The translations under genes were made by a program, and so were the position numbers. Below the pieces are notes generated by a model. It did no database searches and was not told where the DNA came from. It saw only the letters and a program-made list of their open reading frames with translations. DNA of 64,000 nucleotides from Verrucomicrobiia bacterium (GTDB taxonomy: Bacteria > Verrucomicrobiota > Verrucomicrobiia > Limisphaerales > UBA1319): NCBI GenBank assembly GCA_963664225.1, contig OY760937.1, forward strand, positions 2,976,001 through 3,040,000, given 5' to 3'. Shown here piece by piece: positions 1 to 64,000 of this stretch (the first letter of the stretch is position 1; each line of letters opens with the position of its first letter).

Positions 1-65
1 CTGCGTTTGTCATCCAGGCACGGAAGACGTTGGCGTGCAAAAGACCACAACGTGTGGTCCGTTGC

Positions 66-569
66 CTATGGCTTCGTCGGTTTTGCCGGGCTTGCCGGGA
101 CCGAATTGGTTGATTTCGAGGGGCTTGGCGTTTTGGCGTCGGCCTTTTTCTCAACGGCCTTGGCGGGAGCGGCTTCCTTGGGCTTGGCCGGCAAATAAAG
201 TGCGGTCAAATCGTATTTGGCATCGCCAAGGGCCAGTGCCCGCCCTTCCACGGCATCGCCAACTGTAACGGCGCTCATGATTTCCGGCTTTTCACCGGCA
301 TAAAACCGCGTCTCCGCAGTCACCTGATAGACGGTCTGCTTTTTGCCTTTTTCGAGTATGACGGTTTTAAGGATGGGATTCACGGCGACAACCTTGCCGC
401 TGATGGAGACAGGTTTCCCGTGGCTCTTTCTGGCGGCAGGCTTCGCAAGTGATTTTGAGGCCGGGATTGTCGGCACGGCGTTGGTGGACGTATCGGCGGC
501 AGCCACGGAAACGAGCGGCAGGGCGGCCAAAGTCGTTGCCAGGATGAAAGCGGCAAATGTTTTATTCAT
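66..569 (-). CDS. Secreted hypothetical protein (signal peptide, small beta-rich core resembling DUF5666, Pro/Ala/Lys-rich tails)
   Basis: 167 aa ORF; N-terminus MNKTFAAFILATTLAALPLVSVAAA is signal-peptide-like; central GKVVAVN...VTVGDAVEG segment. Confidence 0.6.
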   Translation of the reverse strand: MNKTFAAFILATTLAALPLVSVAAADTSTNAVPTIPASKSLAKPAARKSHGKPVSISGKVVAVNPILKTVILEKGKKQTVYQVTAETRFYAGEKPEIMSAVTVGDAVEGRALALGDAKYDLTALYLPAKPKEAAPAKAVEKKADAKTPSPSKSTNSVPASPAKPTKP

Positions 570-723
570 AAGGCTAAAATTGAACTATTCAGGGACGATT
601 CAAGCACCTTTATAAATGAGTTTAAGGCGTTTGTTGCATGATTGCAATGAACAATGCCCCACGGAAACAGAATTCCCTGGTGGCGGCCTTCTGGCGAAAG
701 ACGCTTTTCCCCGTCCTCAATTC

Positions 724-3700
724 TTATGGCACGAGGATCGTGCGGTAGAATTGCTGACCGACCGGTTTAGTCACGAGAATCCGCTTTTGGGTGGTCGTGG
801 CGGAGACGTTGGTTTGGGTCTGCCAGGCGCCACCCATCGCACCCACACTCTGGATTTCGTAACTCCTGCCCGGCACGGTCTGCAAGTACAGCGCGTTTTG
901 ATCCGTGCCAATGGCGGTTTTGTCATCGTCGGACAGGTCAGCGAGTCGGGGTGCGCGCTCAAATTCCAGCACAGAAGCGGCCGTGGTTGGATCCGTGCCC
1001 GCCCGCATTTCGGCCATGTTGCTCATGCCGTCCCGGTCGGCATCGTCCGTTTCCGCACTGGCCTCAGGAAACTTGTCCAGCAACCCGGACGATTGCGCCC
1101 ATGCCTGATAAGCAGACTCGTCGATCCATAGTGCAGTCCGCCGTCCCCCAAACGTGGGTCCCCAGCCCGTGGTGCCCGCGCGATAATAGACGACCATATT
1201 TGTGGCTGTATTGGCGGGCTCAATGGCGCCGACTAGTGCAGGTGCATTCCCTTCATAATAAATCCCCGTCAGGCGGGTGCAGCGGGTGAAAGCCTCAACA
1301 TTGATGACGGTGACACTTGCAGGAATTACAATGCTGACAAGGTTGCTGCAAAATCCGAATGACCAACTGCCTATGCTGGTGATGCTTCTCGGGAGTGTGA
1401 CATTTGTCAGGCCTGTGCAGAAAGAGAAAGCCATGTCATCGATTTTTGGAAAGTTGTCTGGAAAATTGATGTTCGTCAGACTGGAACAGGTGCTAAAAGC
1501 GAAATGACCCAACCGGATGACGCTTCCTGGAATGGTGAGATTCGTCAGACTGGTGCATTGATCGAACACACGCATGCCTATCGAGCTAACGCTGTTACCA
1601 ATATTTACGCTTTTCAAGCCGGAACATCCATAGAACGCAAAATCTCTTATATCAGTCACGCTATCAGGGATCGTAATACTCGTCAGGGCGGTGCATTCGT
1701 AAAACATATCGAGTTCGATTGTCTTGAGGCTGTTGCTGAGTTTCGCACTTATCAGTTTAGGGCATTTGTAAAACATCGCTAAGCCGAGTTTTGTGACGCT
1801 GTCCGGAATTTCAATATTCGACAGATTGACACAGTATTGAAAGGCCACTTTTCCAATACTAGTGATGCTGTTTGGTATCGTGATATTTGTGAGGTTTGTA
1901 CAACCATAAAATGCGCCTTCGCCAATGGTGTTGACAAGTCTTCCGAAAAGCGCATTCGGAATGGTCACGGCGCCACCGGGACCGGCGTAGCCGGTTATCG
2001 TGATGGTGGATCCATTTTGCAGGGTTACGAAATCAACGCCCGCGGGATCGATCCACAGCGTGGTCGGCCGTTCGCCGAAAGTGGCGCTCCAGTTCGTCGT
2101 TCCAGCGCGGTAATACACCGTGACGTTGGTGGCATCCAGAAACGGAGCGACCGCACCGGACAATGTTGGCGCGCTGGCTTCGAAATACAGGCCCGTCAGG
2201 CCGGAACATCCCGAGAACACCCCTTCCCCGAGGCTGGTCACCCGGTAGGGGATAATGACACTTGCAATCTGGGCGCAATCGGCAAACGCAAAGCTTCCAA
2301 TGTTGGTCACACTGTCTGGAATCGTAATATTTGCAAGGCCGACACAGCCAGAAAAAGCCCTGTCACCGATGAGGCCCACGCCGCTGGCGAAGGATATGTT
2401 GGTCAGTCCGCTGCAGCCAGCGAATGTCTCCATGGCTATCGTTGTAACCTTATTGGGAGCCGTGAAACTCGCCAGATTGGTGCAGCCCTTAAATGCGGCC
2501 ACTCCAATGTTGGTAATGCTCTCAGGCATTGTGATATTTGTCAGAGTGAGGCCATGACCAAAAGCATCGTCCCCAATACTTGTGACCGGCTCGCCAAATA
2601 TGGTGTCTGGAATGGTCACATTTCCCCCTGTCCCTGTATAACCAGTGATGGTGATGGCCGCGCCATTTTGCTGGTATGTGAAATCCTGAACATCGGTATC
2701 ATACCACACCGCCGTGGGCTGACCGCCAAAGCTTCCACCCCAACCTGTGGCTCCCGCACGATAATACACGATTACATTGGCTGCAGTGTCGAATAAACCA
2801 CCGGGTCCGGGCAATGCGGGCGCATTTCCCTCAAAATAAACCTGTTTCAGGCTGGCACATCCTGAGAAGGCCAATTCCCCAATGGTGGCAATGCTTCCAG
2901 GGATGATAAGCCTCTCCAAATTAGTGCTGGCAAGGAAAGCAGAGGGATCGACGTTGGTGACAGACTCACCAAAGATTGTATCCGGAATGGTTGCAGATCC
3001 GCCTGAACCCGTGTAGGCAGTAATGGCCATCGTGGATCCGTTCTGCCGATAGGTATAATCCTGGACATCGGGATCATACCAGATGGCTGTGGGGAATCCG
3101 CCAAAGCTATTGCCCCAACCGGTTGTTCCATTGCGGTAATAGACAGTCACCATATTGCCTCCAATTAAAAGTGTCTTGTGAGTGGATAAGGATGGCAAAT
3201 TACCCTCGAATAACAAGCGTGTCAGATTTGTGCAGCCAGTGAAGGCATGAACATAAATGTAACCGGTGCTGGCTGGAAGTGTGATGTCTGTCAAGCTGGT
3301 GCAACCGGCGAATGTAGATTCTTCAATTACATAAAGGTCGTTTGGAAGTGCGACGTTCGTAAGCGCAGTACAATTAAAAAAGGAATTGCTGCCGATTCTA
3401 TTCAGACCATTTGGAATGGAAATACCGGTCAACCCACGGCAGTCAGAAAAGGCATAGGGTGTAATTTCATAGGAGGCATTGGTGATCGCATAACTGCCGA
3501 TCCTTCCGCCAGGATAGGCGATCAGTTTTTTCTTATACTGGTCCCACAAAACACCATCAATGCTGTTATAGGATAAGCTAAGGCTGTTCACATTTGTGTC
3601 CGTGTTGATGGCCGTCAACCCACTACAGCCGGAGATCGCCGCCGTCCCAATCTTGGTGACGGTGCGGGGAATCGTGTAGTTTCCAACTCTGGCTGGTGGA

Positions 3701-4599
3701 TACTGAACTAGCAGCGACTTGGTCTTGTTGAGCAGGGCGCCGTCCAACATGCAGTAGGCGCTGTTAAGGGGGTCCAGCGTAAAACCCATCAGGTTGCCGC
3801 ACCCAAGGAACGCCATGTCACCGATGGTGGTCACACTTGCCGGGATCGCGATATTTGTCAGGTTACCGCAAAAAGCGAACGCAGTGGATGCAATATTGGT
3901 GACCCCACTGGGGATTGAAAAACCACCGGATGTCTCTCCTGGTAACTGAACAAGTGTAGTTGCGTTCTTATCGAACAATACGCCGTCCTTGCTTGAAAAG
4001 AACTTGTTTAAAGGATCCACTATGAACGCCGTTAAACCGGTGCATCCAGAAAATGCAAAAAGTCCCACGCTGGTGACGCTGCCTGGAATCGTGACTTCTT
4101 TAAGACCAAGACAATCCGAAAATGCCAGAGACCCGATCTTTAGAAGTCCATCTGGAAGTGTGAGACTCCGCAAGCCTGTGCAGCCAAAAAATGCTCTGGT
4201 TCCGATGCTTTTTACCCCTGGCATCATAATATTTGCGAGGCTGTTACAGCCGAAAAACGCATCATCGTTGATGTTTGTGACACTGTTTGGGATCGAGATG
4301 CTTGTCAGATTTGTGCATCTATTGAACGTCAACCCAATCCCGGTCACTGGGCGATTATCGATGACGGATGGGATGACCACGTCTCCGCCTGGACCATTGT
4401 ATTTTGTAATGATTATGTAATTGATGTCCGCGAAATATGTGAAATCACCATAAGTCTGCGCCCGCCCCGAGGTCATCGTTCCAATGAGTGCGACCAATAG
4501 GAGGCAAAGGCTCCAGCGCGATTTGGCGGGGGATCGGAACACATTAAGGCAGCCCAACCGTAAAACGGCCCGCAGTATAACCCGGGATATTCGGTTCAT
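724..4599 (-). CDS. BspA-type leucine-rich repeat (LRR_5) surface protein with repeated modules and an acidic Ca-binding-like C-terminal region
   Basis: Many xIPxSVTxIGxxAFxGCxxLxxI repeats in four blocks, each closed by VYYRxGxTxWxxxFGxxPTxxW; C-terminal DDADRDGMSNMAEMRAGTDP; start placed at ATG 4599 ahead of a hydrophobic signal-like stretch. Confidence 0.9.
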   Translation of the reverse strand: MNRISRVILRAVLRLGCLNVFRSPAKSRWSLCLLLVALIGTMTSGRAQTYGDFTYFADINYIIITKYNGPGGDVVIPSVIDNRPVTGIGLTFNRCTNLTSISIPNSVTNINDDAFFGCNSLANIMMPGVKSIGTRAFFGCTGLRSLTLPDGLLKIGSLAFSDCLGLKEVTIPGSVTSVGLFAFSGCTGLTAFIVDPLNKFFSSKDGVLFDKNATTLVQLPGETSGGFSIPSGVTNIASTAFAFCGNLTNIAIPASVTTIGDMAFLGCGNLMGFTLDPLNSAYCMLDGALLNKTKSLLVQYPPARVGNYTIPRTVTKIGTAAISGCSGLTAINTDTNVNSLSLSYNSIDGVLWDQYKKKLIAYPGGRIGSYAITNASYEITPYAFSDCRGLTGISIPNGLNRIGSNSFFNCTALTNVALPNDLYVIEESTFAGCTSLTDITLPASTGYIYVHAFTGCTNLTRLLFEGNLPSLSTHKTLLIGGNMVTVYYRNGTTGWGNSFGGFPTAIWYDPDVQDYTYRQNGSTMAITAYTGSGGSATIPDTIFGESVTNVDPSAFLASTNLERLIIPGSIATIGELAFSGCASLKQVYFEGNAPALPGPGGLFDTAANVIVYYRAGATGWGGSFGGQPTAVWYDTDVQDFTYQQNGAAITITGYTGTGGNVTIPDTIFGEPVTSIGDDAFGHGLTLTNITMPESITNIGVAAFKGCTNLASFTAPNKVTTIAMETFAGCSGLTNISFASGVGLIGDRAFSGCVGLANITIPDSVTNIGSFAFADCAQIASVIIPYRVTSLGEGVFSGCSGLTGLYFEASAPTLSGAVAPFLDATNVTVYYRAGTTNWSATFGERPTTLWIDPAGVDFVTLQNGSTITITGYAGPGGAVTIPNALFGRLVNTIGEGAFYGCTNLTNITIPNSITSIGKVAFQYCVNLSNIEIPDSVTKLGLAMFYKCPKLISAKLSNSLKTIELDMFYECTALTSITIPDSVTDIRDFAFYGCSGLKSVNIGNSVSSIGMRVFDQCTSLTNLTIPGSVIRLGHFAFSTCSSLTNINFPDNFPKIDDMAFSFCTGLTNVTLPRSITSIGSWSFGFCSNLVSIVIPASVTVINVEAFTRCTRLTGIYYEGNAPALVGAIEPANTATNMVVYYRAGTTGWGPTFGGRRTALWIDESAYQAWAQSSGLLDKFPEASAETDDADRDGMSNMAEMRAGTDPTTAASVLEFERAPRLADLSDDDKTAIGTDQNALYLQTVPGRSYEIQSVGAMGGAWQTQTNVSATTTQKRILVTKPVGQQFYRTILVP

Positions 4600-4792
4600 G
4601 ATGAACCAGTAATGTCTTACAGGGAATGGAATGCAAGCGGCAAAATAACTGGGAGCCGGCCATCCATTCACCTCACGCCATGTTCCCAGTGAATCCCACA
4701 GCGCTGGCCGGATCGCCACGCATTCCAGCCAGTCCTGTCGAGCCCGTCCTTGTGCGACGGCGGCGGCGAGGTTATTCTGGCAAGATATTGTT

Positions 4793-5479
4793 ATGATACA
4801 TCAAGAAGAGCATTTCCAGGGCAATGACATGGTCAGGGACGTGGTGATCGGCATGGCCGATGGGCTGACCGTTCCCTTCGCGCTGGCGGCGGGCATTTCC
4901 GGCGCGGTGAACGCGGTGCATATCGTGGTGACGGCGGGCATCGCGGAGATCGCGGCGGGATCGGTGGCGATGGGCCTGGGCGGCTACCTGGCGGCGCGCA
5001 GCGAAATGGAGCACTACCACAGCGAGCTTAAACGGGAGGAGCGGGAAATTGTGGAGCTGCCGGATGTGGAGGAACGGGAAATCGCCGATTTGTTCAAGGC
5101 CTATGGATTGACGGATGAAGAAGTGGCGCCCGCGGTGGCAGGCCTGAAGCGCAATCCGGTGGCATGGCGCGATTTCATGATGAAATTCGAACTGGGTCTC
5201 GAGGAACCCGATCCCAAGCGCGCGCTTCAATGCGCGGCAACGATTGCCATCTCGTATGTGGTGGGCGGTCTGGTCCCCCTGGCGCCTTACATGATTCTCA
5301 ACGATTCGAGTACGGCCCTGGGCTGGTCGGTGGTGGTCACGCTCATAGCCCTGGCGGTGTTCGGATTTGTGAAGGGGCATTTTACGGGGGTGTCGCGCAT
5401 TCGCAGTGGCCTGCAAACGGTGGTGGTGGGCGGTTTGGCGGCGGCTGTGGCCTTTTATCTGGCGCGCCTTTTTTCATAG
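4793..5479 (+). CDS. VIT1/CCC1 family iron/manganese transporter
   Basis: RDVVIGMADGL, AGSVAMGLGGYLA and MMKFELGL motifs; several TM segments. Confidence 0.92.
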   Translation: MIHQEEHFQGNDMVRDVVIGMADGLTVPFALAAGISGAVNAVHIVVTAGIAEIAAGSVAMGLGGYLAARSEMEHYHSELKREEREIVELPDVEEREIADLFKAYGLTDEEVAPAVAGLKRNPVAWRDFMMKFELGLEEPDPKRALQCAATIAISYVVGGLVPLAPYMILNDSSTALGWSVVVTLIALAVFGFVKGHFTGVSRIRSGLQTVVVGGLAAAVAFYLARLFS

Positions 5480-5591
5480 AAAACGCGCGGATGGATGGGC
5501 TTGATGCGGACGACAAAAGCGCCCTGCACTTTTTCGCGTTGAATTAAGCCGTCCATTTATATATGCTGGTGTCACAAAAATTAAGGACTCA

Positions 5592-6425
5592 ATGAAAAAA
5601 GCATTCATTTCGATCGTGTTGTTGGCTTTGGCGGTCCCGGCCTTCGCGGAAGATGCGGCGGTGACGCTCAAGGATGCCAAGCAAACAAACAGTTACAGCA
5701 TTGGCATGAGCCTGGGCAATATCTGGAAGACTCAGGAATTGGATGTGGACCTGGACGTCATGCGCAAGGGTATCACCGACGCGATGAGCGGCGGCAAAAC
5801 CATCCTGACGGAGACTGAGGCGCGCGCCGCGCTCAATCAGATGCAGCAGGAAGTGCGCACCAAGATGGAGGCCAAACGCAAGGTCCAGGGCGAGAAAAAC
5901 AAGACCGAAGGCGAGGCCTTTCTGAAGGAAAACGCCGCCAAGCCCGGCGTGGTCACACTGCCCAGCGGTTTGCAGTATAAAATCACCGCCGAAGGCACCG
6001 GCGCCAAACCCACGAGCAACGACACCGTTACCGTCAACTATCGCGGAAAGCTCATCGACGGCACCGAGTTCGATAGTTCCTACTCTCGCAATCAGCCCGC
6101 CACATTCGCCCTTAATCGCGTCATCAAGGGCTGGACCGAAGGCATTCAGCAGATGAAGACCGGTTCCAAATGCGAACTCTACATCCCCTCCAACCTCGCT
6201 TACGGCGAGGCCGGTTCGGGCATGAAAATTTCGCCCAATGCGACGTTGATCTTCGAGGTGGAACTTCTGGCCATCAAAGCCGCAGCAACACCCACAAACC
6301 AGCCCGTCACCAGCGACATCATCAAGGTGCCTTCATCCGAGGAAATGAAGAAGGGCGCCCAGATCGAGGTGATCAAGAAGGACGACCCCCGCGTAAAGGA
6401 AGCGGAACCCAAGAAGGCGGAGTAA
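5592..6425 (+). CDS. FKBP-type peptidyl-prolyl cis-trans isomerase (FkpA/Mip-like)
   Basis: Signal peptide, SYSIG N-terminal dimerisation domain, VTLPSGLQY, VNYRGKLIDGTEFDSS, VIKGWTEG, LIFEVELL. Confidence 0.95.
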   Translation: MKKAFISIVLLALAVPAFAEDAAVTLKDAKQTNSYSIGMSLGNIWKTQELDVDLDVMRKGITDAMSGGKTILTETEARAALNQMQQEVRTKMEAKRKVQGEKNKTEGEAFLKENAAKPGVVTLPSGLQYKITAEGTGAKPTSNDTVTVNYRGKLIDGTEFDSSYSRNQPATFALNRVIKGWTEGIQQMKTGSKCELYIPSNLAYGEAGSGMKISPNATLIFEVELLAIKAAATPTNQPVTSDIIKVPSSEEMKKGAQIEVIKKDDPRVKEAEPKKAE

Positions 6426-6447
6426 TTTACGACTTTTTAATGCAAAG

Positions 6448-6479
6448 ACCGGCGGGTCACAAGCCCGACGGTTTTTTTT
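6448..6479 (+). terminator. Rho-independent terminator between convergent genes
   Basis: Imperfect GC-rich stem ACCGGCGGG...CCCGACGGT followed by a T8 run, about 20 nt after the FKBP stop. Confidence 0.75.
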
Positions 6480-6492
6480 ATGCCCGCGTTTC

Positions 6493-7284
6493 TTAGGCTT
6501 TGCTGACGCCGGTTGAGGGGCCTGGTTCGGCCCGGATGATGCGGTCGTCGAAACTGGGTTGGACGATATGTTCGCGCGGCACGGTGAGGAATTCGGCCTC
6601 GTTCCATGGGCCGTCTAGCCACCGCTGCAAGAGGCCGCTGTCCCCGGCGATCTCCTTCATCTTCCATCCATTGCGCCCGCAAATCTCAGCCACCTGTTCC
6701 TGAAGGCGCATGGCCTGATCGAAATCGAACCGGATCAACAAGCCCTGGTGGTAGCTCTGCATCCATTGCTCGGTGAGACTGGCCAGGTAACGGGCGTTGT
6801 CCTCGCCGTATTTGGCCACCAACTCCGCAAAATTCCGCCCCTGCGTGATGGCGGGGATTTGCGTGGCCATGTCCTCGGAGGGCGCGGCGAGGCCCTTGGC
6901 GCGGGCACGGCGATGCGGGAATTCGATCCAGCCCGCCGTGAAGAAATAGGTGCCGGAGTTTTCGTTGAACACGGTTTGGTAGCGTTCCCTGGAGCCGAGG
7001 AAGAACGTGAGGCAATCGTGCGCCCGGGGAACAATCAGCGGCGTGTGACGGGCTTCCAGTCCATTGAGAATCTGGTTGCAGATGCCGTAACCGACCAGAA
7101 TGGCGTCGTAGCGGCCTGCGGGCACGGCATCGATGCGGCTCTGCAGATCGACATGGCCCTTTTTGGGCTCGTCGTGGTTGCCCACGGGCAGGAATTCCAG
7201 ATCGGCCACGCTCGGCGAATGGGCCACCGCCCAGCCGATCTCCCGGCAGGCAACCTCGCAGGCGATGATTTTTAAATGCTGCAT
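6493..7284 (-). CDS. DUF1638 domain-containing protein
   Basis: IIACEV...REI, YDAILVGYGIC, PRAHDCLTFFLGS, GTYFFTAGW motifs; start placed at MQHLKII. Confidence 0.8.
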   Translation of the reverse strand: MQHLKIIACEVACREIGWAVAHSPSVADLEFLPVGNHDEPKKGHVDLQSRIDAVPAGRYDAILVGYGICNQILNGLEARHTPLIVPRAHDCLTFFLGSRERYQTVFNENSGTYFFTAGWIEFPHRRARAKGLAAPSEDMATQIPAITQGRNFAELVAKYGEDNARYLASLTEQWMQSYHQGLLIRFDFDQAMRLQEQVAEICGRNGWKMKEIAGDSGLLQRWLDGPWNEAEFLTVPREHIVQPSFDDRIIRAEPGPSTGVSKA

Positions 7285-7321
7285 ATTGTATGCTTGTGTT
7301 CCCGGCGCTCTCCTTTGTCCT

Positions 7322-7345
7322 GTAGGCCGGGTGCCCTCACCCGGC
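7322..7345 (+). repeat. GTAG-type REP-like palindrome
   Basis: GTAG followed by a perfect 8 bp stem GCCGGGTG-ccct-CACCCGGC, intergenic. Confidence 0.6.
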
Positions 7346-7356
7346 GCTCCCAATGC

Positions 7357-8478
7357 TCACGCCTTGCATCCCAGGCCGAGCACCTCTTTGCAGTATTTGA
7401 TGCTGCGCTCCAATTCGGCCTTTTGGTAATTCTGCTCCGCAATTTTTTTGTCCACGCCTTCCGGGGCTTTGTAGGGTTCGCGCTTGGTTCCACGACGGGA
7501 CATGGCCACAAAGGCCGCGAGATCGGCGGCATGGGCCTTGGGAAAGGCCTTCCAAAATTCATCCTTCAAATAGGGGAACGACACTGAAAAGCCCGAGATG
7601 ATTTCCAGAATGAAGGGTGTTTGCGGGCAGAGTTGCGCGAACCGGCGCGCGTAGGCCTTGAAGTCCATCTGGCCCTCCCCAATGGCCGTCCACTGCACCA
7701 TGGAGCCATCCGGGTAATCCCAGATGGCCGAATCGCGCAGGCCGGTGGTGACGGCGTAAGGCCCCAGGGCCTCCAGGTTGCGCATCGGATCTTCCAGTGT
7801 CCAGGTGGCATTGCCGCAGTCCATGGTGGCCCCCACGTAATCGCGCCCGGCTTCCTCGATCAAATTCACCAGCTCCCATCCCTGCATGTCGCCGGCGTGG
7901 TTTTCGATGGCGATTTTCACCCCCGCATCCAGCGCCTGCGTGCGCGCCGCTTTGAGCACCTGGATCGTATCCCGAATGCGCGCCTCGATGCCCCCCTCGG
8001 TCTGCCTATCTTCCCGTGTGCCCTGCACGCAGCGGGCCACGGGCGATCCCAGCGCATGGGCGGTGCGGATCAGCAGGGACAGGTATTCCCCCGCCGTGCC
8101 GCGATTTTTGCGAAACGCCTTGGACGTGGGACAGATGCTCCAGCCGCCCACATGGATTTGCAGGCCCAAATCGTCCGCCTTCTTCTTCAAGTCCTTCAAC
8201 TTGTCCTCTTCCAGGCTCTCGAAGACGTCGAGATCCGAGAAGAACATCACATCGAGCTTTTGTTCCGCGGCGTAATCCAGGAATTGCGGCGCCTTCCAGC
8301 CCAGGGCGCGCAGTGAAAAATTATCGAAACCAAGTTTGGTTTTTGTGGCGGCAGAGGCGGATTCCGCACCGATGACGGGCAGGGCTGCGGCCAGTCCGAT
8401 GCTGGCGGCGCCGAGGGTTTTGACAAAGTTCCGACGGGAAAACTGTGGGGCGCTTTTTTCGAGGGGCGTCATAGACAT
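7357..8478 (-). CDS. Sugar phosphate isomerase/epimerase (xylose isomerase-like TIM barrel) with a Tat signal
   Basis: SRRNFVK twin-arginine motif; IAIENHAGD, MDCGNA and GLRDS AP_endonuc_2-like motifs; start at ATG 8478 or 8472. Confidence 0.85.
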   Translation of the reverse strand: MSMTPLEKSAPQFSRRNFVKTLGAASIGLAAALPVIGAESASAATKTKLGFDNFSLRALGWKAPQFLDYAAEQKLDVMFFSDLDVFESLEEDKLKDLKKKADDLGLQIHVGGWSICPTSKAFRKNRGTAGEYLSLLIRTAHALGSPVARCVQGTREDRQTEGGIEARIRDTIQVLKAARTQALDAGVKIAIENHAGDMQGWELVNLIEEAGRDYVGATMDCGNATWTLEDPMRNLEALGPYAVTTGLRDSAIWDYPDGSMVQWTAIGEGQMDFKAYARRFAQLCPQTPFILEIISGFSVSFPYLKDEFWKAFPKAHAADLAAFVAMSRRGTKREPYKAPEGVDKKIAEQNYQKAELERSIKYCKEVLGLGCKA

Positions 8479-8736
8479 TGCTTTCGATCGCATTTCATTT
8501 ACGGGCTTGTTTCTGGCGATCAATTTAAGGGGTTCGCCGCGGTTTGCGACAAAAAAGGAGGCGGGGAAAAAAGTCCCGTCCTGAAACAGGTTGTCACAGA
8601 TGAGACAATAAACGGTGTCAGAAGGGTGGGAATAAGGTCCAGTGATTCGTTTAACCCGAAATCCGAAATACGAATGGTCAAGATGATGCAATGCTTTGAG
8701 GCAGCCATGATTTGCAATCGGCGAGGGTGTATTAAA

Positions 8737-10268
8737 CCCGAACTCCGAGATAGAAAAAGAGGTCGCAATGCGCAACCTTCTGAGGCAATAGGGTTTGATG
8801 CTAAACAAGCCCGCTTCAGACTCGCACAAAACGACCCCAGTCGAAATTAGCGCTCTTTTCGGCCAAGCCAAGCTCTATCTGGATGAGACTCCCAAGGCCA
8901 TAACCCCCTTCGGCGGTCTGGCTTCATTCATAACCTTTTTGGGTCAGATCGGCTATGCGCAGGCGGTGCAGCGGTGCTTGCCGTTTGCCGCGCCCACTTC
9001 ACCTAATGCCATTCCTCTAGCCCATACGCTGACCAGTTTTATCGTATCTGTGGTGGCGGGAGCACGCCGCTTTGCCCACTGTCAGTGGCTGCGTGCCGAT
9101 CATGTTCTGCACGCCATGCTGGGGATGGAACGTTTCCCGGGCGATGACACCATCCGCAACTTCTTCCTGCACTTTGGCCAGGGCCACATCGAAGCGTTCT
9201 GGCGACCGCTCTGGCGATGGCTGCTCAATCTGCTGGCCTGCCCCAAGGCAGGCTTCTCGTTGGATCTGGATTCGACCGTGTTCTGCCGGGAGGGTTCGCA
9301 GGAGGGGGCTGCCAAGGGGTACAATCCACGCCGCAAGGGGCGCAAGAGCCATCATCCGCTCCTGGCGGTGCTGGCCGAAGCGCCGTTTATCCTGCATGGA
9401 TGGTTGCGCAGCGGCAACACCGGAGCCGCGCGCGGGGTGGTGCCGTTTTTGCAGGAGGCATTGGCCCTGTTGCCCGAGGGAACGTGGATTCGGTGCGTGC
9501 GTGCCGACAGCGGGTTCTTCGATGAGGCGTTAGTGACGTTTTTGGAAATGCGCAAATTAACCTACATTGTGGTGGCGCGCATGACCTCCACGATCAAATA
9601 CCATTGCGTGGGAATCCAGAACTGGAAAGCCATCGATGAAAATCATGCCGTGGGGGAGTTTAGAGCCCAACTCTTTGGCTGGTCCACTGCCCGGCGATTC
9701 GTGGTGCTGCGGGAGCGGATCAGGGAAGACAAGGAGGCTCTGGGTCGCAAGCTCATTGATGTGCCCGGTTACACCTTTCGAGTGTGCGTCACCAACCGAA
9801 GTGAAGGCGCGCTGGAACTGTGGAGGGACTACAACGGAAGGGCCACCATCGAGCAGCGGATCGAGGAGCTGAAGAATGATCTGGCTGCCAACGGTTTTTG
9901 CCTGAAATCGTTTTTCGCCACCGAGTCGGCGTTTCTGGCGGTGCTCTTCACATTCAACCTGCTGAGTCTTTACCAGCATCAGACCACTCCAACCCAGCCA
10001 TACCGCCAGCCAGGAACATTGCGGACGACGGTTTTTCTGGCGGGAGCCCTCTTGGGAACGATGGGGCGTGATGTGGTGGTGAGGCTCTCGGCGGCCTGGG
10101 GTGGACTGGCTAAACACAAGCCGTTGATAGAAACCACGTTGAACTGGTTGAAAAGCGCGTCGCCGAAGTTGGTGCCACCGGAAGCCCGGCAAGCTTTCGG
10201 AGGGGGCGGAATATGACCGGAGGGGTTAGCGGTTCCCTAAAAAAACCGACCTAACTTCGGAGTTCGGG
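8737..10268 (+). mobile_element. IS1380 family insertion sequence (1532 bp)
   Basis: 12 bp IRs CCCGAACTCCGA (8737-8748) and TCGGAGTTCGGG (10257-10268); TSD TTAAA at 8732-8736, with the second copy split by the intron into T(10269)+TAAA(12245-12248). Confidence 0.9.
8798..10216 (+). CDS. IS1380 family DDE transposase
   Basis: ITPFGG, LDLDST, GYNP...HPLL, LRSGN, VRADSGF and YNGRATIEQRIEELK motifs of DDE_Tnp_1_4; uninterrupted frame. Confidence 0.93.
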   Translation: MLNKPASDSHKTTPVEISALFGQAKLYLDETPKAITPFGGLASFITFLGQIGYAQAVQRCLPFAAPTSPNAIPLAHTLTSFIVSVVAGARRFAHCQWLRADHVLHAMLGMERFPGDDTIRNFFLHFGQGHIEAFWRPLWRWLLNLLACPKAGFSLDLDSTVFCREGSQEGAAKGYNPRRKGRKSHHPLLAVLAEAPFILHGWLRSGNTGAARGVVPFLQEALALLPEGTWIRCVRADSGFFDEALVTFLEMRKLTYIVVARMTSTIKYHCVGIQNWKAIDENHAVGEFRAQLFGWSTARRFVVLRERIREDKEALGRKLIDVPGYTFRVCVTNRSEGALELWRDYNGRATIEQRIEELKNDLAANGFCLKSFFATESAFLAVLFTFNLLSLYQHQTTPTQPYRQPGTLRTTVFLAGALLGTMGRDVVVRLSAAWGGLAKHKPLIETTLNWLKSASPKLVPPEARQAFGGGGI

Positions 10269-10269
10269 T

Positions 10270-12244
10270 GTGCGCCAGTGAAATTGGTAGCCTCGTGGGT
10301 GAAAGTCCCGCCGGTCGAATTAGACGGTTCACGACCGAAATGCAGCGTCCGGGACGAGGCCGTGAGGCCGAACCACAAGCGGGACGCTGAAAGAACTGTC
10401 GGGTCGTAACGAAAGTAAACCTCATCAAATGAGCTCCGAAACCGAAATAACCGGTAAGCCGAGCCGCTACCCGAACGGCGAAGGCAGAAACGCGGCGTCA
10501 TCAAATCGTCAAATGGGCGCTGTTGATTCCGGCGGAGTCAGCGAGGGCGACACGACAGGAAGGGAAACCAAGGTAAGCTGGGAGATCTCTGGAGGCGGGG
10601 CGATAAAGCCTCAACCGCCGGTGCAAGGAGGAACACCCTCCGAGGCCGCACGGGCAGCCAGAGAAGTCGGAGTCTTCCATAGTAGCGAAGAAGCTGGGGC
10701 GACCAAAACCCCGGCGGAGCCAAGGGAAGGCACTTGGATCGAAGCGAATCAAAACAGCGAGGGACAGGGAGATGGCCTTGAGGGAGTGGAAACACTTTTT
10801 CAACGGATAACAACCCCGATAAAAGTTCAAAAGCTGCAGCGAGCGCTATATTGCAAAGCCAAGGCTGAGCCGAAGTATCGGTTTTACAGCCTCTACGGAG
10901 AACTGCTGCGGAAGGACGTGCTGGAAACGGCAATGGCCTCCGTGGCGCACAACAATGGCGCGGCTGGGATCGACGGGCAGACATGCGACGTCTATCTTGC
11001 CAGCGACGAAGCCTGGGACCAATGGCGGAACCAACTGCTGGAGGAGTTACGCACGAAGAAGTATCGGCCAAGCCCGGTGAAGCGTGTGTATATACCAAAA
11101 GGAGACGGGAAGCTGCGACCCCTGGGCATCCCGACAGTGAAAGACCGGGTGGTGCAGACAGCGGTGGTGATTGTATTGCTGCCGATTCTGGAAGCCGATA
11201 GTCATCCGAACAGTTACGCCTATCATCCCAAACGCAATGCCCACCAAGCAATGGAGGCGATCAAGAAGGCTACGCTGACAGGACGCGTCGAAGTTATAGA
11301 CGCGGACTTAAGCGGGTATTTTGACAGCATTCCCCACAGGCGTTTGTTGCGCATAGTGGCCAAGCGGGTCAGCGATGGAACAATTCTCAAGCTGATCGCA
11401 GGATGGCTGCGCGCGCCCGTGAATGAACCGCAAAGCGACACAGGGAAAGGCGGGACAAAGGGGGGGCAAGGTCAGAATCGACGGGGGACTCCGCAAGGCG
11501 GGGTTGTATCGCCGATTTTAGCCAATGCATACCTCAACCAGTTGGATTGGGAAGTCAACGAACGCTGCGAACTCAAACCCGTGATGGTGAGATACGCGGA
11601 TGATTTCGTGATACTCGGACAGCCGGGGCAGGGACGGGAACTGATGGAACGACTGGAACGATGGCTGAAGCAACGCGAGTTAGTGCTCAACGAGAAGAAG
11701 ACCCGCTTGGTGGACCTCCGCCAGGATGGCATCAAATTCTTGGGATTCGCGCTAACAATGCGACAGGGGAAGGGGAAATGGAAATATCCGCATGTGGAAC
11801 CCCATCCCAAGAGCCAGAAGAAGTTTCGAGACGGGATTCGGGAGAAACTCAACCGAAGCACGCTATGGCGTGATATCGGAGAGGTGATTCCCGAGCTCAA
11901 CAAGAAACTCAAAGGTTGGAAGGGTTACTTTCACTACGGGAACAGCACCAAGGTGATGGGCCAGATGAACGAATACGTCAGCAGCAAGTTACAACGATGG
12001 TTGTGGCGCAAACACGGATGTAGTCGGGCGCAATGGTCCACATACCCCAAGGAGGATCTCTATGAGCGTTATGGTTTATACCAAATGCCGGAATATGCGG
12101 CATGGAAACGATGACGTCGAAGCGATGCAACGTATGATCCCCGGAGAGCCGGATGCGGGAAAACCGCCTGTCCGGTTCGATGAGGGGCGAAATGCGACGG
12201 TCATTGGCCACGGCCATTCAATCCGTCCATTTCGCCTACTCTAC
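10270..12244 (+). mobile_element. Group II intron (1975 nt), IIB-like; IEP resembles bacterial class F (class tentative)
   Basis: 5' GTGCG at 10270; domain V GAGCCGGATGCGGGAAAACCGCCTGTCCGGTTC at 12146-12178 with the AGC triad; domain VI hairpin ending CCTACTCTAC at 12244; removing it restores the IS TSD TTAAA. Confidence 0.93.
10786..12114 (+). CDS. ltrA: Group II intron reverse transcriptase/maturase (no endonuclease domain)
   Basis: GAAGIDG, RPLGIPTVKDRVVQ, DADLSGYFDSI, GTPQGGVVSPILAN, RYADD, FLGF and X-domain LKGWKGYF; start uncertain, GTG 10786 after GAGGGA chosen. Confidence 0.93.
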   Translation: METLFQRITTPIKVQKLQRALYCKAKAEPKYRFYSLYGELLRKDVLETAMASVAHNNGAAGIDGQTCDVYLASDEAWDQWRNQLLEELRTKKYRPSPVKRVYIPKGDGKLRPLGIPTVKDRVVQTAVVIVLLPILEADSHPNSYAYHPKRNAHQAMEAIKKATLTGRVEVIDADLSGYFDSIPHRRLLRIVAKRVSDGTILKLIAGWLRAPVNEPQSDTGKGGTKGGQGQNRRGTPQGGVVSPILANAYLNQLDWEVNERCELKPVMVRYADDFVILGQPGQGRELMERLERWLKQRELVLNEKKTRLVDLRQDGIKFLGFALTMRQGKGKWKYPHVEPHPKSQKKFRDGIREKLNRSTLWRDIGEVIPELNKKLKGWKGYFHYGNSTKVMGQMNEYVSSKLQRWLWRKHGCSRAQWSTYPKEDLYERYGLYQMPEYAAWKR

Positions 12245-12491
12245 TAAATCAATACTCCACAGCCGGTTTCAAACCATGGATGGCCAAATGATTGCGTCAG
12301 ATGGGCCGTTCCTATTTCGGATTTCGGGTTTAAAGCGGCTGCGGTGAGGGAGCTGGAAGAGGGCGAAATGTCCTTTGATGCGATGTGGCGCAAGAAAGCG
12401 TTGAGGTGCTTGCGCACGGCCACCATGGGGAGCGCAGTCAATTTGCGAGGGCGCATTCGTTCTTGAATGCGTCCTTTTGCATAATGCCGTG

Positions 12492-13904
12492 TTACGGTTT
12501 TTCCGGCCCAAAATGCAGGTCTTTGACGTGCTTGCCGATTTGCATGCGGGGAGATTCCCTTGTCAAAGGCTGGTCCAGGATGACGACGTTATCAAAGGTG
12601 ACATTCTGAACATTGTGCTCCGGGGTTGCTCCCTCCAGTTGGACAAGGTAGTCGCCGGAACCGCCCGAGATCGATACATTCTTGAAAACCACATTACTCA
12701 CAAAACCCGGCGTTTGGGTGCGCATGTATTGGTTGATGGTCGGTTTGAGCCGGATGAACTCGTGCTGGCCCTCGCCATGCAGCCGGACGTCCTGCACGCG
12801 GACCTGTTCAAGGTGCATGTCCTCCCCCGGCTCAAAGAGAAAACAGGTCATGGTGAAATGAATGATGTCCACATTCCGGATTTCAATCTGCCGCATGAAC
12901 GCCGCGCGGCTTTCGTGGCCCAGCAGGAATATCCTTGCCCGGTCGCACCAAAGCACGGAGTTTTCAACCGTGATCTGTTCCACATTGCTGTTGGGACCGG
13001 TCTTTTCGAGTCCTTTCAATGCAACGCAGTCATCGTCCGTGCGAAAGAAGCAGTTGGAGACGAGGACATCCTGCGAGTTGCAGGGATCAATGCCATCGTC
13101 GTTTTGCACCCGCGACCCGCAGAGTTTGACGTCACGCACCACCACATGCGAGCTGTCCCGGGGAACAATGGTCCACCCGTAGGCCCCGCGCATGGTGATG
13201 CCGGACACCTCGACATTGGTGCCGCGAATATCCACCAGGTTGCCGTTGGGGCCCTTGGTCCATTCCCAATCCGAGCCATCCAGAATTCCGCGGCCCGTGA
13301 TCCGAATGTTGTTTCCATGGGCGATGACAGCGCCTTTGACGACCGCGCCCGCGGCGATGTAAAGTGTCTGATCATTCGTCAACTCAATGCGCGTCGGCTT
13401 GTGGATGCCGGGTCCAAAATAAACCACACCCGGGGCATTCGTTGCGGGCTTGTTTTCTTCCATTGGATTGGCAAAAAGCAAAAGCGGCCCCTTCTTGCCA
13501 TCCGGTTCCACACTGACTTTGGCCGGTTTGTCGAAGGTCAGAACCAACGTGTGGTCGTCTTCATGAACGACCTTTGCCACAGCAGTCGATGGGCGCACCA
13601 CAGCCTGGTTTAAGGAACGTTTCGAGGTGATGCGGACGGTGACTTTCCCAGTCATGTCAAAGTTGGCAAACGAATAGGGGCCGCCGTAATCCATTCCCTT
13701 GTTGGCAAAAGGCGGGTCGAGCACGCGGGCTCCATAAACAGCCACGTTCCGGCCCATCGCGGAGACTTCGTAATCGGTGGGGAGGGGCTCGCCCGCGGGC
13801 GCCGGGGCGGTGACAACGGCCGGTGTCTCCGCATGGCTGAGGCCCGTTGAACATCCGATCAGCGCGCCAACGAGTAGTAAAACGACCTGATTCAATACGT
13901 GCAT
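12492..13904 (-). CDS. Secreted pectin-lyase-fold glycoside hydrolase (GH28/GH49-like)
   Basis: Signal peptide; VVYFGPGIH, ITGRGILDG, NDDGID and RTDDDCVALK beta-helix motifs. Confidence 0.8.
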   Translation of the reverse strand: MHVLNQVVLLLVGALIGCSTGLSHAETPAVVTAPAPAGEPLPTDYEVSAMGRNVAVYGARVLDPPFANKGMDYGGPYSFANFDMTGKVTVRITSKRSLNQAVVRPSTAVAKVVHEDDHTLVLTFDKPAKVSVEPDGKKGPLLLFANPMEENKPATNAPGVVYFGPGIHKPTRIELTNDQTLYIAAGAVVKGAVIAHGNNIRITGRGILDGSDWEWTKGPNGNLVDIRGTNVEVSGITMRGAYGWTIVPRDSSHVVVRDVKLCGSRVQNDDGIDPCNSQDVLVSNCFFRTDDDCVALKGLEKTGPNSNVEQITVENSVLWCDRARIFLLGHESRAAFMRQIEIRNVDIIHFTMTCFLFEPGEDMHLEQVRVQDVRLHGEGQHEFIRLKPTINQYMRTQTPGFVSNVVFKNVSISGGSGDYLVQLEGATPEHNVQNVTFDNVVILDQPLTRESPRMQIGKHVKDLHFGPEKP

Positions 13905-14058
13905 AAAATGTTTGCCGAAGGCATCTGCAGGGCCGGCATCATCCATCTTCCTGAATCCTGTGCCGCGCCCGGAAGCGCCGGTTTTTCCCCGTCCCGGGAA
14001 ACAGGAAAAAACAGAGCTGGAATGGGAAGCCCAAGATCCCTCCGGCTCTGGAGAAAAA

Positions 14059-15426
14059 TCAGCGGGCCAGTTGCTTTTCCAGGTAATTGACTGCCTGGCG
14101 CACGCTTTCATCCACTTCCATGCGATCTTTGACCAGCTTGCAGGCGTGCAGCACCGTCCCGTGATCGCGGCCACCGAACGCCTCGCCGATCGCACTCAGC
14201 GAATTTTCGGTCATTTGCCGGGAGAGAAACATGGCGATTTGACGGGGAAACGCGATGTTTTCGGGCCTGCGTTTGCTGACCATGTCGGTCATGCGAATAT
14301 CGAAATGCTCGGCCACCCGTTTTTGGATGATGGTGATGTTGATGGTAAAGCGCCCTTCCTCGTGAAGTAATTCCCGCAGAAGTTCTTCCGCCAGTTCGAG
14401 CGTCGGTTTCTTATTCGTCAACGTGATGTACGAGGTCAGGCGGATCAGGGCGCCCTCGAGGCGACGGATATTCGTGCGAATCCGGTCCGCGATAAAATGA
14501 ATGACTTCGCTCGGCAAATGAACGCCGATCATGGCCTCTTTTTTCAGGAGAATGGCCACGCGGGTCTCGACATCCGGCGGCTGGAGATCGGCCACCAGAC
14601 CCCATTCGAGGCGGGACATGAGCCGCTGCTCCAGGTTCTGCATCTCGGCCGGAGGACGGTCGCAGGTGAGCACGATTTGCTTGTGGCTCTCGTGCAAGGC
14701 GTTGAACGTATGGAAAAACTCCTCCTGAATGCGTTCCTTGCCCGCGAGGAATTGAATGTCATCGATCAACAGCAGGTCGGTCTGGCGGTATTTCTTGCGG
14801 AACTTGACCAACTGGCTGTTTTGAATGGCGTCGATGTATTCGTTGGTGAATTTCTCGGAGGACAAATAGGCGACGCGCGCGCCCTTTTTCTGGCTTAGCA
14901 GTTGCTGGCCAATGGCATGGAGCAGATGCGTTTTTCCCAGACCCACACCGGCATACAAGAAAAGCGGGTTATAGGATTTGCCGGGAGATTGTGCCACGGC
15001 CATGGCCGCCGCATGGGAGAAACTGTTGGTGCTGCCCACGACAAACGTGTCAAAAGTGTATTTGGGATTGAATCCCAGGTCTGCCGGGGAGCTGTAATCC
15101 AGCGTTGCACCGCCGCTTTTGGCCTTTTTGGGCTGAACCTCGGGTGCGGGCAATGAAGCCGCTGGAGCGGTCGCCGCAATGTGGAAATCAACCTTGATCT
15201 GTTGGCCGGATTCGTGCGAAAGGACGTTCTGGAGCAAATCCAGATAGTTGTCCTTGAGCCAGACCTCGCAAAAATCGTTGGCCACTTCCAGAGTGACGAC
15301 GTCGGCGACCTGGTTGACGGCTCGCAGTGGGGCAAACCACAGATTATAAAGATCAGTGTTTAGCATGGTGCGCAGGCGCTCTTGCGCCTTCCCCCAAATG
15401 CCTTCAACTGATGTTTGCATATTCAA
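14059..15426 (-). CDS. dnaA: Chromosomal replication initiator protein DnaA
   Basis: YTFDTFVVG, YNPLFLYAGVGLGKTHL (Walker A), LLIDDIQF, QEEFFHTFN and domain IV FGGRDHGTVLHA. Confidence 0.98.
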   Translation of the reverse strand: MNMQTSVEGIWGKAQERLRTMLNTDLYNLWFAPLRAVNQVADVVTLEVANDFCEVWLKDNYLDLLQNVLSHESGQQIKVDFHIAATAPAASLPAPEVQPKKAKSGGATLDYSSPADLGFNPKYTFDTFVVGSTNSFSHAAAMAVAQSPGKSYNPLFLYAGVGLGKTHLLHAIGQQLLSQKKGARVAYLSSEKFTNEYIDAIQNSQLVKFRKKYRQTDLLLIDDIQFLAGKERIQEEFFHTFNALHESHKQIVLTCDRPPAEMQNLEQRLMSRLEWGLVADLQPPDVETRVAILLKKEAMIGVHLPSEVIHFIADRIRTNIRRLEGALIRLTSYITLTNKKPTLELAEELLRELLHEEGRFTINITIIQKRVAEHFDIRMTDMVSKRRPENIAFPRQIAMFLSRQMTENSLSAIGEAFGGRDHGTVLHACKLVKDRMEVDESVRQAVNYLEKQLAR

Positions 15427-16131
15427 TTCTCCGCCCCTCGCTGGAGCAAATTATTCACGCGGCTTTGTGACGGTTTGGTTACGCCGCTTTTTGTGTGGCT
15501 CTCCACCGCCGGACGGCGTCGAGAACCTCACCACAAAAAACACAGGGCCTCAATGGAAAAAAATAACAAAAAAGCGCATAACGCAACCTTTTGATTATAA
15601 ACTGTTTGAGTAAAGCCCAGGGTTGTCTTACCGAGCTGCTTTCCATCATCCACTCCGGCAGCCATCGCAGCCCGGTTTAATGTCGTCATGTTTTAGAGCA
15701 TCCAAAGTCTTCTGCATAGGACAACCTTCAAATTCTTGTTCACCAGTTATTCACAGGAGGATTTTGCCTTTGTTTTATGCCGAAATATCCACAAATTCGG
15801 GCCTCAATTTCGTTGAAATGCCCGAATCCCTAGCCTGCCGCCCGGTGAATAACTCTTGCACCCCTGTGCCCCAAAGGCGGAGTCAATGTTCTGAAACAGA
15901 CACTCCGCGTCCCGCCATTTGTAAAAACCGCGTAAAATTCATGCAAAAAGCGCGAAAAAGCGCCCAAATAACCTGCCAAAATGTTATTTTGTTAAATCCA
16001 TATGCTGCTTATGGAGAGCAGTTTGCGTCCATGCAGGGCAGGGCATTGCCCCCAAACTCGCCCTCGCATCCCCCCATAATCCTTGAATTCTTTCCGGTCC
16101 TCACCAAATTAGCAGCCGTATCATTGACTCT
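15427..16131. promoter_or_regulatory. Putative replication origin (oriC) and dnaA promoter region
   Basis: DnaA boxes TTATTCACA (15747-15755, consensus), TTATTCACG (15451-15459), ATATCCACA (15785-15793), GGTGAATAA (15844-15852, reverse) and TTGTTCACC (15736-15744); AT-rich tracts near 15555-15610 and 15960-16005. Confidence 0.65.
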
Positions 16132-16485
16132 ATGAAACGCCAAAAGATTTCGGAAATGGTCGTGGATTTAGCCGGGGACTACATCGGCCAGGGGGCTTCT
16201 TTGGAAGAACGACAGTGCCGTCTTAAACTCGCTTGCACCTGTTGGAATTACGCATGCGCTCCGGAAAAAACCGGCAAGGCGCAACTGGACATCTACATGA
16301 CCGAATACCGCAAGTGGAATCCCGAAGCCACGGATGAAGACTGCCAGAAGAAAAAACGAATGCTCGAATCTTTGATGCGGGAGAAGCGCAAAAAATATCC
16401 GAACGTCAATTCACAGATTGTCTCCTGCGATTTGATGTCGGGAGTTAATGAGGAAAGACTTGTAATCGCAGTAGCCCCTCAATGA
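16132..16485 (+). CDS. Hypothetical protein
   Basis: 117 aa ATG-started ORF filling the gap, protein-like composition; no motif recognised. Confidence 0.6.
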   Translation: MKRQKISEMVVDLAGDYIGQGASLEERQCRLKLACTCWNYACAPEKTGKAQLDIYMTEYRKWNPEATDEDCQKKKRMLESLMREKRKKYPNVNSQIVSCDLMSGVNEERLVIAVAPQ

Positions 16486-16558
16486 TCCGGGCACTGGTTT
16501 GTCGGAACGACCATTCTTAAGGCTGGCAGAACGAGCCGCCCGGAGTTTCCCCCCAGAC

Positions 16559-17509
16559 TCATTGCCCGCAACACTTCTTGTATTTCAGGCCGCTGCCGCA
16601 GGGACAAGGTTCGTTGCGGCCGATTTTGGGCTCCCGCACAAACGGGACCGAGAGGTCGTATTGGGGCTCCTCATCAATCGGTTCGCGAGGGCGGAAATTG
16701 TGCTCCATTGATGGTAGAACCGGATGAGGCACCGCTCGTAGTCGGGCTTCCTGATCCTGGAAACCGTCCGGCTCCTCGTCCTCAGGATGAAAGGACGCCC
16801 ACCACTCCATTTCGCCAATGGCATCGGTGATGACGCAGTATTTGTCGCTGTCTGCCAGATTATATTCGAGAAGATCCTCCTCAAAATTTTCCAGCTCAAT
16901 ATAACAGGGATCGATCAGGCCTCTGCTGAAGGCTAGCCGCACATCCTCCACCAATTCCGGCGCGGGCATATTCACCACGGCATCAACCAGCCCGCACCAT
17001 GCATACGAACCGTCATGAGGGAGACGGCCATCGAACAGACTCTTAAAATAGCCGACCACCTGCGCGCGAGGCATCTGTCCGGTGTGCTCCAGCACCAGGA
17101 AGGCCTCGATGGCCGAGTTGCGAACGAACTCGTCCACCTTCTTGTCCTCAATCAGTCGCTCCAAAAGAGTCGGATCGCCATTATAAACGGATCCGAGTAT
17201 CTGACCCAGCGATTCGGTCACCGTGTCGCCGAACAGATCATACAACGTGTCCTCAGGCGCGCTGAAGAGTTTTTCCATCAACGGATAGGCCCGCTTCTCG
17301 CGGAATTGCGCCAGTAGAAAAAGCGCATATTCATGGAGCATGCAATCCGTGCGGCGGGCCCACGCGGCAGGATCCCCGGCCACCATCTCCAGCACATGCA
17401 GCAACTCCGGCGTGATGGCCTCCTGTTGCTCGATGGCCGCCTGCATGGCCTCCAGGGGGAAACGGCCCCTGTGAAGCTCCAGTTCCTTAAGGATTTCGGG
17501 TATCGTCAT
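16559..17509 (-). CDS. DUF1186 domain protein with a C-terminal SEC-C motif
   Basis: [11 protein letters not shown] and FGDTVTE HEAT-like region; C-terminal [20 protein letters not shown]. Confidence 0.88.
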
Positions 17510-17645
17510 ATCTCAAAACCGTTTTCTTGAATATCATTCTACCAGCGGGTCCCCATCCCGTCATCCATGAATTGTGTCTCCCATGTCGCTTGTCTGCCCC
17601 CGTTCTTGATTTGGCCCGCGCAATTGCCGATAGTGGGATTCGATT

Positions 17646-17990
17646 ATGAGCAAAACCTTGTTTGAAAAACTCATCGCGCGCGAGATTCCCGCCGATGTGG
17701 TGTATGAGGATGATTCCGTGTTCGCATTCAGGGACATCAAGCCGCAGGCGCCGGTGCATGTGCTCATCGTTCCCAAAAAGCCAATCCCGCGCATTGCGGA
17801 GGCCATGTCGGCCGACCATGCCGTTCTGGGCCACCTGATGCTCAAGGCTGCCGAGGTGGCGCGCAAACTGGGGTTGGAGGAATCCGGGTATCGCCTCGTG
17901 TTTAATAATGGGCGCGATGGCGGGGAGGCCGTGCCGCATCTGCATTGCCACATCCTGGGCGGGCGCCCCATGGCCTGGCCCCCAGGGTGA
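17646..17990 (+). CDS. hinT: Histidine triad (HIT) nucleotide-binding protein
   Basis: AFRDIKPQAPVHVLIVPK, HLHCHILGGR, terminal WPPG. Confidence 0.93.
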   Translation: MSKTLFEKLIAREIPADVVYEDDSVFAFRDIKPQAPVHVLIVPKKPIPRIAEAMSADHAVLGHLMLKAAEVARKLGLEESGYRLVFNNGRDGGEAVPHLHCHILGGRPMAWPPG

Positions 17991-18071
17991 GGCTTGCGCT
18001 GCAGAATCCCGCCCCATTATTAACCCGGCTCTTGGGTTGAAAGGTGTGAATGCGTGGGTTATAAAAAGCCC

Positions 18072-21000
18072 ATGCGATCATTGCGCCTCTTTTATGCGGC
18101 TTTTGTGGTGTGCCTGTTTACGGGTCTGGCTTCGGGAGCAGGGGACGAGGCCCGGCTGCTGAGGTTTCCGGCCATTCACGGCGATCAAATCGTTTTTTCC
18201 TACGCGGGCGATCTCTATACGGTGCCCTCCAAGGGCGGCGTGGCCCGGCGTTTGACCAGCGATGTCGGCTACGAAATGTTCCCCAGGTTCTCGCCGGATG
18301 GGCGCCAGCTTGCCTTTACCGCGCAATATGACGGGAACACCGAGGTTTACCTGATGCCCGCGGAGGGCGGCGTCCCCAAACGCCTGACCTACACCGCCAC
18401 GCTGGGCCGCGACGATGTCTCGGATCGCATGGGGCCCAACAATGTCGTGATGGGCTGGCGGGACGACGGCCATGTGGTGTATCGCACGCGTCGCGCCTCG
18501 CTCAACGACTGGCTCGGACAGCTCTACAGCGTTCCGGTGGAGGGGGGAATGTCCGTTCAATTGCCCTTGTCGCGCGGCGCCTGGTGCTCTTTCTCGCCCG
18601 ATGGCAAAAAGATGGCCTACAACCGGGTCTTCCGTGAATTCCGCACCTGGAAACGCTATCGCGGCGGTCAGGCCGACGACATCTGGATCTACGATTTTGC
18701 CAGCGGCCAGACCACCAACATCACCCAGAATCCGGCCCATGACGTTTTCCCCATGTGGCACGGCAACACGGTCTATTTCAATTCGGACCGTGACGCCCTC
18801 AAGCGTTTCAACCTCTACGCCTTCAACCTCGACACGCAGGAGACCCGGCAATTAACCCATTTCGAGGATTACGATGTCAAATTCCCGTCGCTGGGCGACG
18901 AGGCGATTGTTTTTGAAAACGGCGGTTACATCTACCGGCTGGATTTGAACAACGACACCGCGCCGGAAAAGGTGTCCATCCGCATTCAGGAGGATCTGGT
19001 GTCGGGCCGCAACAAACGTCTGGACGTCTCGAAGCACGTCAGTTCCTTCGATGTCTCGCCGGACGGCAACCGGGCCTTGTTCGGCGCGCGTGGGGATGTC
19101 TTCACGGTTCCCGCCAAATATGGCAACACGCGCAACCTGACCGCCACGCCGGGCGTGCATGAGCGCGACGCGCAGTGGTCGCCGGACGGACGCACCATAG
19201 CGTATATCTCCGACGCCACCGGTGAGGATGAGATTTACATCCGGCCGCAGGACGGCAGCGGCGAACCGCTGCAACTCACCCATGATGGCCATGTTTACAA
19301 GTATCATCCGGAGTGGTCGCCCAACAGCCGGAAGATCCTCTGGTCCGACCGCGAGCAGAAGCTCCACTATGTGGATGTGCAGACGCGCCAGGTGACGGAA
19401 GTGACGCGTTCGGATGTGTGGGAAATCACTCAGTATGTCTGGTCGCCCGATTCCTTGTGGATTGCCTTTGTCAAACCGGAGGTGGAAAGTCATGCGACGC
19501 TTCAACTCTATTCCGTGGCTTCCACTCTGATCACGCCCGTGACCGACGGCTGGTTTTCAATCTCGGATCCGGCCTTCAGCGCGGATGGCAAATACCTGTT
19601 TTTCGAATCCAAGCGCAGCTTCGAACCCGCCTCCAGCGAGATCGAGTTCAACTACGCCTACTTTGACATGGGTCGGATTTACTTTGTGACCCTCGCGAAG
19701 GATGTGAAGTCCCCATTCGAGCCTAGAAGTGACGAGGTCAAAATCGCCACAGCTTCCAAGACCGATGCCAAGGCGGACGCAAAACCAGACGCAAAGACAA
19801 CCGACGAGGCGGCCAAGGATGAGAAGAAGGATATCAAGAAGGAAGACAAGGCCGACAAGCCCGTTGTGACCGTCAAAGTGGATTTGGAGGGGATCGTCGA
19901 GCGCATTGCGGCGTTGCCGATCGGCAGTTCGGATTACTCGGGAATCACCGCGCTGGAGAACAAAGTTTACTACATGCGCCACGGCAGAAAAGAGGACAAG
20001 GCGAAACTCCTTTTCTACGACCTGGAGAAACAGAAGGAAACCGAATTGGGCGAAGTGGGCGGCTATGCCATTTCCGCTGACCACAAAAAGATGCTAGTCA
20101 ATATCGAGAACGCTTATGCCATCATGGACACCCCCACGGGCCGGATCGAGATGAAGGACAAACTCAACCTCGGCGATCTGGAGATCCAGCTCGATCGTCA
20201 GGCGGAGTGGCATCAAATCTTCGCCGAGTGCTGGCGGCAGATGCGCGACTTTCTCTTCGATCCCCACATGCGCGGAGTGGATTGGGCGGCGATGCGCGCG
20301 CGCTACGAGCCCCTGGTGTCCTCGGTTCAGCACCGCGCGGATTTGACCTATATCATCGGTGAAATGATCGGGGAGCTGAACATCGGCCACACCTACGTCG
20401 GCGGCGGGGACTATCCCAAACCGGAGCGGATCAAGACCGGGTTGCTGGGCGCGCAGATCGTGAAGGATCCGGCCTCGAAATATTTCCGCATCGTAAAAAT
20501 ACTGAAGGGCCAGAACTGGGAGCCGGGCGTCCGCTCGCCATTGACGGAGATCGGCGTGGAAGCCGCCGAGGGCGATTACATCACCGCGGTCAACGGCGTG
20601 CCGGCCGACCGCATTGCGGACATTTACGAGGCGCTGGTCGGTAAGGTGGGACGCCAGGTGCGCCTGCAAATCAATGCCAAGCCGTCGTCCGAGGGCGGCC
20701 ATGAAACCGTGGTCCTGCCCATTGGCGATGAGCGCCCGCTTTACTATTACACCTGGGTGCAGGAGAATATCGCGAAAGTCACGAAGGCGAGCCACGGCAA
20801 GATCGGTTATGTTCACATTCCCGACATGGGTGTGGAAGGCATGAACGAGTTTGTGAAGTATTATTATCCGCAGTTGCGCCGGGAGGGATTGATCGTGGAC
20901 GTCCGTGGCAATGGCGGTGGGAACGTTTCCCCTCAGATCATCGAGCGGCTGCATCGCGAACTGGCCATGATCACGATCGCGCGCAATTCGATTCCGCACG

Positions 21001-21404
21001 CCAATCCGGATGCCATGCAGTACGGGCCCAAGGCCTGCCTGCTCGATGAATTCTCCGCCTCGGATGGCGACATCTTTCCGTATCGGTTCCGCACCTACAA
21101 AATGGGGCCGCTCATCGGTAAACGCTCCTGGGGCGGTGTCGTGGGCATTCGCGGCTCGCTGCCCTTGCTGGACGGCGGGTTCCTGAACAAACCTGAGTTT
21201 TCGCGATACGATATCGAGGGCAAAGAATGGATCATGGAAGGTCACGGCGTGGACCCGGACATCGTGGTCGAGAACGATCCGGCCCGCGAGTTCGAGGGGG
21301 TCGACGCGCAGTTGGACAAGGCGGTGCAGGTGGTGCTCGAGCAGATTCAGGCCCATCCCCCGCGCCTGGCGCCTCCTCCGCCGTATCCTGACAGAAGTCG
21401 TTAA
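18072..21404 (+). CDS. Tricorn protease homolog (peptidase S41) with beta-propellers and a PDZ domain
   Basis: Signal peptide, repeated FSPDG/WSPD propeller motifs, GELNIGHTY, DVRGNGGG, SASDGD (catalytic Ser), EGHGVDPDI. Confidence 0.95.
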   Translation: MRSLRLFYAAFVVCLFTGLASGAGDEARLLRFPAIHGDQIVFSYAGDLYTVPSKGGVARRLTSDVGYEMFPRFSPDGRQLAFTAQYDGNTEVYLMPAEGGVPKRLTYTATLGRDDVSDRMGPNNVVMGWRDDGHVVYRTRRASLNDWLGQLYSVPVEGGMSVQLPLSRGAWCSFSPDGKKMAYNRVFREFRTWKRYRGGQADDIWIYDFASGQTTNITQNPAHDVFPMWHGNTVYFNSDRDALKRFNLYAFNLDTQETRQLTHFEDYDVKFPSLGDEAIVFENGGYIYRLDLNNDTAPEKVSIRIQEDLVSGRNKRLDVSKHVSSFDVSPDGNRALFGARGDVFTVPAKYGNTRNLTATPGVHERDAQWSPDGRTIAYISDATGEDEIYIRPQDGSGEPLQLTHDGHVYKYHPEWSPNSRKILWSDREQKLHYVDVQTRQVTEVTRSDVWEITQYVWSPDSLWIAFVKPEVESHATLQLYSVASTLITPVTDGWFSISDPAFSADGKYLFFESKRSFEPASSEIEFNYAYFDMGRIYFVTLAKDVKSPFEPRSDEVKIATASKTDAKADAKPDAKTTDEAAKDEKKDIKKEDKADKPVVTVKVDLEGIVERIAALPIGSSDYSGITALENKVYYMRHGRKEDKAKLLFYDLEKQKETELGEVGGYAISADHKKMLVNIENAYAIMDTPTGRIEMKDKLNLGDLEIQLDRQAEWHQIFAECWRQMRDFLFDPHMRGVDWAAMRARYEPLVSSVQHRADLTYIIGEMIGELNIGHTYVGGGDYPKPERIKTGLLGAQIVKDPASKYFRIVKILKGQNWEPGVRSPLTEIGVEAAEGDYITAVNGVPADRIADIYEALVGKVGRQVRLQINAKPSSEGGHETVVLPIGDERPLYYYTWVQENIAKVTKASHGKIGYVHIPDMGVEGMNEFVKYYYPQLRREGLIVDVRGNGGGNVSPQIIERLHRELAMITIARNSIPHANPDAMQYGPKACLLDEFSASDGDIFPYRFRTYKMGPLIGKRSWGGVVGIRGSLPLLDGGFLNKPEFSRYDIEGKEWIMEGHGVDPDIVVENDPAREFEGVDAQLDKAVQVVLEQIQAHPPRLAPPPPYPDRSR

Positions 21405-21446
21405 GTCTCCGGTTTAAAGACAGCGTTGTAACGGTTGACACTGATT

Positions 21447-24400
21447 ATGGATGAACTGGTGATGACGCCCGCGACGGGCGCGCGGCTGCTTCGGTTTGTG
21501 GGCGATACGCTGCGTTTCGGCCTGAAACCGGCGCGGCCGCAGCCGCTGCCCGAGGGTTGCCGCGCCTTTCTGCGCACCAACCTGGGCCGTGCGGGCGCGC
21601 AACGCGAGGAAATCGTCAAGGCCCACGCCGGCGGCCTGCCGCTGGCCGGAGCCTCCTGGCGGGACATCCCGTTGAAGGCGGGCGCGGACGAATGGTTCGC
21701 GGAATTTCCCGTGGTGGAGGTCGGCTATTTCAAGGCCAAGGCCTATGTCGTCGATGCGACCGGCCGTCAATATTGGCCCCATGGCGCGGACGTCGGAGTC
21801 AGCGTGCATCCCAACGATTGCCGCACCGGGAACACCCTTTATTGCGCGTTCACCCGCATGTTTGGCGCATCCAAAAGCCTGTCCGCCACTTTCGACGCCA
21901 GACGCGAAGACGAATATCGAAAATTTGACGCCGCCGGTTTCACCCTGATCCCCCCCTCCGGAACGCTGCGCGATCTGGCGGCTCAGACTCCCCATATTTT
22001 TGGCACGCTCGGCTGCCGCATCCTGCATCTGCTCCCCATCAATCCCACGCCCACGACCTACGCCCGTTTTGGCCGGTTCGGAAGCCCCTACGCCAGCCTG
22101 GACTTTACCGCGATCGATCCCGCGCTCGTTGAATTCGACCGCAAGACCACAGCTGTGGACCAGTTTCGGGAACTCGCCCGCGCGGTCCATGGACACGGCG
22201 GCCGCCTCTTTCTGGACCTGGCCATCAACCACACAGGCTGGGGTTCGACCCTGCTCAACACGCATCCCGAATGGTTTTTGAAAAATGACAGGGGCGACTT
22301 TGAAAGCCCCGGCGCCTGGGGCACCGTCTGGGAGGATCTCGTCGAATTGGCCCATCGCACCCCCGATTTGTGGGACCAACTGGCCGGGGTCTTTCTGGTC
22401 TGGTGCCGTCGCGGCGTGGATGGTTTCCGTTGCGATGCCGGATACAAGGTTCCCACGGCGGCCTGGCAGTTCATCATTGCGCGGGTGCGGCAGGAATTCC
22501 CCGAAACCATCTTTTTGCTCGAGGGCTTGGGCGGCTCCTGGGAGGCCACCGAGACCCTCCTGACCGAGGGCGGCATGCAATGGGCCTATTCGGAACTCTT
22601 CCAGAATTATCAGGGCCGGGATGTGGCCGCGTATCTGGACTACAGCCTCCGCCAGGCGGAACGCGTCGGGTGCTATGTCCATTACAGCGAGACCCACGAC
22701 AATCCGCGCCTCGCGGCGCAACCCCTGGGCCGCGCCTGGTCGCTGCTGCGCAACCGCCTCTGCGCCCTGACCAGTGTCAGCGGCGGGTATGGATTCACCT
22801 GCGGCGTGGAATGGCTGGCTGCGGAGAAGGTGGATGTCCACCTCTGCAGCGGCATGTCATGGAACAGCGCGCAGAACATCGTCGGCGAACTGGCCACGCT
22901 CAACCGGCTCCTTGCGGGCCATCCCTGTTTCTTCGATGGCGCCCGGCTGACCCGGCTCAGCGGGGATGCGGCCCCGGTTTATGTGCTGCGCCGCGAAGCG
23001 GCGGAAGGCGGCGCGCTGGTGCTCGTGCTGGTGAACACCAATGTCACGGAGTCGGGGGAGGCCATCGTGAAGATCGACGGCTGCCCGATCCTCGAGCGCC
23101 CCTTGTTTGATTTGCTGGGCCAGCCTCTGCCGCCCATGGAATCGCGCTCCGAGCGCATGGTCCGCTTCACTCTGCGGCCCGGCGCCTGCCATTGTCTCGC
23201 GGACGCTCCAATGCCCGATCCGGCGGTGGGCGACGCCTACCGGATGGCTCGCGCGCAGGCGGCCCGCGCATTGCAGGCGATTTGCCGATACCTGCCCGCC
23301 GAAAACATCGGAACCTTTTCATGGCGTTCCCTGGCCGGCTTTTTGGTGAAGGCGGGCCCCGAGAAGTTCCTGGCCTCGCTGTCCGTGCTGGAGGCGTCGG
23401 CCGTTTCCGAAAACTTTGGATCCGCTCTTGAGGCCGCGCTGGCCCGCGACGTTTACCCCCGCGTGGTCGTGTGGGAATGGCCGGATCAACGGCGCGTCAC
23501 GCTCGTGCCGCCGGATCACTGGCTTCTCATTCGCGATTCCGGGCCTTTTCAAGCCACGGTCCGCAGTGCCAGCCGCGAGGAAATCCGGCACCTCTTTTCG
23601 TTTCGCATCGGCGATGTCCATGTGTCCGCCGTGCCGCCCAATCTATTCGACCATGACACCCTCCTCGTCGTCGAGCGCCACGCCGCGGGAGACGCCGTGG
23701 CCAGGGCAAAAATCCGTTTCCTGGCCGCGGCGCCCGTCTGGCCGTTTGAAGCTGCGGCCACCGGCCCGGTGGAGCGTTTTCTCTCCCGGGAATCCCTCGC
23801 GTCCCGGACCGCCCTCCTGACCAATGGCCGCGGGGGCATGGCCCGCCTTTGTCTGGACCTGGGCCGCGTCAATTCCAAATACGACTGTCTCCTGGCCGCC
23901 AATTTGCACCCCACCGTTCCCGTGGACCGCCATGTCTTCGCCAAACGGGTCCGCGTCTGGATTCTCGCCGATGGTTTTCAATCACCCCTGGACGCTCAGA
24001 ATCTCGCCGGCTTCGATCCGGGTCCGCCCGCAGTCTGGCGGTTTCAGGCCAGCGCGGGGGATGGCCGCCGCGTCGAAATCCATTTGATCGCCGACATGCT
24101 GGACCACGCCAACACCACCGTGCTCCGCTTCGTGCGTCCTCCGCATGGTTCCGCGATCGGACGCGAATTGCCCGATGAATGCCCGGTGCGTTTGATCGTG
24201 CGCGTCGATATCGAGGACCGAAGTTACCATTCGGAAACGCATCGCAATCCGGCCGCCGATTTTCATTTCATGAGCCACTCCCGCCCGCTTGAAGAGCGCG
24301 TCGGCTTCGAGTTCACCCCGGCCTCGGACCGGTCTTTGCGCGTCTGGGCGGATGGCGGTCGCTATCACCACGAGGCCGAGTGGTGTAGTCAAATTTCCCA

Positions 24401-25862
24401 TCCCGTGGAACAAAGCAGGGGCCAGCCAGGCTCAGGCGATGCCTATAGCCCGGGTTGGTTTGAGCTTCCCATGAGCAGGGGCGGCGCTTTCATCTTGGCC
24501 GTCAGCGCCGAAGCGCAATGGCCCGCCCCTTCTCAAATTGCGGACTTTGAGACCCGCCGCGTGCAGGCAAACCAACGGGCTGTGGAACGCGCCGCCTTGA
24601 ACGATCTGGATCCCTTTGGCCGTCAACTCACACGCGCCCTGCAGGCCTTCATCGTCGATCGGGACGCCGGCAAGACCGTCATCGCCGGCTATCCCTGGTT
24701 TTTGGACTGGGGACGCGACTCGCTCATCTGCGCCCGTGGCGCCCTTGCGGCCGGCTTGGACCAGGAAGTGGTGGCGCTGCTGGTGGTCTTTGGCCGGTTC
24801 GCCGCCGCCGGCACCCTCCCCAATTCCATTTTTGGCAATGACGCCTCGAACCGCGACACCTCCGACGCCCCGCTCTGGTATGGCGTCGTCTGCGAGGAGG
24901 TCGCGTCAAAAACGGGCATGGACATCTATTCCACCGCCGTGGACAAACAGGGACGCACCATTGCCGAAGTGCTCCTTGAGATTGCCGACGGTTATGCCCG
25001 GGGCGCATCCAACGGCGTGCGCATGGACCCGGCTTCAGGACTCATCTGGAGTCCCCCGCATTTTACCTGGATGGATACCAACTTCCCGGCGGCCACCCCG
25101 CGCGAAGGCTACCCCGTGGAAATCCAGGCGCTCTGGATTCGCCTGTTGCGTCAGTTGGAGCGCCTTGAGGCCGCAGGTTATTGGAGCCGCCGGGAACGGC
25201 CTTCCCTCCCGGACGGAGCCACCTTCGGCGCACTTGCGGACAAAGCCAGCGCATCGTTCCAGAAATTGTTCTGGCTCGAGGATAAAAGCTGGTTCTCCGA
25301 TGTGCTCCTTGCGGCTGCCGGCGTCCCCGCGGCTCAGGCCGTGCCCGACAATGCGCTCCGCGGCAACGGCCTCATCGCCGTGAGCCTGGGCATTGTGACA
25401 GGCGAACGAGCCCGCCGAACCGTCGAGGCCGCGCGTCGTTATTTGGTCATACCGGGGGCCTTGCGCTCCCTGGCCCCATTGCCCGTCTCCCCGCCGCTCC
25501 CTGTGAGGGACGGGGAAGGTCATCTGCTCAACGACCCCGTCAATCCTTATTTCGGACGTTACGAGGGCGACGAGGATACCCGGCGCAAACCCGCTTATCA
25601 CAACGGCACCGCGTGGACATGGACCTTCCCGATCTTCTGCGAAGCCCTGGCGGCCGCCTGGGACCATGCGCCCGAGGCGGTGGCCGCCGCGCGCGCCTAC
25701 CTGGGCAGCATGGACCAGACGATGCTGGAAGGTTGCGTGGGCCAGATTCCCGAAATCCTGGATGGCGACGCTCCCCACGCCCAGCGCGGCTGCGACGCCC
25801 AAGCCTGGGGCGTGACCGAGGCCCTGCGTGTCTGGAAATCCCTTTCAGCGCCACCGCGTTAA
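21447..25862 (+). CDS. Glycogen debranching enzyme: GH13 alpha-amylase domain fused to GDE_N and an amylo-alpha-1,6-glucosidase (GH133) domain
   Basis: GSPYA, DLAINHTG, GVDGFRCDAG, ETHD (GH13); LLTNGRGG (GDE_N); IAGYPWFLDWGRD, TWMD, YHNGTAW, GCDAQAW (GH133). Confidence 0.88.
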   Translation: MDELVMTPATGARLLRFVGDTLRFGLKPARPQPLPEGCRAFLRTNLGRAGAQREEIVKAHAGGLPLAGASWRDIPLKAGADEWFAEFPVVEVGYFKAKAYVVDATGRQYWPHGADVGVSVHPNDCRTGNTLYCAFTRMFGASKSLSATFDARREDEYRKFDAAGFTLIPPSGTLRDLAAQTPHIFGTLGCRILHLLPINPTPTTYARFGRFGSPYASLDFTAIDPALVEFDRKTTAVDQFRELARAVHGHGGRLFLDLAINHTGWGSTLLNTHPEWFLKNDRGDFESPGAWGTVWEDLVELAHRTPDLWDQLAGVFLVWCRRGVDGFRCDAGYKVPTAAWQFIIARVRQEFPETIFLLEGLGGSWEATETLLTEGGMQWAYSELFQNYQGRDVAAYLDYSLRQAERVGCYVHYSETHDNPRLAAQPLGRAWSLLRNRLCALTSVSGGYGFTCGVEWLAAEKVDVHLCSGMSWNSAQNIVGELATLNRLLAGHPCFFDGARLTRLSGDAAPVYVLRREAAEGGALVLVLVNTNVTESGEAIVKIDGCPILERPLFDLLGQPLPPMESRSERMVRFTLRPGACHCLADAPMPDPAVGDAYRMARAQAARALQAICRYLPAENIGTFSWRSLAGFLVKAGPEKFLASLSVLEASAVSENFGSALEAALARDVYPRVVVWEWPDQRRVTLVPPDHWLLIRDSGPFQATVRSASREEIRHLFSFRIGDVHVSAVPPNLFDHDTLLVVERHAAGDAVARAKIRFLAAAPVWPFEAAATGPVERFLSRESLASRTALLTNGRGGMARLCLDLGRVNSKYDCLLAANLHPTVPVDRHVFAKRVRVWILADGFQSPLDAQNLAGFDPGPPAVWRFQASAGDGRRVEIHLIADMLDHANTTVLRFVRPPHGSAIGRELPDECPVRLIVRVDIEDRSYHSETHRNPAADFHFMSHSRPLEERVGFEFTPASDRSLRVWADGGRYHHEAEWCSQISHPVEQSRGQPGSGDAYSPGWFELPMSRGGAFILAVSAEAQWPAPSQIADFETRRVQANQRAVERAALNDLDPFGRQLTRALQAFIVDRDAGKTVIAGYPWFLDWGRDSLICARGALAAGLDQEVVALLVVFGRFAAAGTLPNSIFGNDASNRDTSDAPLWYGVVCEEVASKTGMDIYSTAVDKQGRTIAEVLLEIADGYARGASNGVRMDPASGLIWSPPHFTWMDTNFPAATPREGYPVEIQALWIRLLRQLERLEAAGYWSRRERPSLPDGATFGALADKASASFQKLFWLEDKSWFSDVLLAAAGVPAAQAVPDNALRGNGLIAVSLGIVTGERARRTVEAARRYLVIPGALRSLAPLPVSPPLPVRDGEGHLLNDPVNPYFGRYEGDEDTRRKPAYHNGTAWTWTFPIFCEALAAAWDHAPEAVAAARAYLGSMDQTMLEGCVGQIPEILDGDAPHAQRGCDAQAWGVTEALRVWKSLSAPPR

Positions 25863-26165
25863 ATCTCCGCTGGCTCCGGGCGGAAGCGCGGGCGTTCTCG
25901 CCTGCGGGTTCAAGCGGCGTCTCGCGAAGTTCGCGGCTTTTGTATGGAGTCCCGTCTTTGGACGGCATGGCGTTCAAATCGAGGGGCGCATCCATATTTT
26001 TAACCCTCTCCAACGACGGGGTCACCATACCTTTACACTTTTGCACGTGCGAGACCTTGGAGGGATGGTTTCAATCGGGACTTTGATCCACCGCATTTGT
26101 TCCAGAGGCAGCGTGTCCTGCGCCCGAAGCGCGGCGTCGGTTTTCAGCCACCTTTACGGGAGCGG

Positions 26166-26828
26166 ATGGTTACATTAAACTGTGGCGTGGTTACAACAAT
26201 CGTTTTCGATTTGGACAGTTGCCTGAGCGCCGCTGATGAGCCGGGCGTTCACCTGTTTCAACCCGCCTTCGACGCCATCACGAAGGCCAATCATGGCTCC
26301 CACACGCCCGACATGCTTCGGCAGGCCTTTATCGAAATGTGGCGCGTGCCTTTCGATGCGGTGGCTCAAAAGTATTGCTTCACTCCGGCCATGCGCGACG
26401 CGGGCTGGCAGGTGTTGCTCCCCCTGGAAGTCACCACTCCGATGTCCGGTTACGGCGACATCTCCGTGCTCAAGGAGCTGCCCGTGAAGCGATTTCTGGT
26501 CACCTCGGGCTTTCGCCGCCTCCAGGAAAGCAAGATTCGCGCCCTGGGAATCACTCCTCTGTTCACGGCGATTTTCGTCAATGCCATCGACGAACCAGAG
26601 CGCCACGGCAAGCAGGGCATCATCGAAGCCATCCTTCGCGATCATCGACTCCAGCCCGCGGAAGTGCTCATCGTCGGCGACAATCCCGATTCCGAACTGG
26701 CCGTCGGCCGCCGTCTCGGCATTCGCACCGTCCAAACGCTTCGACCGGGCGTGCCCTTTTCGGACGCGGAAACCCACCATATTCACAGTCTCCACGAACT
26801 CAAAGGCCTCATCGCTCAGGCGCGTTGA
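26166..26828 (+). CDS. HAD family hydrolase
   Basis: FDLDSCL motif I, LVTSG motif II, IVGDNPDSE motif IV. Confidence 0.85.
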   Translation: MVTLNCGVVTTIVFDLDSCLSAADEPGVHLFQPAFDAITKANHGSHTPDMLRQAFIEMWRVPFDAVAQKYCFTPAMRDAGWQVLLPLEVTTPMSGYGDISVLKELPVKRFLVTSGFRRLQESKIRALGITPLFTAIFVNAIDEPERHGKQGIIEAILRDHRLQPAEVLIVGDNPDSELAVGRRLGIRTVQTLRPGVPFSDAETHHIHSLHELKGLIAQAR

Positions 26829-26990
26829 TGTCTGAAGTGCTTCCTTCGCACCGGCCTTCCACAGCCTGCCGTCCCCGTCAAAACTCCCGGTGGAGTTTGC
26901 CATGTTTGTGCATTAGCTTTGGGCGCGGCGTGGATGAGATTGCTTCATGAGCTCGTGAATGCCCCCAGCGTGCGCCGGATGAATTTTGTT

Positions 26991-28046
26991 ATGAGTGCGA
27001 ACATGGATTTACCGCAGGGCGCTGCCCTGCCGGATTTTGCCGACTGGAAGAAGATTGTGGCCAAATACCAGAGGCCCTCGGTGCCAAGGGCGGTCTATCA
27101 AATGGCAAACACACTGATCCCGTATGTGGCCCTGTGGGTCTTGATGTATCTGAGCCTGGGAGTGTCCTGGTGGCTCACCGTTCCGCTGGCGGTTCTCGCG
27201 GGGGCATTCATGGTGCGCGCCTTCATCATCTTTCACGATTGCGGTCACGGCTCGTTCTTCAAATCGCAGATGGCCAATCACATTGTCGGAGCCATCACCG
27301 GCGTGCTGACGTTCACGCCCTATTACCATTGGCGCTGGCAGCATGCCGCCCATCACTCCAGCTCGGGCGATCTGGACCGCCGCGGCATGGGCGATATCTG
27401 GACGCTGACCGTGCAGGAATACCTGGAATCGTCGCGCTGGAAACGTTTCGCCTACCGCCTCGCGCGCAATCCCGTGGTGCTGTTCGTGCTCGCGCCGCTG
27501 TTTCTGCTGGTCTTGAAGCAGCGTCTGCCCGATCTCAAGGCCCCGACCCGTGAGCGTTACTCGGTTTATTGGACCAATCTCGCCATTGGGGCAATGGCGG
27601 CGGGCCTGATCTGGATTTTCGGTCTCGAGGCCTACCTCATCATTCAGTTGACCATTCTGCTTGTGGCCGGCTCGGCGGGAATCTGGCTGTTCTATGTCCA
27701 GCACCAGTTCGAGGGCGTGTATTGGGAGAGGCGCAACGAATGGGATTACGCGGAGGCGGCCTTGCAGGGGAGTTCCTTCTATAAACTGCCCAGGGTCCTC
27801 CAATGGTTCTCGGGGAACATCGGCTTTCACCACATCCATCATCTCAGTCCAAGGATTCCCAATTACCACCTCGAGAAATGCCAGAAGGCCGAGCCCCTGT
27901 TCCAGACGGTGAAGCCCGTGACCTTTTTCGCCAGCTTCAAGTCGCTCACGTTCCGGCTCTGGGACGAGCAACGCCAGAAGCTGGTCGGCTACCGCCGCTT
28001 GAAGGAGCTTCGAAAGGCCCGGCGGCCGGCGTCTGGTCCGCTTTGA
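26991..28046 (+). CDS. Membrane fatty acid desaturase (Bacillus Des-like)
   Basis: His boxes HDCGH, HAAHH and HHIHH; FYVQHQFE; TM segments. Confidence 0.92.
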   Translation: MSANMDLPQGAALPDFADWKKIVAKYQRPSVPRAVYQMANTLIPYVALWVLMYLSLGVSWWLTVPLAVLAGAFMVRAFIIFHDCGHGSFFKSQMANHIVGAITGVLTFTPYYHWRWQHAAHHSSSGDLDRRGMGDIWTLTVQEYLESSRWKRFAYRLARNPVVLFVLAPLFLLVLKQRLPDLKAPTRERYSVYWTNLAIGAMAAGLIWIFGLEAYLIIQLTILLVAGSAGIWLFYVQHQFEGVYWERRNEWDYAEAALQGSSFYKLPRVLQWFSGNIGFHHIHHLSPRIPNYHLEKCQKAEPLFQTVKPVTFFASFKSLTFRLWDEQRQKLVGYRRLKELRKARRPASGPL

Positions 28047-28144
28047 ACCTTTGCGACTTTGCTGTAATATTGAAGGAGAGGGGTGCGGCGAAACGGCGTC
28101 CCCACAAGATTATTGTCACGAATAATAATAATTGAATAAACGTC

Positions 28145-29230
28145 ATGAAAGCGACACAAGCTCTGCACGATCTGGGCCAGAGTCTCTGGCTGGATAACAT
28201 CACCCGCGACCTGCTCAACAGCGGCACTCTCAAGCGTTACATCGAGGAGTGGTCGGTGACGGGCCTGACCTCGAACCCGACGATTTTCGACCAGGCCATC
28301 AAGAACAGCGCCTCCTACGACACCGCGATCCACAAAGGCACCACGGATGGCAAGACTTCAGAGAACATTTTCTTCGACCTGGCCCTTGAGGACCTGACCC
28401 GCGCCGCGGATTTGTTCCGGCCGGTTCATCACCGCACCAATGGGATGGACGGCTGGGTGTCTCTGGAGGTCTCGCCCCTGCTGGCTTATGACACCGCCAG
28501 CACCATTGCCGCCGCGAAGGAACTTTCCGGGCGGGCCGACCGCCACAACCTGTTCATCAAGATACCCGGCACCAGGGAGGGCCTGCCCGCCATCGAGGAG
28601 GCCATCTTTGCCGGGGTGCCCGTCAACGTCACGCTCCTGTTCTCGCGCGGCCAATACGCGGCGGCGGCGGAGGCCTACATGCGCGGCATCGAGCGGCGCA
28701 TTGCAGCCGGGCTTAATCCCCATGTCTGCTCGGTGGCCTCGGTCTTCATCAGCCGCTGGGACGCCGCCGTGGCAGGCAAGGTTCCAACCGAATTGACCAA
28801 CCAGCTCGGCATCACCATCGCGAACCGCATTTACAAGACCTACCATGATTTGCTGGGCTCGCCTCGCTGGAATCGCGCCTACAATTCCGGCGCCCGGCCT
28901 CAGCGCTTGCTCTGGGCCAGCACCGGCACCAAGGATCCCAAGGCCTCCGACGTCCTCTACATCACAGCACTGGCCGCGCCGTTCACCGTGAACACCATGC
29001 CCGAGGCCACTTTAAAGGCCCTGGCCGACCACGGGAAGATTGGCGCCAGCATGCCGATGAATGGGGGCAATTGTGAAGAAGTCCTGACCCGGTTTGCAAA
29101 GGCGGGAATCGATGTGGATGCGCTGGCCGCACAGCTTCAGGAGGACGGCGCGAAATCGTTTGTGAAATCCTGGAACGACCTGATGGCCGTGATTGCGTCC
29201 AAGAGCGAAGCACTCAGGCAGACCGCATAG
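28145..29230 (+). CDS. tal: Transaldolase
   Basis: GQSLWLDNI, GLTSNPTIF, SLEVSP, IKIPGT (Schiff-base Lys), NVTLLFS, RLLWASTGTK. Confidence 0.95.
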   Translation: MKATQALHDLGQSLWLDNITRDLLNSGTLKRYIEEWSVTGLTSNPTIFDQAIKNSASYDTAIHKGTTDGKTSENIFFDLALEDLTRAADLFRPVHHRTNGMDGWVSLEVSPLLAYDTASTIAAAKELSGRADRHNLFIKIPGTREGLPAIEEAIFAGVPVNVTLLFSRGQYAAAAEAYMRGIERRIAAGLNPHVCSVASVFISRWDAAVAGKVPTELTNQLGITIANRIYKTYHDLLGSPRWNRAYNSGARPQRLLWASTGTKDPKASDVLYITALAAPFTVNTMPEATLKALADHGKIGASMPMNGGNCEEVLTRFAKAGIDVDALAAQLQEDGAKSFVKSWNDLMAVIASKSEALRQTA

Positions 29231-29261
29231 TCGCGCGATTGCACCCATAAACTTAAATCAC

Positions 29262-29729
29262 ATGCGCATGGGAATCGCCGCCGATCATGGCGGGTTTGAG
29301 CTCAAGGAAACGCTGGCCGCCCAACTGCGCGCGGCGGGTCATGAAGTCCTCGATTTCGGCGCTCACATGCTGGCCCCTGAGGACGACTATCCCGACTTCG
29401 TCATCCCGCTGGCGCAGGCGGTGGCGGCCGGGAAACTGGAGCGCGGTGTCGCCGTTTGCGGCAGCGGCGTCGGGGCTTCCGTGTGCGCCAATAAGATCAA
29501 AGGGGTTCGCGCCTGTCTGATCGAAGACCACTTTTCGGCAAGGCAGGGCGTCGAGGACGATCACATAAACCTCCTGTGTCTGGGTGGCCGCACGGTGGGG
29601 CCGTCCGTGGCGTGGGATTTGGTCCAGACCTTTCTCGCCGCCGAATTCAGCCAGGCCGACCGTCACCTCCGCCGCCTCCGTAAAGTATCCGCCCTCGAGG
29701 ATGAACATAGGCCGATCAATTTGGGGTAG
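29262..29729 (+). CDS. rpiB: Ribose-5-phosphate isomerase B (RpiB/LacAB family)
   Basis: IAADHGG, DDYPD, CGSGVG, ANKIKGVRA, RHLRRL. Confidence 0.92.
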   Translation: MRMGIAADHGGFELKETLAAQLRAAGHEVLDFGAHMLAPEDDYPDFVIPLAQAVAAGKLERGVAVCGSGVGASVCANKIKGVRACLIEDHFSARQGVEDDHINLLCLGGRTVGPSVAWDLVQTFLAAEFSQADRHLRRLRKVSALEDEHRPINLG

Positions 29730-29751
29730 GGCGGGCAGTCCTCTGCACGCC
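29726..29751 (+). repeat. GTAG-type REP-like palindrome overlapping the rpiB stop codon
   Basis: GTAG followed by GGCGGGCAG-tcct-CTGCACGCC (8 of 9 bp paired). Confidence 0.5.
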
Positions 29752-30053
29752 GTTCTATTTGTCCCGCACCCTGGGTATTTTTGAAGCCGCGATGTTTCTT
29801 GATCGGACGGGGCCTGGTCTGCTATGAATAAGCCTCATGCCCTGCAAACCATGGTCGCTCAATAAGGGTTTTCGATTTACCCGTGTAATCCCGATCAGTG
29901 TGCGTACCCTCGATGGCATCACGAACATACCAGAGGCCAAACCCCACAGCCACGCGAACTCAAGCCAACCCCTTAACGCGATAATAAATCGACCATCATC
30001 GACGGTTGGCCCCGGTCAGTGAGTTATTATTTCAAATTCGATTTACTCTGCTT

Positions 30054-30587
30054 ATGAATACGCATTCGGACATGAAGATCTGCAAGATGTGTTGCATGGA
30101 GATTCCTGAGAAGGCGCGGAAATGTCCCCACTGCCACCATTTTCAAGACCGGCTATCCCTGGTCCTCTACCATCCTGGGTTCGGCGTCACGCTTGCGACG
30201 CTTCCGGTGATTGTCATGATGATTTTCGTCAGCCGCATGTTTGATACGGGCAAGGACTTCGAGCTTTATAAAGACCAGATTGTTATCACAGACAGCCAAA
30301 TGGCCTTTGGACGGTCTGGCTCAAATACGACTGTTGCCGTTTTGGGGACGATCAAGAATAACAGCCCAGTCCCGTGGAGGGATATTCAGTTCCACGTCGA
30401 TATTTTTGACGCTCAAGGCAAGCGCGTGGATGTTGCGGAGCAGCAACGCTATGGCGATAGATTGTCAACAAACTCATCATCCTCTTTCAAAGTATCGTTT
30501 CGGAGGGAGTTCCCCGAGACGAATTACGTGAAGCACGCTATTCGAGTGGTGGGAGCACGGGACGCGAGGGCGCGCGGTGGTGATTAG
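30054..30587 (+). CDS. Zinc-ribbon plus single-TM protein with an FxLYD/DUF3426-like exported domain
   Basis: CKMC...CPHC, a hydrophobic helix, then VLGTIKNNS...VDIFDAQGKRV. Confidence 0.65.
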   Translation: MNTHSDMKICKMCCMEIPEKARKCPHCHHFQDRLSLVLYHPGFGVTLATLPVIVMMIFVSRMFDTGKDFELYKDQIVITDSQMAFGRSGSNTTVAVLGTIKNNSPVPWRDIQFHVDIFDAQGKRVDVAEQQRYGDRLSTNSSSSFKVSFRREFPETNYVKHAIRVVGARDARARGGD

Positions 30588-30604
30588 TCTGGACAGGAGT
30601 TTTC

Positions 30605-31243
30605 ATGAAATCAACACACATACTCATTGCTGCGGTACTTCTGGCGGGATCTGTGTTCCTGATGGCGCAGGAGACCAATCAGACCGGCAACCTGACCAAC
30701 ATTGTGACCCAGTTCGATTCTCTCAAGGAGCCTAAAATAACGACCAGGCCGAACGAGAAGGTCATCGTGGTGGAGGCCAGGGGCGATCCGAGTGTCATCG
30801 GTTCAAAGGCGTTCGGTTTGTTGTTTCAAATTTACGGCTCCATCAAGGAAACGCCCAAGGGCCCCATGCAGATCGTTCCGCGCGCGCGCTGGCCGGTCTA
30901 TCTGGACAGGCCGAAATCGGTCTGGATTGGCATGTATGCCCTGCCTGTTCCTGAAAGTGTCACCTCGCTTCCGCAGTTCAAGGCGGATCCAGATTTGAAG
31001 GTCACGCTCACGCAATGGCAATACGGTCTGGTGGCCGAGATGCTGTATGTCGGGCCGTATGATAAAGAGGAATCCACGCTCAAATACCTGAACGATTTCA
31101 TTGTGCGCCAGGGGTATCGGACCTTCGGCGGCCATGAGGAGGAGTATATCGTCGGTCCGGGGATGAACGGCCAGAGCGATCCGGAAAAGTATGTCACGAT
31201 CCTCCGCTATCGCCTGCGTAAAACCGGCACCACCACCGATTGA
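30605..31243 (+). CDS. Secreted GyrI-like small-molecule-binding domain protein
   Basis: Signal peptide; YVGPYDKE, GHEEEYIVGP and TILRYRL GyrI-like C-terminal motifs. Confidence 0.75.
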   Translation: MKSTHILIAAVLLAGSVFLMAQETNQTGNLTNIVTQFDSLKEPKITTRPNEKVIVVEARGDPSVIGSKAFGLLFQIYGSIKETPKGPMQIVPRARWPVYLDRPKSVWIGMYALPVPESVTSLPQFKADPDLKVTLTQWQYGLVAEMLYVGPYDKEESTLKYLNDFIVRQGYRTFGGHEEEYIVGPGMNGQSDPEKYVTILRYRLRKTGTTTD

Positions 31244-31338
31244 CCGATTGACGCATTGACTTTACGGTCTCGAATAAAGGAACATCACCTGCAACGCGCA
31301 CAACAAATCACCTGCGGAAAGTTCCAACCAATTAAACT

Positions 31339-31680
31339 ATGAACAAACTAATTCACGGCCTGATCGCGGCGTTCTTCGCCTTTGCCTGCTTTTGCCTGTG
31401 GGGCATGCTGAATCTTACTTCGCATGTCATGTTTCGCGTGTCCGATAACCCGCCGGCGTTCACCCAGTTTTGCATCAGCCTCAAGCCGCTCTATGTGGTG
31501 CTGCCGATCGTTGCCGTGGCCTACTGTTTCTACGTCTGGATTCGGAAGGCCGACACGCGCCGCTCCTGGGTCTCCTTTTTTGCCGCCACGATGGGTAGCC
31601 TCGTCGTGGTCATGCTGCCGACCCTGCTCGCAGTCTGGCTCCCGGTGATCCAGTTCATGGACATTGCGACGAAGAAGTAA
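31339..31680 (+). CDS. Small membrane protein (3 predicted TM helices)
   Basis: 113 aa with three hydrophobic segments. Confidence 0.65.
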   Translation: MNKLIHGLIAAFFAFACFCLWGMLNLTSHVMFRVSDNPPAFTQFCISLKPLYVVLPIVAVAYCFYVWIRKADTRRSWVSFFAATMGSLVVVMLPTLLAVWLPVIQFMDIATKK

Positions 31681-32046
31681 TGCGACGGCAACGCCGGGGT
31701 GCAGGACAAAATTCAGGAAGCTGGTAAAAGCCTAAACCTTACGAACCCAGCCAGAACGCCAGTCGGCGGTGTGGGGCATATAATCCGGCGCGGTGGTATC
31801 CTCCAAACCGTGCAATAAACCCAGGGCTCGCAATACTTCTCCTTCTCCTGGGGGAGAAGGAAGGGATGAGGGCGGTCGTCCTTTCAGATCTGACTTTTGC
31901 CGGACCCTCAATCGGCCCCCCGGCCATTCCCGAAGCTTTAGCTATATTTGTTTCGTATACACTCACATGCCCTTTTAAAGGTCTTTTTCGCTTGCCGAAG
32001 AATTCTGTCATGCACCCGCGACGCCGCCTCATTTGTCATGGCAGGC

Positions 32047-35000
32047 TCATGCCACTGGCTCGCCATCGAATTGTTTCTGTTCCAGACGCGCCGCGGGCCG
32101 GTCGAGGGCTTCGCGGCGCAGGACGAAATTCCATTTCCAGATCTGGTAAATCCCGGGGTAAACCAACAGTTCCAGCAGGAATGAGGTGAAGATGCCGCCA
32201 ATCATCGGCGCGGCGATGCGCTTCATCACATCCGCGCCGGTGCCGACGGACCACATGATGGGAACCAGTCCCAGGAACATGGTGGCCACGGTCATGAACT
32301 TGGGCCGGAGCCGTTGAACCGCGCCGTTGCGGATGGCGGCCTGCAATTCCACAAGATTGCGCAAGCGTCCCTGCTGCTTCGCCTGTTCGCAGGCGAGGTC
32401 GAGATAGATCAGCATGAACACTCCCGTCTCCGCATCCACGCCCATCAGGGCAATCAGCCCCACCCAAACCCCGATGCTCATATTATAGCCGAGGAGGTAC
32501 AGGAGCCAGATGGCGCCAACGGCGGAAAACGGCACCGCCAGCAGAACGATGCCCGTTTTGGCCAGAGAGCGCGTGTTCATATAGATCAGCGCCAGGACCA
32601 GGAACAACGTCCAGGGAACGATCATCCTCAGGCGCTCTGTCACGCGCTCCATGGCCTCGAATTGTCCGCTCCATAATAACGCGTAGCCGGGCGGCAGGGC
32701 CACCTGTTCGCGCAAGGCGCGATCGGCCTGGGCGATGTAGCCTCTGATGTCACTGCCTGATACATCCAGATGCACATAACCGGTCGGCAGTCCGTTTTCA
32801 TTGCGGATCATCGAGGGCCCGGAGGTGAGACGCACGCGCGCGAGTTGCCCAAGTGGAATCTGTGCCTGCCCGTCGGCCGACGCGACGAGCACGCGTTCAA
32901 TGCTGCTGACGTCGGAGCGAAAGTCGCGCAGGTAACGCACATTGACGGGATAACGTTCATGTCCATGAACGACGGTCGTCACGTTTTCACCGCCAATGGC
33001 GTTGGCCACGGCGACCTGGGCCTCGTCAACGGTCAGTCCGTAGCGGGCCAGGGCGGGCCGGTCCCAATCAATGTCCAGGAAGTAACCGCTGCCGGCGCGT
33101 TCGGCAAACACGCTGCGGGTCCCTGGCACTCCCTTGAGGACGTTTTCGACTTTCGTCCCGATTTCTTCCAGCACCGCCAGGTCCGAGCCGGAAATCTTCA
33201 GGCCCAACGGGGTTCGAAAACCGGTGGTGAGCATCTCGACACGGCCCTTGATGGGCATCGTCCAGCCGTTGGCCAGGCCGGGAATCTGCAGCGCGGCGTT
33301 CATCTGGTTGATCAACTCTTCCTGCGAAAGATGGTCGGGCGTGATGTGCCGCAGCACGCTCTTGAGCCACTCGGGAGACCAGGCCGAATACCAGGTCGGG
33401 ATGCGTCGCCATTCGCTTTTGGGCTTGAGGGTGATGACGGTTTCCAACATCGAGAGCGGCGCGGGATCCGTGGCCGTTTCAGCGCGGCCGGCCTTGCCCA
33501 GAACGCGGTCCACCTCCGGGAATTGTCGAATGATCCGGTCGGTGACTTGCAGGACCTTCTGGGCTTCCGCGATCGATATGCCGGGCATGGTCGAGGGCAT
33601 GTAAAGGACCGAGCCTTCCTCGAGCGGCGGCATGAATTCGGAGCCGAGCTTGAAGAATACCGGGACGGTGATGATCACCAAGGCCGCCGCGGTTCCGATG
33701 ACGAACCACTTGCGGTTCAGCGACCAGGTCAACACCGGGTTGTAGAGACGAATCAAAACGCGGCTGATGGGATGCGTCGATTCGGATCGGATGCGTCCGG
33801 CGAAAAGCGACGTGGCGATGCGACTCAGCCATTGGGGGCGAAATTTGAAGTTGCGGACATGGGTGAGCGTGACGCGCAGCGCGGGATCCAGGGTGATGGC
33901 CAGCAGCGCGGCGATGATCATGGACAGTGACTTGGTGTAGGCCAGCGGCTTGAACAGCCGCCCCTCTTCGGCTTCGAGGGTCAGCACCGGCAGGAACGAA
34001 ACCGCAATCACCAGCAGGGCGAAGAATGAGGGGCCGGCCACTTGTTTGATCGCGCGGACGACGACGTCCTGGTAATGACCGGGGCGACCCTCGCCCTCCC
34101 ATTTCTCCAGACCCTTATGCACCTGCTCGACGACGACAATGGCCGCATCCACCAATGCGCCAATCGCGATGGCCAGGCCACCCAGGGACATGAGGTTCGC
34201 GGTGATTCCCATGAGTCGGAAAGGGATGAAGGCGACCAGAATGGCAATGGGAATGGTGATCGCCGGGATGATCGCGCTGGGCGGATGCCACAGGAAAATG
34301 AAGACAATGAGAACAACCGTGATGATGACCTCGATCATCGTGGCTTTGAGATTGCTAATGGCCCGATGAATCAGGTCGGACCGGTCATACACCGGGACGA
34401 TCTTCACCCCCTGGGGCAGCCCGGGTTCGATCTCGCGAATCCGCGCCTTGACCCGTTCGATCACTTCGAGCGCGTTCTGGCCTTGTCGCATGATGACGAT
34501 GCCGGAAACCGCCTCGCCCCTGCCGTTGAGATCGGTCACGCCCCGGCGCAGGTCCGGACCGAAGGCGACCTGGCCCACATCGCGAATGCGAATGGGGGTG
34601 CCGTTGCGGCTTTCGAGCACGAGATCCTCGATGTCTTCCAGGGACCGGATGTAGCCGTGGCCTCTCACCATGTACTCGCTGCCGCCAAACTCGACCAGCC
34701 GCCCGCCAGTCTCCACATTTCCGGCGCGCAGCACATCCGCGATCCGGCGCACGGGGATGCCGTAAGCCTGGAGGCGGTTGGGGTCGAGGTTGACCTGGTA
34801 TTGTTTGCCAAAGCCGCCCACAGGTGCGACCTCGGCAACGCCCGGCACCGATTTGAGGTGGTAGTTCAGGTACCAATCCTGGCAGGCGCGCAGATCGGCC
34901 AGCGAGTTGGTCCCAGATTCGTCCACCAGCGCGTATTGATAAACCCAGCCCAGGGCCGTTGCGTCCGGTCCCAGCAAAGTCGTCACGCCCTGGGGCAGGC

Positions 35001-35355
35001 GCGGCGTCACTGCGGCGAGGTATTCCTGTATGCGCGCCCGTGCCCAATAGAGATCGGTGCCTTCTTCAAAAATGACATGGACGTACGAATAGCCGAAGTC
35101 GGAGAAGCCGCGGACCGCCTTGACTCTTGGCGCGCCGAGCAGCGCGGTGACAATGGGGTAGGTCACCTGGTCCTCCACCAGATCGGGACTCTGATCCCAG
35201 CGCGAGAAGACGATCACTTGCGTGTCGCCCAGATCTGGAATGGCATCCAGGTTGACATGCTGAAGGGACCACCACCCCGCAATGCAGGCCACACCGGTCA
35301 GGAGAAAAACCAGGAACCGGTTGCGCACCGAGAAATCAATGATGCGGTTTATCAC
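32047..35355 (-). CDS. cusA: CusA/CzcA family heavy-metal efflux RND permease
   Basis: LDAIPDL, GPDATALGWVYQY, IGALVDAAIVVVE, GSEFMPPLEEG, RLRPKFMT, MKRIAAPMIGG. Confidence 0.93.
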   Translation of the reverse strand: MINRIIDFSVRNRFLVFLLTGVACIAGWWSLQHVNLDAIPDLGDTQVIVFSRWDQSPDLVEDQVTYPIVTALLGAPRVKAVRGFSDFGYSYVHVIFEEGTDLYWARARIQEYLAAVTPRLPQGVTTLLGPDATALGWVYQYALVDESGTNSLADLRACQDWYLNYHLKSVPGVAEVAPVGGFGKQYQVNLDPNRLQAYGIPVRRIADVLRAGNVETGGRLVEFGGSEYMVRGHGYIRSLEDIEDLVLESRNGTPIRIRDVGQVAFGPDLRRGVTDLNGRGEAVSGIVIMRQGQNALEVIERVKARIREIEPGLPQGVKIVPVYDRSDLIHRAISNLKATMIEVIITVVLIVFIFLWHPPSAIIPAITIPIAILVAFIPFRLMGITANLMSLGGLAIAIGALVDAAIVVVEQVHKGLEKWEGEGRPGHYQDVVVRAIKQVAGPSFFALLVIAVSFLPVLTLEAEEGRLFKPLAYTKSLSMIIAALLAITLDPALRVTLTHVRNFKFRPQWLSRIATSLFAGRIRSESTHPISRVLIRLYNPVLTWSLNRKWFVIGTAAALVIITVPVFFKLGSEFMPPLEEGSVLYMPSTMPGISIAEAQKVLQVTDRIIRQFPEVDRVLGKAGRAETATDPAPLSMLETVITLKPKSEWRRIPTWYSAWSPEWLKSVLRHITPDHLSQEELINQMNAALQIPGLANGWTMPIKGRVEMLTTGFRTPLGLKISGSDLAVLEEIGTKVENVLKGVPGTRSVFAERAGSGYFLDIDWDRPALARYGLTVDEAQVAVANAIGGENVTTVVHGHERYPVNVRYLRDFRSDVSSIERVLVASADGQAQIPLGQLARVRLTSGPSMIRNENGLPTGYVHLDVSGSDIRGYIAQADRALREQVALPPGYALLWSGQFEAMERVTERLRMIVPWTLFLVLALIYMNTRSLAKTGIVLLAVPFSAVGAIWLLYLLGYNMSIGVWVGLIALMGVDAETGVFMLIYLDLACEQAKQQGRLRNLVELQAAIRNGAVQRLRPKFMTVATMFLGLVPIMWSVGTGADVMKRIAAPMIGGIFTSFLLELLVYPGIYQIWKWNFVLRREALDRPAARLEQKQFDGEPVA

Positions 35356-35358
35356 ACC

Positions 35359-36822
35359 CTAACGTTCCTGCATTTTATGGTCTGATTTGGACATCGATGC
35401 CACCTGGTATTTCACTGGGCTTTCATCGAATTGCTTTTTGCAACTCTCGCTGCAAAACACAAACCGTTTTCCCTCATACTCACTGGTCAGTTGTGCGGTT
35501 TTTGCCCGGGCTTCGTTCACCTTCATCCCGCAGACTGGATCGGTCATCGGCCTGGATTGAACACCCGCAGCGGCCAATTTCATCCGGCTCTCGGAATCGA
35601 GCAGGAAATATCCTGACACCACAATACGTTCATCAGGCATCAGCCCCTTCACGATTTGGACCTGGTCCCCGTGGCTCCAGCCCGGTTCCACTTCGCGCGG
35701 TTCGAAAACGCCCGGCCCGCTCTCGACAAACAGGGTTTTGCGCATTCCCGAATCCAGGATCGCACTCCTGTTGACCACGATGGTCTCGGAATAGGGAACC
35801 GTCAGTTCCACGTCCACAAACATATCCGGGCGCAGCCGGTAATCGGCATTCCCGACTTCCAGACGCACCTGCAGGGCGCGCGTCACCGGGTTAAACTGGG
35901 GAAGCCCGTTGCAGACTTTCGCCTCCAGCGGGGCGCTTTCCCCGTGGATGCTCACACGGGCGGCCGTGCCGGGCTTCAAGTCCCGCGCCTCATCGCCAAA
36001 AACATCCGCCACAATCCACACATGGTTCAGCTCTCCCACGCGGAAAAGTTCCGTGCCACGGTCGAACCGCAACCCGGGAAAGGCGTTTCGAGCAAGAACC
36101 ACGCCCGCGACCGGGGACCGTAGCTCGATGTTCCGGGCAATCTGCCGCGTGCGGGCGATCTCCTGAATCTGCGGCTGGCCCATGCCCAGAAACTCCAGAT
36201 TCTCCTCGGCGGATCGGATCTGAACCTGGGTCATTTTGATTTGTTCCGCGCTTTCCGTATCCTTCGCCCGATCCATGGTGTTGAGCGCATAGAGGTAGGT
36301 CTGCTGCGCGGTCAGGAAGTCCCGGTTATAGTAGGTGGCCAGTATTTCGTCCTTCTGCACAAGGCTTCCCGATACTATGGGACCGGAGCTGCGAACCCAC
36401 CCATCCACCGCCGACGCCACGCGATACACGCAGGTCTCATCCAGTGCCACCTTGCCCAGCACCCGGACCACCCGCGTTCCAGAGGTCTTTTGAGCGCGCG
36501 CCACTTCCACCCCGATGAGCTGTTGTTTTTCAGGGGTGATTCTAACACTTCCCGCAGGCAGGGAGGCGGGCGCGGACGTTCCATTCGCTCCCGCCGCCGC
36601 ATCCGCATACACCGGTTCCATTTTCATCCCGCAGGGCGCCAGGCCGGGCTTGTCCGACGTGTGGGCCGGATTCATCGGGTCCACGTAGTAAAGAATCTTG
36701 TGGGTTTCCAGGGATTCGTTGAAGGCAAAGTCCCGATGGCCATGCCAGGTGCCAGCCAGAAAGGCCGCAATCCCAACCAATCCAACCAAACCGATTATTG
36801 CCGGAAATCGAAATTGTTTCAT
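35359..36822 (-). CDS. cusB: CusB-like RND membrane fusion protein with an N-terminal heavy-metal-binding domain and a C-terminal YHS domain
   Basis: YYVDPMNP...PCGMKMEPVY, LRPDMFVDV, FLLDSES, DPVCGM...FCSESCK. Confidence 0.88.
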   Translation of the reverse strand: MKQFRFPAIIGLVGLVGIAAFLAGTWHGHRDFAFNESLETHKILYYVDPMNPAHTSDKPGLAPCGMKMEPVYADAAAGANGTSAPASLPAGSVRITPEKQQLIGVEVARAQKTSGTRVVRVLGKVALDETCVYRVASAVDGWVRSSGPIVSGSLVQKDEILATYYNRDFLTAQQTYLYALNTMDRAKDTESAEQIKMTQVQIRSAEENLEFLGMGQPQIQEIARTRQIARNIELRSPVAGVVLARNAFPGLRFDRGTELFRVGELNHVWIVADVFGDEARDLKPGTAARVSIHGESAPLEAKVCNGLPQFNPVTRALQVRLEVGNADYRLRPDMFVDVELTVPYSETIVVNRSAILDSGMRKTLFVESGPGVFEPREVEPGWSHGDQVQIVKGLMPDERIVVSGYFLLDSESRMKLAAAGVQSRPMTDPVCGMKVNEARAKTAQLTSEYEGKRFVFCSESCKKQFDESPVKYQVASMSKSDHKMQER

Positions 36823-36844
36823 GCGCCCTAAAACCGCATCGAAG

Positions 36845-36872
36845 AAACCCCGGCGTCTTGACGCCGGGGTTT
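36845..36872 (-). terminator. Strong hairpin, probable terminator after the multicopper oxidase
   Basis: Perfect 13 bp inverted repeat AAACCCCGGCGTC-tt-GACGCCGGGGTTT; T-rich tail on the minus strand. Confidence 0.7.
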
Positions 36873-36898
36873 GTCCTCTGCCGTTGGTCTTATCAATT

Positions 36899-39166
36899 CT
36901 AATCTCGATGGCCTTGGCCCCGGGCGGGTGTCACGATCATCGCGTGCATCATGTCATGCTCTTCGTGTTCGAGAATGTGGCAGTGCCACACAAACTCGTA
37001 TCCCTTGACGCCATAGCTGGCCAGCAACCGTGGACTGTACGGCGCATTGCCTGGAGGCAGATCGAACTTCATATCCACAGTGACCACCTCGCCGGGATTC
37101 ATCCGCACTGTTTCTTTCCAGCCCGCCTCGTTTCCGTCGGGTCCGCGTCCCGTGTTCGGAATGGCGAAGGGCATTCCATGCGCATTCAAGAGCGGCACGG
37201 TTTCCCCGGACGAATTTGTCCCGAAGGCCCATTGCTCCCGTTTCCGAACGGCCACATTGACCAGATGGAAGTGCATCGGGTGCGTGTCCCCCGTGAAGTT
37301 GAAGATTTGCCACCGCTGAACCTCGCCGTCCTCCGCCACTTCCGTCGGAGTGGAAACAAACATCGCCGGATTCGGCGCGCCGATCAATTGACGCAGGCGT
37401 CCGAATTCATCGAAGTCCTCGTTCAGAGTCTTCACCTTGGCCGGAGTTTTGGGGAATATCAGCATCGACGGCTGCGTCAGCGCGAAGGTGATCGGAAGCG
37501 CCAGTTTCAGCGTGTTCAACGTGTTGGTGAAATTCAATTCGCTCACCGTCTTCGAGCCGACCTTGAACTTCATGATGATCCGGGTGTCGGGACCCTGGCC
37601 GGCCAGATTCGCGGGCGCCCCGCCGATGCTGCTGAGGTCCGGGCGGCCGGTGTAATAGTCGTTGCGGATGTCCCCGCATGGGAACGGTGCGGGCGCGTCG
37701 TTGTAAAGAATGATCTCGCTGCCGGGCGCTACATCGCGGAAATCGACGATGATGTCCGCCCGTTCCGCCGGAGCCAGCAACAGGTTGTAGCGGTTGACAT
37801 TGCCCAGCGTCGGGTCGCTGGCTCCAAAGCGAGAGGTCGTCTTGAAACCCAGCGGTACGGCCGGATCGTTGAGCACCACCGGCTGCAACAGAAAACCGCA
37901 CTCATTGCCAATCTGGATCATTCTCGGTCCCGAGGCGTTCGTGGGAATCTGAAGCGGGTTTCCGTTGGGGTCCACCTCGGTGAGCGACGGCGCCAGCGTG
38001 ATCCCGTCGGCGGAACCATCCGCCTTGTAAAGCATCAGATTGAAGAACCGCGCCTGCGACCCGTTCAGTAGCCGGAACCGGTATCTCCGCCGATCGACCG
38101 GCAGCACCGGATAGGGAGCCCCATTGACCAGCATGGTATCCGAGAAGAATTCGGGAACCGTCGAGATCGGAGGAGTGACAATTCCTGGATTGTCCCACCG
38201 GCCCGTTCCACTCGTGCTCAGGTTGGGATCCGAGAACAGCATCGAGGGCAGGGGCGGCACTTCATAGGCGTGCGGATACCACAGGCTGCCCGCCACGGCT
38301 CCGGGCGCGCTTTGGTTGTAGAGCGGATCGGTGGCGGTGGCGCCGCCATCCCAGAAGGTCTTATCCTGGATGACCAGCGGTATCCCGAGTGGGAACGCGC
38401 CGCCATGATTCGGCAGAATTTGGCGGCGAACCAAGTCCGCTTCAGCATCGTCGGTGATCAGGTAGGCGCTGGCCAGGCCCGCATACGCATTGAGCCGGGT
38501 AATCCCATGCGCGTGATCATGATACCATAGGAAACGCGAGCTCTGGTCGTTGGGATAATCGTAGATTGCGGCACCCGGCTCGGCCCCGTTGAGATAGCTT
38601 GCGCCATGCAAAAAGTTGTTCGCACTCGAATACCATGCGTATGGGCCGCCGTCACTGGTCCAATGGAGCAGGCCGCCGTGAAGGTGGACGGCCATGCGGT
38701 CCGGACGTGCTTCGTTTACGATCGTATTGTCGAGCGCAGTCGGATCAATCGGCAGGATGTGCTGGCCCGGCAATTGGTTGATCATCTTGAGCTTCACCGG
38801 TCTCCGCCGTTTGGCCACAATGATCCCGCCCAGATACTTGCTATCGGGCGACTTGGCATCCGCGTAACCCCAGAAGGTCGTCGGCGGGATGTCCGGATGT
38901 AACTGCTGGGTGAACTGTTTGGCCACGACTTCGTAATAGTCCGTGCCTTTGTGCTTTTGGGTGTCTGGTGTCAGCACCGGAATGTAGTTTCCGAAATTGT
39001 TTGCCCCGCCCGGCCCGAGCGCTGGCAATCCCACAAGGAACTTGCGAATGCCCGCCGGGCTTTGGCTGTAGGGGAAGGCCATGTTTGGAAGGAGCGTGAT
39101 GCCAGCTCCGGCAAGGGCCGTCCGTTTCAGGAACTGTCTTCTGCTGAATTTGCTGTAGTTACTCAT
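36899..39166 (-). CDS. Tat-exported multicopper oxidase (CotA/bilirubin oxidase-like)
   Basis: SRRQFLK Tat motif; Cu ligands HLHG, WYHDH, HPMHFH and WHCHILEHEEHDMM; GGAGG RBS before ATG 39166. Confidence 0.93.
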   Translation of the reverse strand: MSNYSKFSRRQFLKRTALAGAGITLLPNMAFPYSQSPAGIRKFLVGLPALGPGGANNFGNYIPVLTPDTQKHKGTDYYEVVAKQFTQQLHPDIPPTTFWGYADAKSPDSKYLGGIIVAKRRRPVKLKMINQLPGQHILPIDPTALDNTIVNEARPDRMAVHLHGGLLHWTSDGGPYAWYSSANNFLHGASYLNGAEPGAAIYDYPNDQSSRFLWYHDHAHGITRLNAYAGLASAYLITDDAEADLVRRQILPNHGGAFPLGIPLVIQDKTFWDGGATATDPLYNQSAPGAVAGSLWYPHAYEVPPLPSMLFSDPNLSTSGTGRWDNPGIVTPPISTVPEFFSDTMLVNGAPYPVLPVDRRRYRFRLLNGSQARFFNLMLYKADGSADGITLAPSLTEVDPNGNPLQIPTNASGPRMIQIGNECGFLLQPVVLNDPAVPLGFKTTSRFGASDPTLGNVNRYNLLLAPAERADIIVDFRDVAPGSEIILYNDAPAPFPCGDIRNDYYTGRPDLSSIGGAPANLAGQGPDTRIIMKFKVGSKTVSELNFTNTLNTLKLALPITFALTQPSMLIFPKTPAKVKTLNEDFDEFGRLRQLIGAPNPAMFVSTPTEVAEDGEVQRWQIFNFTGDTHPMHFHLVNVAVRKREQWAFGTNSSGETVPLLNAHGMPFAIPNTGRGPDGNEAGWKETVRMNPGEVVTVDMKFDLPPGNAPYSPRLLASYGVKGYEFVWHCHILEHEEHDMMHAMIVTPARGQGHRD

Positions 39167-39553
39167 GACCGCCTCCATCTAGTATGGTTCGCTGTTGACT
39201 GATACTGCATTTGTTTGCCGCCCCAATTGAGTCAGGTCGGCTTGGACCAAACTTCCAGGCTTCAATGCCCGCCCATGAAATCCCCCCACTCTGTTCCCAC
39301 TGACCATCCCCTTTATGAAGGCATGAGTCGCTTGAAGGTTGATTGATTCTCAAAGTAGGTGAACGGCTCCTTTATAACAATAGGGGCGGGTACTATCGAT
39401 GCGTAGGATGGCGTCCTATTAAATTATTCGAATCGACGAAGGCCGCCGGAATAAGTTCCCGCAGCATGAATGGTGAGGCGAGCGACATATTCCTTCTGCA
39501 ATAGTGACCAGCCCAAAAAATGCCGGTGGAGTAGTTAGCGTGACTGCCATCCC

Positions 39554-39584
39554 CGGAGAGCCGGTCTCCAGACCGGCTTACCGC
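39554..39584 (+). repeat. Single REP copy downstream of the RAYT
   Basis: CGGAGAGCCGGTCTCCAGACCGGCTTACCGC, one mismatch to the array REP at 40496. Confidence 0.85.
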
Positions 39585-39628
39585 CTGCGAATCACCATAC
39601 GGGTGATAATCTCCCCATATCGGCCTTC

Positions 39629-40456
39629 TTAAATCTCTGTCTTTTTTTCGCGTAAATTCGACTGTTGTTCAATATTGCGGGTCGGCAGACGCAGCACGGC
39701 ATAATCATCGCGATACCGTGCGCTGCTCCATGGCCAGACCTTTGCCTCGCCAACCAATCCAGCTTTGACGGGATTGGTTTCGATGTAGTGCAAGGCTTTT
39801 CGGCGCTGATCTTCGCTTCTAATCAAAGTATCCCAATATTCCCGTTCCCAGAAACTTCCTTCACGCCGTATTTTCTTATTTCCCTCACGCGCGACAAATC
39901 CCTTCCAACTCTTTACGAGCGCCGATAACGGTGTTTCCCATATCTGTAAGATTACGTGAACATGATTTGGCATGATGACCCACGCGTCCAGTTCATACCG
40001 CTGTCTGTCGAAAAACCGCAGTGCTGCGTCGGCCAGTTGCGCCAGGTTGGGATCTCGAAGCCAGCAAGCCCCATGCCCCATGTCCAAATAGGCCTCCAGG
40101 CGCTTGCTCCGTTCACGCCTGTCAACCAAACGCAACAAGGCTTCCCACTCGTTCCGACGGTTGGCTGGCATTGAGTCCCAAAGCCGAAAAGTGACGAACT
40201 GTGTCACGCCAGGAAAATCGCAGTGCGGCAAAATACCCCGTTGATGCCATCCGAGAAAACCTTTCGCCTTTACTTCTTCGTTCAATGGCTCATACCAGAC
40301 GCGTTTTCCTTCCACGAGTTGCTGCAAACCCGGATTGAAGGGAGGGCTCGAGCGCGCATATCGATGGGCAGAGGCTGGCTTTCTGTCCTTGGAGCTAGGT
40401 TCAGCAGGTTGGGCTTCACTTGGCTGATCCGGATTCATTTCAAAACGGTTGGTCAA
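39629..40456 (-). CDS. REP-associated tyrosine transposase (RAYT; Y1 HUH, IS200/IS605 superfamily)
   Basis: FVTFRL, MPNHVH (HUH), FWEREYWD, YIETNPVKAGL (catalytic Tyr), WPWSSA; flanked by REPs; start may be ATG 40438. Confidence 0.9.
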   Translation of the reverse strand: MTNRFEMNPDQPSEAQPAEPSSKDRKPASAHRYARSSPPFNPGLQQLVEGKRVWYEPLNEEVKAKGFLGWHQRGILPHCDFPGVTQFVTFRLWDSMPANRRNEWEALLRLVDRRERSKRLEAYLDMGHGACWLRDPNLAQLADAALRFFDRQRYELDAWVIMPNHVHVILQIWETPLSALVKSWKGFVAREGNKKIRREGSFWEREYWDTLIRSEDQRRKALHYIETNPVKAGLVGEAKVWPWSSARYRDDYAVLRLPTRNIEQQSNLREKKTEI

Positions 40457-40495
40457 TTTGTTTGTCCAAAGTCCATTTAAATTCAGCCCATCGTT

Positions 40496-41107
40496 CGGAG
40501 TGCCGGTCTCCAGACCGGCTTACCGCGTTCGCACCACATCACGTCCACCCAATGACCACAATCCATCAGGTCGCCTCAATCTACCGTTTCTGCCTTTCTT
40601 TCACCGTTTCTCAATCCCACGCCTGATGCTGACAAAAAACCAGCGCACCGGTCGGAGTGCCGGTCTCCAGACCGGCTTACGGCGTTATTGAATCCAACGG
40701 TTCCAAATGCGCCGCAGGCCCCGCACGCTGCGGTCTTCGGAGTGCCGGTCTCCTGACCGGCTTACCGCGTCCGAACTACCTCATGTCCAACCAATCACCA
40801 CAATCCATCAGGTCGCCTCAATCTACCGTTTCTGCCTTTCTTTCACCGTTCCTCAATCCCACGCCTGATGCTGACAAAAAACCAGCGCACCGGTCGGAGT
40901 GCCGGTCTCCAGACTGGCTTATGGCGTTATTGAATCCAACGGTTCCAAATGCGCCGCAAGCCCCGCACGCTGCGGTCTTCGGTGTGCCGGTCTCCTGACC
41001 GGCTTACCGCGTCCGAACTATCTCACGTCCACCCAATCACCACAATCCATCAGGTCGCCTCAATCTACCGTTTCTGCCTTTCTTTCACCGTTCATCAACC
41101 CCACGCC
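40496..41107 (+). repeat. Tandem array of about 2.5 units of 242 bp containing five REP palindromes (BIME-like)
   Basis: CGGAGTGCCGGTC-TCCA-GACCGGCTTAC copies start at 40496, 40653, 40738, 40895 and 40980 (alternating 157/85 bp); the linkers also repeat. Confidence 0.92.
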
Positions 41108-41183
41108 CCAAGCCGGTTAAATATCGGTGCATCGTCCGGTGTTGCATTCGTTCGGATGCCAACCGCCAACCGACTCCTGACCC

Positions 41184-43070
41184 TCATCTGACTATGATCA
41201 CCTCAGGCATCGTCACCAGATCGAACACGAAGGCCGAAGAGGTTTCGTGGTGGATATTTTCCCATGGGGCGAGTTCCAGGACCGGGCTCGAATCGGACGT
41301 CTGCATGAGTTGGGCCTCGGGGGCATCCAGTTTCGTAACTGTTGGAAAACGATTGGCCTCAGGCAACTCGATGTGACCTTTACTGGTCGTGCGGGCCACG
41401 ATAACAGGACGGGCCTTGTCCACATTGGCCAGCATCAGGTGCGGCCCGACCCATAGGGTGACGCCTTCCTGGCGGTTGATCTGTCCGGACTTCAAAACCA
41501 CCGGTTGCATCCGGCGATCCTCAATGCGGGGCGCACCGGAGAAAGTCACCGTGGCCTCTCCTTTGGAACTGGCGCGCAGGGCCAGGCGCAGATAGCCGTT
41601 CTCCTCCCGGACCCGAAGCGCGCGGCCCGAGCCGTCCTCAGCGGTCACTTGCGTGGCCCAATAGGGACGCCGCACAAAGAGCTCCGGCAGCTTCTCACTG
41701 TTTTCGGTCGATTCCAGATGAATCCGGCATTGAATTTCGCCCAGGGTGGCTTCGGTGGCATTCACCGCCACCTTCCATTGCCCACGCGCGGTCTGCACCG
41801 GAGCCGTGGCTGTCACAGGGAAGTTGACGAACACGCCTTTGGGACTGCCGACCACAACGTAGCGCTTGAGAGTATCGAGACCCATCAAACCATGGAACGT
41901 GCAGCACCAGACGGCCTCGGTGAATTGCGGTTGCATCAGCATCGGGCCTGTGGCGTCGCAAATAAACTCATGATGGCCGTAACCGCCATTGGCCGTGCGG
42001 TTCATGGCATAGTGGTTGAAGGCGTGTCTCTCCGCCATGTCGAGGAATTGCGTTTGGCCGGTGAGTTCCCATAAACGCAGGTTGAGCCGCAGCCAGTCGG
42101 CCTCGCTGCAACCTTCGTCCCGGAGAAAACTGACCTGGAATTTCTCGCCCACACCGCCCATGGGCCAGACGTAGCCGTTCTCGACGGCCTTGCGCCATTG
42201 GGCAATGGGACGCGCCAGGTATTCAGACTTGCCGGTGACTTCGTAGAGGGCCAGGAGCCCGTAATGGGTCAGGAGATTGCCATGGCTGTGGTCCACCGGC
42301 AGCGTGTCGAACCGCCGGAAAAATTCCGCCATGCGTTCCGCCTGCTGGAGGTAACGTGCTTCGTGCGTCTCTTTATAAAGCAGCACGAGACCTTCGATCG
42401 CGGGGAAGTAGCACGTTGTGTAACCGGCGGCGTAAGTGCCGGTCATGCGATATTCCGCCTCATGCGCGGGATCGAGAAAACGGTTGGTCGTGGCGCAGTA
42501 AAAATCCCCCAGGCGTTTGGCGGCGGTCAGGCACTCCTCATTTCCGAAGGCCCGATACGCCTCGACCAAACCCACCAGCAGGCGCGAGTTTCCCCAAAGT
42601 ATGGGCAGCAGCTTGGCGCTGGAACTCTCCGGCTCCATCGGCATGTTCCAATCGATGTCGCGTCCGAAGTGCCCATCGGCCTTCTGGTATTTGCCGAAAT
42701 CCTTGAGCACCTCGGGCAATGTGGGTGGCGTCATTTTCCCAATCGGCGACACCAGGCTGGCGATCTGCATGAACCGGCCGGAGATATCCCCGCTGTAGTT
42801 GACGAAAACGCGGTTGGTCTCAAACGAGACATCCGAGCGCAGGAAAACCGCGGAATCATACGGAGACTCGCTGAGGCGTTTGATGCCCAGGGTGTAGGCC
42901 GTGCCCAGGGATCCACCCAACTCCACATCCCGCGCTCCGGGCAGTGTCCAGACGGGACCGGAACCGGATCGATTCGGGGCGGAAGACGGCGTGGCGGCAC
43001 TGGCCAGCGACACGGCGCAGACCAGTAATGGCAAGGTGATGCGAATTGGGTTCATACTATTTAAATTCAT
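41184..43070 (-). CDS. GH127/GH146-like (beta-L-arabinofuranosidase-like) secreted glycoside hydrolase
   Basis: Signal peptide; MGGVGE, EGCSEADW and WCCTFHG (Glu/Cys metal-site motifs); RRPYWA. Confidence 0.75.
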   Translation of the reverse strand: MNLNSMNPIRITLPLLVCAVSLASAATPSSAPNRSGSGPVWTLPGARDVELGGSLGTAYTLGIKRLSESPYDSAVFLRSDVSFETNRVFVNYSGDISGRFMQIASLVSPIGKMTPPTLPEVLKDFGKYQKADGHFGRDIDWNMPMEPESSSAKLLPILWGNSRLLVGLVEAYRAFGNEECLTAAKRLGDFYCATTNRFLDPAHEAEYRMTGTYAAGYTTCYFPAIEGLVLLYKETHEARYLQQAERMAEFFRRFDTLPVDHSHGNLLTHYGLLALYEVTGKSEYLARPIAQWRKAVENGYVWPMGGVGEKFQVSFLRDEGCSEADWLRLNLRLWELTGQTQFLDMAERHAFNHYAMNRTANGGYGHHEFICDATGPMLMQPQFTEAVWCCTFHGLMGLDTLKRYVVVGSPKGVFVNFPVTATAPVQTARGQWKVAVNATEATLGEIQCRIHLESTENSEKLPELFVRRPYWATQVTAEDGSGRALRVREENGYLRLALRASSKGEATVTFSGAPRIEDRRMQPVVLKSGQINRQEGVTLWVGPHLMLANVDKARPVIVARTTSKGHIELPEANRFPTVTKLDAPEAQLMQTSDSSPVLELAPWENIHHETSSAFVFDLVTMPEVIIVR

Positions 43071-45568
43071 GGTTGAAACAAGCGCTTGAGAACACGCGGA
43101 TCTTCTTTTGCGGACGGATTGATGAGGACCACCGGCTCGCTGGCCAGGGCCCCGGCATAATCCGGAACGCGATCCCCTGTGTCCCGACGCCAGATCAAGT
43201 CGAATTGATATTCCATGATGCCGTGCTCGTCAGCAACAAAGTTGGTGTACCAGAAATTGTTGAAGATCATGGCCAGCAACCGGTTGGGATCGGCTGGCGG
43301 AGATTGGCGCAGGGCCAGCGTGGGCGAACGGCCAAAGGTGACCAGCGGCGCATCGCGGCTCACCCAGAGCCAATGGCCTTCCGGGGTCGTATAGTCGGCC
43401 CAGCCGTCGATGGCGAAATAATCCCGGCAGGTCCCCTGCAACTGGTCTGTGAAGGGCGTGTAGGGCTGGCCGCCGCTGCTGACCACGGGCAGGGTATTCC
43501 CCGTCGGCAGCGGAAAGGCGACGTAAAAGATTTCCGGCGCGGCGGACGAAATCCGGTTCAGGCGCAGTGTGAATCGGGCGCGCGGCGTGTTCTTCCAAAT
43601 CTCCACCACGCGCGTGGCCCATTGAAGCCGCGGATGCCGCAGCGCCTGTGTATAAATGACCGTGTGCGGCGTTTGCTCCACCGTGGCCTGCTCCTCCTCC
43701 GCGCCCACTTCGCCAAGCACCTCGCGACGCAGGCGCTCCCGTTCCTCACCTTGTCGTCCGCGAATGTCCCCCAGCACATGACGCGGCGCGAAGCCCTTGA
43801 CCTGGATGGCCGAGAAATCGCCAAATCCTTCCAGAAAGAGGGATTGTTTCATGCCTGGCCATGAGGCGGAAAGCGGCCATCCATGTGGATTGGTTTTGAT
43901 TTCAGGCGTCGTGGGACTCGATGGTTTTTCCTCCATCGCCTTCGTGCTCAGCCGCAGGTGGCGGACGGAATCCGCCGGGAGTTTCTCCACCCAGAACTTC
44001 GCCACGCGGTTGGGAACGCGGTCCGGGAAGGTGGCTGAAATATCCTCACGGCTCAGGTCCTCAGGTTTTTCGGGGCGGCCCCATTGAACGCCCGGCTCAA
44101 AATACAGCTTCATTCGCGCCCCCGTCTGCGGATCCTCAACGGACTGGTAGTTATCGCGCAGACTGGTGGCGATTACCCGCACCCAACCGCTGAACGGCGC
44201 TTTGGCCGGATTGGCGACAAATATACCTTCGCCTTCATTGGCGAGCCGCGTGTGCGCGCGCTGGGACAACAACCATTCGGCTTTGGCCATGGGCCGATAA
44301 GCCAGCAGGCTCTTTTCCGTGAACTGCGCCTGCGTATCCAGACTGTAGGGCTTGGCCACGCTGAGACTGGAACCCCAGGTGTGCTCGTCGAAGAGGCAAA
44401 GATCGCGATACAGCGAATTCATGGTTTCCAGGGCGCGCGGATCCGAGGGCCCCCAAACGGGCGACTGCGCGGCGGCCAGATAACGCTTGGCCGCGCGGCT
44501 GGCGGCCACTTCGCGAGGCGCGGACCCGGTGCCGTTGGCCCACCAGTCGGTCCATTCACCGGTGTGCTCCGGTGCGGTCGGTCCCATGGCCTTTTCCATG
44601 CGCGTCATGGCGTCGGCCGCCGTGGTGAGTCGCAGGATGGGCTGGAGCTTCAGCCGGTTCCATTCCGCAACGAAATCGGCCAGCGGAGGAAACGGGGGAT
44701 CGTTGTCGAAACGCCATTGGCTGGTGATGGAAATGGTTAACAGATCGTGCTTGTAGCCGGACTTCTCCAATTGACTCAACCGTTCCAGGCAGAGCTTATG
44801 CGCCGCGCGCACGGAGGCCTCGTCGCTGCCGAGGATGTCCCCAGCCCGAGGCGGACGGAACGCGGTATCCGAGGCGCGGGGCACAGGTCCGCGACGCCAC
44901 TCGCCCGGCTCGAAGAAATCAAAGCCGGACCCGTAGCCGATGTTCAGCCAGACGAAGAGGCGGCGGCCATCGGGCATTTTCCACCAGAAGGCTGAGGGAC
45001 GCTGGAACGGCACCCCGCCGCTGTCCTCGTTGATGCCGGTGAAGAGCTGATGCACCCCGCGATCCAGCAACGCCAGCGCGGCGGCGCGGGGCACGCCGTT
45101 GACGTCGTTCTGGATGGCCACCGTGGGACGGACATTCCGCCACAATTCTTCCGGCAGCCAGTGGACCATCGTCTGCCACTGGTCGGCGTTCATGAAGGGC
45201 GTGTTATTGCAGGCCAGCGCGGAGACCTCCAACTGACCGGCGCGAACGGCCTTGAGAAATTGTTTTCGGCGTTCCGGCGTCGCCGCCTGCCACCAATCGT
45301 TCACGGCCAGCGTGGATTCCGCCGTCCAGTAAAAGCGTTTCGCGGCCGGGCCTTTCATCGAGTCCAGAATGGCGTCCACCGCGATGTCGAGATACCGCCG
45401 GTAAAGCTCGCGACACACACTGGGACTGTCCGTGAAACCCACATCGGTGTGTGAGAAATGAACCAGGTTGATTTCCTTGATGACTGGTTTGGATACAGGC
45501 GGCGCATCGGCGGCCGTGGCCACCAGGGCCGTGAACGCGAACAGTGGCAATAAGGATTTTAATCGCAT
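43067..45568 (-). CDS. Secreted glycoside hydrolase with a GH38-like N-terminal domain
   Basis: VHFSHTDVGFT, QNDVNG, FWWKMPDG, DNDPP, DWWANG, FDEHTWG, NNFWYTNF. Confidence 0.75.
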   Translation of the reverse strand: MRLKSLLPLFAFTALVATAADAPPVSKPVIKEINLVHFSHTDVGFTDSPSVCRELYRRYLDIAVDAILDSMKGPAAKRFYWTAESTLAVNDWWQAATPERRKQFLKAVRAGQLEVSALACNNTPFMNADQWQTMVHWLPEELWRNVRPTVAIQNDVNGVPRAAALALLDRGVHQLFTGINEDSGGVPFQRPSAFWWKMPDGRRLFVWLNIGYGSGFDFFEPGEWRRGPVPRASDTAFRPPRAGDILGSDEASVRAAHKLCLERLSQLEKSGYKHDLLTISITSQWRFDNDPPFPPLADFVAEWNRLKLQPILRLTTAADAMTRMEKAMGPTAPEHTGEWTDWWANGTGSAPREVAASRAAKRYLAAAQSPVWGPSDPRALETMNSLYRDLCLFDEHTWGSSLSVAKPYSLDTQAQFTEKSLLAYRPMAKAEWLLSQRAHTRLANEGEGIFVANPAKAPFSGWVRVIATSLRDNYQSVEDPQTGARMKLYFEPGVQWGRPEKPEDLSREDISATFPDRVPNRVAKFWVEKLPADSVRHLRLSTKAMEEKPSSPTTPEIKTNPHGWPLSASWPGMKQSLFLEGFGDFSAIQVKGFAPRHVLGDIRGRQGEERERLRREVLGEVGAEEEQATVEQTPHTVIYTQALRHPRLQWATRVVEIWKNTPRARFTLRLNRISSAAPEIFYVAFPLPTGNTLPVVSSGGQPYTPFTDQLQGTCRDYFAIDGWADYTTPEGHWLWVSRDAPLVTFGRSPTLALRQSPPADPNRLLAMIFNNFWYTNFVADEHGIMEYQFDLIWRRDTGDRVPDYAGALASEPVVLINPSAKEDPRVLKRLFQP

Positions 45569-45570
45569 AA

Positions 45571-46530
45571 TCAGTCAGGGTTTTTCGGTTGAAGGGTGAA
45601 GAGTCGATTTTCGTTCGAGATTGCGTTTCGGGGTGGAGCAAAACCGGCAAGTATGATCGCGCCGAGAATCAGCAGTCCGCCGAGCAACGTCCGCAGGGGA
45701 GGGACCTCGTGGAGAACCATCCATGCCAGGGAAATACCATACAGCGGCTCCAAACCAGTGAGAACGCTGGCCACCTGGGCGCGAACGGTGGCCAATCCCC
45801 GGATGAACAGCACATGCCCGCATGCGGTGCACAGCAGGCCAAGGACGATCAGTAGCATGGCATCGCGGAGAGTCATGTGGATCCCGCTCCCGCAGACGAA
45901 GGGCAGTAGCAGCACGGTGGCCACCGCGTTTTGCCCGGCGCCCAGTTCCACCATTTCAACCATGGCCAGCGCCGGGATCCCTCGCACGTATTTGCGGTTT
46001 AGTATGGAGAGGATGGCGAAGGTCAGGCCCGATGCAGTGCCCCAGACGACTCCCTGGGTCGGGTGCTGACTCAGGTCGAAATTGGGCGCCACCAACACCA
46101 GTCCCGCAATGACCAGCAGGCAGGTCATAAGATCGAATGCCTGGAGCCGTTCACGAAAGGCAACCGGTTCAAGAATCGTTACAAACAGTGGAAACGAGGA
46201 AAAACTGATCAGGCCGATGGCCACCGTCGAGACCTGGATGGACTTGAAAAATGTCAGCCAGTGAACGGCCAGCACCGATCCCGTCACGGCAAAGAAAAAC
46301 CAATGCGGCGATTTCAGCGGCCGCGATGAATTTCGAATCCACAGCAATGACCCCAAAGCCAGGGCGGCCAGCAGCGCACGGCTGAAAACGATGACAGGCG
46401 GCGGGAGGGTGAGCATTTTTCCAAGCAACCCCGCCAGGCCAAAAAGAAAGACCGCAACATGGATGGACGCCAGTCCGCCGGGGACACTCTTCCTGGCTCC
46501 GACTGAAACCGACAGGTGAGCCTCATTCAT
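45571..46530 (-). CDS. EamA/DMT family transporter
   Basis: About 10 TM segments; HWLTFFKSIQ, FPLFVTILEP, LEPLYGI; GGAGG RBS before ATG 46530. Confidence 0.88.
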   Translation of the reverse strand: MNEAHLSVSVGARKSVPGGLASIHVAVFLFGLAGLLGKMLTLPPPVIVFSRALLAALALGSLLWIRNSSRPLKSPHWFFFAVTGSVLAVHWLTFFKSIQVSTVAIGLISFSSFPLFVTILEPVAFRERLQAFDLMTCLLVIAGLVLVAPNFDLSQHPTQGVVWGTASGLTFAILSILNRKYVRGIPALAMVEMVELGAGQNAVATVLLLPFVCGSGIHMTLRDAMLLIVLGLLCTACGHVLFIRGLATVRAQVASVLTGLEPLYGISLAWMVLHEVPPLRTLLGGLLILGAIILAGFAPPRNAISNENRLFTLQPKNPD

Positions 46531-46600
46531 CCGGCCTCCATGGATGTTCGAATGCGCAGCATGGAGGCTGCGATCGCCCGCGGGATGGAAGCGCGTCCAC

Positions 46601-46741
46601 TCATTCCACCGCGCCGCCGTGAACCCCATGGAGGCGAGTCCAGACGTTGTATTTTTTTTGCGAGCAGGGCATCCATTCCATGTCGTGGAGATTGCCATCC
46701 CACAGTAGGATGTCCACAATTTCCGTATTTTCCATGGTCAT
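46601..46741 (-). pseudogene. Decayed single-domain response regulator (receiver) remnant
   Basis: ATG overlaps the kinase stop (ATGA); MTMENTEIVDILLWDGNLHDME...KKYN...HGGA resembles xILLVEDNxxDxE...LKKxN...DGA but stops after 46 aa. Confidence 0.6.
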
Positions 46742-49011
46742 TCCGCCGCCTGCAGGCTCAGAAAGAACGTGGCGCCCTTGTCCGGCTCCGCCTGGGCCCA
46801 CACGCGTCCGCCGTGGAGTTGGACAATGCGCTGGACAATGGCCAGTCCCACTCCCGTGCCCTCAAATTCGCGATCGCTGTGCAAACGGTTAAACACACTG
46901 AAGAGTTTCGTGGCGTGCCGCATGTCGAACCCCACGCCGTTGTCCCGGACGTAATACACGATTTGCGATGGGTCGATGGGCGGTGCTGGTTGCTTGGGCG
47001 CTTCCACGGATGCCCAGGCGGGATCGACACCCGCCGCGATAGCGGGCCGCGCGCTGTATTCGGCCATCGTCATGGACCCAACCTCGATCACCGCGCGTTC
47101 TTTTTTCGAGGAATACTTGATGGCATTGCCGAGCAGGTTCACCCAAACCTGGCGCATCAGTATCGGATCTCCAAGGGCCTGGGGCAGGGCGCCCACACGG
47201 AAATCGATTCGCTGCCGCCCATCCGGCGTGGTCAATTCCAGGAACAATGAATTCACCAGACTCGCCATGTTCAAGGAGGAGGGATGCAACGCCGCCCGAC
47301 CGATGCGCGAGAAGGTCAGCAGATCATCGATCAAGCGGCTCATGTTCCGGGTGTTGTCACCAATGACCGCGCAAATGCGCCTCCCCTCGTCGTCCAGATT
47401 CGGACCGTAGCTCTCCTGCAGGATGTGCGCAAAGCCGTTAATGGCGCGCAGCGGCGCGCGCAGATCGTGGGAAACCGAGTAGGTGAAGGATTCGAGATCC
47501 TTGTTCGCGGCTTCGAGCTGCGCCGTGCGCTCCAGAACGCGCACCTCCAGGCCCGCGTTGAGCTCCCGGATCGTCTCCTCCGCGTGTTTGAGTTCCGTGA
47601 CATCCGCGCCCACGCTGAATATCTCGGAGACCTGGCCCTGGGCGTCCCACACGATCCGGTTTGTCCAGGCGATCCAGACCCGCTCCCCGTTGTGTCGGAT
47701 GTTTTCATTCACGTTCTGTTCGAAGGCCACCGGATCGGCGCAAATTTGTTCCATGAGACCGCGCATGTCGCGGCCATTGCTGTCCGTGGCCGGAACGATG
47801 GTGCCCATGACATGGCGGCCGATGATCTCCTCGGCCGAATATCCGAAAAACTCCAGGCCAAACTTGTTCAGGAAGTTGATTTTCCCATCCGAACTCCAAC
47901 GGAGAATAATGCTGTTGGCCTGCTCCACCAGCTCGCGGTATTTCCGCTCGCTATCGAGCAACGCCTGCTCCGTGAGCTTTTGGTCGGTCACGTCCCGAAG
48001 CACTTCAATGGCACCGCAGCGGCGACCCTCGGCATCGAACAGCGGCGCCGCCACACCCCAGATATGAGCCCCCCGGCCACCCCGCAGGAGGGGTAGGAAG
48101 TCCTCCGCAAAAACCCTGTCGCCGATCTTCCAGACGCGCTTGTAAAGCGCCTCCGCCTCGCGCGATGGCTGGTCCAGCAGATCCACCAGAACCGGCCTGC
48201 GTTTCCCGAAAAAAGGCTCGGCATAGGCGTAATCCCCCCTTCCCAGCACCGCCTCCTTCATCACGCCCGTCATGACCTCGCAGGCCCGGTTCCACGCCAC
48301 AATCCGTTTGTCGTGGTCGATGACAAATGTGGCGTCCGGCAGAAACTCGATGATGCTCGTGAGTTGCCGATTCGCCAGCAGTAACGCCTCGTCGGCCTGC
48401 TTGCGCGCAGTGACATCCGTGACCACGCCGTCCCAGACCACCTGGCCGTCGGGCTTCAAGCGCGGACGCGAGCGTATCTGCATCCAGCGCCACACTCCAT
48501 CCACCCGCTGCATCCGCACCTCCATTTCGAAGTCAGTCATTTTGGCAAGGCTGCTCGCCTCGACGACCCGTAGCGTATTGAAATGCTCCGGTGCGATCTG
48601 CCGATGCAGCACGCCTGGGTCCCTCAACGCATCGGCCACCTTCACCCCATGCAGCCTCTCCACCCCCGCGCTCAGATAGACAAAGCGTGACGCGCCGTTG
48701 GGATCGTGGAGATACTGGTAAACGTAGCTGTCGGGAAGGTTGTCCCCAAGCAAACGCAGCCGTTCCTCGCTTTCGCGCAATGCGTTTTGGGCCTTCTCGC
48801 GCGCCATCAATTCCATCCGCAGCAGGGAGGTCAGCAGCGCCGCAGTCACAATCACAAACGCCAGGCCTTTGTAAATCGACCAGAGTGTGCGGGTGTCCGG
48901 ATCGGTCACCAACACCGCCAGCAGACGGTCCGAGAGGAGAATCCACAGCCCGGCAAACACAACGTAAGGCAGGACTATCCGCACGATCCCTTGATTAACA
49001 GCATTCTTCAT
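46738..49011 (-). CDS. Membrane PAS-domain sensor histidine kinase
   Basis: 2 TM, three PAS/PAC domains, SVSHDLRAPL (H-box), NLLGNAIKY, DNGVGFD, GTGVGLAIV. Confidence 0.93.
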   Translation of the reverse strand: MKNAVNQGIVRIVLPYVVFAGLWILLSDRLLAVLVTDPDTRTLWSIYKGLAFVIVTAALLTSLLRMELMAREKAQNALRESEERLRLLGDNLPDSYVYQYLHDPNGASRFVYLSAGVERLHGVKVADALRDPGVLHRQIAPEHFNTLRVVEASSLAKMTDFEMEVRMQRVDGVWRWMQIRSRPRLKPDGQVVWDGVVTDVTARKQADEALLLANRQLTSIIEFLPDATFVIDHDKRIVAWNRACEVMTGVMKEAVLGRGDYAYAEPFFGKRRPVLVDLLDQPSREAEALYKRVWKIGDRVFAEDFLPLLRGGRGAHIWGVAAPLFDAEGRRCGAIEVLRDVTDQKLTEQALLDSERKYRELVEQANSIILRWSSDGKINFLNKFGLEFFGYSAEEIIGRHVMGTIVPATDSNGRDMRGLMEQICADPVAFEQNVNENIRHNGERVWIAWTNRIVWDAQGQVSEIFSVGADVTELKHAEETIRELNAGLEVRVLERTAQLEAANKDLESFTYSVSHDLRAPLRAINGFAHILQESYGPNLDDEGRRICAVIGDNTRNMSRLIDDLLTFSRIGRAALHPSSLNMASLVNSLFLELTTPDGRQRIDFRVGALPQALGDPILMRQVWVNLLGNAIKYSSKKERAVIEVGSMTMAEYSARPAIAAGVDPAWASVEAPKQPAPPIDPSQIVYYVRDNGVGFDMRHATKLFSVFNRLHSDREFEGTGVGLAIVQRIVQLHGGRVWAQAEPDKGATFFLSLQAAE

Positions 49012-49407
49012 GGCGAATATGCGTTGGCGTTTCTCGCTGGTCATTGCCGCAGGAACGAAATGCGGCGGGCACTGCGACAGACCCACCCGGCTTTAGCCCA
49101 TGTCCAAACACCAGCTTGGAAATTGGTTACAAGCCCGAGTATAATTCCGAATGGCTGCTAACACAAGGTTCGAAAGAGGGTTCGAAACCTCACACAGTTC
49201 CGCTCACCTTCTTACCGCGTCCAAATTTATTTCCCCACCCCAACTCATCCGTGGTTGGTAATCCTGTCCATCCTGACTATCCATGTGAATAACCCACAAT
49301 GCTCTTGCCTCTTTGCCCTTTCCCGGCCTTGATGGGCCCATTGCCTTAGGTTGGTTGGCGGTGGACCGCGAAGAATGGATGGCCCGTCACGTTTACGGAG
49401 AGTGATT

Positions 49408-51882
49408 ATGAAAACATTGATGCGAATTTCAGTTGGCCTGTCCTTGCTGGTCTTGCTGGCCGCGCGGGCCGCTGCCGGTGAGGTCGCGCCCCGGCATCTG
49501 ACGCCCATTCCCATTCAACAGGTGACCGTTGACGATGATTTCTGGTCGCCGAAGCGGAAGGTCTGGCGGGAGGTGACCATTTTCGATGCCCTCGACAAGT
49601 TTGAAAAGGATGGGGCCATTCGCAACTACGATCGGATTCGCGATGGCGCCAGGGACGGCCATGAAGGACCGCCTTTTCTGGACGGCCTGCTCTGCGAGAC
49701 CATCCGGGGCGCGTCCGATTTTCTCCTTTCCAATCCAAACCAAAACCCCACCCTGGAGAAACGCCTCGATGGTTACATCGATCACATCGCCGCCGCGCAG
49801 GCCAGGGATCCGGAGGGCTACATCAATACCTACACGCAATTGGCGGAGCCGGGGCATCGTTGGGGACTCCATGGCGGCAACGATGTGGTTTCACACGATG
49901 TCTATAATGCCGGCTGCTTGATCGAGGCTGGCGTTCATTACTACCAGGCTACCGGCAAGACCAAGCTGCTCAGTGTGGCGGCGCGCCTGGCGAATCACAT
50001 GTGCGACGTGATGGGGCCGCCGCCCAAAAACAACGTCGTTCCCGGACATGCGATCTCGGAAGAGGCCGCCACAAAATTATACCTCCTCTTTCACAGCCAA
50101 CCGGCGCTCAAGGGAAAAATGCCGTTTGCCGTCCAGGAAGACCGCTATCTGAAACTCGCCTCATTCTGGATCGAGAATCGCGGCAATCACAAGGATCGGC
50201 AGGATTTCGGAAAATTCGCCGGGGCCTACGATCAGGACCACATGCCCGTGCTCGAGCAGCCCAGCATCGAGGGACATGCCGTGCGGGCCACGCTGATGTG
50301 CGCCGGTCTGAGCGCCCTGGCAGGCGTCAATGATCGGGAGGATTATCGCCAGGCCTCCGAACGGCTTTGGCAGAGTCTGACCGGGCGCAAAATGTACATC
50401 ACGGGCGGAGCGGGCGCCACGGCCGAGTATGAGGCGTTTGCGCCCGACTTTGTGTTGCCCAATGACGGCTACCTCGAGACCTGCGCAGCGGTCGGCGCCG
50501 CATTTTTCAGCCGCAACATGAATCTGGTTTGCGCCGATGCCCGGTATGCAGACGAAATGGAGCGCGTCCTTTACAACGGCGCCCTGTGCGCGGTCAGCGT
50601 GAAAGGCAACACCTACTACTATCAGAATCCGCTCGATGTGAAGAAACCGCTCGAGCGCTGGTCATGGCATGGCTGCCCCTGTTGCCCGCCCATGTTTTTG
50701 AAGATCATGGGCGCAATGCCGGGCTACATCTATGCGCAGGATCCATCCGGCCTCTATGTGAATCTGTTCGTCGGCAGCCGTGCGCAAGCACAACTACCCG
50801 GCGGCAAAGTGGTGCTCCGGCAGACAACCCGCTACCCCTGGCAGGGTGAGGTGAAAATTGTAGTCGAACCCGAGAAAAGCACCGCATTCGATCTCCATAT
50901 CCGCATCCCAGCCTGGTGCCAGGGCAAATCGTCAACGGACGACCTCTACCAAATCGCCGGCCGTCCGGAACACGGTGGGGCGCTGTTCAAGATCAATGGC
51001 AAAACGATTGAGAATCCAGAAATCGTTCGCGGTTATGCCCGGTTCAATCGCAAGTGGAAGTCTGGCGACACGGTTGAGTTGACCATGGACATGCCGGTGC
51101 GCCGTGTGAAAGCCAACCCCAGGGTCGAGGCCGATATCGATCGCGTGGCCTTGATGCGCGGGCCCATTGTGTATTGCGTGGAGGGCATCGATAACCCCGA
51201 TGGCATGCGCAACCTGTTTCTCTCCAAGGAAGCGGTATTCACGGCGGAACATCGTGATGACCTCCTGGGGGGAGTCACCTTGGTGCGAGGAACCGTTCAA
51301 GGGGCCTATCGAAACACCGATGGCCGCGTGGAAACAAAGTCCGCGGAAATGGTCGCCATCCCTTACTATGTCAATTCCAACCGCAAACCTTCCCAAATGA
51401 TGGTGTGGTTGCCGGAAACACCGGGGCTGGCTCAACCCCAACCCGTGCCAACCATCGCCAGTCGCGCCCGGCCCTTGGCCTCGCATTGTTGGCCCGCGGA
51501 CAGCCTGGCCGGCATGAACGATCAGATCGAGCCCTCGGCTTCAGACGATACCCGGATTCCGCGCTTCACCTGGTGGGATCACCGGGGCACAAAGGAATGG
51601 GTGCAGTATGACTTCGACAGGCCGCAAAAGGTCTCCGCCGTGGACGTGTATTGGTGGGACGAGCGGCGCATCCAGGCGCACTGCCGCGTGCCGCAATCCT
51701 GGCAATTGCTTTACAAGGACGGCGACCAGTGGAAACCGGTTTCCGGCGCAACCGAATACGGCCTTAAAATGGACCAGTATAATCACGTCCGATTCGCTCC
51801 GGTCACCTCCACCAGCCTGCGCATCGAGGTCCAACTCCAGCCCGATTGGTCCGGCGGCATCCTCGAATGGCGCGTCGAGTAA
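49408..51882 (+). CDS. GH127 beta-L-arabinofuranosidase-like protein with a C-terminal discoidin/CBM32-like domain
   Basis: Signal peptide; EGHAVRA, MYITGG, YLETCAAV, CPCCPP, RGPIVYCVE; C-terminal EWVQYDF...VDVYW. Confidence 0.9.
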   Translation: MKTLMRISVGLSLLVLLAARAAAGEVAPRHLTPIPIQQVTVDDDFWSPKRKVWREVTIFDALDKFEKDGAIRNYDRIRDGARDGHEGPPFLDGLLCETIRGASDFLLSNPNQNPTLEKRLDGYIDHIAAAQARDPEGYINTYTQLAEPGHRWGLHGGNDVVSHDVYNAGCLIEAGVHYYQATGKTKLLSVAARLANHMCDVMGPPPKNNVVPGHAISEEAATKLYLLFHSQPALKGKMPFAVQEDRYLKLASFWIENRGNHKDRQDFGKFAGAYDQDHMPVLEQPSIEGHAVRATLMCAGLSALAGVNDREDYRQASERLWQSLTGRKMYITGGAGATAEYEAFAPDFVLPNDGYLETCAAVGAAFFSRNMNLVCADARYADEMERVLYNGALCAVSVKGNTYYYQNPLDVKKPLERWSWHGCPCCPPMFLKIMGAMPGYIYAQDPSGLYVNLFVGSRAQAQLPGGKVVLRQTTRYPWQGEVKIVVEPEKSTAFDLHIRIPAWCQGKSSTDDLYQIAGRPEHGGALFKINGKTIENPEIVRGYARFNRKWKSGDTVELTMDMPVRRVKANPRVEADIDRVALMRGPIVYCVEGIDNPDGMRNLFLSKEAVFTAEHRDDLLGGVTLVRGTVQGAYRNTDGRVETKSAEMVAIPYYVNSNRKPSQMMVWLPETPGLAQPQPVPTIASRARPLASHCWPADSLAGMNDQIEPSASDDTRIPRFTWWDHRGTKEWVQYDFDRPQKVSAVDVYWWDERRIQAHCRVPQSWQLLYKDGDQWKPVSGATEYGLKMDQYNHVRFAPVTSTSLRIEVQLQPDWSGGILEWRVE

Positions 51883-51913
51883 GCATAAATAAAGCCAGAA
51901 ACTGGAATTTATT

Positions 51914-51962
51914 TGCGCACATGTTGCGCACCGACGATTTACAGGTGAGCAAAATTTGCGCA
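51914..51962. promoter_or_regulatory. Pair of palindromic enhancer (UAS)-like sites for an NtrC-family activator
   Basis: TGCGCA-CATGT-TGCGCA (51914-51930) and TGAGCA-AAATT-TGCGCA (51946-51962), 32 bp apart, upstream of a -24/-12 promoter. Confidence 0.65.
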
Positions 51963-52081
51963 CGCAGTATTGGAGGGGGAAGGAGTGTTCAATGCATGGA
52001 TTCAGCAAAAAAGGCCAATCGGCCATCAAAACACAGCATTTGGCACGTTCAAGGCGCCGCAGGCCGGGCTGTCAGTCCGGG

Positions 52082-52097
52082 TGGCATCCCTATTGCT
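52082..52097 (+). promoter_or_regulatory. Sigma54 (RpoN) -24/-12 promoter
   Basis: TGGCAT-CCCTA-TTGCT matches TGGCAY-N5-TTGCW, about 100 bp before the ATG at 52201. Confidence 0.75.
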
Positions 52098-52200
52098 AGG
52101 AGGATGTTTGAAACGCATGGGACTGGGACTAATGTACTGTTGTCACAGCCAATTTGGACCGGGTCCCACAAACTCAAAAAAACGGGAAGTGAGAGCAGTT

Positions 52201-52776
52201 ATGAAGAGAATCATTAAATCGACATTGTTGGCCGGAGCGGTCCTATTGTTTTCGGGGTCGGCGTCCCTTTGGGCGCAACCCGCCGCGGGAGGTCCCGGCG
52301 GCGGTCCGGGAAATTTCGATCCGGCGCAGATGCAGCAACGGATGATGGATCGTTTTCGCGAACAGTTGGACGTCAAGAGCGATGACGAATGGAAGCTGAT
52401 CCAGACGCGCATTGAAAAAGTCATGACCGCCCGGCGCGAAGCCGGCGGCATGGGAATGGGCGGGATGGGCATGATGGGGCCCCGCCGCCAGCAGCAGCAA
52501 GGTCAGGACGCCCAGGCCGCCCCCAGCACGAACAATCAGCAGCGCCGTCAGCGCGGCGGGATGTTCGGTCCCCAGACGCCCAATCCGGACGCGGAAGCGC
52601 TCCAGAAGGTGATCGAGTCCAAGGGATCGAAAGAGGAAGTCAAAGCCAAGCTGGATGCCTACCGCGCGTCGATGAAGACCAAGGAGGCGAATCTGGAGAA
52701 GGCCCAGTCGGACCTGCAGCAGGTTCTCTCGGTCAGCCAGGAGGCCCAATGCGTCCTGATGGGACTCTTGAAGTAG
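52201..52776 (+). CDS. Exported helical hypothetical protein (Gly/Met/Gln-rich, loosely Spy/CpxP-like)
   Basis: Signal peptide MKRIIKSTLLAGAVLLFSGSASLWA; low-complexity GGMGM/QQQ linkers between helices. Confidence 0.7.
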   Translation: MKRIIKSTLLAGAVLLFSGSASLWAQPAAGGPGGGPGNFDPAQMQQRMMDRFREQLDVKSDDEWKLIQTRIEKVMTARREAGGMGMGGMGMMGPRRQQQQGQDAQAAPSTNNQQRRQRGGMFGPQTPNPDAEALQKVIESKGSKEEVKAKLDAYRASMKTKEANLEKAQSDLQQVLSVSQEAQCVLMGLLK

Positions 52777-52811
52777 TCTGAACGCGGATTGCAGGAAAAA
52801 GCGATTTACCC

Positions 52812-54491
52812 ATGGCGGATATGCAGGAATTGCTGGGTCAAATGATTGAGAGGCGGCAGATGTCGCCCCGGGATGCGGAACTGCTGGCACACCAGTGCCA
52901 GCAGGGCCGCAATCCGGCCGTTCAAAGCGAGGATGATGTGCTGCGCTGGCTGGCCCAGGAATATGACCTGAGCTTTTCGGCGCTGGAAGGCATCGAACTC
53001 GACCGCCAGTTACTGTCGCTTTTTCCCGCCCGCATCTTATTCAAGGAGCAGGTATTACCCCTGAGCCGGACCAACGGAACGGTGGAGATTGCCACCAGCC
53101 GTTTGTTTTCCACCCAGGGTCTGGATGCGCTCAAGACCCTGACCGGTCTGAAACTCAAGCCGGTGCTGGCACCCACGGAGGCCATTCAGCGCGAGATCAA
53201 GAAACAGTTGGGCGTTGGCGCGGACACGCTGGGCACGCTCGAGGAAGAGACCCCTCTCCAGGTGGTGGACGAGGATCGGGACGAGGATACCAATCTGGAC
53301 AGCGCGGCGGAGGATGCCTCGATCATCCGGTTCGTCAATCAGGTGCTCCACGACGCGGTGGAATTGCGGGCCTCGGATATTCATCTGGAGCCATTTGAGA
53401 ACGAACTGCAAATCCGCTACCGCATTGACGGCGTGCTCCAGGAAGTGCCCGTTCCCCCGCAAATCAAACGCTTTCAGCCGGCCATCGTCTCCCGCGTCAA
53501 GATTTTGAGCCATTTGAACATCGCCGAAAAACGACTGCCCCAGGACGGACGCATCAAGATCCGCTCGGACAAAATCGAGATCGACATCCGCGTGTCGATC
53601 ATTCCCATGCTGCATGGGGAGGCGGTGGTCCTGCGTCTTTTGCGCCAGGACACCTCGTTGTTCAACATGTCCGACCTGGGCATGGCGGACCGGGAATACA
53701 AACTTTTCAAGTCGGTGCTGGGGATGCCGCATGGGATCATGCTGGTGACCGGGCCGACCGGCAGCGGCAAGACGAGCACGCTTTACACCGCGTTGAACGA
53801 AATCAACGACAAGGTGCGCAAGATCATCACGATTGAAGACCCCATCGAATATCAGATGCGCGGGATCAACCAGATTCAGGTTTCCGAGAAATCGGGCCTG
53901 ACATTTGCAAGGGGATTGCGTTCGATTTTGCGCCACGATCCCGATGTGGTGCTGATTGGTGAAATTCGCGATGAAGAGACGGCGCAGATCGCCGTGCAAG
54001 CCTCGCTCACAGGGCATCTGGTGTTTTCCACGCTGCACACGAATGACGCGCCCGGGGCGCTGACACGCCTGGTGGACATGAACGTGGAGCCTTACCTGGT
54101 GGCCTCGTCGCTGGAGGCGGTGCTGGCGCAACGGCTGGTGCGTGTGCTCTGCCCGCACTGCAAAACGGTGGATGATTCGCCGGCGGCCAGGGCCTTGACG
54201 GAAGAAGAGCCGCAACTGCACGGGGCGAAGTTGTTCCGGGCGGTCGGATGCCGGGAATGCCGGGAGACGGGTTATTTCAGCCGGCACGCCATTTTTGAAA
54301 TGATGGTGCTGGATAACGAGATCCGGCGGATGATTCTCAAGAGTTGCTCCAGCGGGGAAATTCTTGAGGTGGCCCGGCGCAACGGGCTCAGAACCCTGCG
54401 CCAGGACGGCTGGCGGTTGGTGCACGAGGGAGTGACCACGGCGGACGAAGTCATGCGTGTCACCAAGGATCAGGCCACGATCCGGGAGTAA
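52812..54491 (+). CDS. gspE: Type II secretion ATPase (GspE/PulE family)
   Basis: ASDIHLEP, RLPQDGR, GPTGSGKT, TIEDPIEY, LRHDPDVVLIGEIRD, CPHC...CREC. Confidence 0.93.
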   Translation: MADMQELLGQMIERRQMSPRDAELLAHQCQQGRNPAVQSEDDVLRWLAQEYDLSFSALEGIELDRQLLSLFPARILFKEQVLPLSRTNGTVEIATSRLFSTQGLDALKTLTGLKLKPVLAPTEAIQREIKKQLGVGADTLGTLEEETPLQVVDEDRDEDTNLDSAAEDASIIRFVNQVLHDAVELRASDIHLEPFENELQIRYRIDGVLQEVPVPPQIKRFQPAIVSRVKILSHLNIAEKRLPQDGRIKIRSDKIEIDIRVSIIPMLHGEAVVLRLLRQDTSLFNMSDLGMADREYKLFKSVLGMPHGIMLVTGPTGSGKTSTLYTALNEINDKVRKIITIEDPIEYQMRGINQIQVSEKSGLTFARGLRSILRHDPDVVLIGEIRDEETAQIAVQASLTGHLVFSTLHTNDAPGALTRLVDMNVEPYLVASSLEAVLAQRLVRVLCPHCKTVDDSPAARALTEEEPQLHGAKLFRAVGCRECRETGYFSRHAIFEMMVLDNEIRRMILKSCSSGEILEVARRNGLRTLRQDGWRLVHEGVTTADEVMRVTKDQATIRE

Positions 54492-54541
54492 CGCCATGAC
54501 CCATCCCGGTAAGAGCATGACCAGGTTCGCAAAAGGGGCTT

Positions 54542-54721
54542 CCAGCGGGGAGACGCCAGCGATACAACCCGACTTCTGCGGCACAAACCTGCCTTCATTA
54601 ACTTCAATTGCGGGTGGCCACAGGTCCTCGCAGGCAGGGACGTCTGCACTACAGCCCAATTTCCAGTGGAGGGATGCCGCGGAAACCTTCCGGCAAGGCC
54701 CCCTGCGCCACAGCCCAATTT
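54542..54721 (-). repeat. Cluster of three degenerate GTAG-type REP-like palindromes between gspE and gspF
   Basis: Minus strand TGTAGTGCAGACGTCCCTGCCTGC (54630-54653) plus related copies near 54542-54566 and 54690-54712; ACAGCCCAATTT occurs twice. Confidence 0.5.
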
Positions 54722-54734
54722 TCAGGAGGCTCGC

Positions 54735-55976
54735 ATGATCGCATTTGAATACCGGGCGATCGAGCCCAAGGGAACGGTGGTTACCGGGAACCTCCAGGCC
54801 GAAGGGCGGCAGGACGCCTTTCGCCAGTTGGAGGCCAAAGGCCTGAGACCCCTCAAGCTTGCCGAGACCAATGCCGCCACCGGCACGGCCAAGGACAAGG
54901 ACGACGCGAAGGGTTGGAACCTGGAATTGCGGTCGAACAAGATCACGGCGCGGATGCTCGAGGATTTCACGCGGCTGCTATCGAACCTTCTTGCGGCGGG
55001 CATTTCTCTGAGCCGCGCCCTGGTGATTCTGCACCGGGAAGCCCCGTCTCCCGCAGCGGCGGAGAAGTGGAAGGCGATTCATGACCGGGTGGTGGACGGA
55101 ATGTCCCTGGCGGACGCGATGGCCCTGTCCCCGGAGGTGTTTCCGAGGGTTTATGTGGCCATGGTGCAGGCGGGCGAGGCGGGCGGCTTTTTGGACGTGG
55201 TGCTGGCGCAGATCGCGGATTTTCAGGCGCGGGACAAGGAAATGCGCTCGAAGATGCTCACGGCGATGCTTTACCCGATGATTTTGCTGGTGCTGGCGGT
55301 GGGGGTGTTGATCTTCCTGCTGGTTTTCTTTATTCCACAGTTTCAGCTTTTGTTTGCCGGGTTTGGCGCGGCGCTGCCCTTGATCACCCAGATCATCGTC
55401 GGGGCCAGCGTGGTGGTGCGCACCTATGGACTGTTCGTGGCGGCGGCGATCGCGATTGTGTTTTTCTCGGTCCGCAACTGGTTCAAATCCCCGGCGGGCA
55501 GCCGTGTATGGGAGAAATTGATGTTGCGAATGCCCGTGGTGGGGCCGCTGGTGGCGAAGTTCGCCATGGCGCGCTTTTGCCGGATGCTCGGGACGCTGCT
55601 GGGCGCGGGGGTGCCCTTGATCAACGGGTTGAACGTGGCGCGCAAATCGCTGGGCAACCAAATGCTGACCGATGCGGTGGCCGAATCGATTGAGCGGGTG
55701 CAAAAGGGCGATCCCCTGGGAACAAGCCTTTCGGGCTGCAAAGAGCTGTTCAGCGGTTCGGTGCGGGAGATGATTTCTGTGGCGGAGGAAACGGGGCGAC
55801 TGGACCAGGAACTGGTGCGTCTGGCCAATGTGACCGAGGTGGACCTGGACCGTCAGTTGAAAACGGCCGTGGCATTCGCGGAGCCGGTGATGCTCTTTGT
55901 GATCGCCGGGTTCATTGGCACCATCTTCATCGGCATGGTCATCCCCATATTCTCAGTTCAGGATTATATTAAATAA
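54735..55976 (+). CDS. gspF: Type II secretion inner-membrane platform protein (GspF/PilC family)
   Basis: FTRLLSNLLAAG, MVQAGEAGG, YPMILL, MISVAEETG, EPVML; AGGAGG RBS. Confidence 0.93.
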   Translation: MIAFEYRAIEPKGTVVTGNLQAEGRQDAFRQLEAKGLRPLKLAETNAATGTAKDKDDAKGWNLELRSNKITARMLEDFTRLLSNLLAAGISLSRALVILHREAPSPAAAEKWKAIHDRVVDGMSLADAMALSPEVFPRVYVAMVQAGEAGGFLDVVLAQIADFQARDKEMRSKMLTAMLYPMILLVLAVGVLIFLLVFFIPQFQLLFAGFGAALPLITQIIVGASVVVRTYGLFVAAAIAIVFFSVRNWFKSPAGSRVWEKLMLRMPVVGPLVAKFAMARFCRMLGTLLGAGVPLINGLNVARKSLGNQMLTDAVAESIERVQKGDPLGTSLSGCKELFSGSVREMISVAEETGRLDQELVRLANVTEVDLDRQLKTAVAFAEPVMLFVIAGFIGTIFIGMVIPIFSVQDYIK

Positions 55977-55995
55977 ACCCAATAAAAAGACGTTT

Positions 55996-56454
55996 ATGCA
56001 AATCAACACGCGCATCGCGCTTCGAAACAAACTCGGATCCCGCAGCGGCTTCACGCTGGTGGAATTACTGCTGGTGCTGGTGATTCTGGCCACCCTGGCG
56101 GCCATTGTGGTTCCCAAATTCTCAGGCCGCACCGAACAGGCGCGGGTGACGGCGGCCCAGACCCAGATCTCCAACTTCGGCGTGGCGCTGGATTCCTTCG
56201 AAGTGGACTGCGGCTTTTATCCCAAGGGCAAATCCGGGTTGCAGGACCTGGTGACACAGCCCCGGGACGCCGCCAACTGGCACGGGCCTTATATCAAGGG
56301 CGAGATTCCCAAGGATCCATGGGGCAACGAATACGTTTATGAATGCCCCGGCAAACATAACGACAAATCCTACGACATCATGTCGATGGGGCCCGACGGA
56401 CGGACCGGCGGGGATGACGACATCTGCAACTGGCAGACCAACTCGAAGAAGTAA
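55996..56454 (+). CDS. gspG: Major pseudopilin GspG
   Basis: G/FTLVELLLVLVIL prepilin site; WHGPYI, KDPWGNEY, SMGPDG...DDDI. Confidence 0.95.
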   Translation: MQINTRIALRNKLGSRSGFTLVELLLVLVILATLAAIVVPKFSGRTEQARVTAAQTQISNFGVALDSFEVDCGFYPKGKSGLQDLVTQPRDAANWHGPYIKGEIPKDPWGNEYVYECPGKHNDKSYDIMSMGPDGRTGGDDDICNWQTNSKK

Positions 56455-56456
56455 TC

Positions 56457-57014
56457 ATGCGGTTCCCGGCAAACAACGTGGCGTTCACCCTGGTGGAACT
56501 CATCCTGGTGATGGCGCTGCTGACGATCGTCATGGCGGTGGCCGCGCCCTCGTTGTCCAAGTTTTTTCGCAGCCGGGATATCGAGACGGAGGCGGGTCGT
56601 TTTGTGGCGCTGACGCGCTACGGACAAAGCCAGGCGGTGTCGCTGGGTAAACCGATGGTTTTGTGGGTGGATCCCCAGGAGGGCTGTTACGGATTGGATG
56701 AGCAGGGAACCTCGCCAGCCAACAGGGTCCGAACTGGCAACGACCGCAATAAAACCCAGACGGGCGTGAGCGATGGGAGCGGGCGGTATTTCGAACTGCG
56801 CGAGCACAGCAGCATCGAAGTGAGCCGCACGGACCAGCTCACCAATGGACTGGCCTCCATGCGATTCACGCCGGACGGGGCCATCGATGAGAACAGTGTG
56901 CGGCAGGTATTCATCCGGGACGATGAGGACAGCGCCATCCCGGTCCAGCAATCACGCAACCGGTTGTATTATGAAATTGGGCCACGCACCAACATGGTCA
57001 ACGCGAGGCGTTAG
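56457..57014 (+). CDS. Minor pseudopilin (GspH-like)
   Basis: A/FTLVELILVM prepilin motif, RFTPDG; position after gspG. Confidence 0.8.
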   Translation: MRFPANNVAFTLVELILVMALLTIVMAVAAPSLSKFFRSRDIETEAGRFVALTRYGQSQAVSLGKPMVLWVDPQEGCYGLDEQGTSPANRVRTGNDRNKTQTGVSDGSGRYFELREHSSIEVSRTDQLTNGLASMRFTPDGAIDENSVRQVFIRDDEDSAIPVQQSRNRLYYEIGPRTNMVNARR

Positions 57015-57366
57015 GCGGGCGTTCACCTTCGCGGAGGTGCTGGCGGCACTGGCCTTCATGGCCATTGTTGTGCCGGTGGCCATGCGGGGCGTGCAGGTGG
57101 CCAACCGCGCGGGAGCCGTGGCCGCGCGCAAGGGGGTGGCAACCCGACTGGCGGAAACGAAGCTGCAGGACCTGGTGGCGACGGGGGATTGGCGCACCGG
57201 AGTGCGACAGGGACAATTTGAAGGGCAATGGAAAGATTACCGGTGGCGGTCGTTGAATGAGACCTGGAGCCAGGACAGCATGCGGCTGATCTCGGTGGAA
57301 GTGACTTACGTGGTTCAAAACCAGGATTACACCGTTCTTTTGGGATCCCTGGTGGTAAACAATTGA
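56971..57366 (+). CDS. Minor pseudopilin (GspI-like)
   Basis: A/FTFAEVLAAL prepilin motif; short length; operon position. Confidence 0.78.
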   Translation: MKLGHAPTWSTRGVRRAFTFAEVLAALAFMAIVVPVAMRGVQVANRAGAVAARKGVATRLAETKLQDLVATGDWRTGVRQGQFEGQWKDYRWRSLNETWSQDSMRLISVEVTYVVQNQDYTVLLGSLVVNN

Positions 57367-58145
57367 TGAAAGCGATCCATGTCATGCGGTCAGGCCGGCG
57401 CCTCCCGGGGTTCACCCTGGTGGAGGTGCTTGTGGCCACCGTTTGCATTGCGATCGTCATTCTGGCGCTCAATTCCACCATCTTCACCGCCATGCGGCTG
57501 CGCACGAAAACGACGGAACTGGTGGAAAAGGCCATTCCGTTGCAACATGCGCTGACCCTGATCACCCGGGACTTGCAGGGGATCATGGCCTCCAACGGAA
57601 CCCTGGCGGGATCGTTGACCGCAGGAACCTCCCTGAGCACCGGATCCGCGCAGATGGGCGCCAACTCGGGCACCGCCCAGCCGGGATCGATTCAGTTCCG
57701 CACCTCGACGGGCGTGATCAGCGACGATGAAGAGGTTTACTGGGGGGACGTTCAAAACGTGTCCTATTATTTGCGCCAGTCCAGCACCTCCGATGACACT
57801 TCCGCTCCTGGAAAGGAACTGGTGCGGGCTGTGACGCGCAACCTCCTGGCCGTCAATACGAACGATTTGACCGAACTGCCGCTCCTGGATGGGATCAAAA
57901 CCCTGGAGTATCTGTTCTACGACGGCACGCAATGGACCAATGCCTGGGATTCGACGGTGGCCAGTCCCGCATTGCCGCAGGCCATCAAGCTGGTCATCAC
58001 GATGGAGCCGGATGAGGACCAAAACCAAAACCACCAAAACCACCAAAACCAGATACAGCTCCAGACGCCCTTTGAAATCACGGTTCCCGTGCTTGTTCAA
58101 ACCCGGTCCAATGTGACGGCGTCGGCCAGCGGAGGTGGAATGTGA
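57366..58145 (+). CDS. Minor pseudopilin (GspJ-like)
   Basis: G/FTLVEVLVA, ITRDLQ, YDGTQWTNAWDS, LPQAIKL. Confidence 0.8.
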   Translation: MKAIHVMRSGRRLPGFTLVEVLVATVCIAIVILALNSTIFTAMRLRTKTTELVEKAIPLQHALTLITRDLQGIMASNGTLAGSLTAGTSLSTGSAQMGANSGTAQPGSIQFRTSTGVISDDEEVYWGDVQNVSYYLRQSSTSDDTSAPGKELVRAVTRNLLAVNTNDLTELPLLDGIKTLEYLFYDGTQWTNAWDSTVASPALPQAIKLVITMEPDEDQNQNHQNHQNQIQLQTPFEITVPVLVQTRSNVTASASGGGM

Positions 58146-59527
58146 AGGTGCTCGCGATCATCAACGTGGGAGCAGGCACGATGCGGCGGCGAAGCGGCCA
58201 GGGTGGAACGTGCGGCTCGGTGTTGATCATTGTCCTGTGGATTGCCTTCGGGCTGGTGAGCATCGCCCTTTATTTCGGGCATTCGATGGTCTTTGCCTAT
58301 CGCGCCTCCGACCAATACCAGGCGGGTGTGGAAGCGGACCTGGCGATGGAGGGGGCGGCGCGTTACGTCGGCTACATCCTCACCAACGCGGCCAGCATCG
58401 GCCAGATTCCCGAAACGAACGCCTATCTGACGGCGGGGGTTTCCATCGGCAACTCGACGTTCTGGCTGATCGGTCGGGGCGATCCGGAGGCCCGGCAGAC
58501 GGTGCCCACCTATGGCCTGATCGATGAGGCGTCGAAATTGAATCTCAACACCGCCACCACGAACATGCTCGAGGGTCTGCCGCGCATGACACCGGAACTG
58601 GCGGCGGCCATCATCGACTGGCGCGATTCCGATGAGGAGGCCACGAGCGGTGGGGCTGAGGCTGAATATTATCAACGGCGCAATCCGCCCTATTATTGCA
58701 AGAACGCGCCTTTTGAAACCATCGAAGAATTGCGTCTGGTGGCGGGAACCGACCTGACCATCCTTTACGGGGAGGACGCCAATTTGAACGGGATTCTCGA
58801 TGCGAACGAGAACGATGGTAATGCCTCGCCGCCGGATGACAACCGCGACGGCAAGCTCGATCCGGGCATTCTGGAATATGTGACGGTGTTTTCGCGGGAG
58901 TCCAATATTCGCACCAACGGGGAGCCGCGGATCAATGTGAACAGCTCGACGAATAATGCCGCGCTCAGGACGTTATTGCAGACGGCGATCGGGCAGCAGC
59001 GCGCCGGCCAGGTGCAGAGCCGGATTTCGGCGGGCGCGGGACGGTGGCGCAGCCTGCTGGAAGTCTATCTCAACAGCGGAATGACGACGGCGGAATTCGG
59101 GCTGGTTTACAACGACATCAGTGTGACCAACCGGGCGCAGATCGAGGGCCTGATCAATATCAATACGGCCCCCGCCGCCGTGCTGGCCTGCATTCCCGGC
59201 ATCGGTCCGGACAATGCGCCCCAGGTGCTGGCCTACCGCCTTTCCAAAACGGTGGACGAACTTAAATCCGTGGCCTGGATCACACAAGTGCTCGACCGGG
59301 CCTCCGCGATGGCGGCGGGCCCCTACATCACCACCCAGAGCTACCAATTCTCCGCGGACATCGCGGTCACAGGCCATGATGGCAAGGGCTATCGGCGTAG
59401 CCTGTTTGTTTTCGATACGAGCGAAGGCGCGTCCAAGATTCTCTACCGCCGCGATCGCGGGCGTTTGGGCTGGGCACTGGGCGCCGAATCCCGGACCGGC
59501 CGGACGCAAGGAAAGTTAATTCGTTAA
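58142..59527 (+). CDS. Minor pseudopilin GspK-like
   Basis: GSVLIIVLW, DEASKLNLNTA, IIDWRDSD, FETIEELRLV, ININTAP. Confidence 0.88.
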   Translation: MKVLAIINVGAGTMRRRSGQGGTCGSVLIIVLWIAFGLVSIALYFGHSMVFAYRASDQYQAGVEADLAMEGAARYVGYILTNAASIGQIPETNAYLTAGVSIGNSTFWLIGRGDPEARQTVPTYGLIDEASKLNLNTATTNMLEGLPRMTPELAAAIIDWRDSDEEATSGGAEAEYYQRRNPPYYCKNAPFETIEELRLVAGTDLTILYGEDANLNGILDANENDGNASPPDDNRDGKLDPGILEYVTVFSRESNIRTNGEPRINVNSSTNNAALRTLLQTAIGQQRAGQVQSRISAGAGRWRSLLEVYLNSGMTTAEFGLVYNDISVTNRAQIEGLININTAPAAVLACIPGIGPDNAPQVLAYRLSKTVDELKSVAWITQVLDRASAMAAGPYITTQSYQFSADIAVTGHDGKGYRRSLFVFDTSEGASKILYRRDRGRLGWALGAESRTGRTQGKLIR

Positions 59528-60963
59528 TGAAACTGTTTAAATCATATCGCCCCTCGTCGGTGTTGGGCCTGGCGTTGGAAGGCCGCCAGCTCGAAGGAGT
59601 CTTGTTGCGACGCTCCAATGGAGGGTTCATGGTGGCGCGCCGATTGCACACCACACTCTCCCTGGATCTCCTGACGGACGATCCGGAACTGGTGGGCCGT
59701 GAAATCCGCAATCACCTCGAGGAGGTGGGCATCCACGAGCGCCGGTGCGTGATGTGCGTGCCCCTGCAATGGGCGTTGACGCTCTCGGTGCCGGTTCCCG
59801 ACCTGTCCGCGGAGGATGCGGAAGCCTTTCTGCACATGGAAGCCGAACGGAGCTTTCCCTATTCGCCTGACGATCTTTCGATCATCCAATCCCGGCATGT
59901 CGATGCCAGGGGCGGCGGTTATGTCTCGCAGGTGGCCATTCCCAAGGCCCACCTGGCGCGCGTGGAACAATCTCTGCGGGCCGCGCGGCTCAAGCCGGTA
60001 AGTTTTTCTCTGGGGATCACCACGCTCACTGCGGTGGCGCCCACCACGGAGGGTTTGCTCACGCTGACGCTGGGGGAAGGTTCCGTGGAATTGCAGGTTT
60101 CAACCGGCGGCGGGGTGGCGGCGCTCCGAACCATCGAGGGCGCCTTTGAAACCGACGGTGGCAGGACCTGCGCGGATGCGGATCTGGTGAGCCGGGAAAT
60201 CCGCATCACCCTTGGCCAATTGCCCAAGGCGCTGCGGGATCCCATCAAGCGGGTGCGGGTGTTTGGCCCCGAGACCGGGGTGCATCCATTGCTCGACGAA
60301 CTCCGGCCCGGCCTCAAGGAAATGAACCTGGCGTGTGAGCAGGGGGTTCTGCCGTCGATCGATGGATTCGATTCTCTGGCACCCGGACAAAGCGGGGCGG
60401 CCGGAGCGGCGGCTCTTGCGGCGGTTTGGCTCAAGGGGGAGGAACCGGATTTCGAATTTTTGCCGCCGCGCCAGAATCCCATGACCCAGATGCTCACGCG
60501 GTTCTCCTCGCGGCGTGTGCTCTATGCGGGGGCGGCGGTGGGGGCGGTGGCGCTGGTGGTGGCACTGATGTTTTCCTGGCAGCAATGGAAGCTCTCCTCG
60601 CTGGAATCGCGCTGGCGGGAGATCAAGCCGCGTGTGGAGGACATTGTGGCCATCCAGCAGCAGATGCGAAAATTCCGGCCGTGGTTCGATGTCTCGGCGG
60701 AGAACCTGCGCGTGCTGCGCAAGCTCACCGAGGCGTTTCCCGTGGAAGGTTCGGTCACAGCGAAGACGCTGGAAATAAAGGATTTGACCGAAATCAATTG
60801 CTCGGGCCAGGCCCGGGACAACCAGGCGATGCTCAAGCTGCTGGATCAATTGCGGGTGTCTCCGGCGATCAGCGATGTGAAAGTCCAGCAGGTGCGCGGC
60901 AAGTCTCCCCTGCTATTCAATCTGAGCTTTCGATGGACGGAAGGGGCAAGCCATGAAAATTAA
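59527..60963 (+). CDS. GspL / PilM-PilN-like assembly protein
   Basis: Actin-like N-terminal region (EAERSFPY), single TM, short periplasmic ferredoxin-like tail; operon position. Confidence 0.7.
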   Translation: MKLFKSYRPSSVLGLALEGRQLEGVLLRRSNGGFMVARRLHTTLSLDLLTDDPELVGREIRNHLEEVGIHERRCVMCVPLQWALTLSVPVPDLSAEDAEAFLHMEAERSFPYSPDDLSIIQSRHVDARGGGYVSQVAIPKAHLARVEQSLRAARLKPVSFSLGITTLTAVAPTTEGLLTLTLGEGSVELQVSTGGGVAALRTIEGAFETDGGRTCADADLVSREIRITLGQLPKALRDPIKRVRVFGPETGVHPLLDELRPGLKEMNLACEQGVLPSIDGFDSLAPGQSGAAGAAALAAVWLKGEEPDFEFLPPRQNPMTQMLTRFSSRRVLYAGAAVGAVALVVALMFSWQQWKLSSLESRWREIKPRVEDIVAIQQQMRKFRPWFDVSAENLRVLRKLTEAFPVEGSVTAKTLEIKDLTEINCSGQARDNQAMLKLLDQLRVSPAISDVKVQQVRGKSPLLFNLSFRWTEGASHEN

Positions 60964-61486
60964 GAATCGCGAGAAATTATTGCTGTTGGGCGCGGCCCTG
61001 GTGGTGGGGCTGCTGGTGGGGGATAAACTGGTGCTCACGCCCCTGACGCGGGTCTGGACGGCGCGTTCGAAGGCAATCGCGGACCTTACCAAATCACTCA
61101 ACGACGGCTCGGTGCTGCTGAGCCGGGAACGCGATGTGCGCGAGCGCTGGACGGGCATGACCAGCAACACGCTTCCGGCCAATGTCTCGATGGGCGAGAG
61201 CATCGTCCTCAAGGCCGTGGACCGCTGGGTGCAGGCCAGCCAGATCAGTTTCACGTCGATCAAACCGCAATGGAAACAGAACGCCGAGGATTACATGACG
61301 CTGGAATGCCGGGTGGATGCCTTTGGAGGGATGGAAGCCCTGACCCGTTTTCTATACGAGATGGAGACCGATCCCCTGGCCATCAAGGTGGAGGATCTGG
61401 AAATTACCGCGCGCGACACGGCTGGACAACAGCTCTCTCTGGGCGTGCGCTTCACCGGCCTGATGCTGACTCCCGAGAAAAAATGA
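60953..61486 (+). CDS. GspM/PilO-like assembly protein
   Basis: NREKLLL plus TM, coiled coil, LTRFLYEME. Confidence 0.7.
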   Translation: MKIKNREKLLLLGAALVVGLLVGDKLVLTPLTRVWTARSKAIADLTKSLNDGSVLLSRERDVRERWTGMTSNTLPANVSMGESIVLKAVDRWVQASQISFTSIKPQWKQNAEDYMTLECRVDAFGGMEALTRFLYEMETDPLAIKVEDLEITARDTAGQQLSLGVRFTGLMLTPEKK

Positions 61487-62493
61487 AACCGCTTGAAAAA
61501 CGACGAAAACGGACCGGTTCAGGGCTGCGACTCCTGGTGGCCCAGGGGATGGCATTGCTATGGCTGGGCGGAGTGGTGACGCCAGCCCAGCAAGGGCCTC
61601 CGGGCCCGGATACGAACCAGCCTGGGCCATCAGCCCAGGAACCCTCCGCAGGACCGGAGACCAACCCACCAGCCGGACCTGCCGCCGAGCCGCCCATGAA
61701 CCCGGGGCCCGATCAAGGCCCGCCGCCGGAACAGGAACCGGACGCAGACGCGCAAGCCAAAACACAGGAGGCGCCGGAGCAAATCAAGGTTTCGCCCGCG
61801 GCAACCAATCCATCGGCGATCACGGAGAAGAGACCGGTCCCAACCTCTGGAACCAACCAATTGCAATCGCTGGCCGCAGAGCAAAAGCCCGTTGCCACCG
61901 GGACAACCAACTCACCGGTAGTGCGGGAACAGAAATCGACCAGGAACCGGGAATCCAGGCGTCGGACGGCGCCGGAGGAGGATTCCGCCGTGGGCACGGG
62001 AACGAATCTGTTGGCCTTCAAGATCATTTACGAGCGCAATATATTTAATCCGAATCGCGGACCGCGCGCCTCGCGCCGCAATGAGGCGGATGCGCCCAAG
62101 CCGGTGAAGATCGAGGGTTTTTCACTGGTGGGAACGTTGATGTCGGACAAGGGGGCCTATGCCTTCTTCGATGGCACGGAGGCCCGCTACCAGGCGGCGC
62201 TCCAAACCTCCAATAAAATCGCCGGTTATACGGTGGCGGCGATCAACCCGAATTTTGTCACGCTGCGCTCGCCCAGCAACAGCTTCGATTTGGTCATGAA
62301 CATGCAAATGCGAAAACAGGACGAGGGGGACTGGGAATTGACGGTCGCGACGGGTTCCTGGAACAGCACCAACAGCGCTTCTTCAACCAACGCCACCGTG
62401 GGGGCTTCGGATGAAGAAGGGGGCAACGATGCCGCGGCGGATGCAGTGATGAAACGATTGATGAAAAAACGTGAAGAGGAGTTGAAAAAATGA
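61483..62493 (+). CDS. Putative GspC-like protein with a long Pro-rich linker
   Basis: N-terminal hydrophobic segment, Pro-rich region, RNIFNP...FSLVGTL...AFFDG; lies directly before the secretin with ATGA overlaps on both sides. Confidence 0.55.
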   Translation: MKPLEKRRKRTGSGLRLLVAQGMALLWLGGVVTPAQQGPPGPDTNQPGPSAQEPSAGPETNPPAGPAAEPPMNPGPDQGPPPEQEPDADAQAKTQEAPEQIKVSPAATNPSAITEKRPVPTSGTNQLQSLAAEQKPVATGTTNSPVVREQKSTRNRESRRRTAPEEDSAVGTGTNLLAFKIIYERNIFNPNRGPRASRRNEADAPKPVKIEGFSLVGTLMSDKGAYAFFDGTEARYQAALQTSNKIAGYTVAAINPNFVTLRSPSNSFDLVMNMQMRKQDEGDWELTVATGSWNSTNSASSTNATVGASDEEGGNDAAADAVMKRLMKKREEELKK

Positions 62494-64000
62494 AAGCTTT
62501 GAAATTGTCCGGTTTACTCATGATCTCGGCGATGGGGATCCATCCGGCCCAGGCGCAGGAGGCGACCAACGCCGCTCCCGCAGAAACCAAACCCGTGCTG
62601 AGCGCGCCAGCCCAGACCAATGACACCGCGCAGGCCAATCCGCCCCCGGCGGATCAAAAAGGAACGCCCCCGGCGGCCACGCCCGTGCCCATGGTGACGA
62701 CGGCAACGAACTCCACGGTGTCTTCGAATGCGGCGCCCGGGGCCCTGACGAATGCCGCGGGCGAGAAGTTGTTGCGCCTGAATTTCCATGGGGTGCCGCT
62801 CTCGATGGTGCTGACCTACCTGAGCGATGCGGCCGGGTTCATCATTGTGCTGGAGACCGAGGTGACCGGCAAAGTCGATGTCTGGAGCCAGAACCCCGTG
62901 ACGGTTGACGAGGCGGTCAACCTGCTCAACTCCATCCTCAATAAAAATGGCTACGCCGCCATTCGCAACGGACGCACGCTCACGGTGGTCAGCCGCGCCG
63001 ATGCCAAGACGCGCGATATCCCGGTGAAGATCGGCAGCAACCCGGCGGAAATTCCCAAGAACGACGAAATGGTCACACAAATCGTTCCCGTCCGCTACGC
63101 CAACGCGGTGCAAATGGTCAAGGACTTGCAACCCTTGCTGCCGGCCTATGCGTCGCTCACGGCCAATGAGAGCGGCAATGCGCTCGTTTTGACGGACGTG
63201 CAGTCGGATATCCGGCGCATCGTTCAAATCGTCAAGGCGCTGGACACCTCCATCTCGAGCATTTCCACGGTCAAGGTGTTTCCGCTGCGTTTCGCGGATT
63301 CCAAGGAACTGGTGGCGGAGGTCAAGGAGCTGTTCCCCACCCAAAACGCCGCGGGCAACGGCGCTAACAACAATCCCATGGCGATGTTCCCGGGCTTCGG
63401 CGGACGAGGCCGGCAAAACACCCAGGCCGCGAGCACCAGCGAAGCCCGCACCGCCGCCGGACGCGTGACGGCCGTGGCGGATGAACGCACGAATTCGTTG
63501 GTCGTGAGCGCCCCGGATGATGCCATGCCGGTGATCGAACAGTTGGTCAAGGAAATCGACACCAACGCGGAAAACATCACCGAGCTGCGGGTTTTCCATC
63601 TCAAATATGCCGATCCCGTGGAAATGGCCGATCAGTTGACCTCGCTGTTCCCGGATACGACATCGAGCGCCAACGCGCGCTCCTCGATCCAGTTCGGACG
63701 GGGCGGATTCATGCGCGGGGCCATGGGGGGCGCCCAGGCCGCGACCTCCAGCAGCCGGGCCCAGCAAAAGAACCGCGTGCTGGCTGTGCCGGATCAGCGC
63801 ACGGCCTCGGTGATTGTGACCGCGGCATCCGATCTGATGCCTCAGATTTCGCTGATGATCGAACAGTTGGACGCGAACCCGGCGAAAAAGCAGAAGGTGT
63901 TCGTCTATTCGCTGGAAAACGCCGATGTGGATAATGTCGTGGGCGTTTTACAGGACATGTTCCAATCCTCGAACTCGCGCGGCTCCTCGACGAGCACACG
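62490..64000 (+). CDS. gspD: Secretin GspD, N-terminal part (truncated by the window end; absent from the ORF track)
   Basis: Translated by hand from ATG 62490: MKALKLSGLLMISAMG..., LRLNFHGVPL (N0), then N-domain motifs ANESGNALVL, VADERTNSLVVSA and VPDQRTASVIVTA; no stop seen. Confidence 0.88.
   Translation, partial: MKALKLSGLLMISAMGIHPAQAQEATNAAPAETKPVLSAPAQTNDTAQANPPPADQKGTPPAATPVPMVTTATNSTVSSNAAPGALTNAAGEKLLRLNFHGVPLSMVLTYLSDAAGFIIVLETEVTGKVDVWSQNPVTVDEAVNLLNSILNKNGYAAIRNGRTLTVVSRADAKTRDIPVKIGSNPAEIPKNDEMVTQIVPVRYANAVQMVKDLQPLLPAYASLTANESGNALVLTDVQSDIRRIVQIVKALDTSISSISTVKVFPLRFADSKELVAEVKELFPTQNAAGNGANNNPMAMFPGFGGRGRQNTQAASTSEARTAAGRVTAVADERTNSLVVSAPDDAMPVIEQLVKEIDTNAENITELRVFHLKYADPVEMADQLTSLFPDTTSSANARSSIQFGRGGFMRGAMGGAQAATSSSRAQQKNRVLAVPDQRTASVIVTAASDLMPQISLMIEQLDANPAKKQKVFVYSLENADVDNVVGVLQDMFQSSNSRGSSTST

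Follow-up and report, generated by a model that had tools for sequence, protein, structure and literature searches.

Homing of a group II intron into the inverted repeats of an IS is already known. According to the available text of PMC4615759, in Sinorhizobium meliloti RmInt2 uses the two inverted repeats of ISRm17 as homing sites, and for both RmInt1 and RmInt2 reverse splicing into the lagging-strand template, primed by nascent DNA, has been shown experimentally. The principle of an intron using IS inverted repeats has been in print since 2014, and the suggestion in a preliminary description of our locus that such targeting might be undescribed gives way to this published, bench-tested example (available text of PMC4615759 and PMC5894124). 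RmInt1 in ISRm2011-2 (PMC4615759, PMC5894124 and PMC8914252, available text) resembles the intron described below in its endonuclease-less intron-encoded protein (IEP), its life in an IS and its replication-strand bias, but it enters the transposase gene region, blocks the IS and has a single site in each IS. Terminators and attC sites are the targets of class C (IIC) introns (PMC3753933 and PMC7923331, available text), which share with our intron an insertion just past a palindromic mobile or structural motif, outside genes; they differ in having no EBS2 and a short EBS1. The parts of PMC3753933 available to us mention no transposon-end targeting by IIE or IIF introns, and the available text of PMC4853749 holds no intron at MITE ends, where homing may still be in print. 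Among papers that pair a group II intron with IS1380, none reports transposon-end homing in its title or abstract.

Here we describe an intron that is very probably active, or was so until very recently, and that, with an IEP lacking an endonuclease, probably retrohomes at the junction between a transposon of one family and its target duplication. The window analyzed comprises 64,000 nt of a Verrucomicrobiia bacterium (Limisphaerales; UBA1319; GCA_963664225.1, contig OY760937.1, 2,976,001-3,040,000, forward strand), and the coordinates that follow are positions within it. A 162-bp MITE, delimited by BLAST and its element ends, has its left arm, which opens with the terminal inverted repeat CCCGAAATCCGAAATA, at 8655-8736 (+) and its right arm, ending in TATTTCGGATTTCGGG, at 12245-12328 (+), between two copies of a TTTAA target duplication (8650-8654, matching 12329-12333). 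About 20 further MITE copies were found in the genome by BLAST. In the central TTAAA of the window's MITE sits an IS1380-family IS of 1532 bp (8737-10268, +; BLAST, ends read), with inverted repeats IRL at 8737-8748 and IRR at 10257-10268 (CCCGAACTCCGA and TCGGAGTTCGGG), one of five copies in the genome that are 100% identical along all 1532 nt. Its 473-aa transposase (8795-10216, +) matches Pfam PF13701 and, at 227.2 bits against a cut-off of 180, the IS1380 family transposase model NCBIfam NF033539. The 12-nt inverted repeats begin with CC, all 4/4 intron-bearing IS copies carry 5-bp TTWAA duplications, and terminal inverted repeats with a short target duplication are typical of the family. 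The MITE and the IS have a common terminal sequence and duplication pattern.

The 14 nt at 10256-10269 read TTCGGAGTTCGGGT, and the intron begins with GTGCG at 10270, 1 nt outside IRR. Both 12-nt repeats of the IS are intact, and its target duplication, TTAAA at 8732-8736 on the left, is rebuilt on the right from the T at 10269 and the TAAA at 12245-12248 that starts the 3' exon. The sequence and the four identical IS copies thus bear out the initial reading that the intron splits the duplication (T + TAAA) and leaves the transposase and both repeats whole; the further claim, that the IS pays nothing for the insertion, is plausible given an undamaged IS. The right end of the window's MITE is itself a target site without an intron. 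Words sampled from the stretch were contained in RNA runs in fewer than 1/10 of cases, the runs with the stretch being contigs only; a joint from 8732 to 12245 in those runs was considered as a splice or empty-allele signal and rejected, its source being the uninterrupted MITEs present at many other places in the genome.

The intron is complete and 1975 nt long (10270-12244, +), running from GUGCG to CUAC and followed by TAAATC. Rfam RF02005 matches its domain I (10302-10547, 54.9 bits, cut-off 49), and RF00029 matches domains V and VI (12144-12244, +, 49.3 bits, cut-off 40), the alignment giving a domain V tip of GCGG-GAAAA-CCGC with a 5-nt loop (GAAAA). Its IEP of 442 aa (10786-12114, +), for which we chose the GTG at 10786, with GAGGGA just 5' of it, as the start, matches TIGR04416 at 357 bits (cut-off 300) and has RVT_1 and GIIM as its only Pfam domains; there is no endonuclease (D/En) domain, and about 25 aa remain beyond the maturase match. 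The GUGCG start, the domain V match, the YADD motif and the reverse transcriptase and maturase domains are all kept. Together with a co-varying EBS1-IBS1 pairing, described below, the locus has the domain I and V/VI structure, GUGYG and AY ends and domain IV open reading frame of a mobile bacterial group II intron.

Judged by its features, the intron is IIB-like with IIE/IIF-type traits. The ribozyme without its open reading frame is 646 nt, inside the 450-700 nt range that the available text of PMC3753933 gives for IIE/IIF introns. The same text ascribes to them a 5-nt domain V loop, a layout like that of IIB introns, a protein lacking an endonuclease domain, and an EBS2 that co-varies and is thought to act in retrohoming. 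An IEP without D/En domains is equally a feature of class D/IIB3 introns such as RmInt1 and RmInt2, but the class D C-terminal motif LX3AX3PXLF[V/A]HW, as given in the available text of PMC4615759, was absent from the 442-aa IEP in a regular-expression search. Plasmid-borne relatives were all below 60% identity (best about 42%) and carry no class labels.

A BLAST search of the genome recovered 19 copies of the intron, 100% identical over 1975 nt. All 19/19 lie directly behind CGGA[G/T]TTCGGGT, with TAAA or TTAA coming next; with the same 13-mer preceding every copy, the placement is not due to chance. The genome holds 55 such sites, distributed as 38 MITE ends (13 filled), five IS left ends (3/5 filled), five IS right ends (1/5) and seven others (2/7), so that the intron occurs at either type of MITE end and at either IS end, while no element has both ends filled. 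Rfam searches found no intron at sites 4459(+) and 1584469(-), nor behind the MITE at 831676, all three of which had been considered. The preliminary description had the intron specialize on transposon ends through EBS-IBS pairing, and this is upheld by the 17/19 copies that border an end of either the IS or its MITE, by the duplications they split and by covariation in relatives; its emphasis on the IS as target is not, since the MITE is the best matched and most used target (13 copies against four at IS ends). The two remaining copies lie at solo look-alike sites. These have just 14-16 nt in common with a MITE end, and sequence alone therefore suffices for insertion. MITEs, besides full ISs, can be a homing site. 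Annotation calls for care here, since intron copies of this sort mark MITE and IS ends.

So strict an association with transposon ends would also be expected if the intron were a passenger of the transposase, moved as an IS- or MITE-plus-flank unit, or if it had spread between MITEs by recombination, with no homing of its own; IS1380-family elements are capable of one-ended mobilization of adjacent DNA. However, in 16/17 element-borne copies the intron splits a perfect 5-bp duplication (T + TWAA) that surrounds only the transposon, indicating that the intron arrived after the transposon rather than with it. Downstream of the intron, the next five bases differ from the left flank, and because each 3' flank is unique, the intron cannot have been copied by recombination between MITEs. 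Moreover, the introns are identical while their MITEs are not (86-100% identity among copies), which also makes the spread recent. We therefore give the passenger account almost no credence and take the copies to be products of retrohoming, as proposed above.

We then asked which intron sequences read the target. As the first inspection of the sequence had stated, the 7-mers ACCCGAA (10469-10475) and CTCCGAA (10434-10440) are exact reverse complements of the two exon 7-mers. It had also placed ACCCGAA in the loop of a GCCG/CGGC hairpin, on which the Rfam alignment, RNAalifold (11 sequences) and a single-sequence minimum free energy fold agree, and which suits a role as EBS1 (10469-10475, +). 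Its complement IBS1, TTCGGGT (10263-10269, +), comprises the last 6 nt of IRR and the first T of the target duplication and precedes all 19 copies. Across 11 intron/exon sets with six different 7-mers, EBS1 and IBS1 form 75/77 pairs, a count reached by 0/20000 permutations.

The second 7-mer fared differently. An EBS2 at CUCCGAA (10434-10440) would pair with positions -8 to -14 and would make the IS1380 inverted repeat, not the MITE, the sequence that the intron reads. This register has an exact 7-nt complement in its favor, places IBS2 next to IBS1 in the usual geometry, and outpairs the alternative at IS ends, where 8 consecutive pairs form on the right (-7 to -14, one G-U) and 7 on the left (one G-U). 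However, 10434-10438 pairs with a 3'-side CGGAG in all three folds, and most of 10434-10440 is covered by the 5' strand GCUCCG (10433-10438, +) of a conserved domain I helix in which RNAalifold finds a compensatory change (C-G in nine sequences, U-A in two). Relatives with differing exons keep this strand nearly unchanged (GCYYCG), and its pairing there is at chance level (24/70 in 10 relatives, compared with 39/60 for the loop register). At the 13 MITE sites, its first pair would be a C-U mismatch. We consider this register unlikely.

A better EBS2, judged from alignment and modeled folding, appears to be CCGAAAUA (10442-10449, +), within a variable 12-nt 5'-side internal loop (10439-10450) that is unpaired in both the Rfam alignment and RNAalifold. 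The corresponding IBS2 would lie at -17 to -10 (10253-10260, +), where the window's IS end offers contiguous pairs only at -14 to -10 (the CTTCG...GG region, 10256-10260). Relatives keep this register, with 45/66 pairs formed compared with 18-31 at nine other offsets, a value that 5/20000 permutations reached, and the contiguous pairing is 8/8 at MITE ends versus 5 at the IS right end. Because the target is built as a tandem TTCGGA/TTTCGGG repeat, where CTCCGAA also pairs over 5-7 nt at all 19 sites, the two registers are inseparable within this genome; the choice between them rests on relatives and folding. In the single-sequence fold, part of the revised EBS2 (10441-10444) falls into a 4-bp hairpin, and because that fold of 10424-10543 is no better than shuffles (z -0.71), we placed weight on the alignment fold. 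The proposed covariation of both sites with the 5' exon thus held for EBS1 (75/77) and for the loop EBS2 (45/66) but not for 10434-10440 (24/70), and of the original observation as a whole the placement, the two 7-mers and the EBS1 loop stand while CTCCGAA as a loop EBS2 does not. Left out of the EBS counts were L031, whose contig starts at the intron; L108 and L110, whose 5' exon is another intron's 3' end; L111, L113 and L034, which are missing their 5' part; and L118, L119 and L004 (G014), divergent introns with unclear 5' ends. With a readable target of 15-17 nt, the intron is a compact candidate of modest practical value.

From these data, in which the 19 identical copies speak indirectly for activity, we infer splicing, current mobility and a retrohoming pathway as follows. 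EBS1 would pair with the terminal repeat's last 6 nt and with the T that opens the 5-bp duplication, and the EBS2 loop with repeat positions -10 to -17. The 3' exon begins in every case with T, the second base of the duplication, and this T would act as IBS3. The cognate target would be the 162-bp MITE (EBS2 8/8), with the ends of the IS1380-family IS second-best. Because the intron would insert outside the repeat, the transposon is left whole, and one mobile element would live on another's junction with the junction-maker unbroken. An alternative is shape-directed targeting like that of class C introns, with a near-palindromic MITE hairpin in single-stranded DNA recognized at its foot and pairing secondary. 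The two arms of the MITE are about 71-78% alike when one is inverted, the intron lies 1 nt from the foot of the potential hairpin, and a relative, L033, is placed where a 75-bp palindrome ends. Against this, four copies lie at the ends of a 1.5-kb IS, the two solo sites have no partner arm within 2.2 kb, and the full 7-nt EBS1 and co-varying EBS2, with sequence alone sufficing, are unlike IIC introns as characterized in the available text of PMC3753933. We hold such shape-directed targeting to be very improbable, and the use of IS ends and solo sites sets the intron apart from class C; recognition by pairing at the junction remains our preferred reading.

The same site occurs on both strands of each element, and the filled sites are strongly skewed with respect to replication. 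Gene orientation and GC skew flip near 1.3 Mb and near 3.0 Mb, and dnaA lies at 2.99 Mb; with fork direction inferred accordingly, 18/29 fork-co-oriented sites are filled versus 1/26 opposed sites (Fisher p 3.4e-6), leaving 11 co-oriented sites without an intron. Around the circle the copies fall into only two blocks, 13 on the plus strand and 6 on the minus strand, an arrangement for which we calculate a probability of 19/27132. With an origin upstream of dnaA, the window's own copy would be the only one to break the strand rule. The origin is placed imprecisely: a DnaA-box scan gave 9 matches with at most 1 mismatch versus 7.1 expected and did not locate it, and the two replichores would be very unequal, at about 4.1 and 1.7 Mb. 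Use of the site oriented with fork movement fits reverse splicing into the lagging-strand template with nascent DNA as primer. This closed genome offers 55 near-identical sites, in pairs on opposite strands, that are filled almost solely on the strand matching fork movement, and they amount to a clean natural experiment on site choice by an endonuclease-less intron.

In these respects the intron resembles RmInt2, which also encodes a protein without an endonuclease domain, exists as identical copies at IS inverted repeats, has a site at both ends, one per strand, with a lagging-strand-template bias, and tolerates imperfect EBS2 pairing of about 4 nt. Head-to-tail copies are a further likeness, seen on our side only in metagenome contigs L108 and L110. 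RmInt2 differs in belonging to class D and in sitting within the repeat, whereas this intron lies 1 nt beyond it, inside the target duplication, has a 5-nt domain V loop, and uses mainly a MITE and a transposon of the IS1380 family. RmInt2 is known from 7 copies and was bench-tested, compared with 19 copies here known from sequence alone.

Relatives from other organisms, with IEPs 69-79% identical, lie 1 nt beyond the terminus of another MITE family, whose terminal 16-mer matched 28 times, on both strands, in one genome of the same order, and which showed perfect 5-bp duplications in 9/9 copies examined. T came first in 7/7 readable 3' exons, the eighth junction, in L108, being head-to-tail; in L030, L112, L116 and L109 the 3' exon is T plus the other four bases of a TTSAW-type duplication. 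It is about an even bet that this whole clade, known from several bacterial lineages and with IEPs at least 69% identical, lives as a specialized parasite on one MITE/IS superfamily with CCYGRAA... ends and 5-bp TTNAA-like duplications, the site straddling the transposon tip and the first two duplication bases, EBS1 and EBS2 tracking the terminal repeat of whatever MITE family is present in the host, and insertion falling outside the repeat. If so, the last IBS1 base and IBS3 would be supplied by the transposase's own target preference, and the host transposon would remain able to produce new sites. A search for an IS1380 link of the MITEs that these relatives target gave a negative result: the CCTGRAAAMNGCRGTY motif was absent from the 10 loci examined, of 12 with IS1380-like transposase matches in five CCTGRAAAMNGCRGTY-rich genomes. 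Compared with shuffles, the terminal inverted repeats of the relatives were not above expectation in L109, L032, L117, L114 and L116 (with little upstream DNA for L114 and L116), marginal in L002, and clearly above it in L033 and L112.

The group II intron is complete, running for 1975 nt on the plus strand (10270-12244) from GUGCG to CUAC, with domain I at 10302-10547 (Rfam RF02005, 54.9 bits; cut-off 49) and domains V/VI at 12144-12244 (RF00029, 49.3 bits; cut-off 40), both on that strand. Its intron-encoded protein (IEP; 442 aa, plus strand, 10786-12114, start taken as GTG 10786) has reverse transcriptase (RT) and maturase domains and no others, cleared the cut-off of 300 of the NCBIfam group II RT/maturase model with 357 bits, and retains YADD. 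The intron adjoins a 1532-bp IS upstream (8737-10268, plus strand; ends CCCGAACTCCGA and TCGGAGTTCGGG), whose 473-aa transposase scored 227 bits with the IS1380-family model, above its cut-off of 180. This IS is inserted at the central TTAAA of a 162-bp MITE, splitting it into 8655-8736 and 12249-12328, and the MITE carries its own TTTAA duplication (8650-8654 and 12329-12333). The intron is placed between T 10269 and TAAA 12245-12248, so that one base of the right-hand IS duplication precedes it and four follow. The preliminary description had this anatomy correct throughout. The nested MITE::IS arrangement was seen twice, in the window (8655-12328) and at 827995-831677 of the chromosome (G000:C1); in both, the relative orientation is the same and the IS interrupts the MITE at its central TTAAA. 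An intron is at the IS right end in the former and at the IS left end in the latter; the composite itself may have moved or been duplicated.

The intron is present 19 times in the closed 5.78 Mb genome of the window, with 100% identity throughout its 1975 nt; the same genome has five identical copies of the IS and ~20 copies of the MITE (86-100% identity). All 19 introns directly follow CGGA[G/T]TTCGGGT, and TAAA or TTAA comes next on the 3′ side. This motif has 55 matches in the genome, and the occupied sites are divided among MITE ends (13/38), IS left ends (3/5), IS right ends (1/5) and other locations (2/7); none of the elements at these 55 sites had both ends occupied. Tabulated with their 5′ exons across the genome, as had been proposed, all 19 copies thus fall at the same 13-mer, 17 of them at MITE or IS ends. 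In 16 of these 17 element-end copies a perfect 5-bp duplication (TTAAA or TTTAA) is restored as T plus intron plus four bases, the exception being at 5,611,119 (ATTAA vs TTAAA), so the intron came after each transposon and lies outside the transposed unit. Spread by recombination is impossible, since every copy has a unique 3′ flank. The two other occupied sites, one with unique DNA upstream and one adjoining an unrelated repeat, match the MITE tip over merely 14-16 nt, indicating that the short sequence by itself is enough for insertion.

At three places in this chromosome (4459, plus; 1584469, minus; 831676, plus), (T)GAGGCGATGC... comes after CCGGAGTTCGGGT or a MITE end; by Rfam it is not an intron, and after 831676 it resembles, by eye, a short coding stretch. 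In two sequencing runs kept as contigs, each labelled by organism (X1 and X2), contig depths, which are not copy numbers, placed the intron unitig at roughly 15-25x single-copy flanks in both labelled organisms, and the IS at ~5x flanks in one and 1-2x in the other.

Of the 19 copies, the 13 on the plus strand occupy 0.05-0.95 Mb and 2.99-5.61 Mb, and the 6 on the minus strand occupy 1.66-2.19 Mb. The dnaA gene is at 2.9906 Mb (window 14059-15426, minus strand), 2 kb from the intron, and a pair of DnaA boxes spaced by 38 nt, each with one mismatch, lies just upstream of the gene (window 15747-15793). The cumulative curve of gene orientation is highest near 1.3 Mb and lowest at 2.7-3.3 Mb, and GC skew switches sign near 1.3 Mb. 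With fork direction assigned from an origin at 2.9915 Mb and a terminus at 1.3 Mb, 18 of 29 co-oriented sites were occupied, compared with 1 of 26 opposed sites (Fisher p 3.4e-6). The sole exception to the strand rule is the window's copy, ~5 kb from dnaA, where the assigned fork direction is uncertain. For introns with endonuclease-less IEPs, PMC4615759 describes such a bias as the mark of reverse splicing that uses the lagging-strand template; judged from copy positions, this intron would insert in the same way. Given the dnaA position and the switch near 1.3 Mb, the replichores would be ~4.1 and 1.7 Mb, pointing either to marked asymmetry of the chromosome or to an effect of assembly or rearrangement.

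We examined target recognition in relatives from genomes and metagenomes whose IEPs are 69-79% identical, 10 of which had a usable 5′ exon. Left out of the EBS counts were L031, whose contig begins at the intron; L108 and L110, whose 5′ exon is another intron's 3′ end; L111, L113 and L034, which lack the 5′ part; and the divergent introns L118, L119 and L004, whose 5′ ends are unclear. The preliminary description had assigned EBS1 to ACCCGAA (10469-10475), and this was borne out: the Rfam alignment, RNAalifold (11 sequences) and a single-sequence fold all place it in the loop of a GCCG/CGGC hairpin, and 75 of the 77 cells between the loop and exon positions -1 to -7 (own intron plus 10 relatives, six different 7-mers) are paired, a fit equalled by 0 of 20000 exon permutations. 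The same folding of domain I did not uphold the proposed EBS2, CTCCGAA (10434-10440). In all three analyses 10434-10438 is helical with CGGAG near 10530, one pair alternating between C-G (9 sequences) and U-A (2 sequences) in RNAalifold; this strand of the helix is nearly invariant among relatives despite their differing exons, and the register of the proposed EBS2 pairs there in only 24 of 70 cells.

The part of the region that varies, directly 3′ of this helix, is an internal loop, one-sided and 12 nt long (10439-10450, AAACCGAAAUAA). Matching loop base i with exon position -(7+i) pairs 45 of 66 cells, compared with 18-31 for nine other offsets, and 5 of 20000 permutations did as well; EBS2 covaries with the exons in this register. 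Within it, CCGAAAUA (10442-10449) pairs 8/8 with the MITE end at -10 to -17. Contiguous pairing is less extended at IS ends, with a run of 5 at the right end; the left end gives 7/8 non-contiguous pairs, counted by eye. The tandem-repeat character of the target (TTCGGA, TTTCGGG) allows pairing in either register inside this genome, so the loop is preferred on comparative data. We accordingly favor 10442-10449 as the putative EBS2, which had been misplaced by about 8 nt. The 3′ exon opens with T in all 19 copies and in all 7 relatives with a readable 3′ exon, which fits a fixed, putative IBS3.

Among the relatives, 5′ exons of the type ...GTGGTTnnAACnGCnnTTTTCAGGT are common to L030, L032, L112, L116 and L117, with looser versions in L109 and L002. 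L033 and L112 each adjoin the end of an element whose terminal inverted repeats scored clearly above shuffled controls (32 and 38 vs maxima of 23 and 25); such repeats were marginal in L002, and not above shuffles in L109, L032, L117, L114 and L116, the last two having little upstream DNA. Reverse-complemented, these exons give the pattern CCTGRAAAMNGCRGTY, which is absent from the window's genome; certain other genomes of its order carry multiple copies on each strand, namely G012 (15+13), G127 (9+9) and G097 (6+7), with 0-1 matches for a backwards control. The pattern marks a second MITE family of ~160-190 bp with ends CCTGGAAAAAGCAGTT... (L239-L248 in G012; L249 in G127:C20). Of 10 copies fetched from G012, one is truncated at the edge of its contig; all 9 assessed are MITEs of ~160-190 bp with perfect 5-bp duplications (TTCAA, TTGAA, TTAAA, TTCAG, TTCAT, GTGAT or GTCAC). 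The relatives' 5′ exons end with the tip of this MITE plus one base, and their 3′ exons open with TCAAG, TGAAT, TGAAA or TCATC, read as the remainder of 5-bp duplications. L032 has A as this additional base, matched by U in its EBS1. Landing one base outside the tip is thus a habit of the clade, across which the predicted EBS sequences track that of the MITE tip. No transposase partner emerged for this second MITE family; of 10 IS1380-like loci examined in five motif-rich genomes, 0 carried the motif.

The CCTGGAAAAAGCAGTT MITEs contain short repeats in tandem (CGCGAAA(T/C)A, for example); one genome has 28 terminal 16-mer matches. Small palindromic elements of CACGGATGA-type repeats (CCACGGATGACACGGATGACACGGATG ... 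inverted) were seen in L033 (1906-1980) and L117 (~130-210); an intron relative is placed precisely at the end of one of them.

Targeting of inverted repeats, which it was hoped might be undescribed, has a published precedent. In the portion of PMC4615759 (RNA Biol 2014) on RmInt2, all seven copies lie inside inverted repeats of ISRm17, whose two repeats provide two sites on opposite replication strands; four EBS2 pairs are enough, and retrohoming was demonstrated on plasmids. A 2018 review (PMC5894124) restates these findings in the section concerned. The placement of the present intron at transposon ends is real and well supported, and its proposed mechanism is a variant of the published RmInt2 one. 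Homing to repeats is known from RmInt2, whereas the MITE target and insertion outside the repeat differ: RmInt2 lies inside the repeat, and the window's intron beyond it, in the target duplication. The window's intron also differs in its best-matched and most used target, a MITE, in the IS family and probably the intron class, and in the evidence that a whole clade shares the habit. The literature matches listed for MITE terms and IS1380 held no description of MITE-end homing by group II introns, which does not prove its absence.

The C-terminal motif of class D, as defined in the relevant part of PMC4615759, is absent from the 442-aa IEP, so by this motif the intron is predicted not to belong to class D. 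Its 5-nt domain V loop and 646-nt ribozyme (the intron without the ORF) resemble the IIB-like groups IIE and IIF, for which a passage of PMC3753933 names both traits. Plasmid-borne relatives reach a best IEP identity of ~40%.

In metagenome contigs L108 (105-125 and 2073-2093) and L110 (~1464-1480), the intron 3′ end (…CCTACTCTAC) abuts an intron 5′ end (GTGCG…); these junctions are either head-to-tail copies of the kind reported for RmInt2 or an assembly artifact in which a repeat closes a loop. The window's genome also carries four copies of a second group II intron family (L193-L196, at ~1.677, 2.331, 5.162 and 5.605 Mb), likewise RF02005-type (70.4 bits), whose shared sequence starts near GGAAAGCGCC rather than GUGYG. 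Their 5′ exons (…TCTCTG, …TCTTTG, …CTTTTG and …CATCTG) are neither MITE nor IS ends, and their EBS1-like loop is CAGAGAA.
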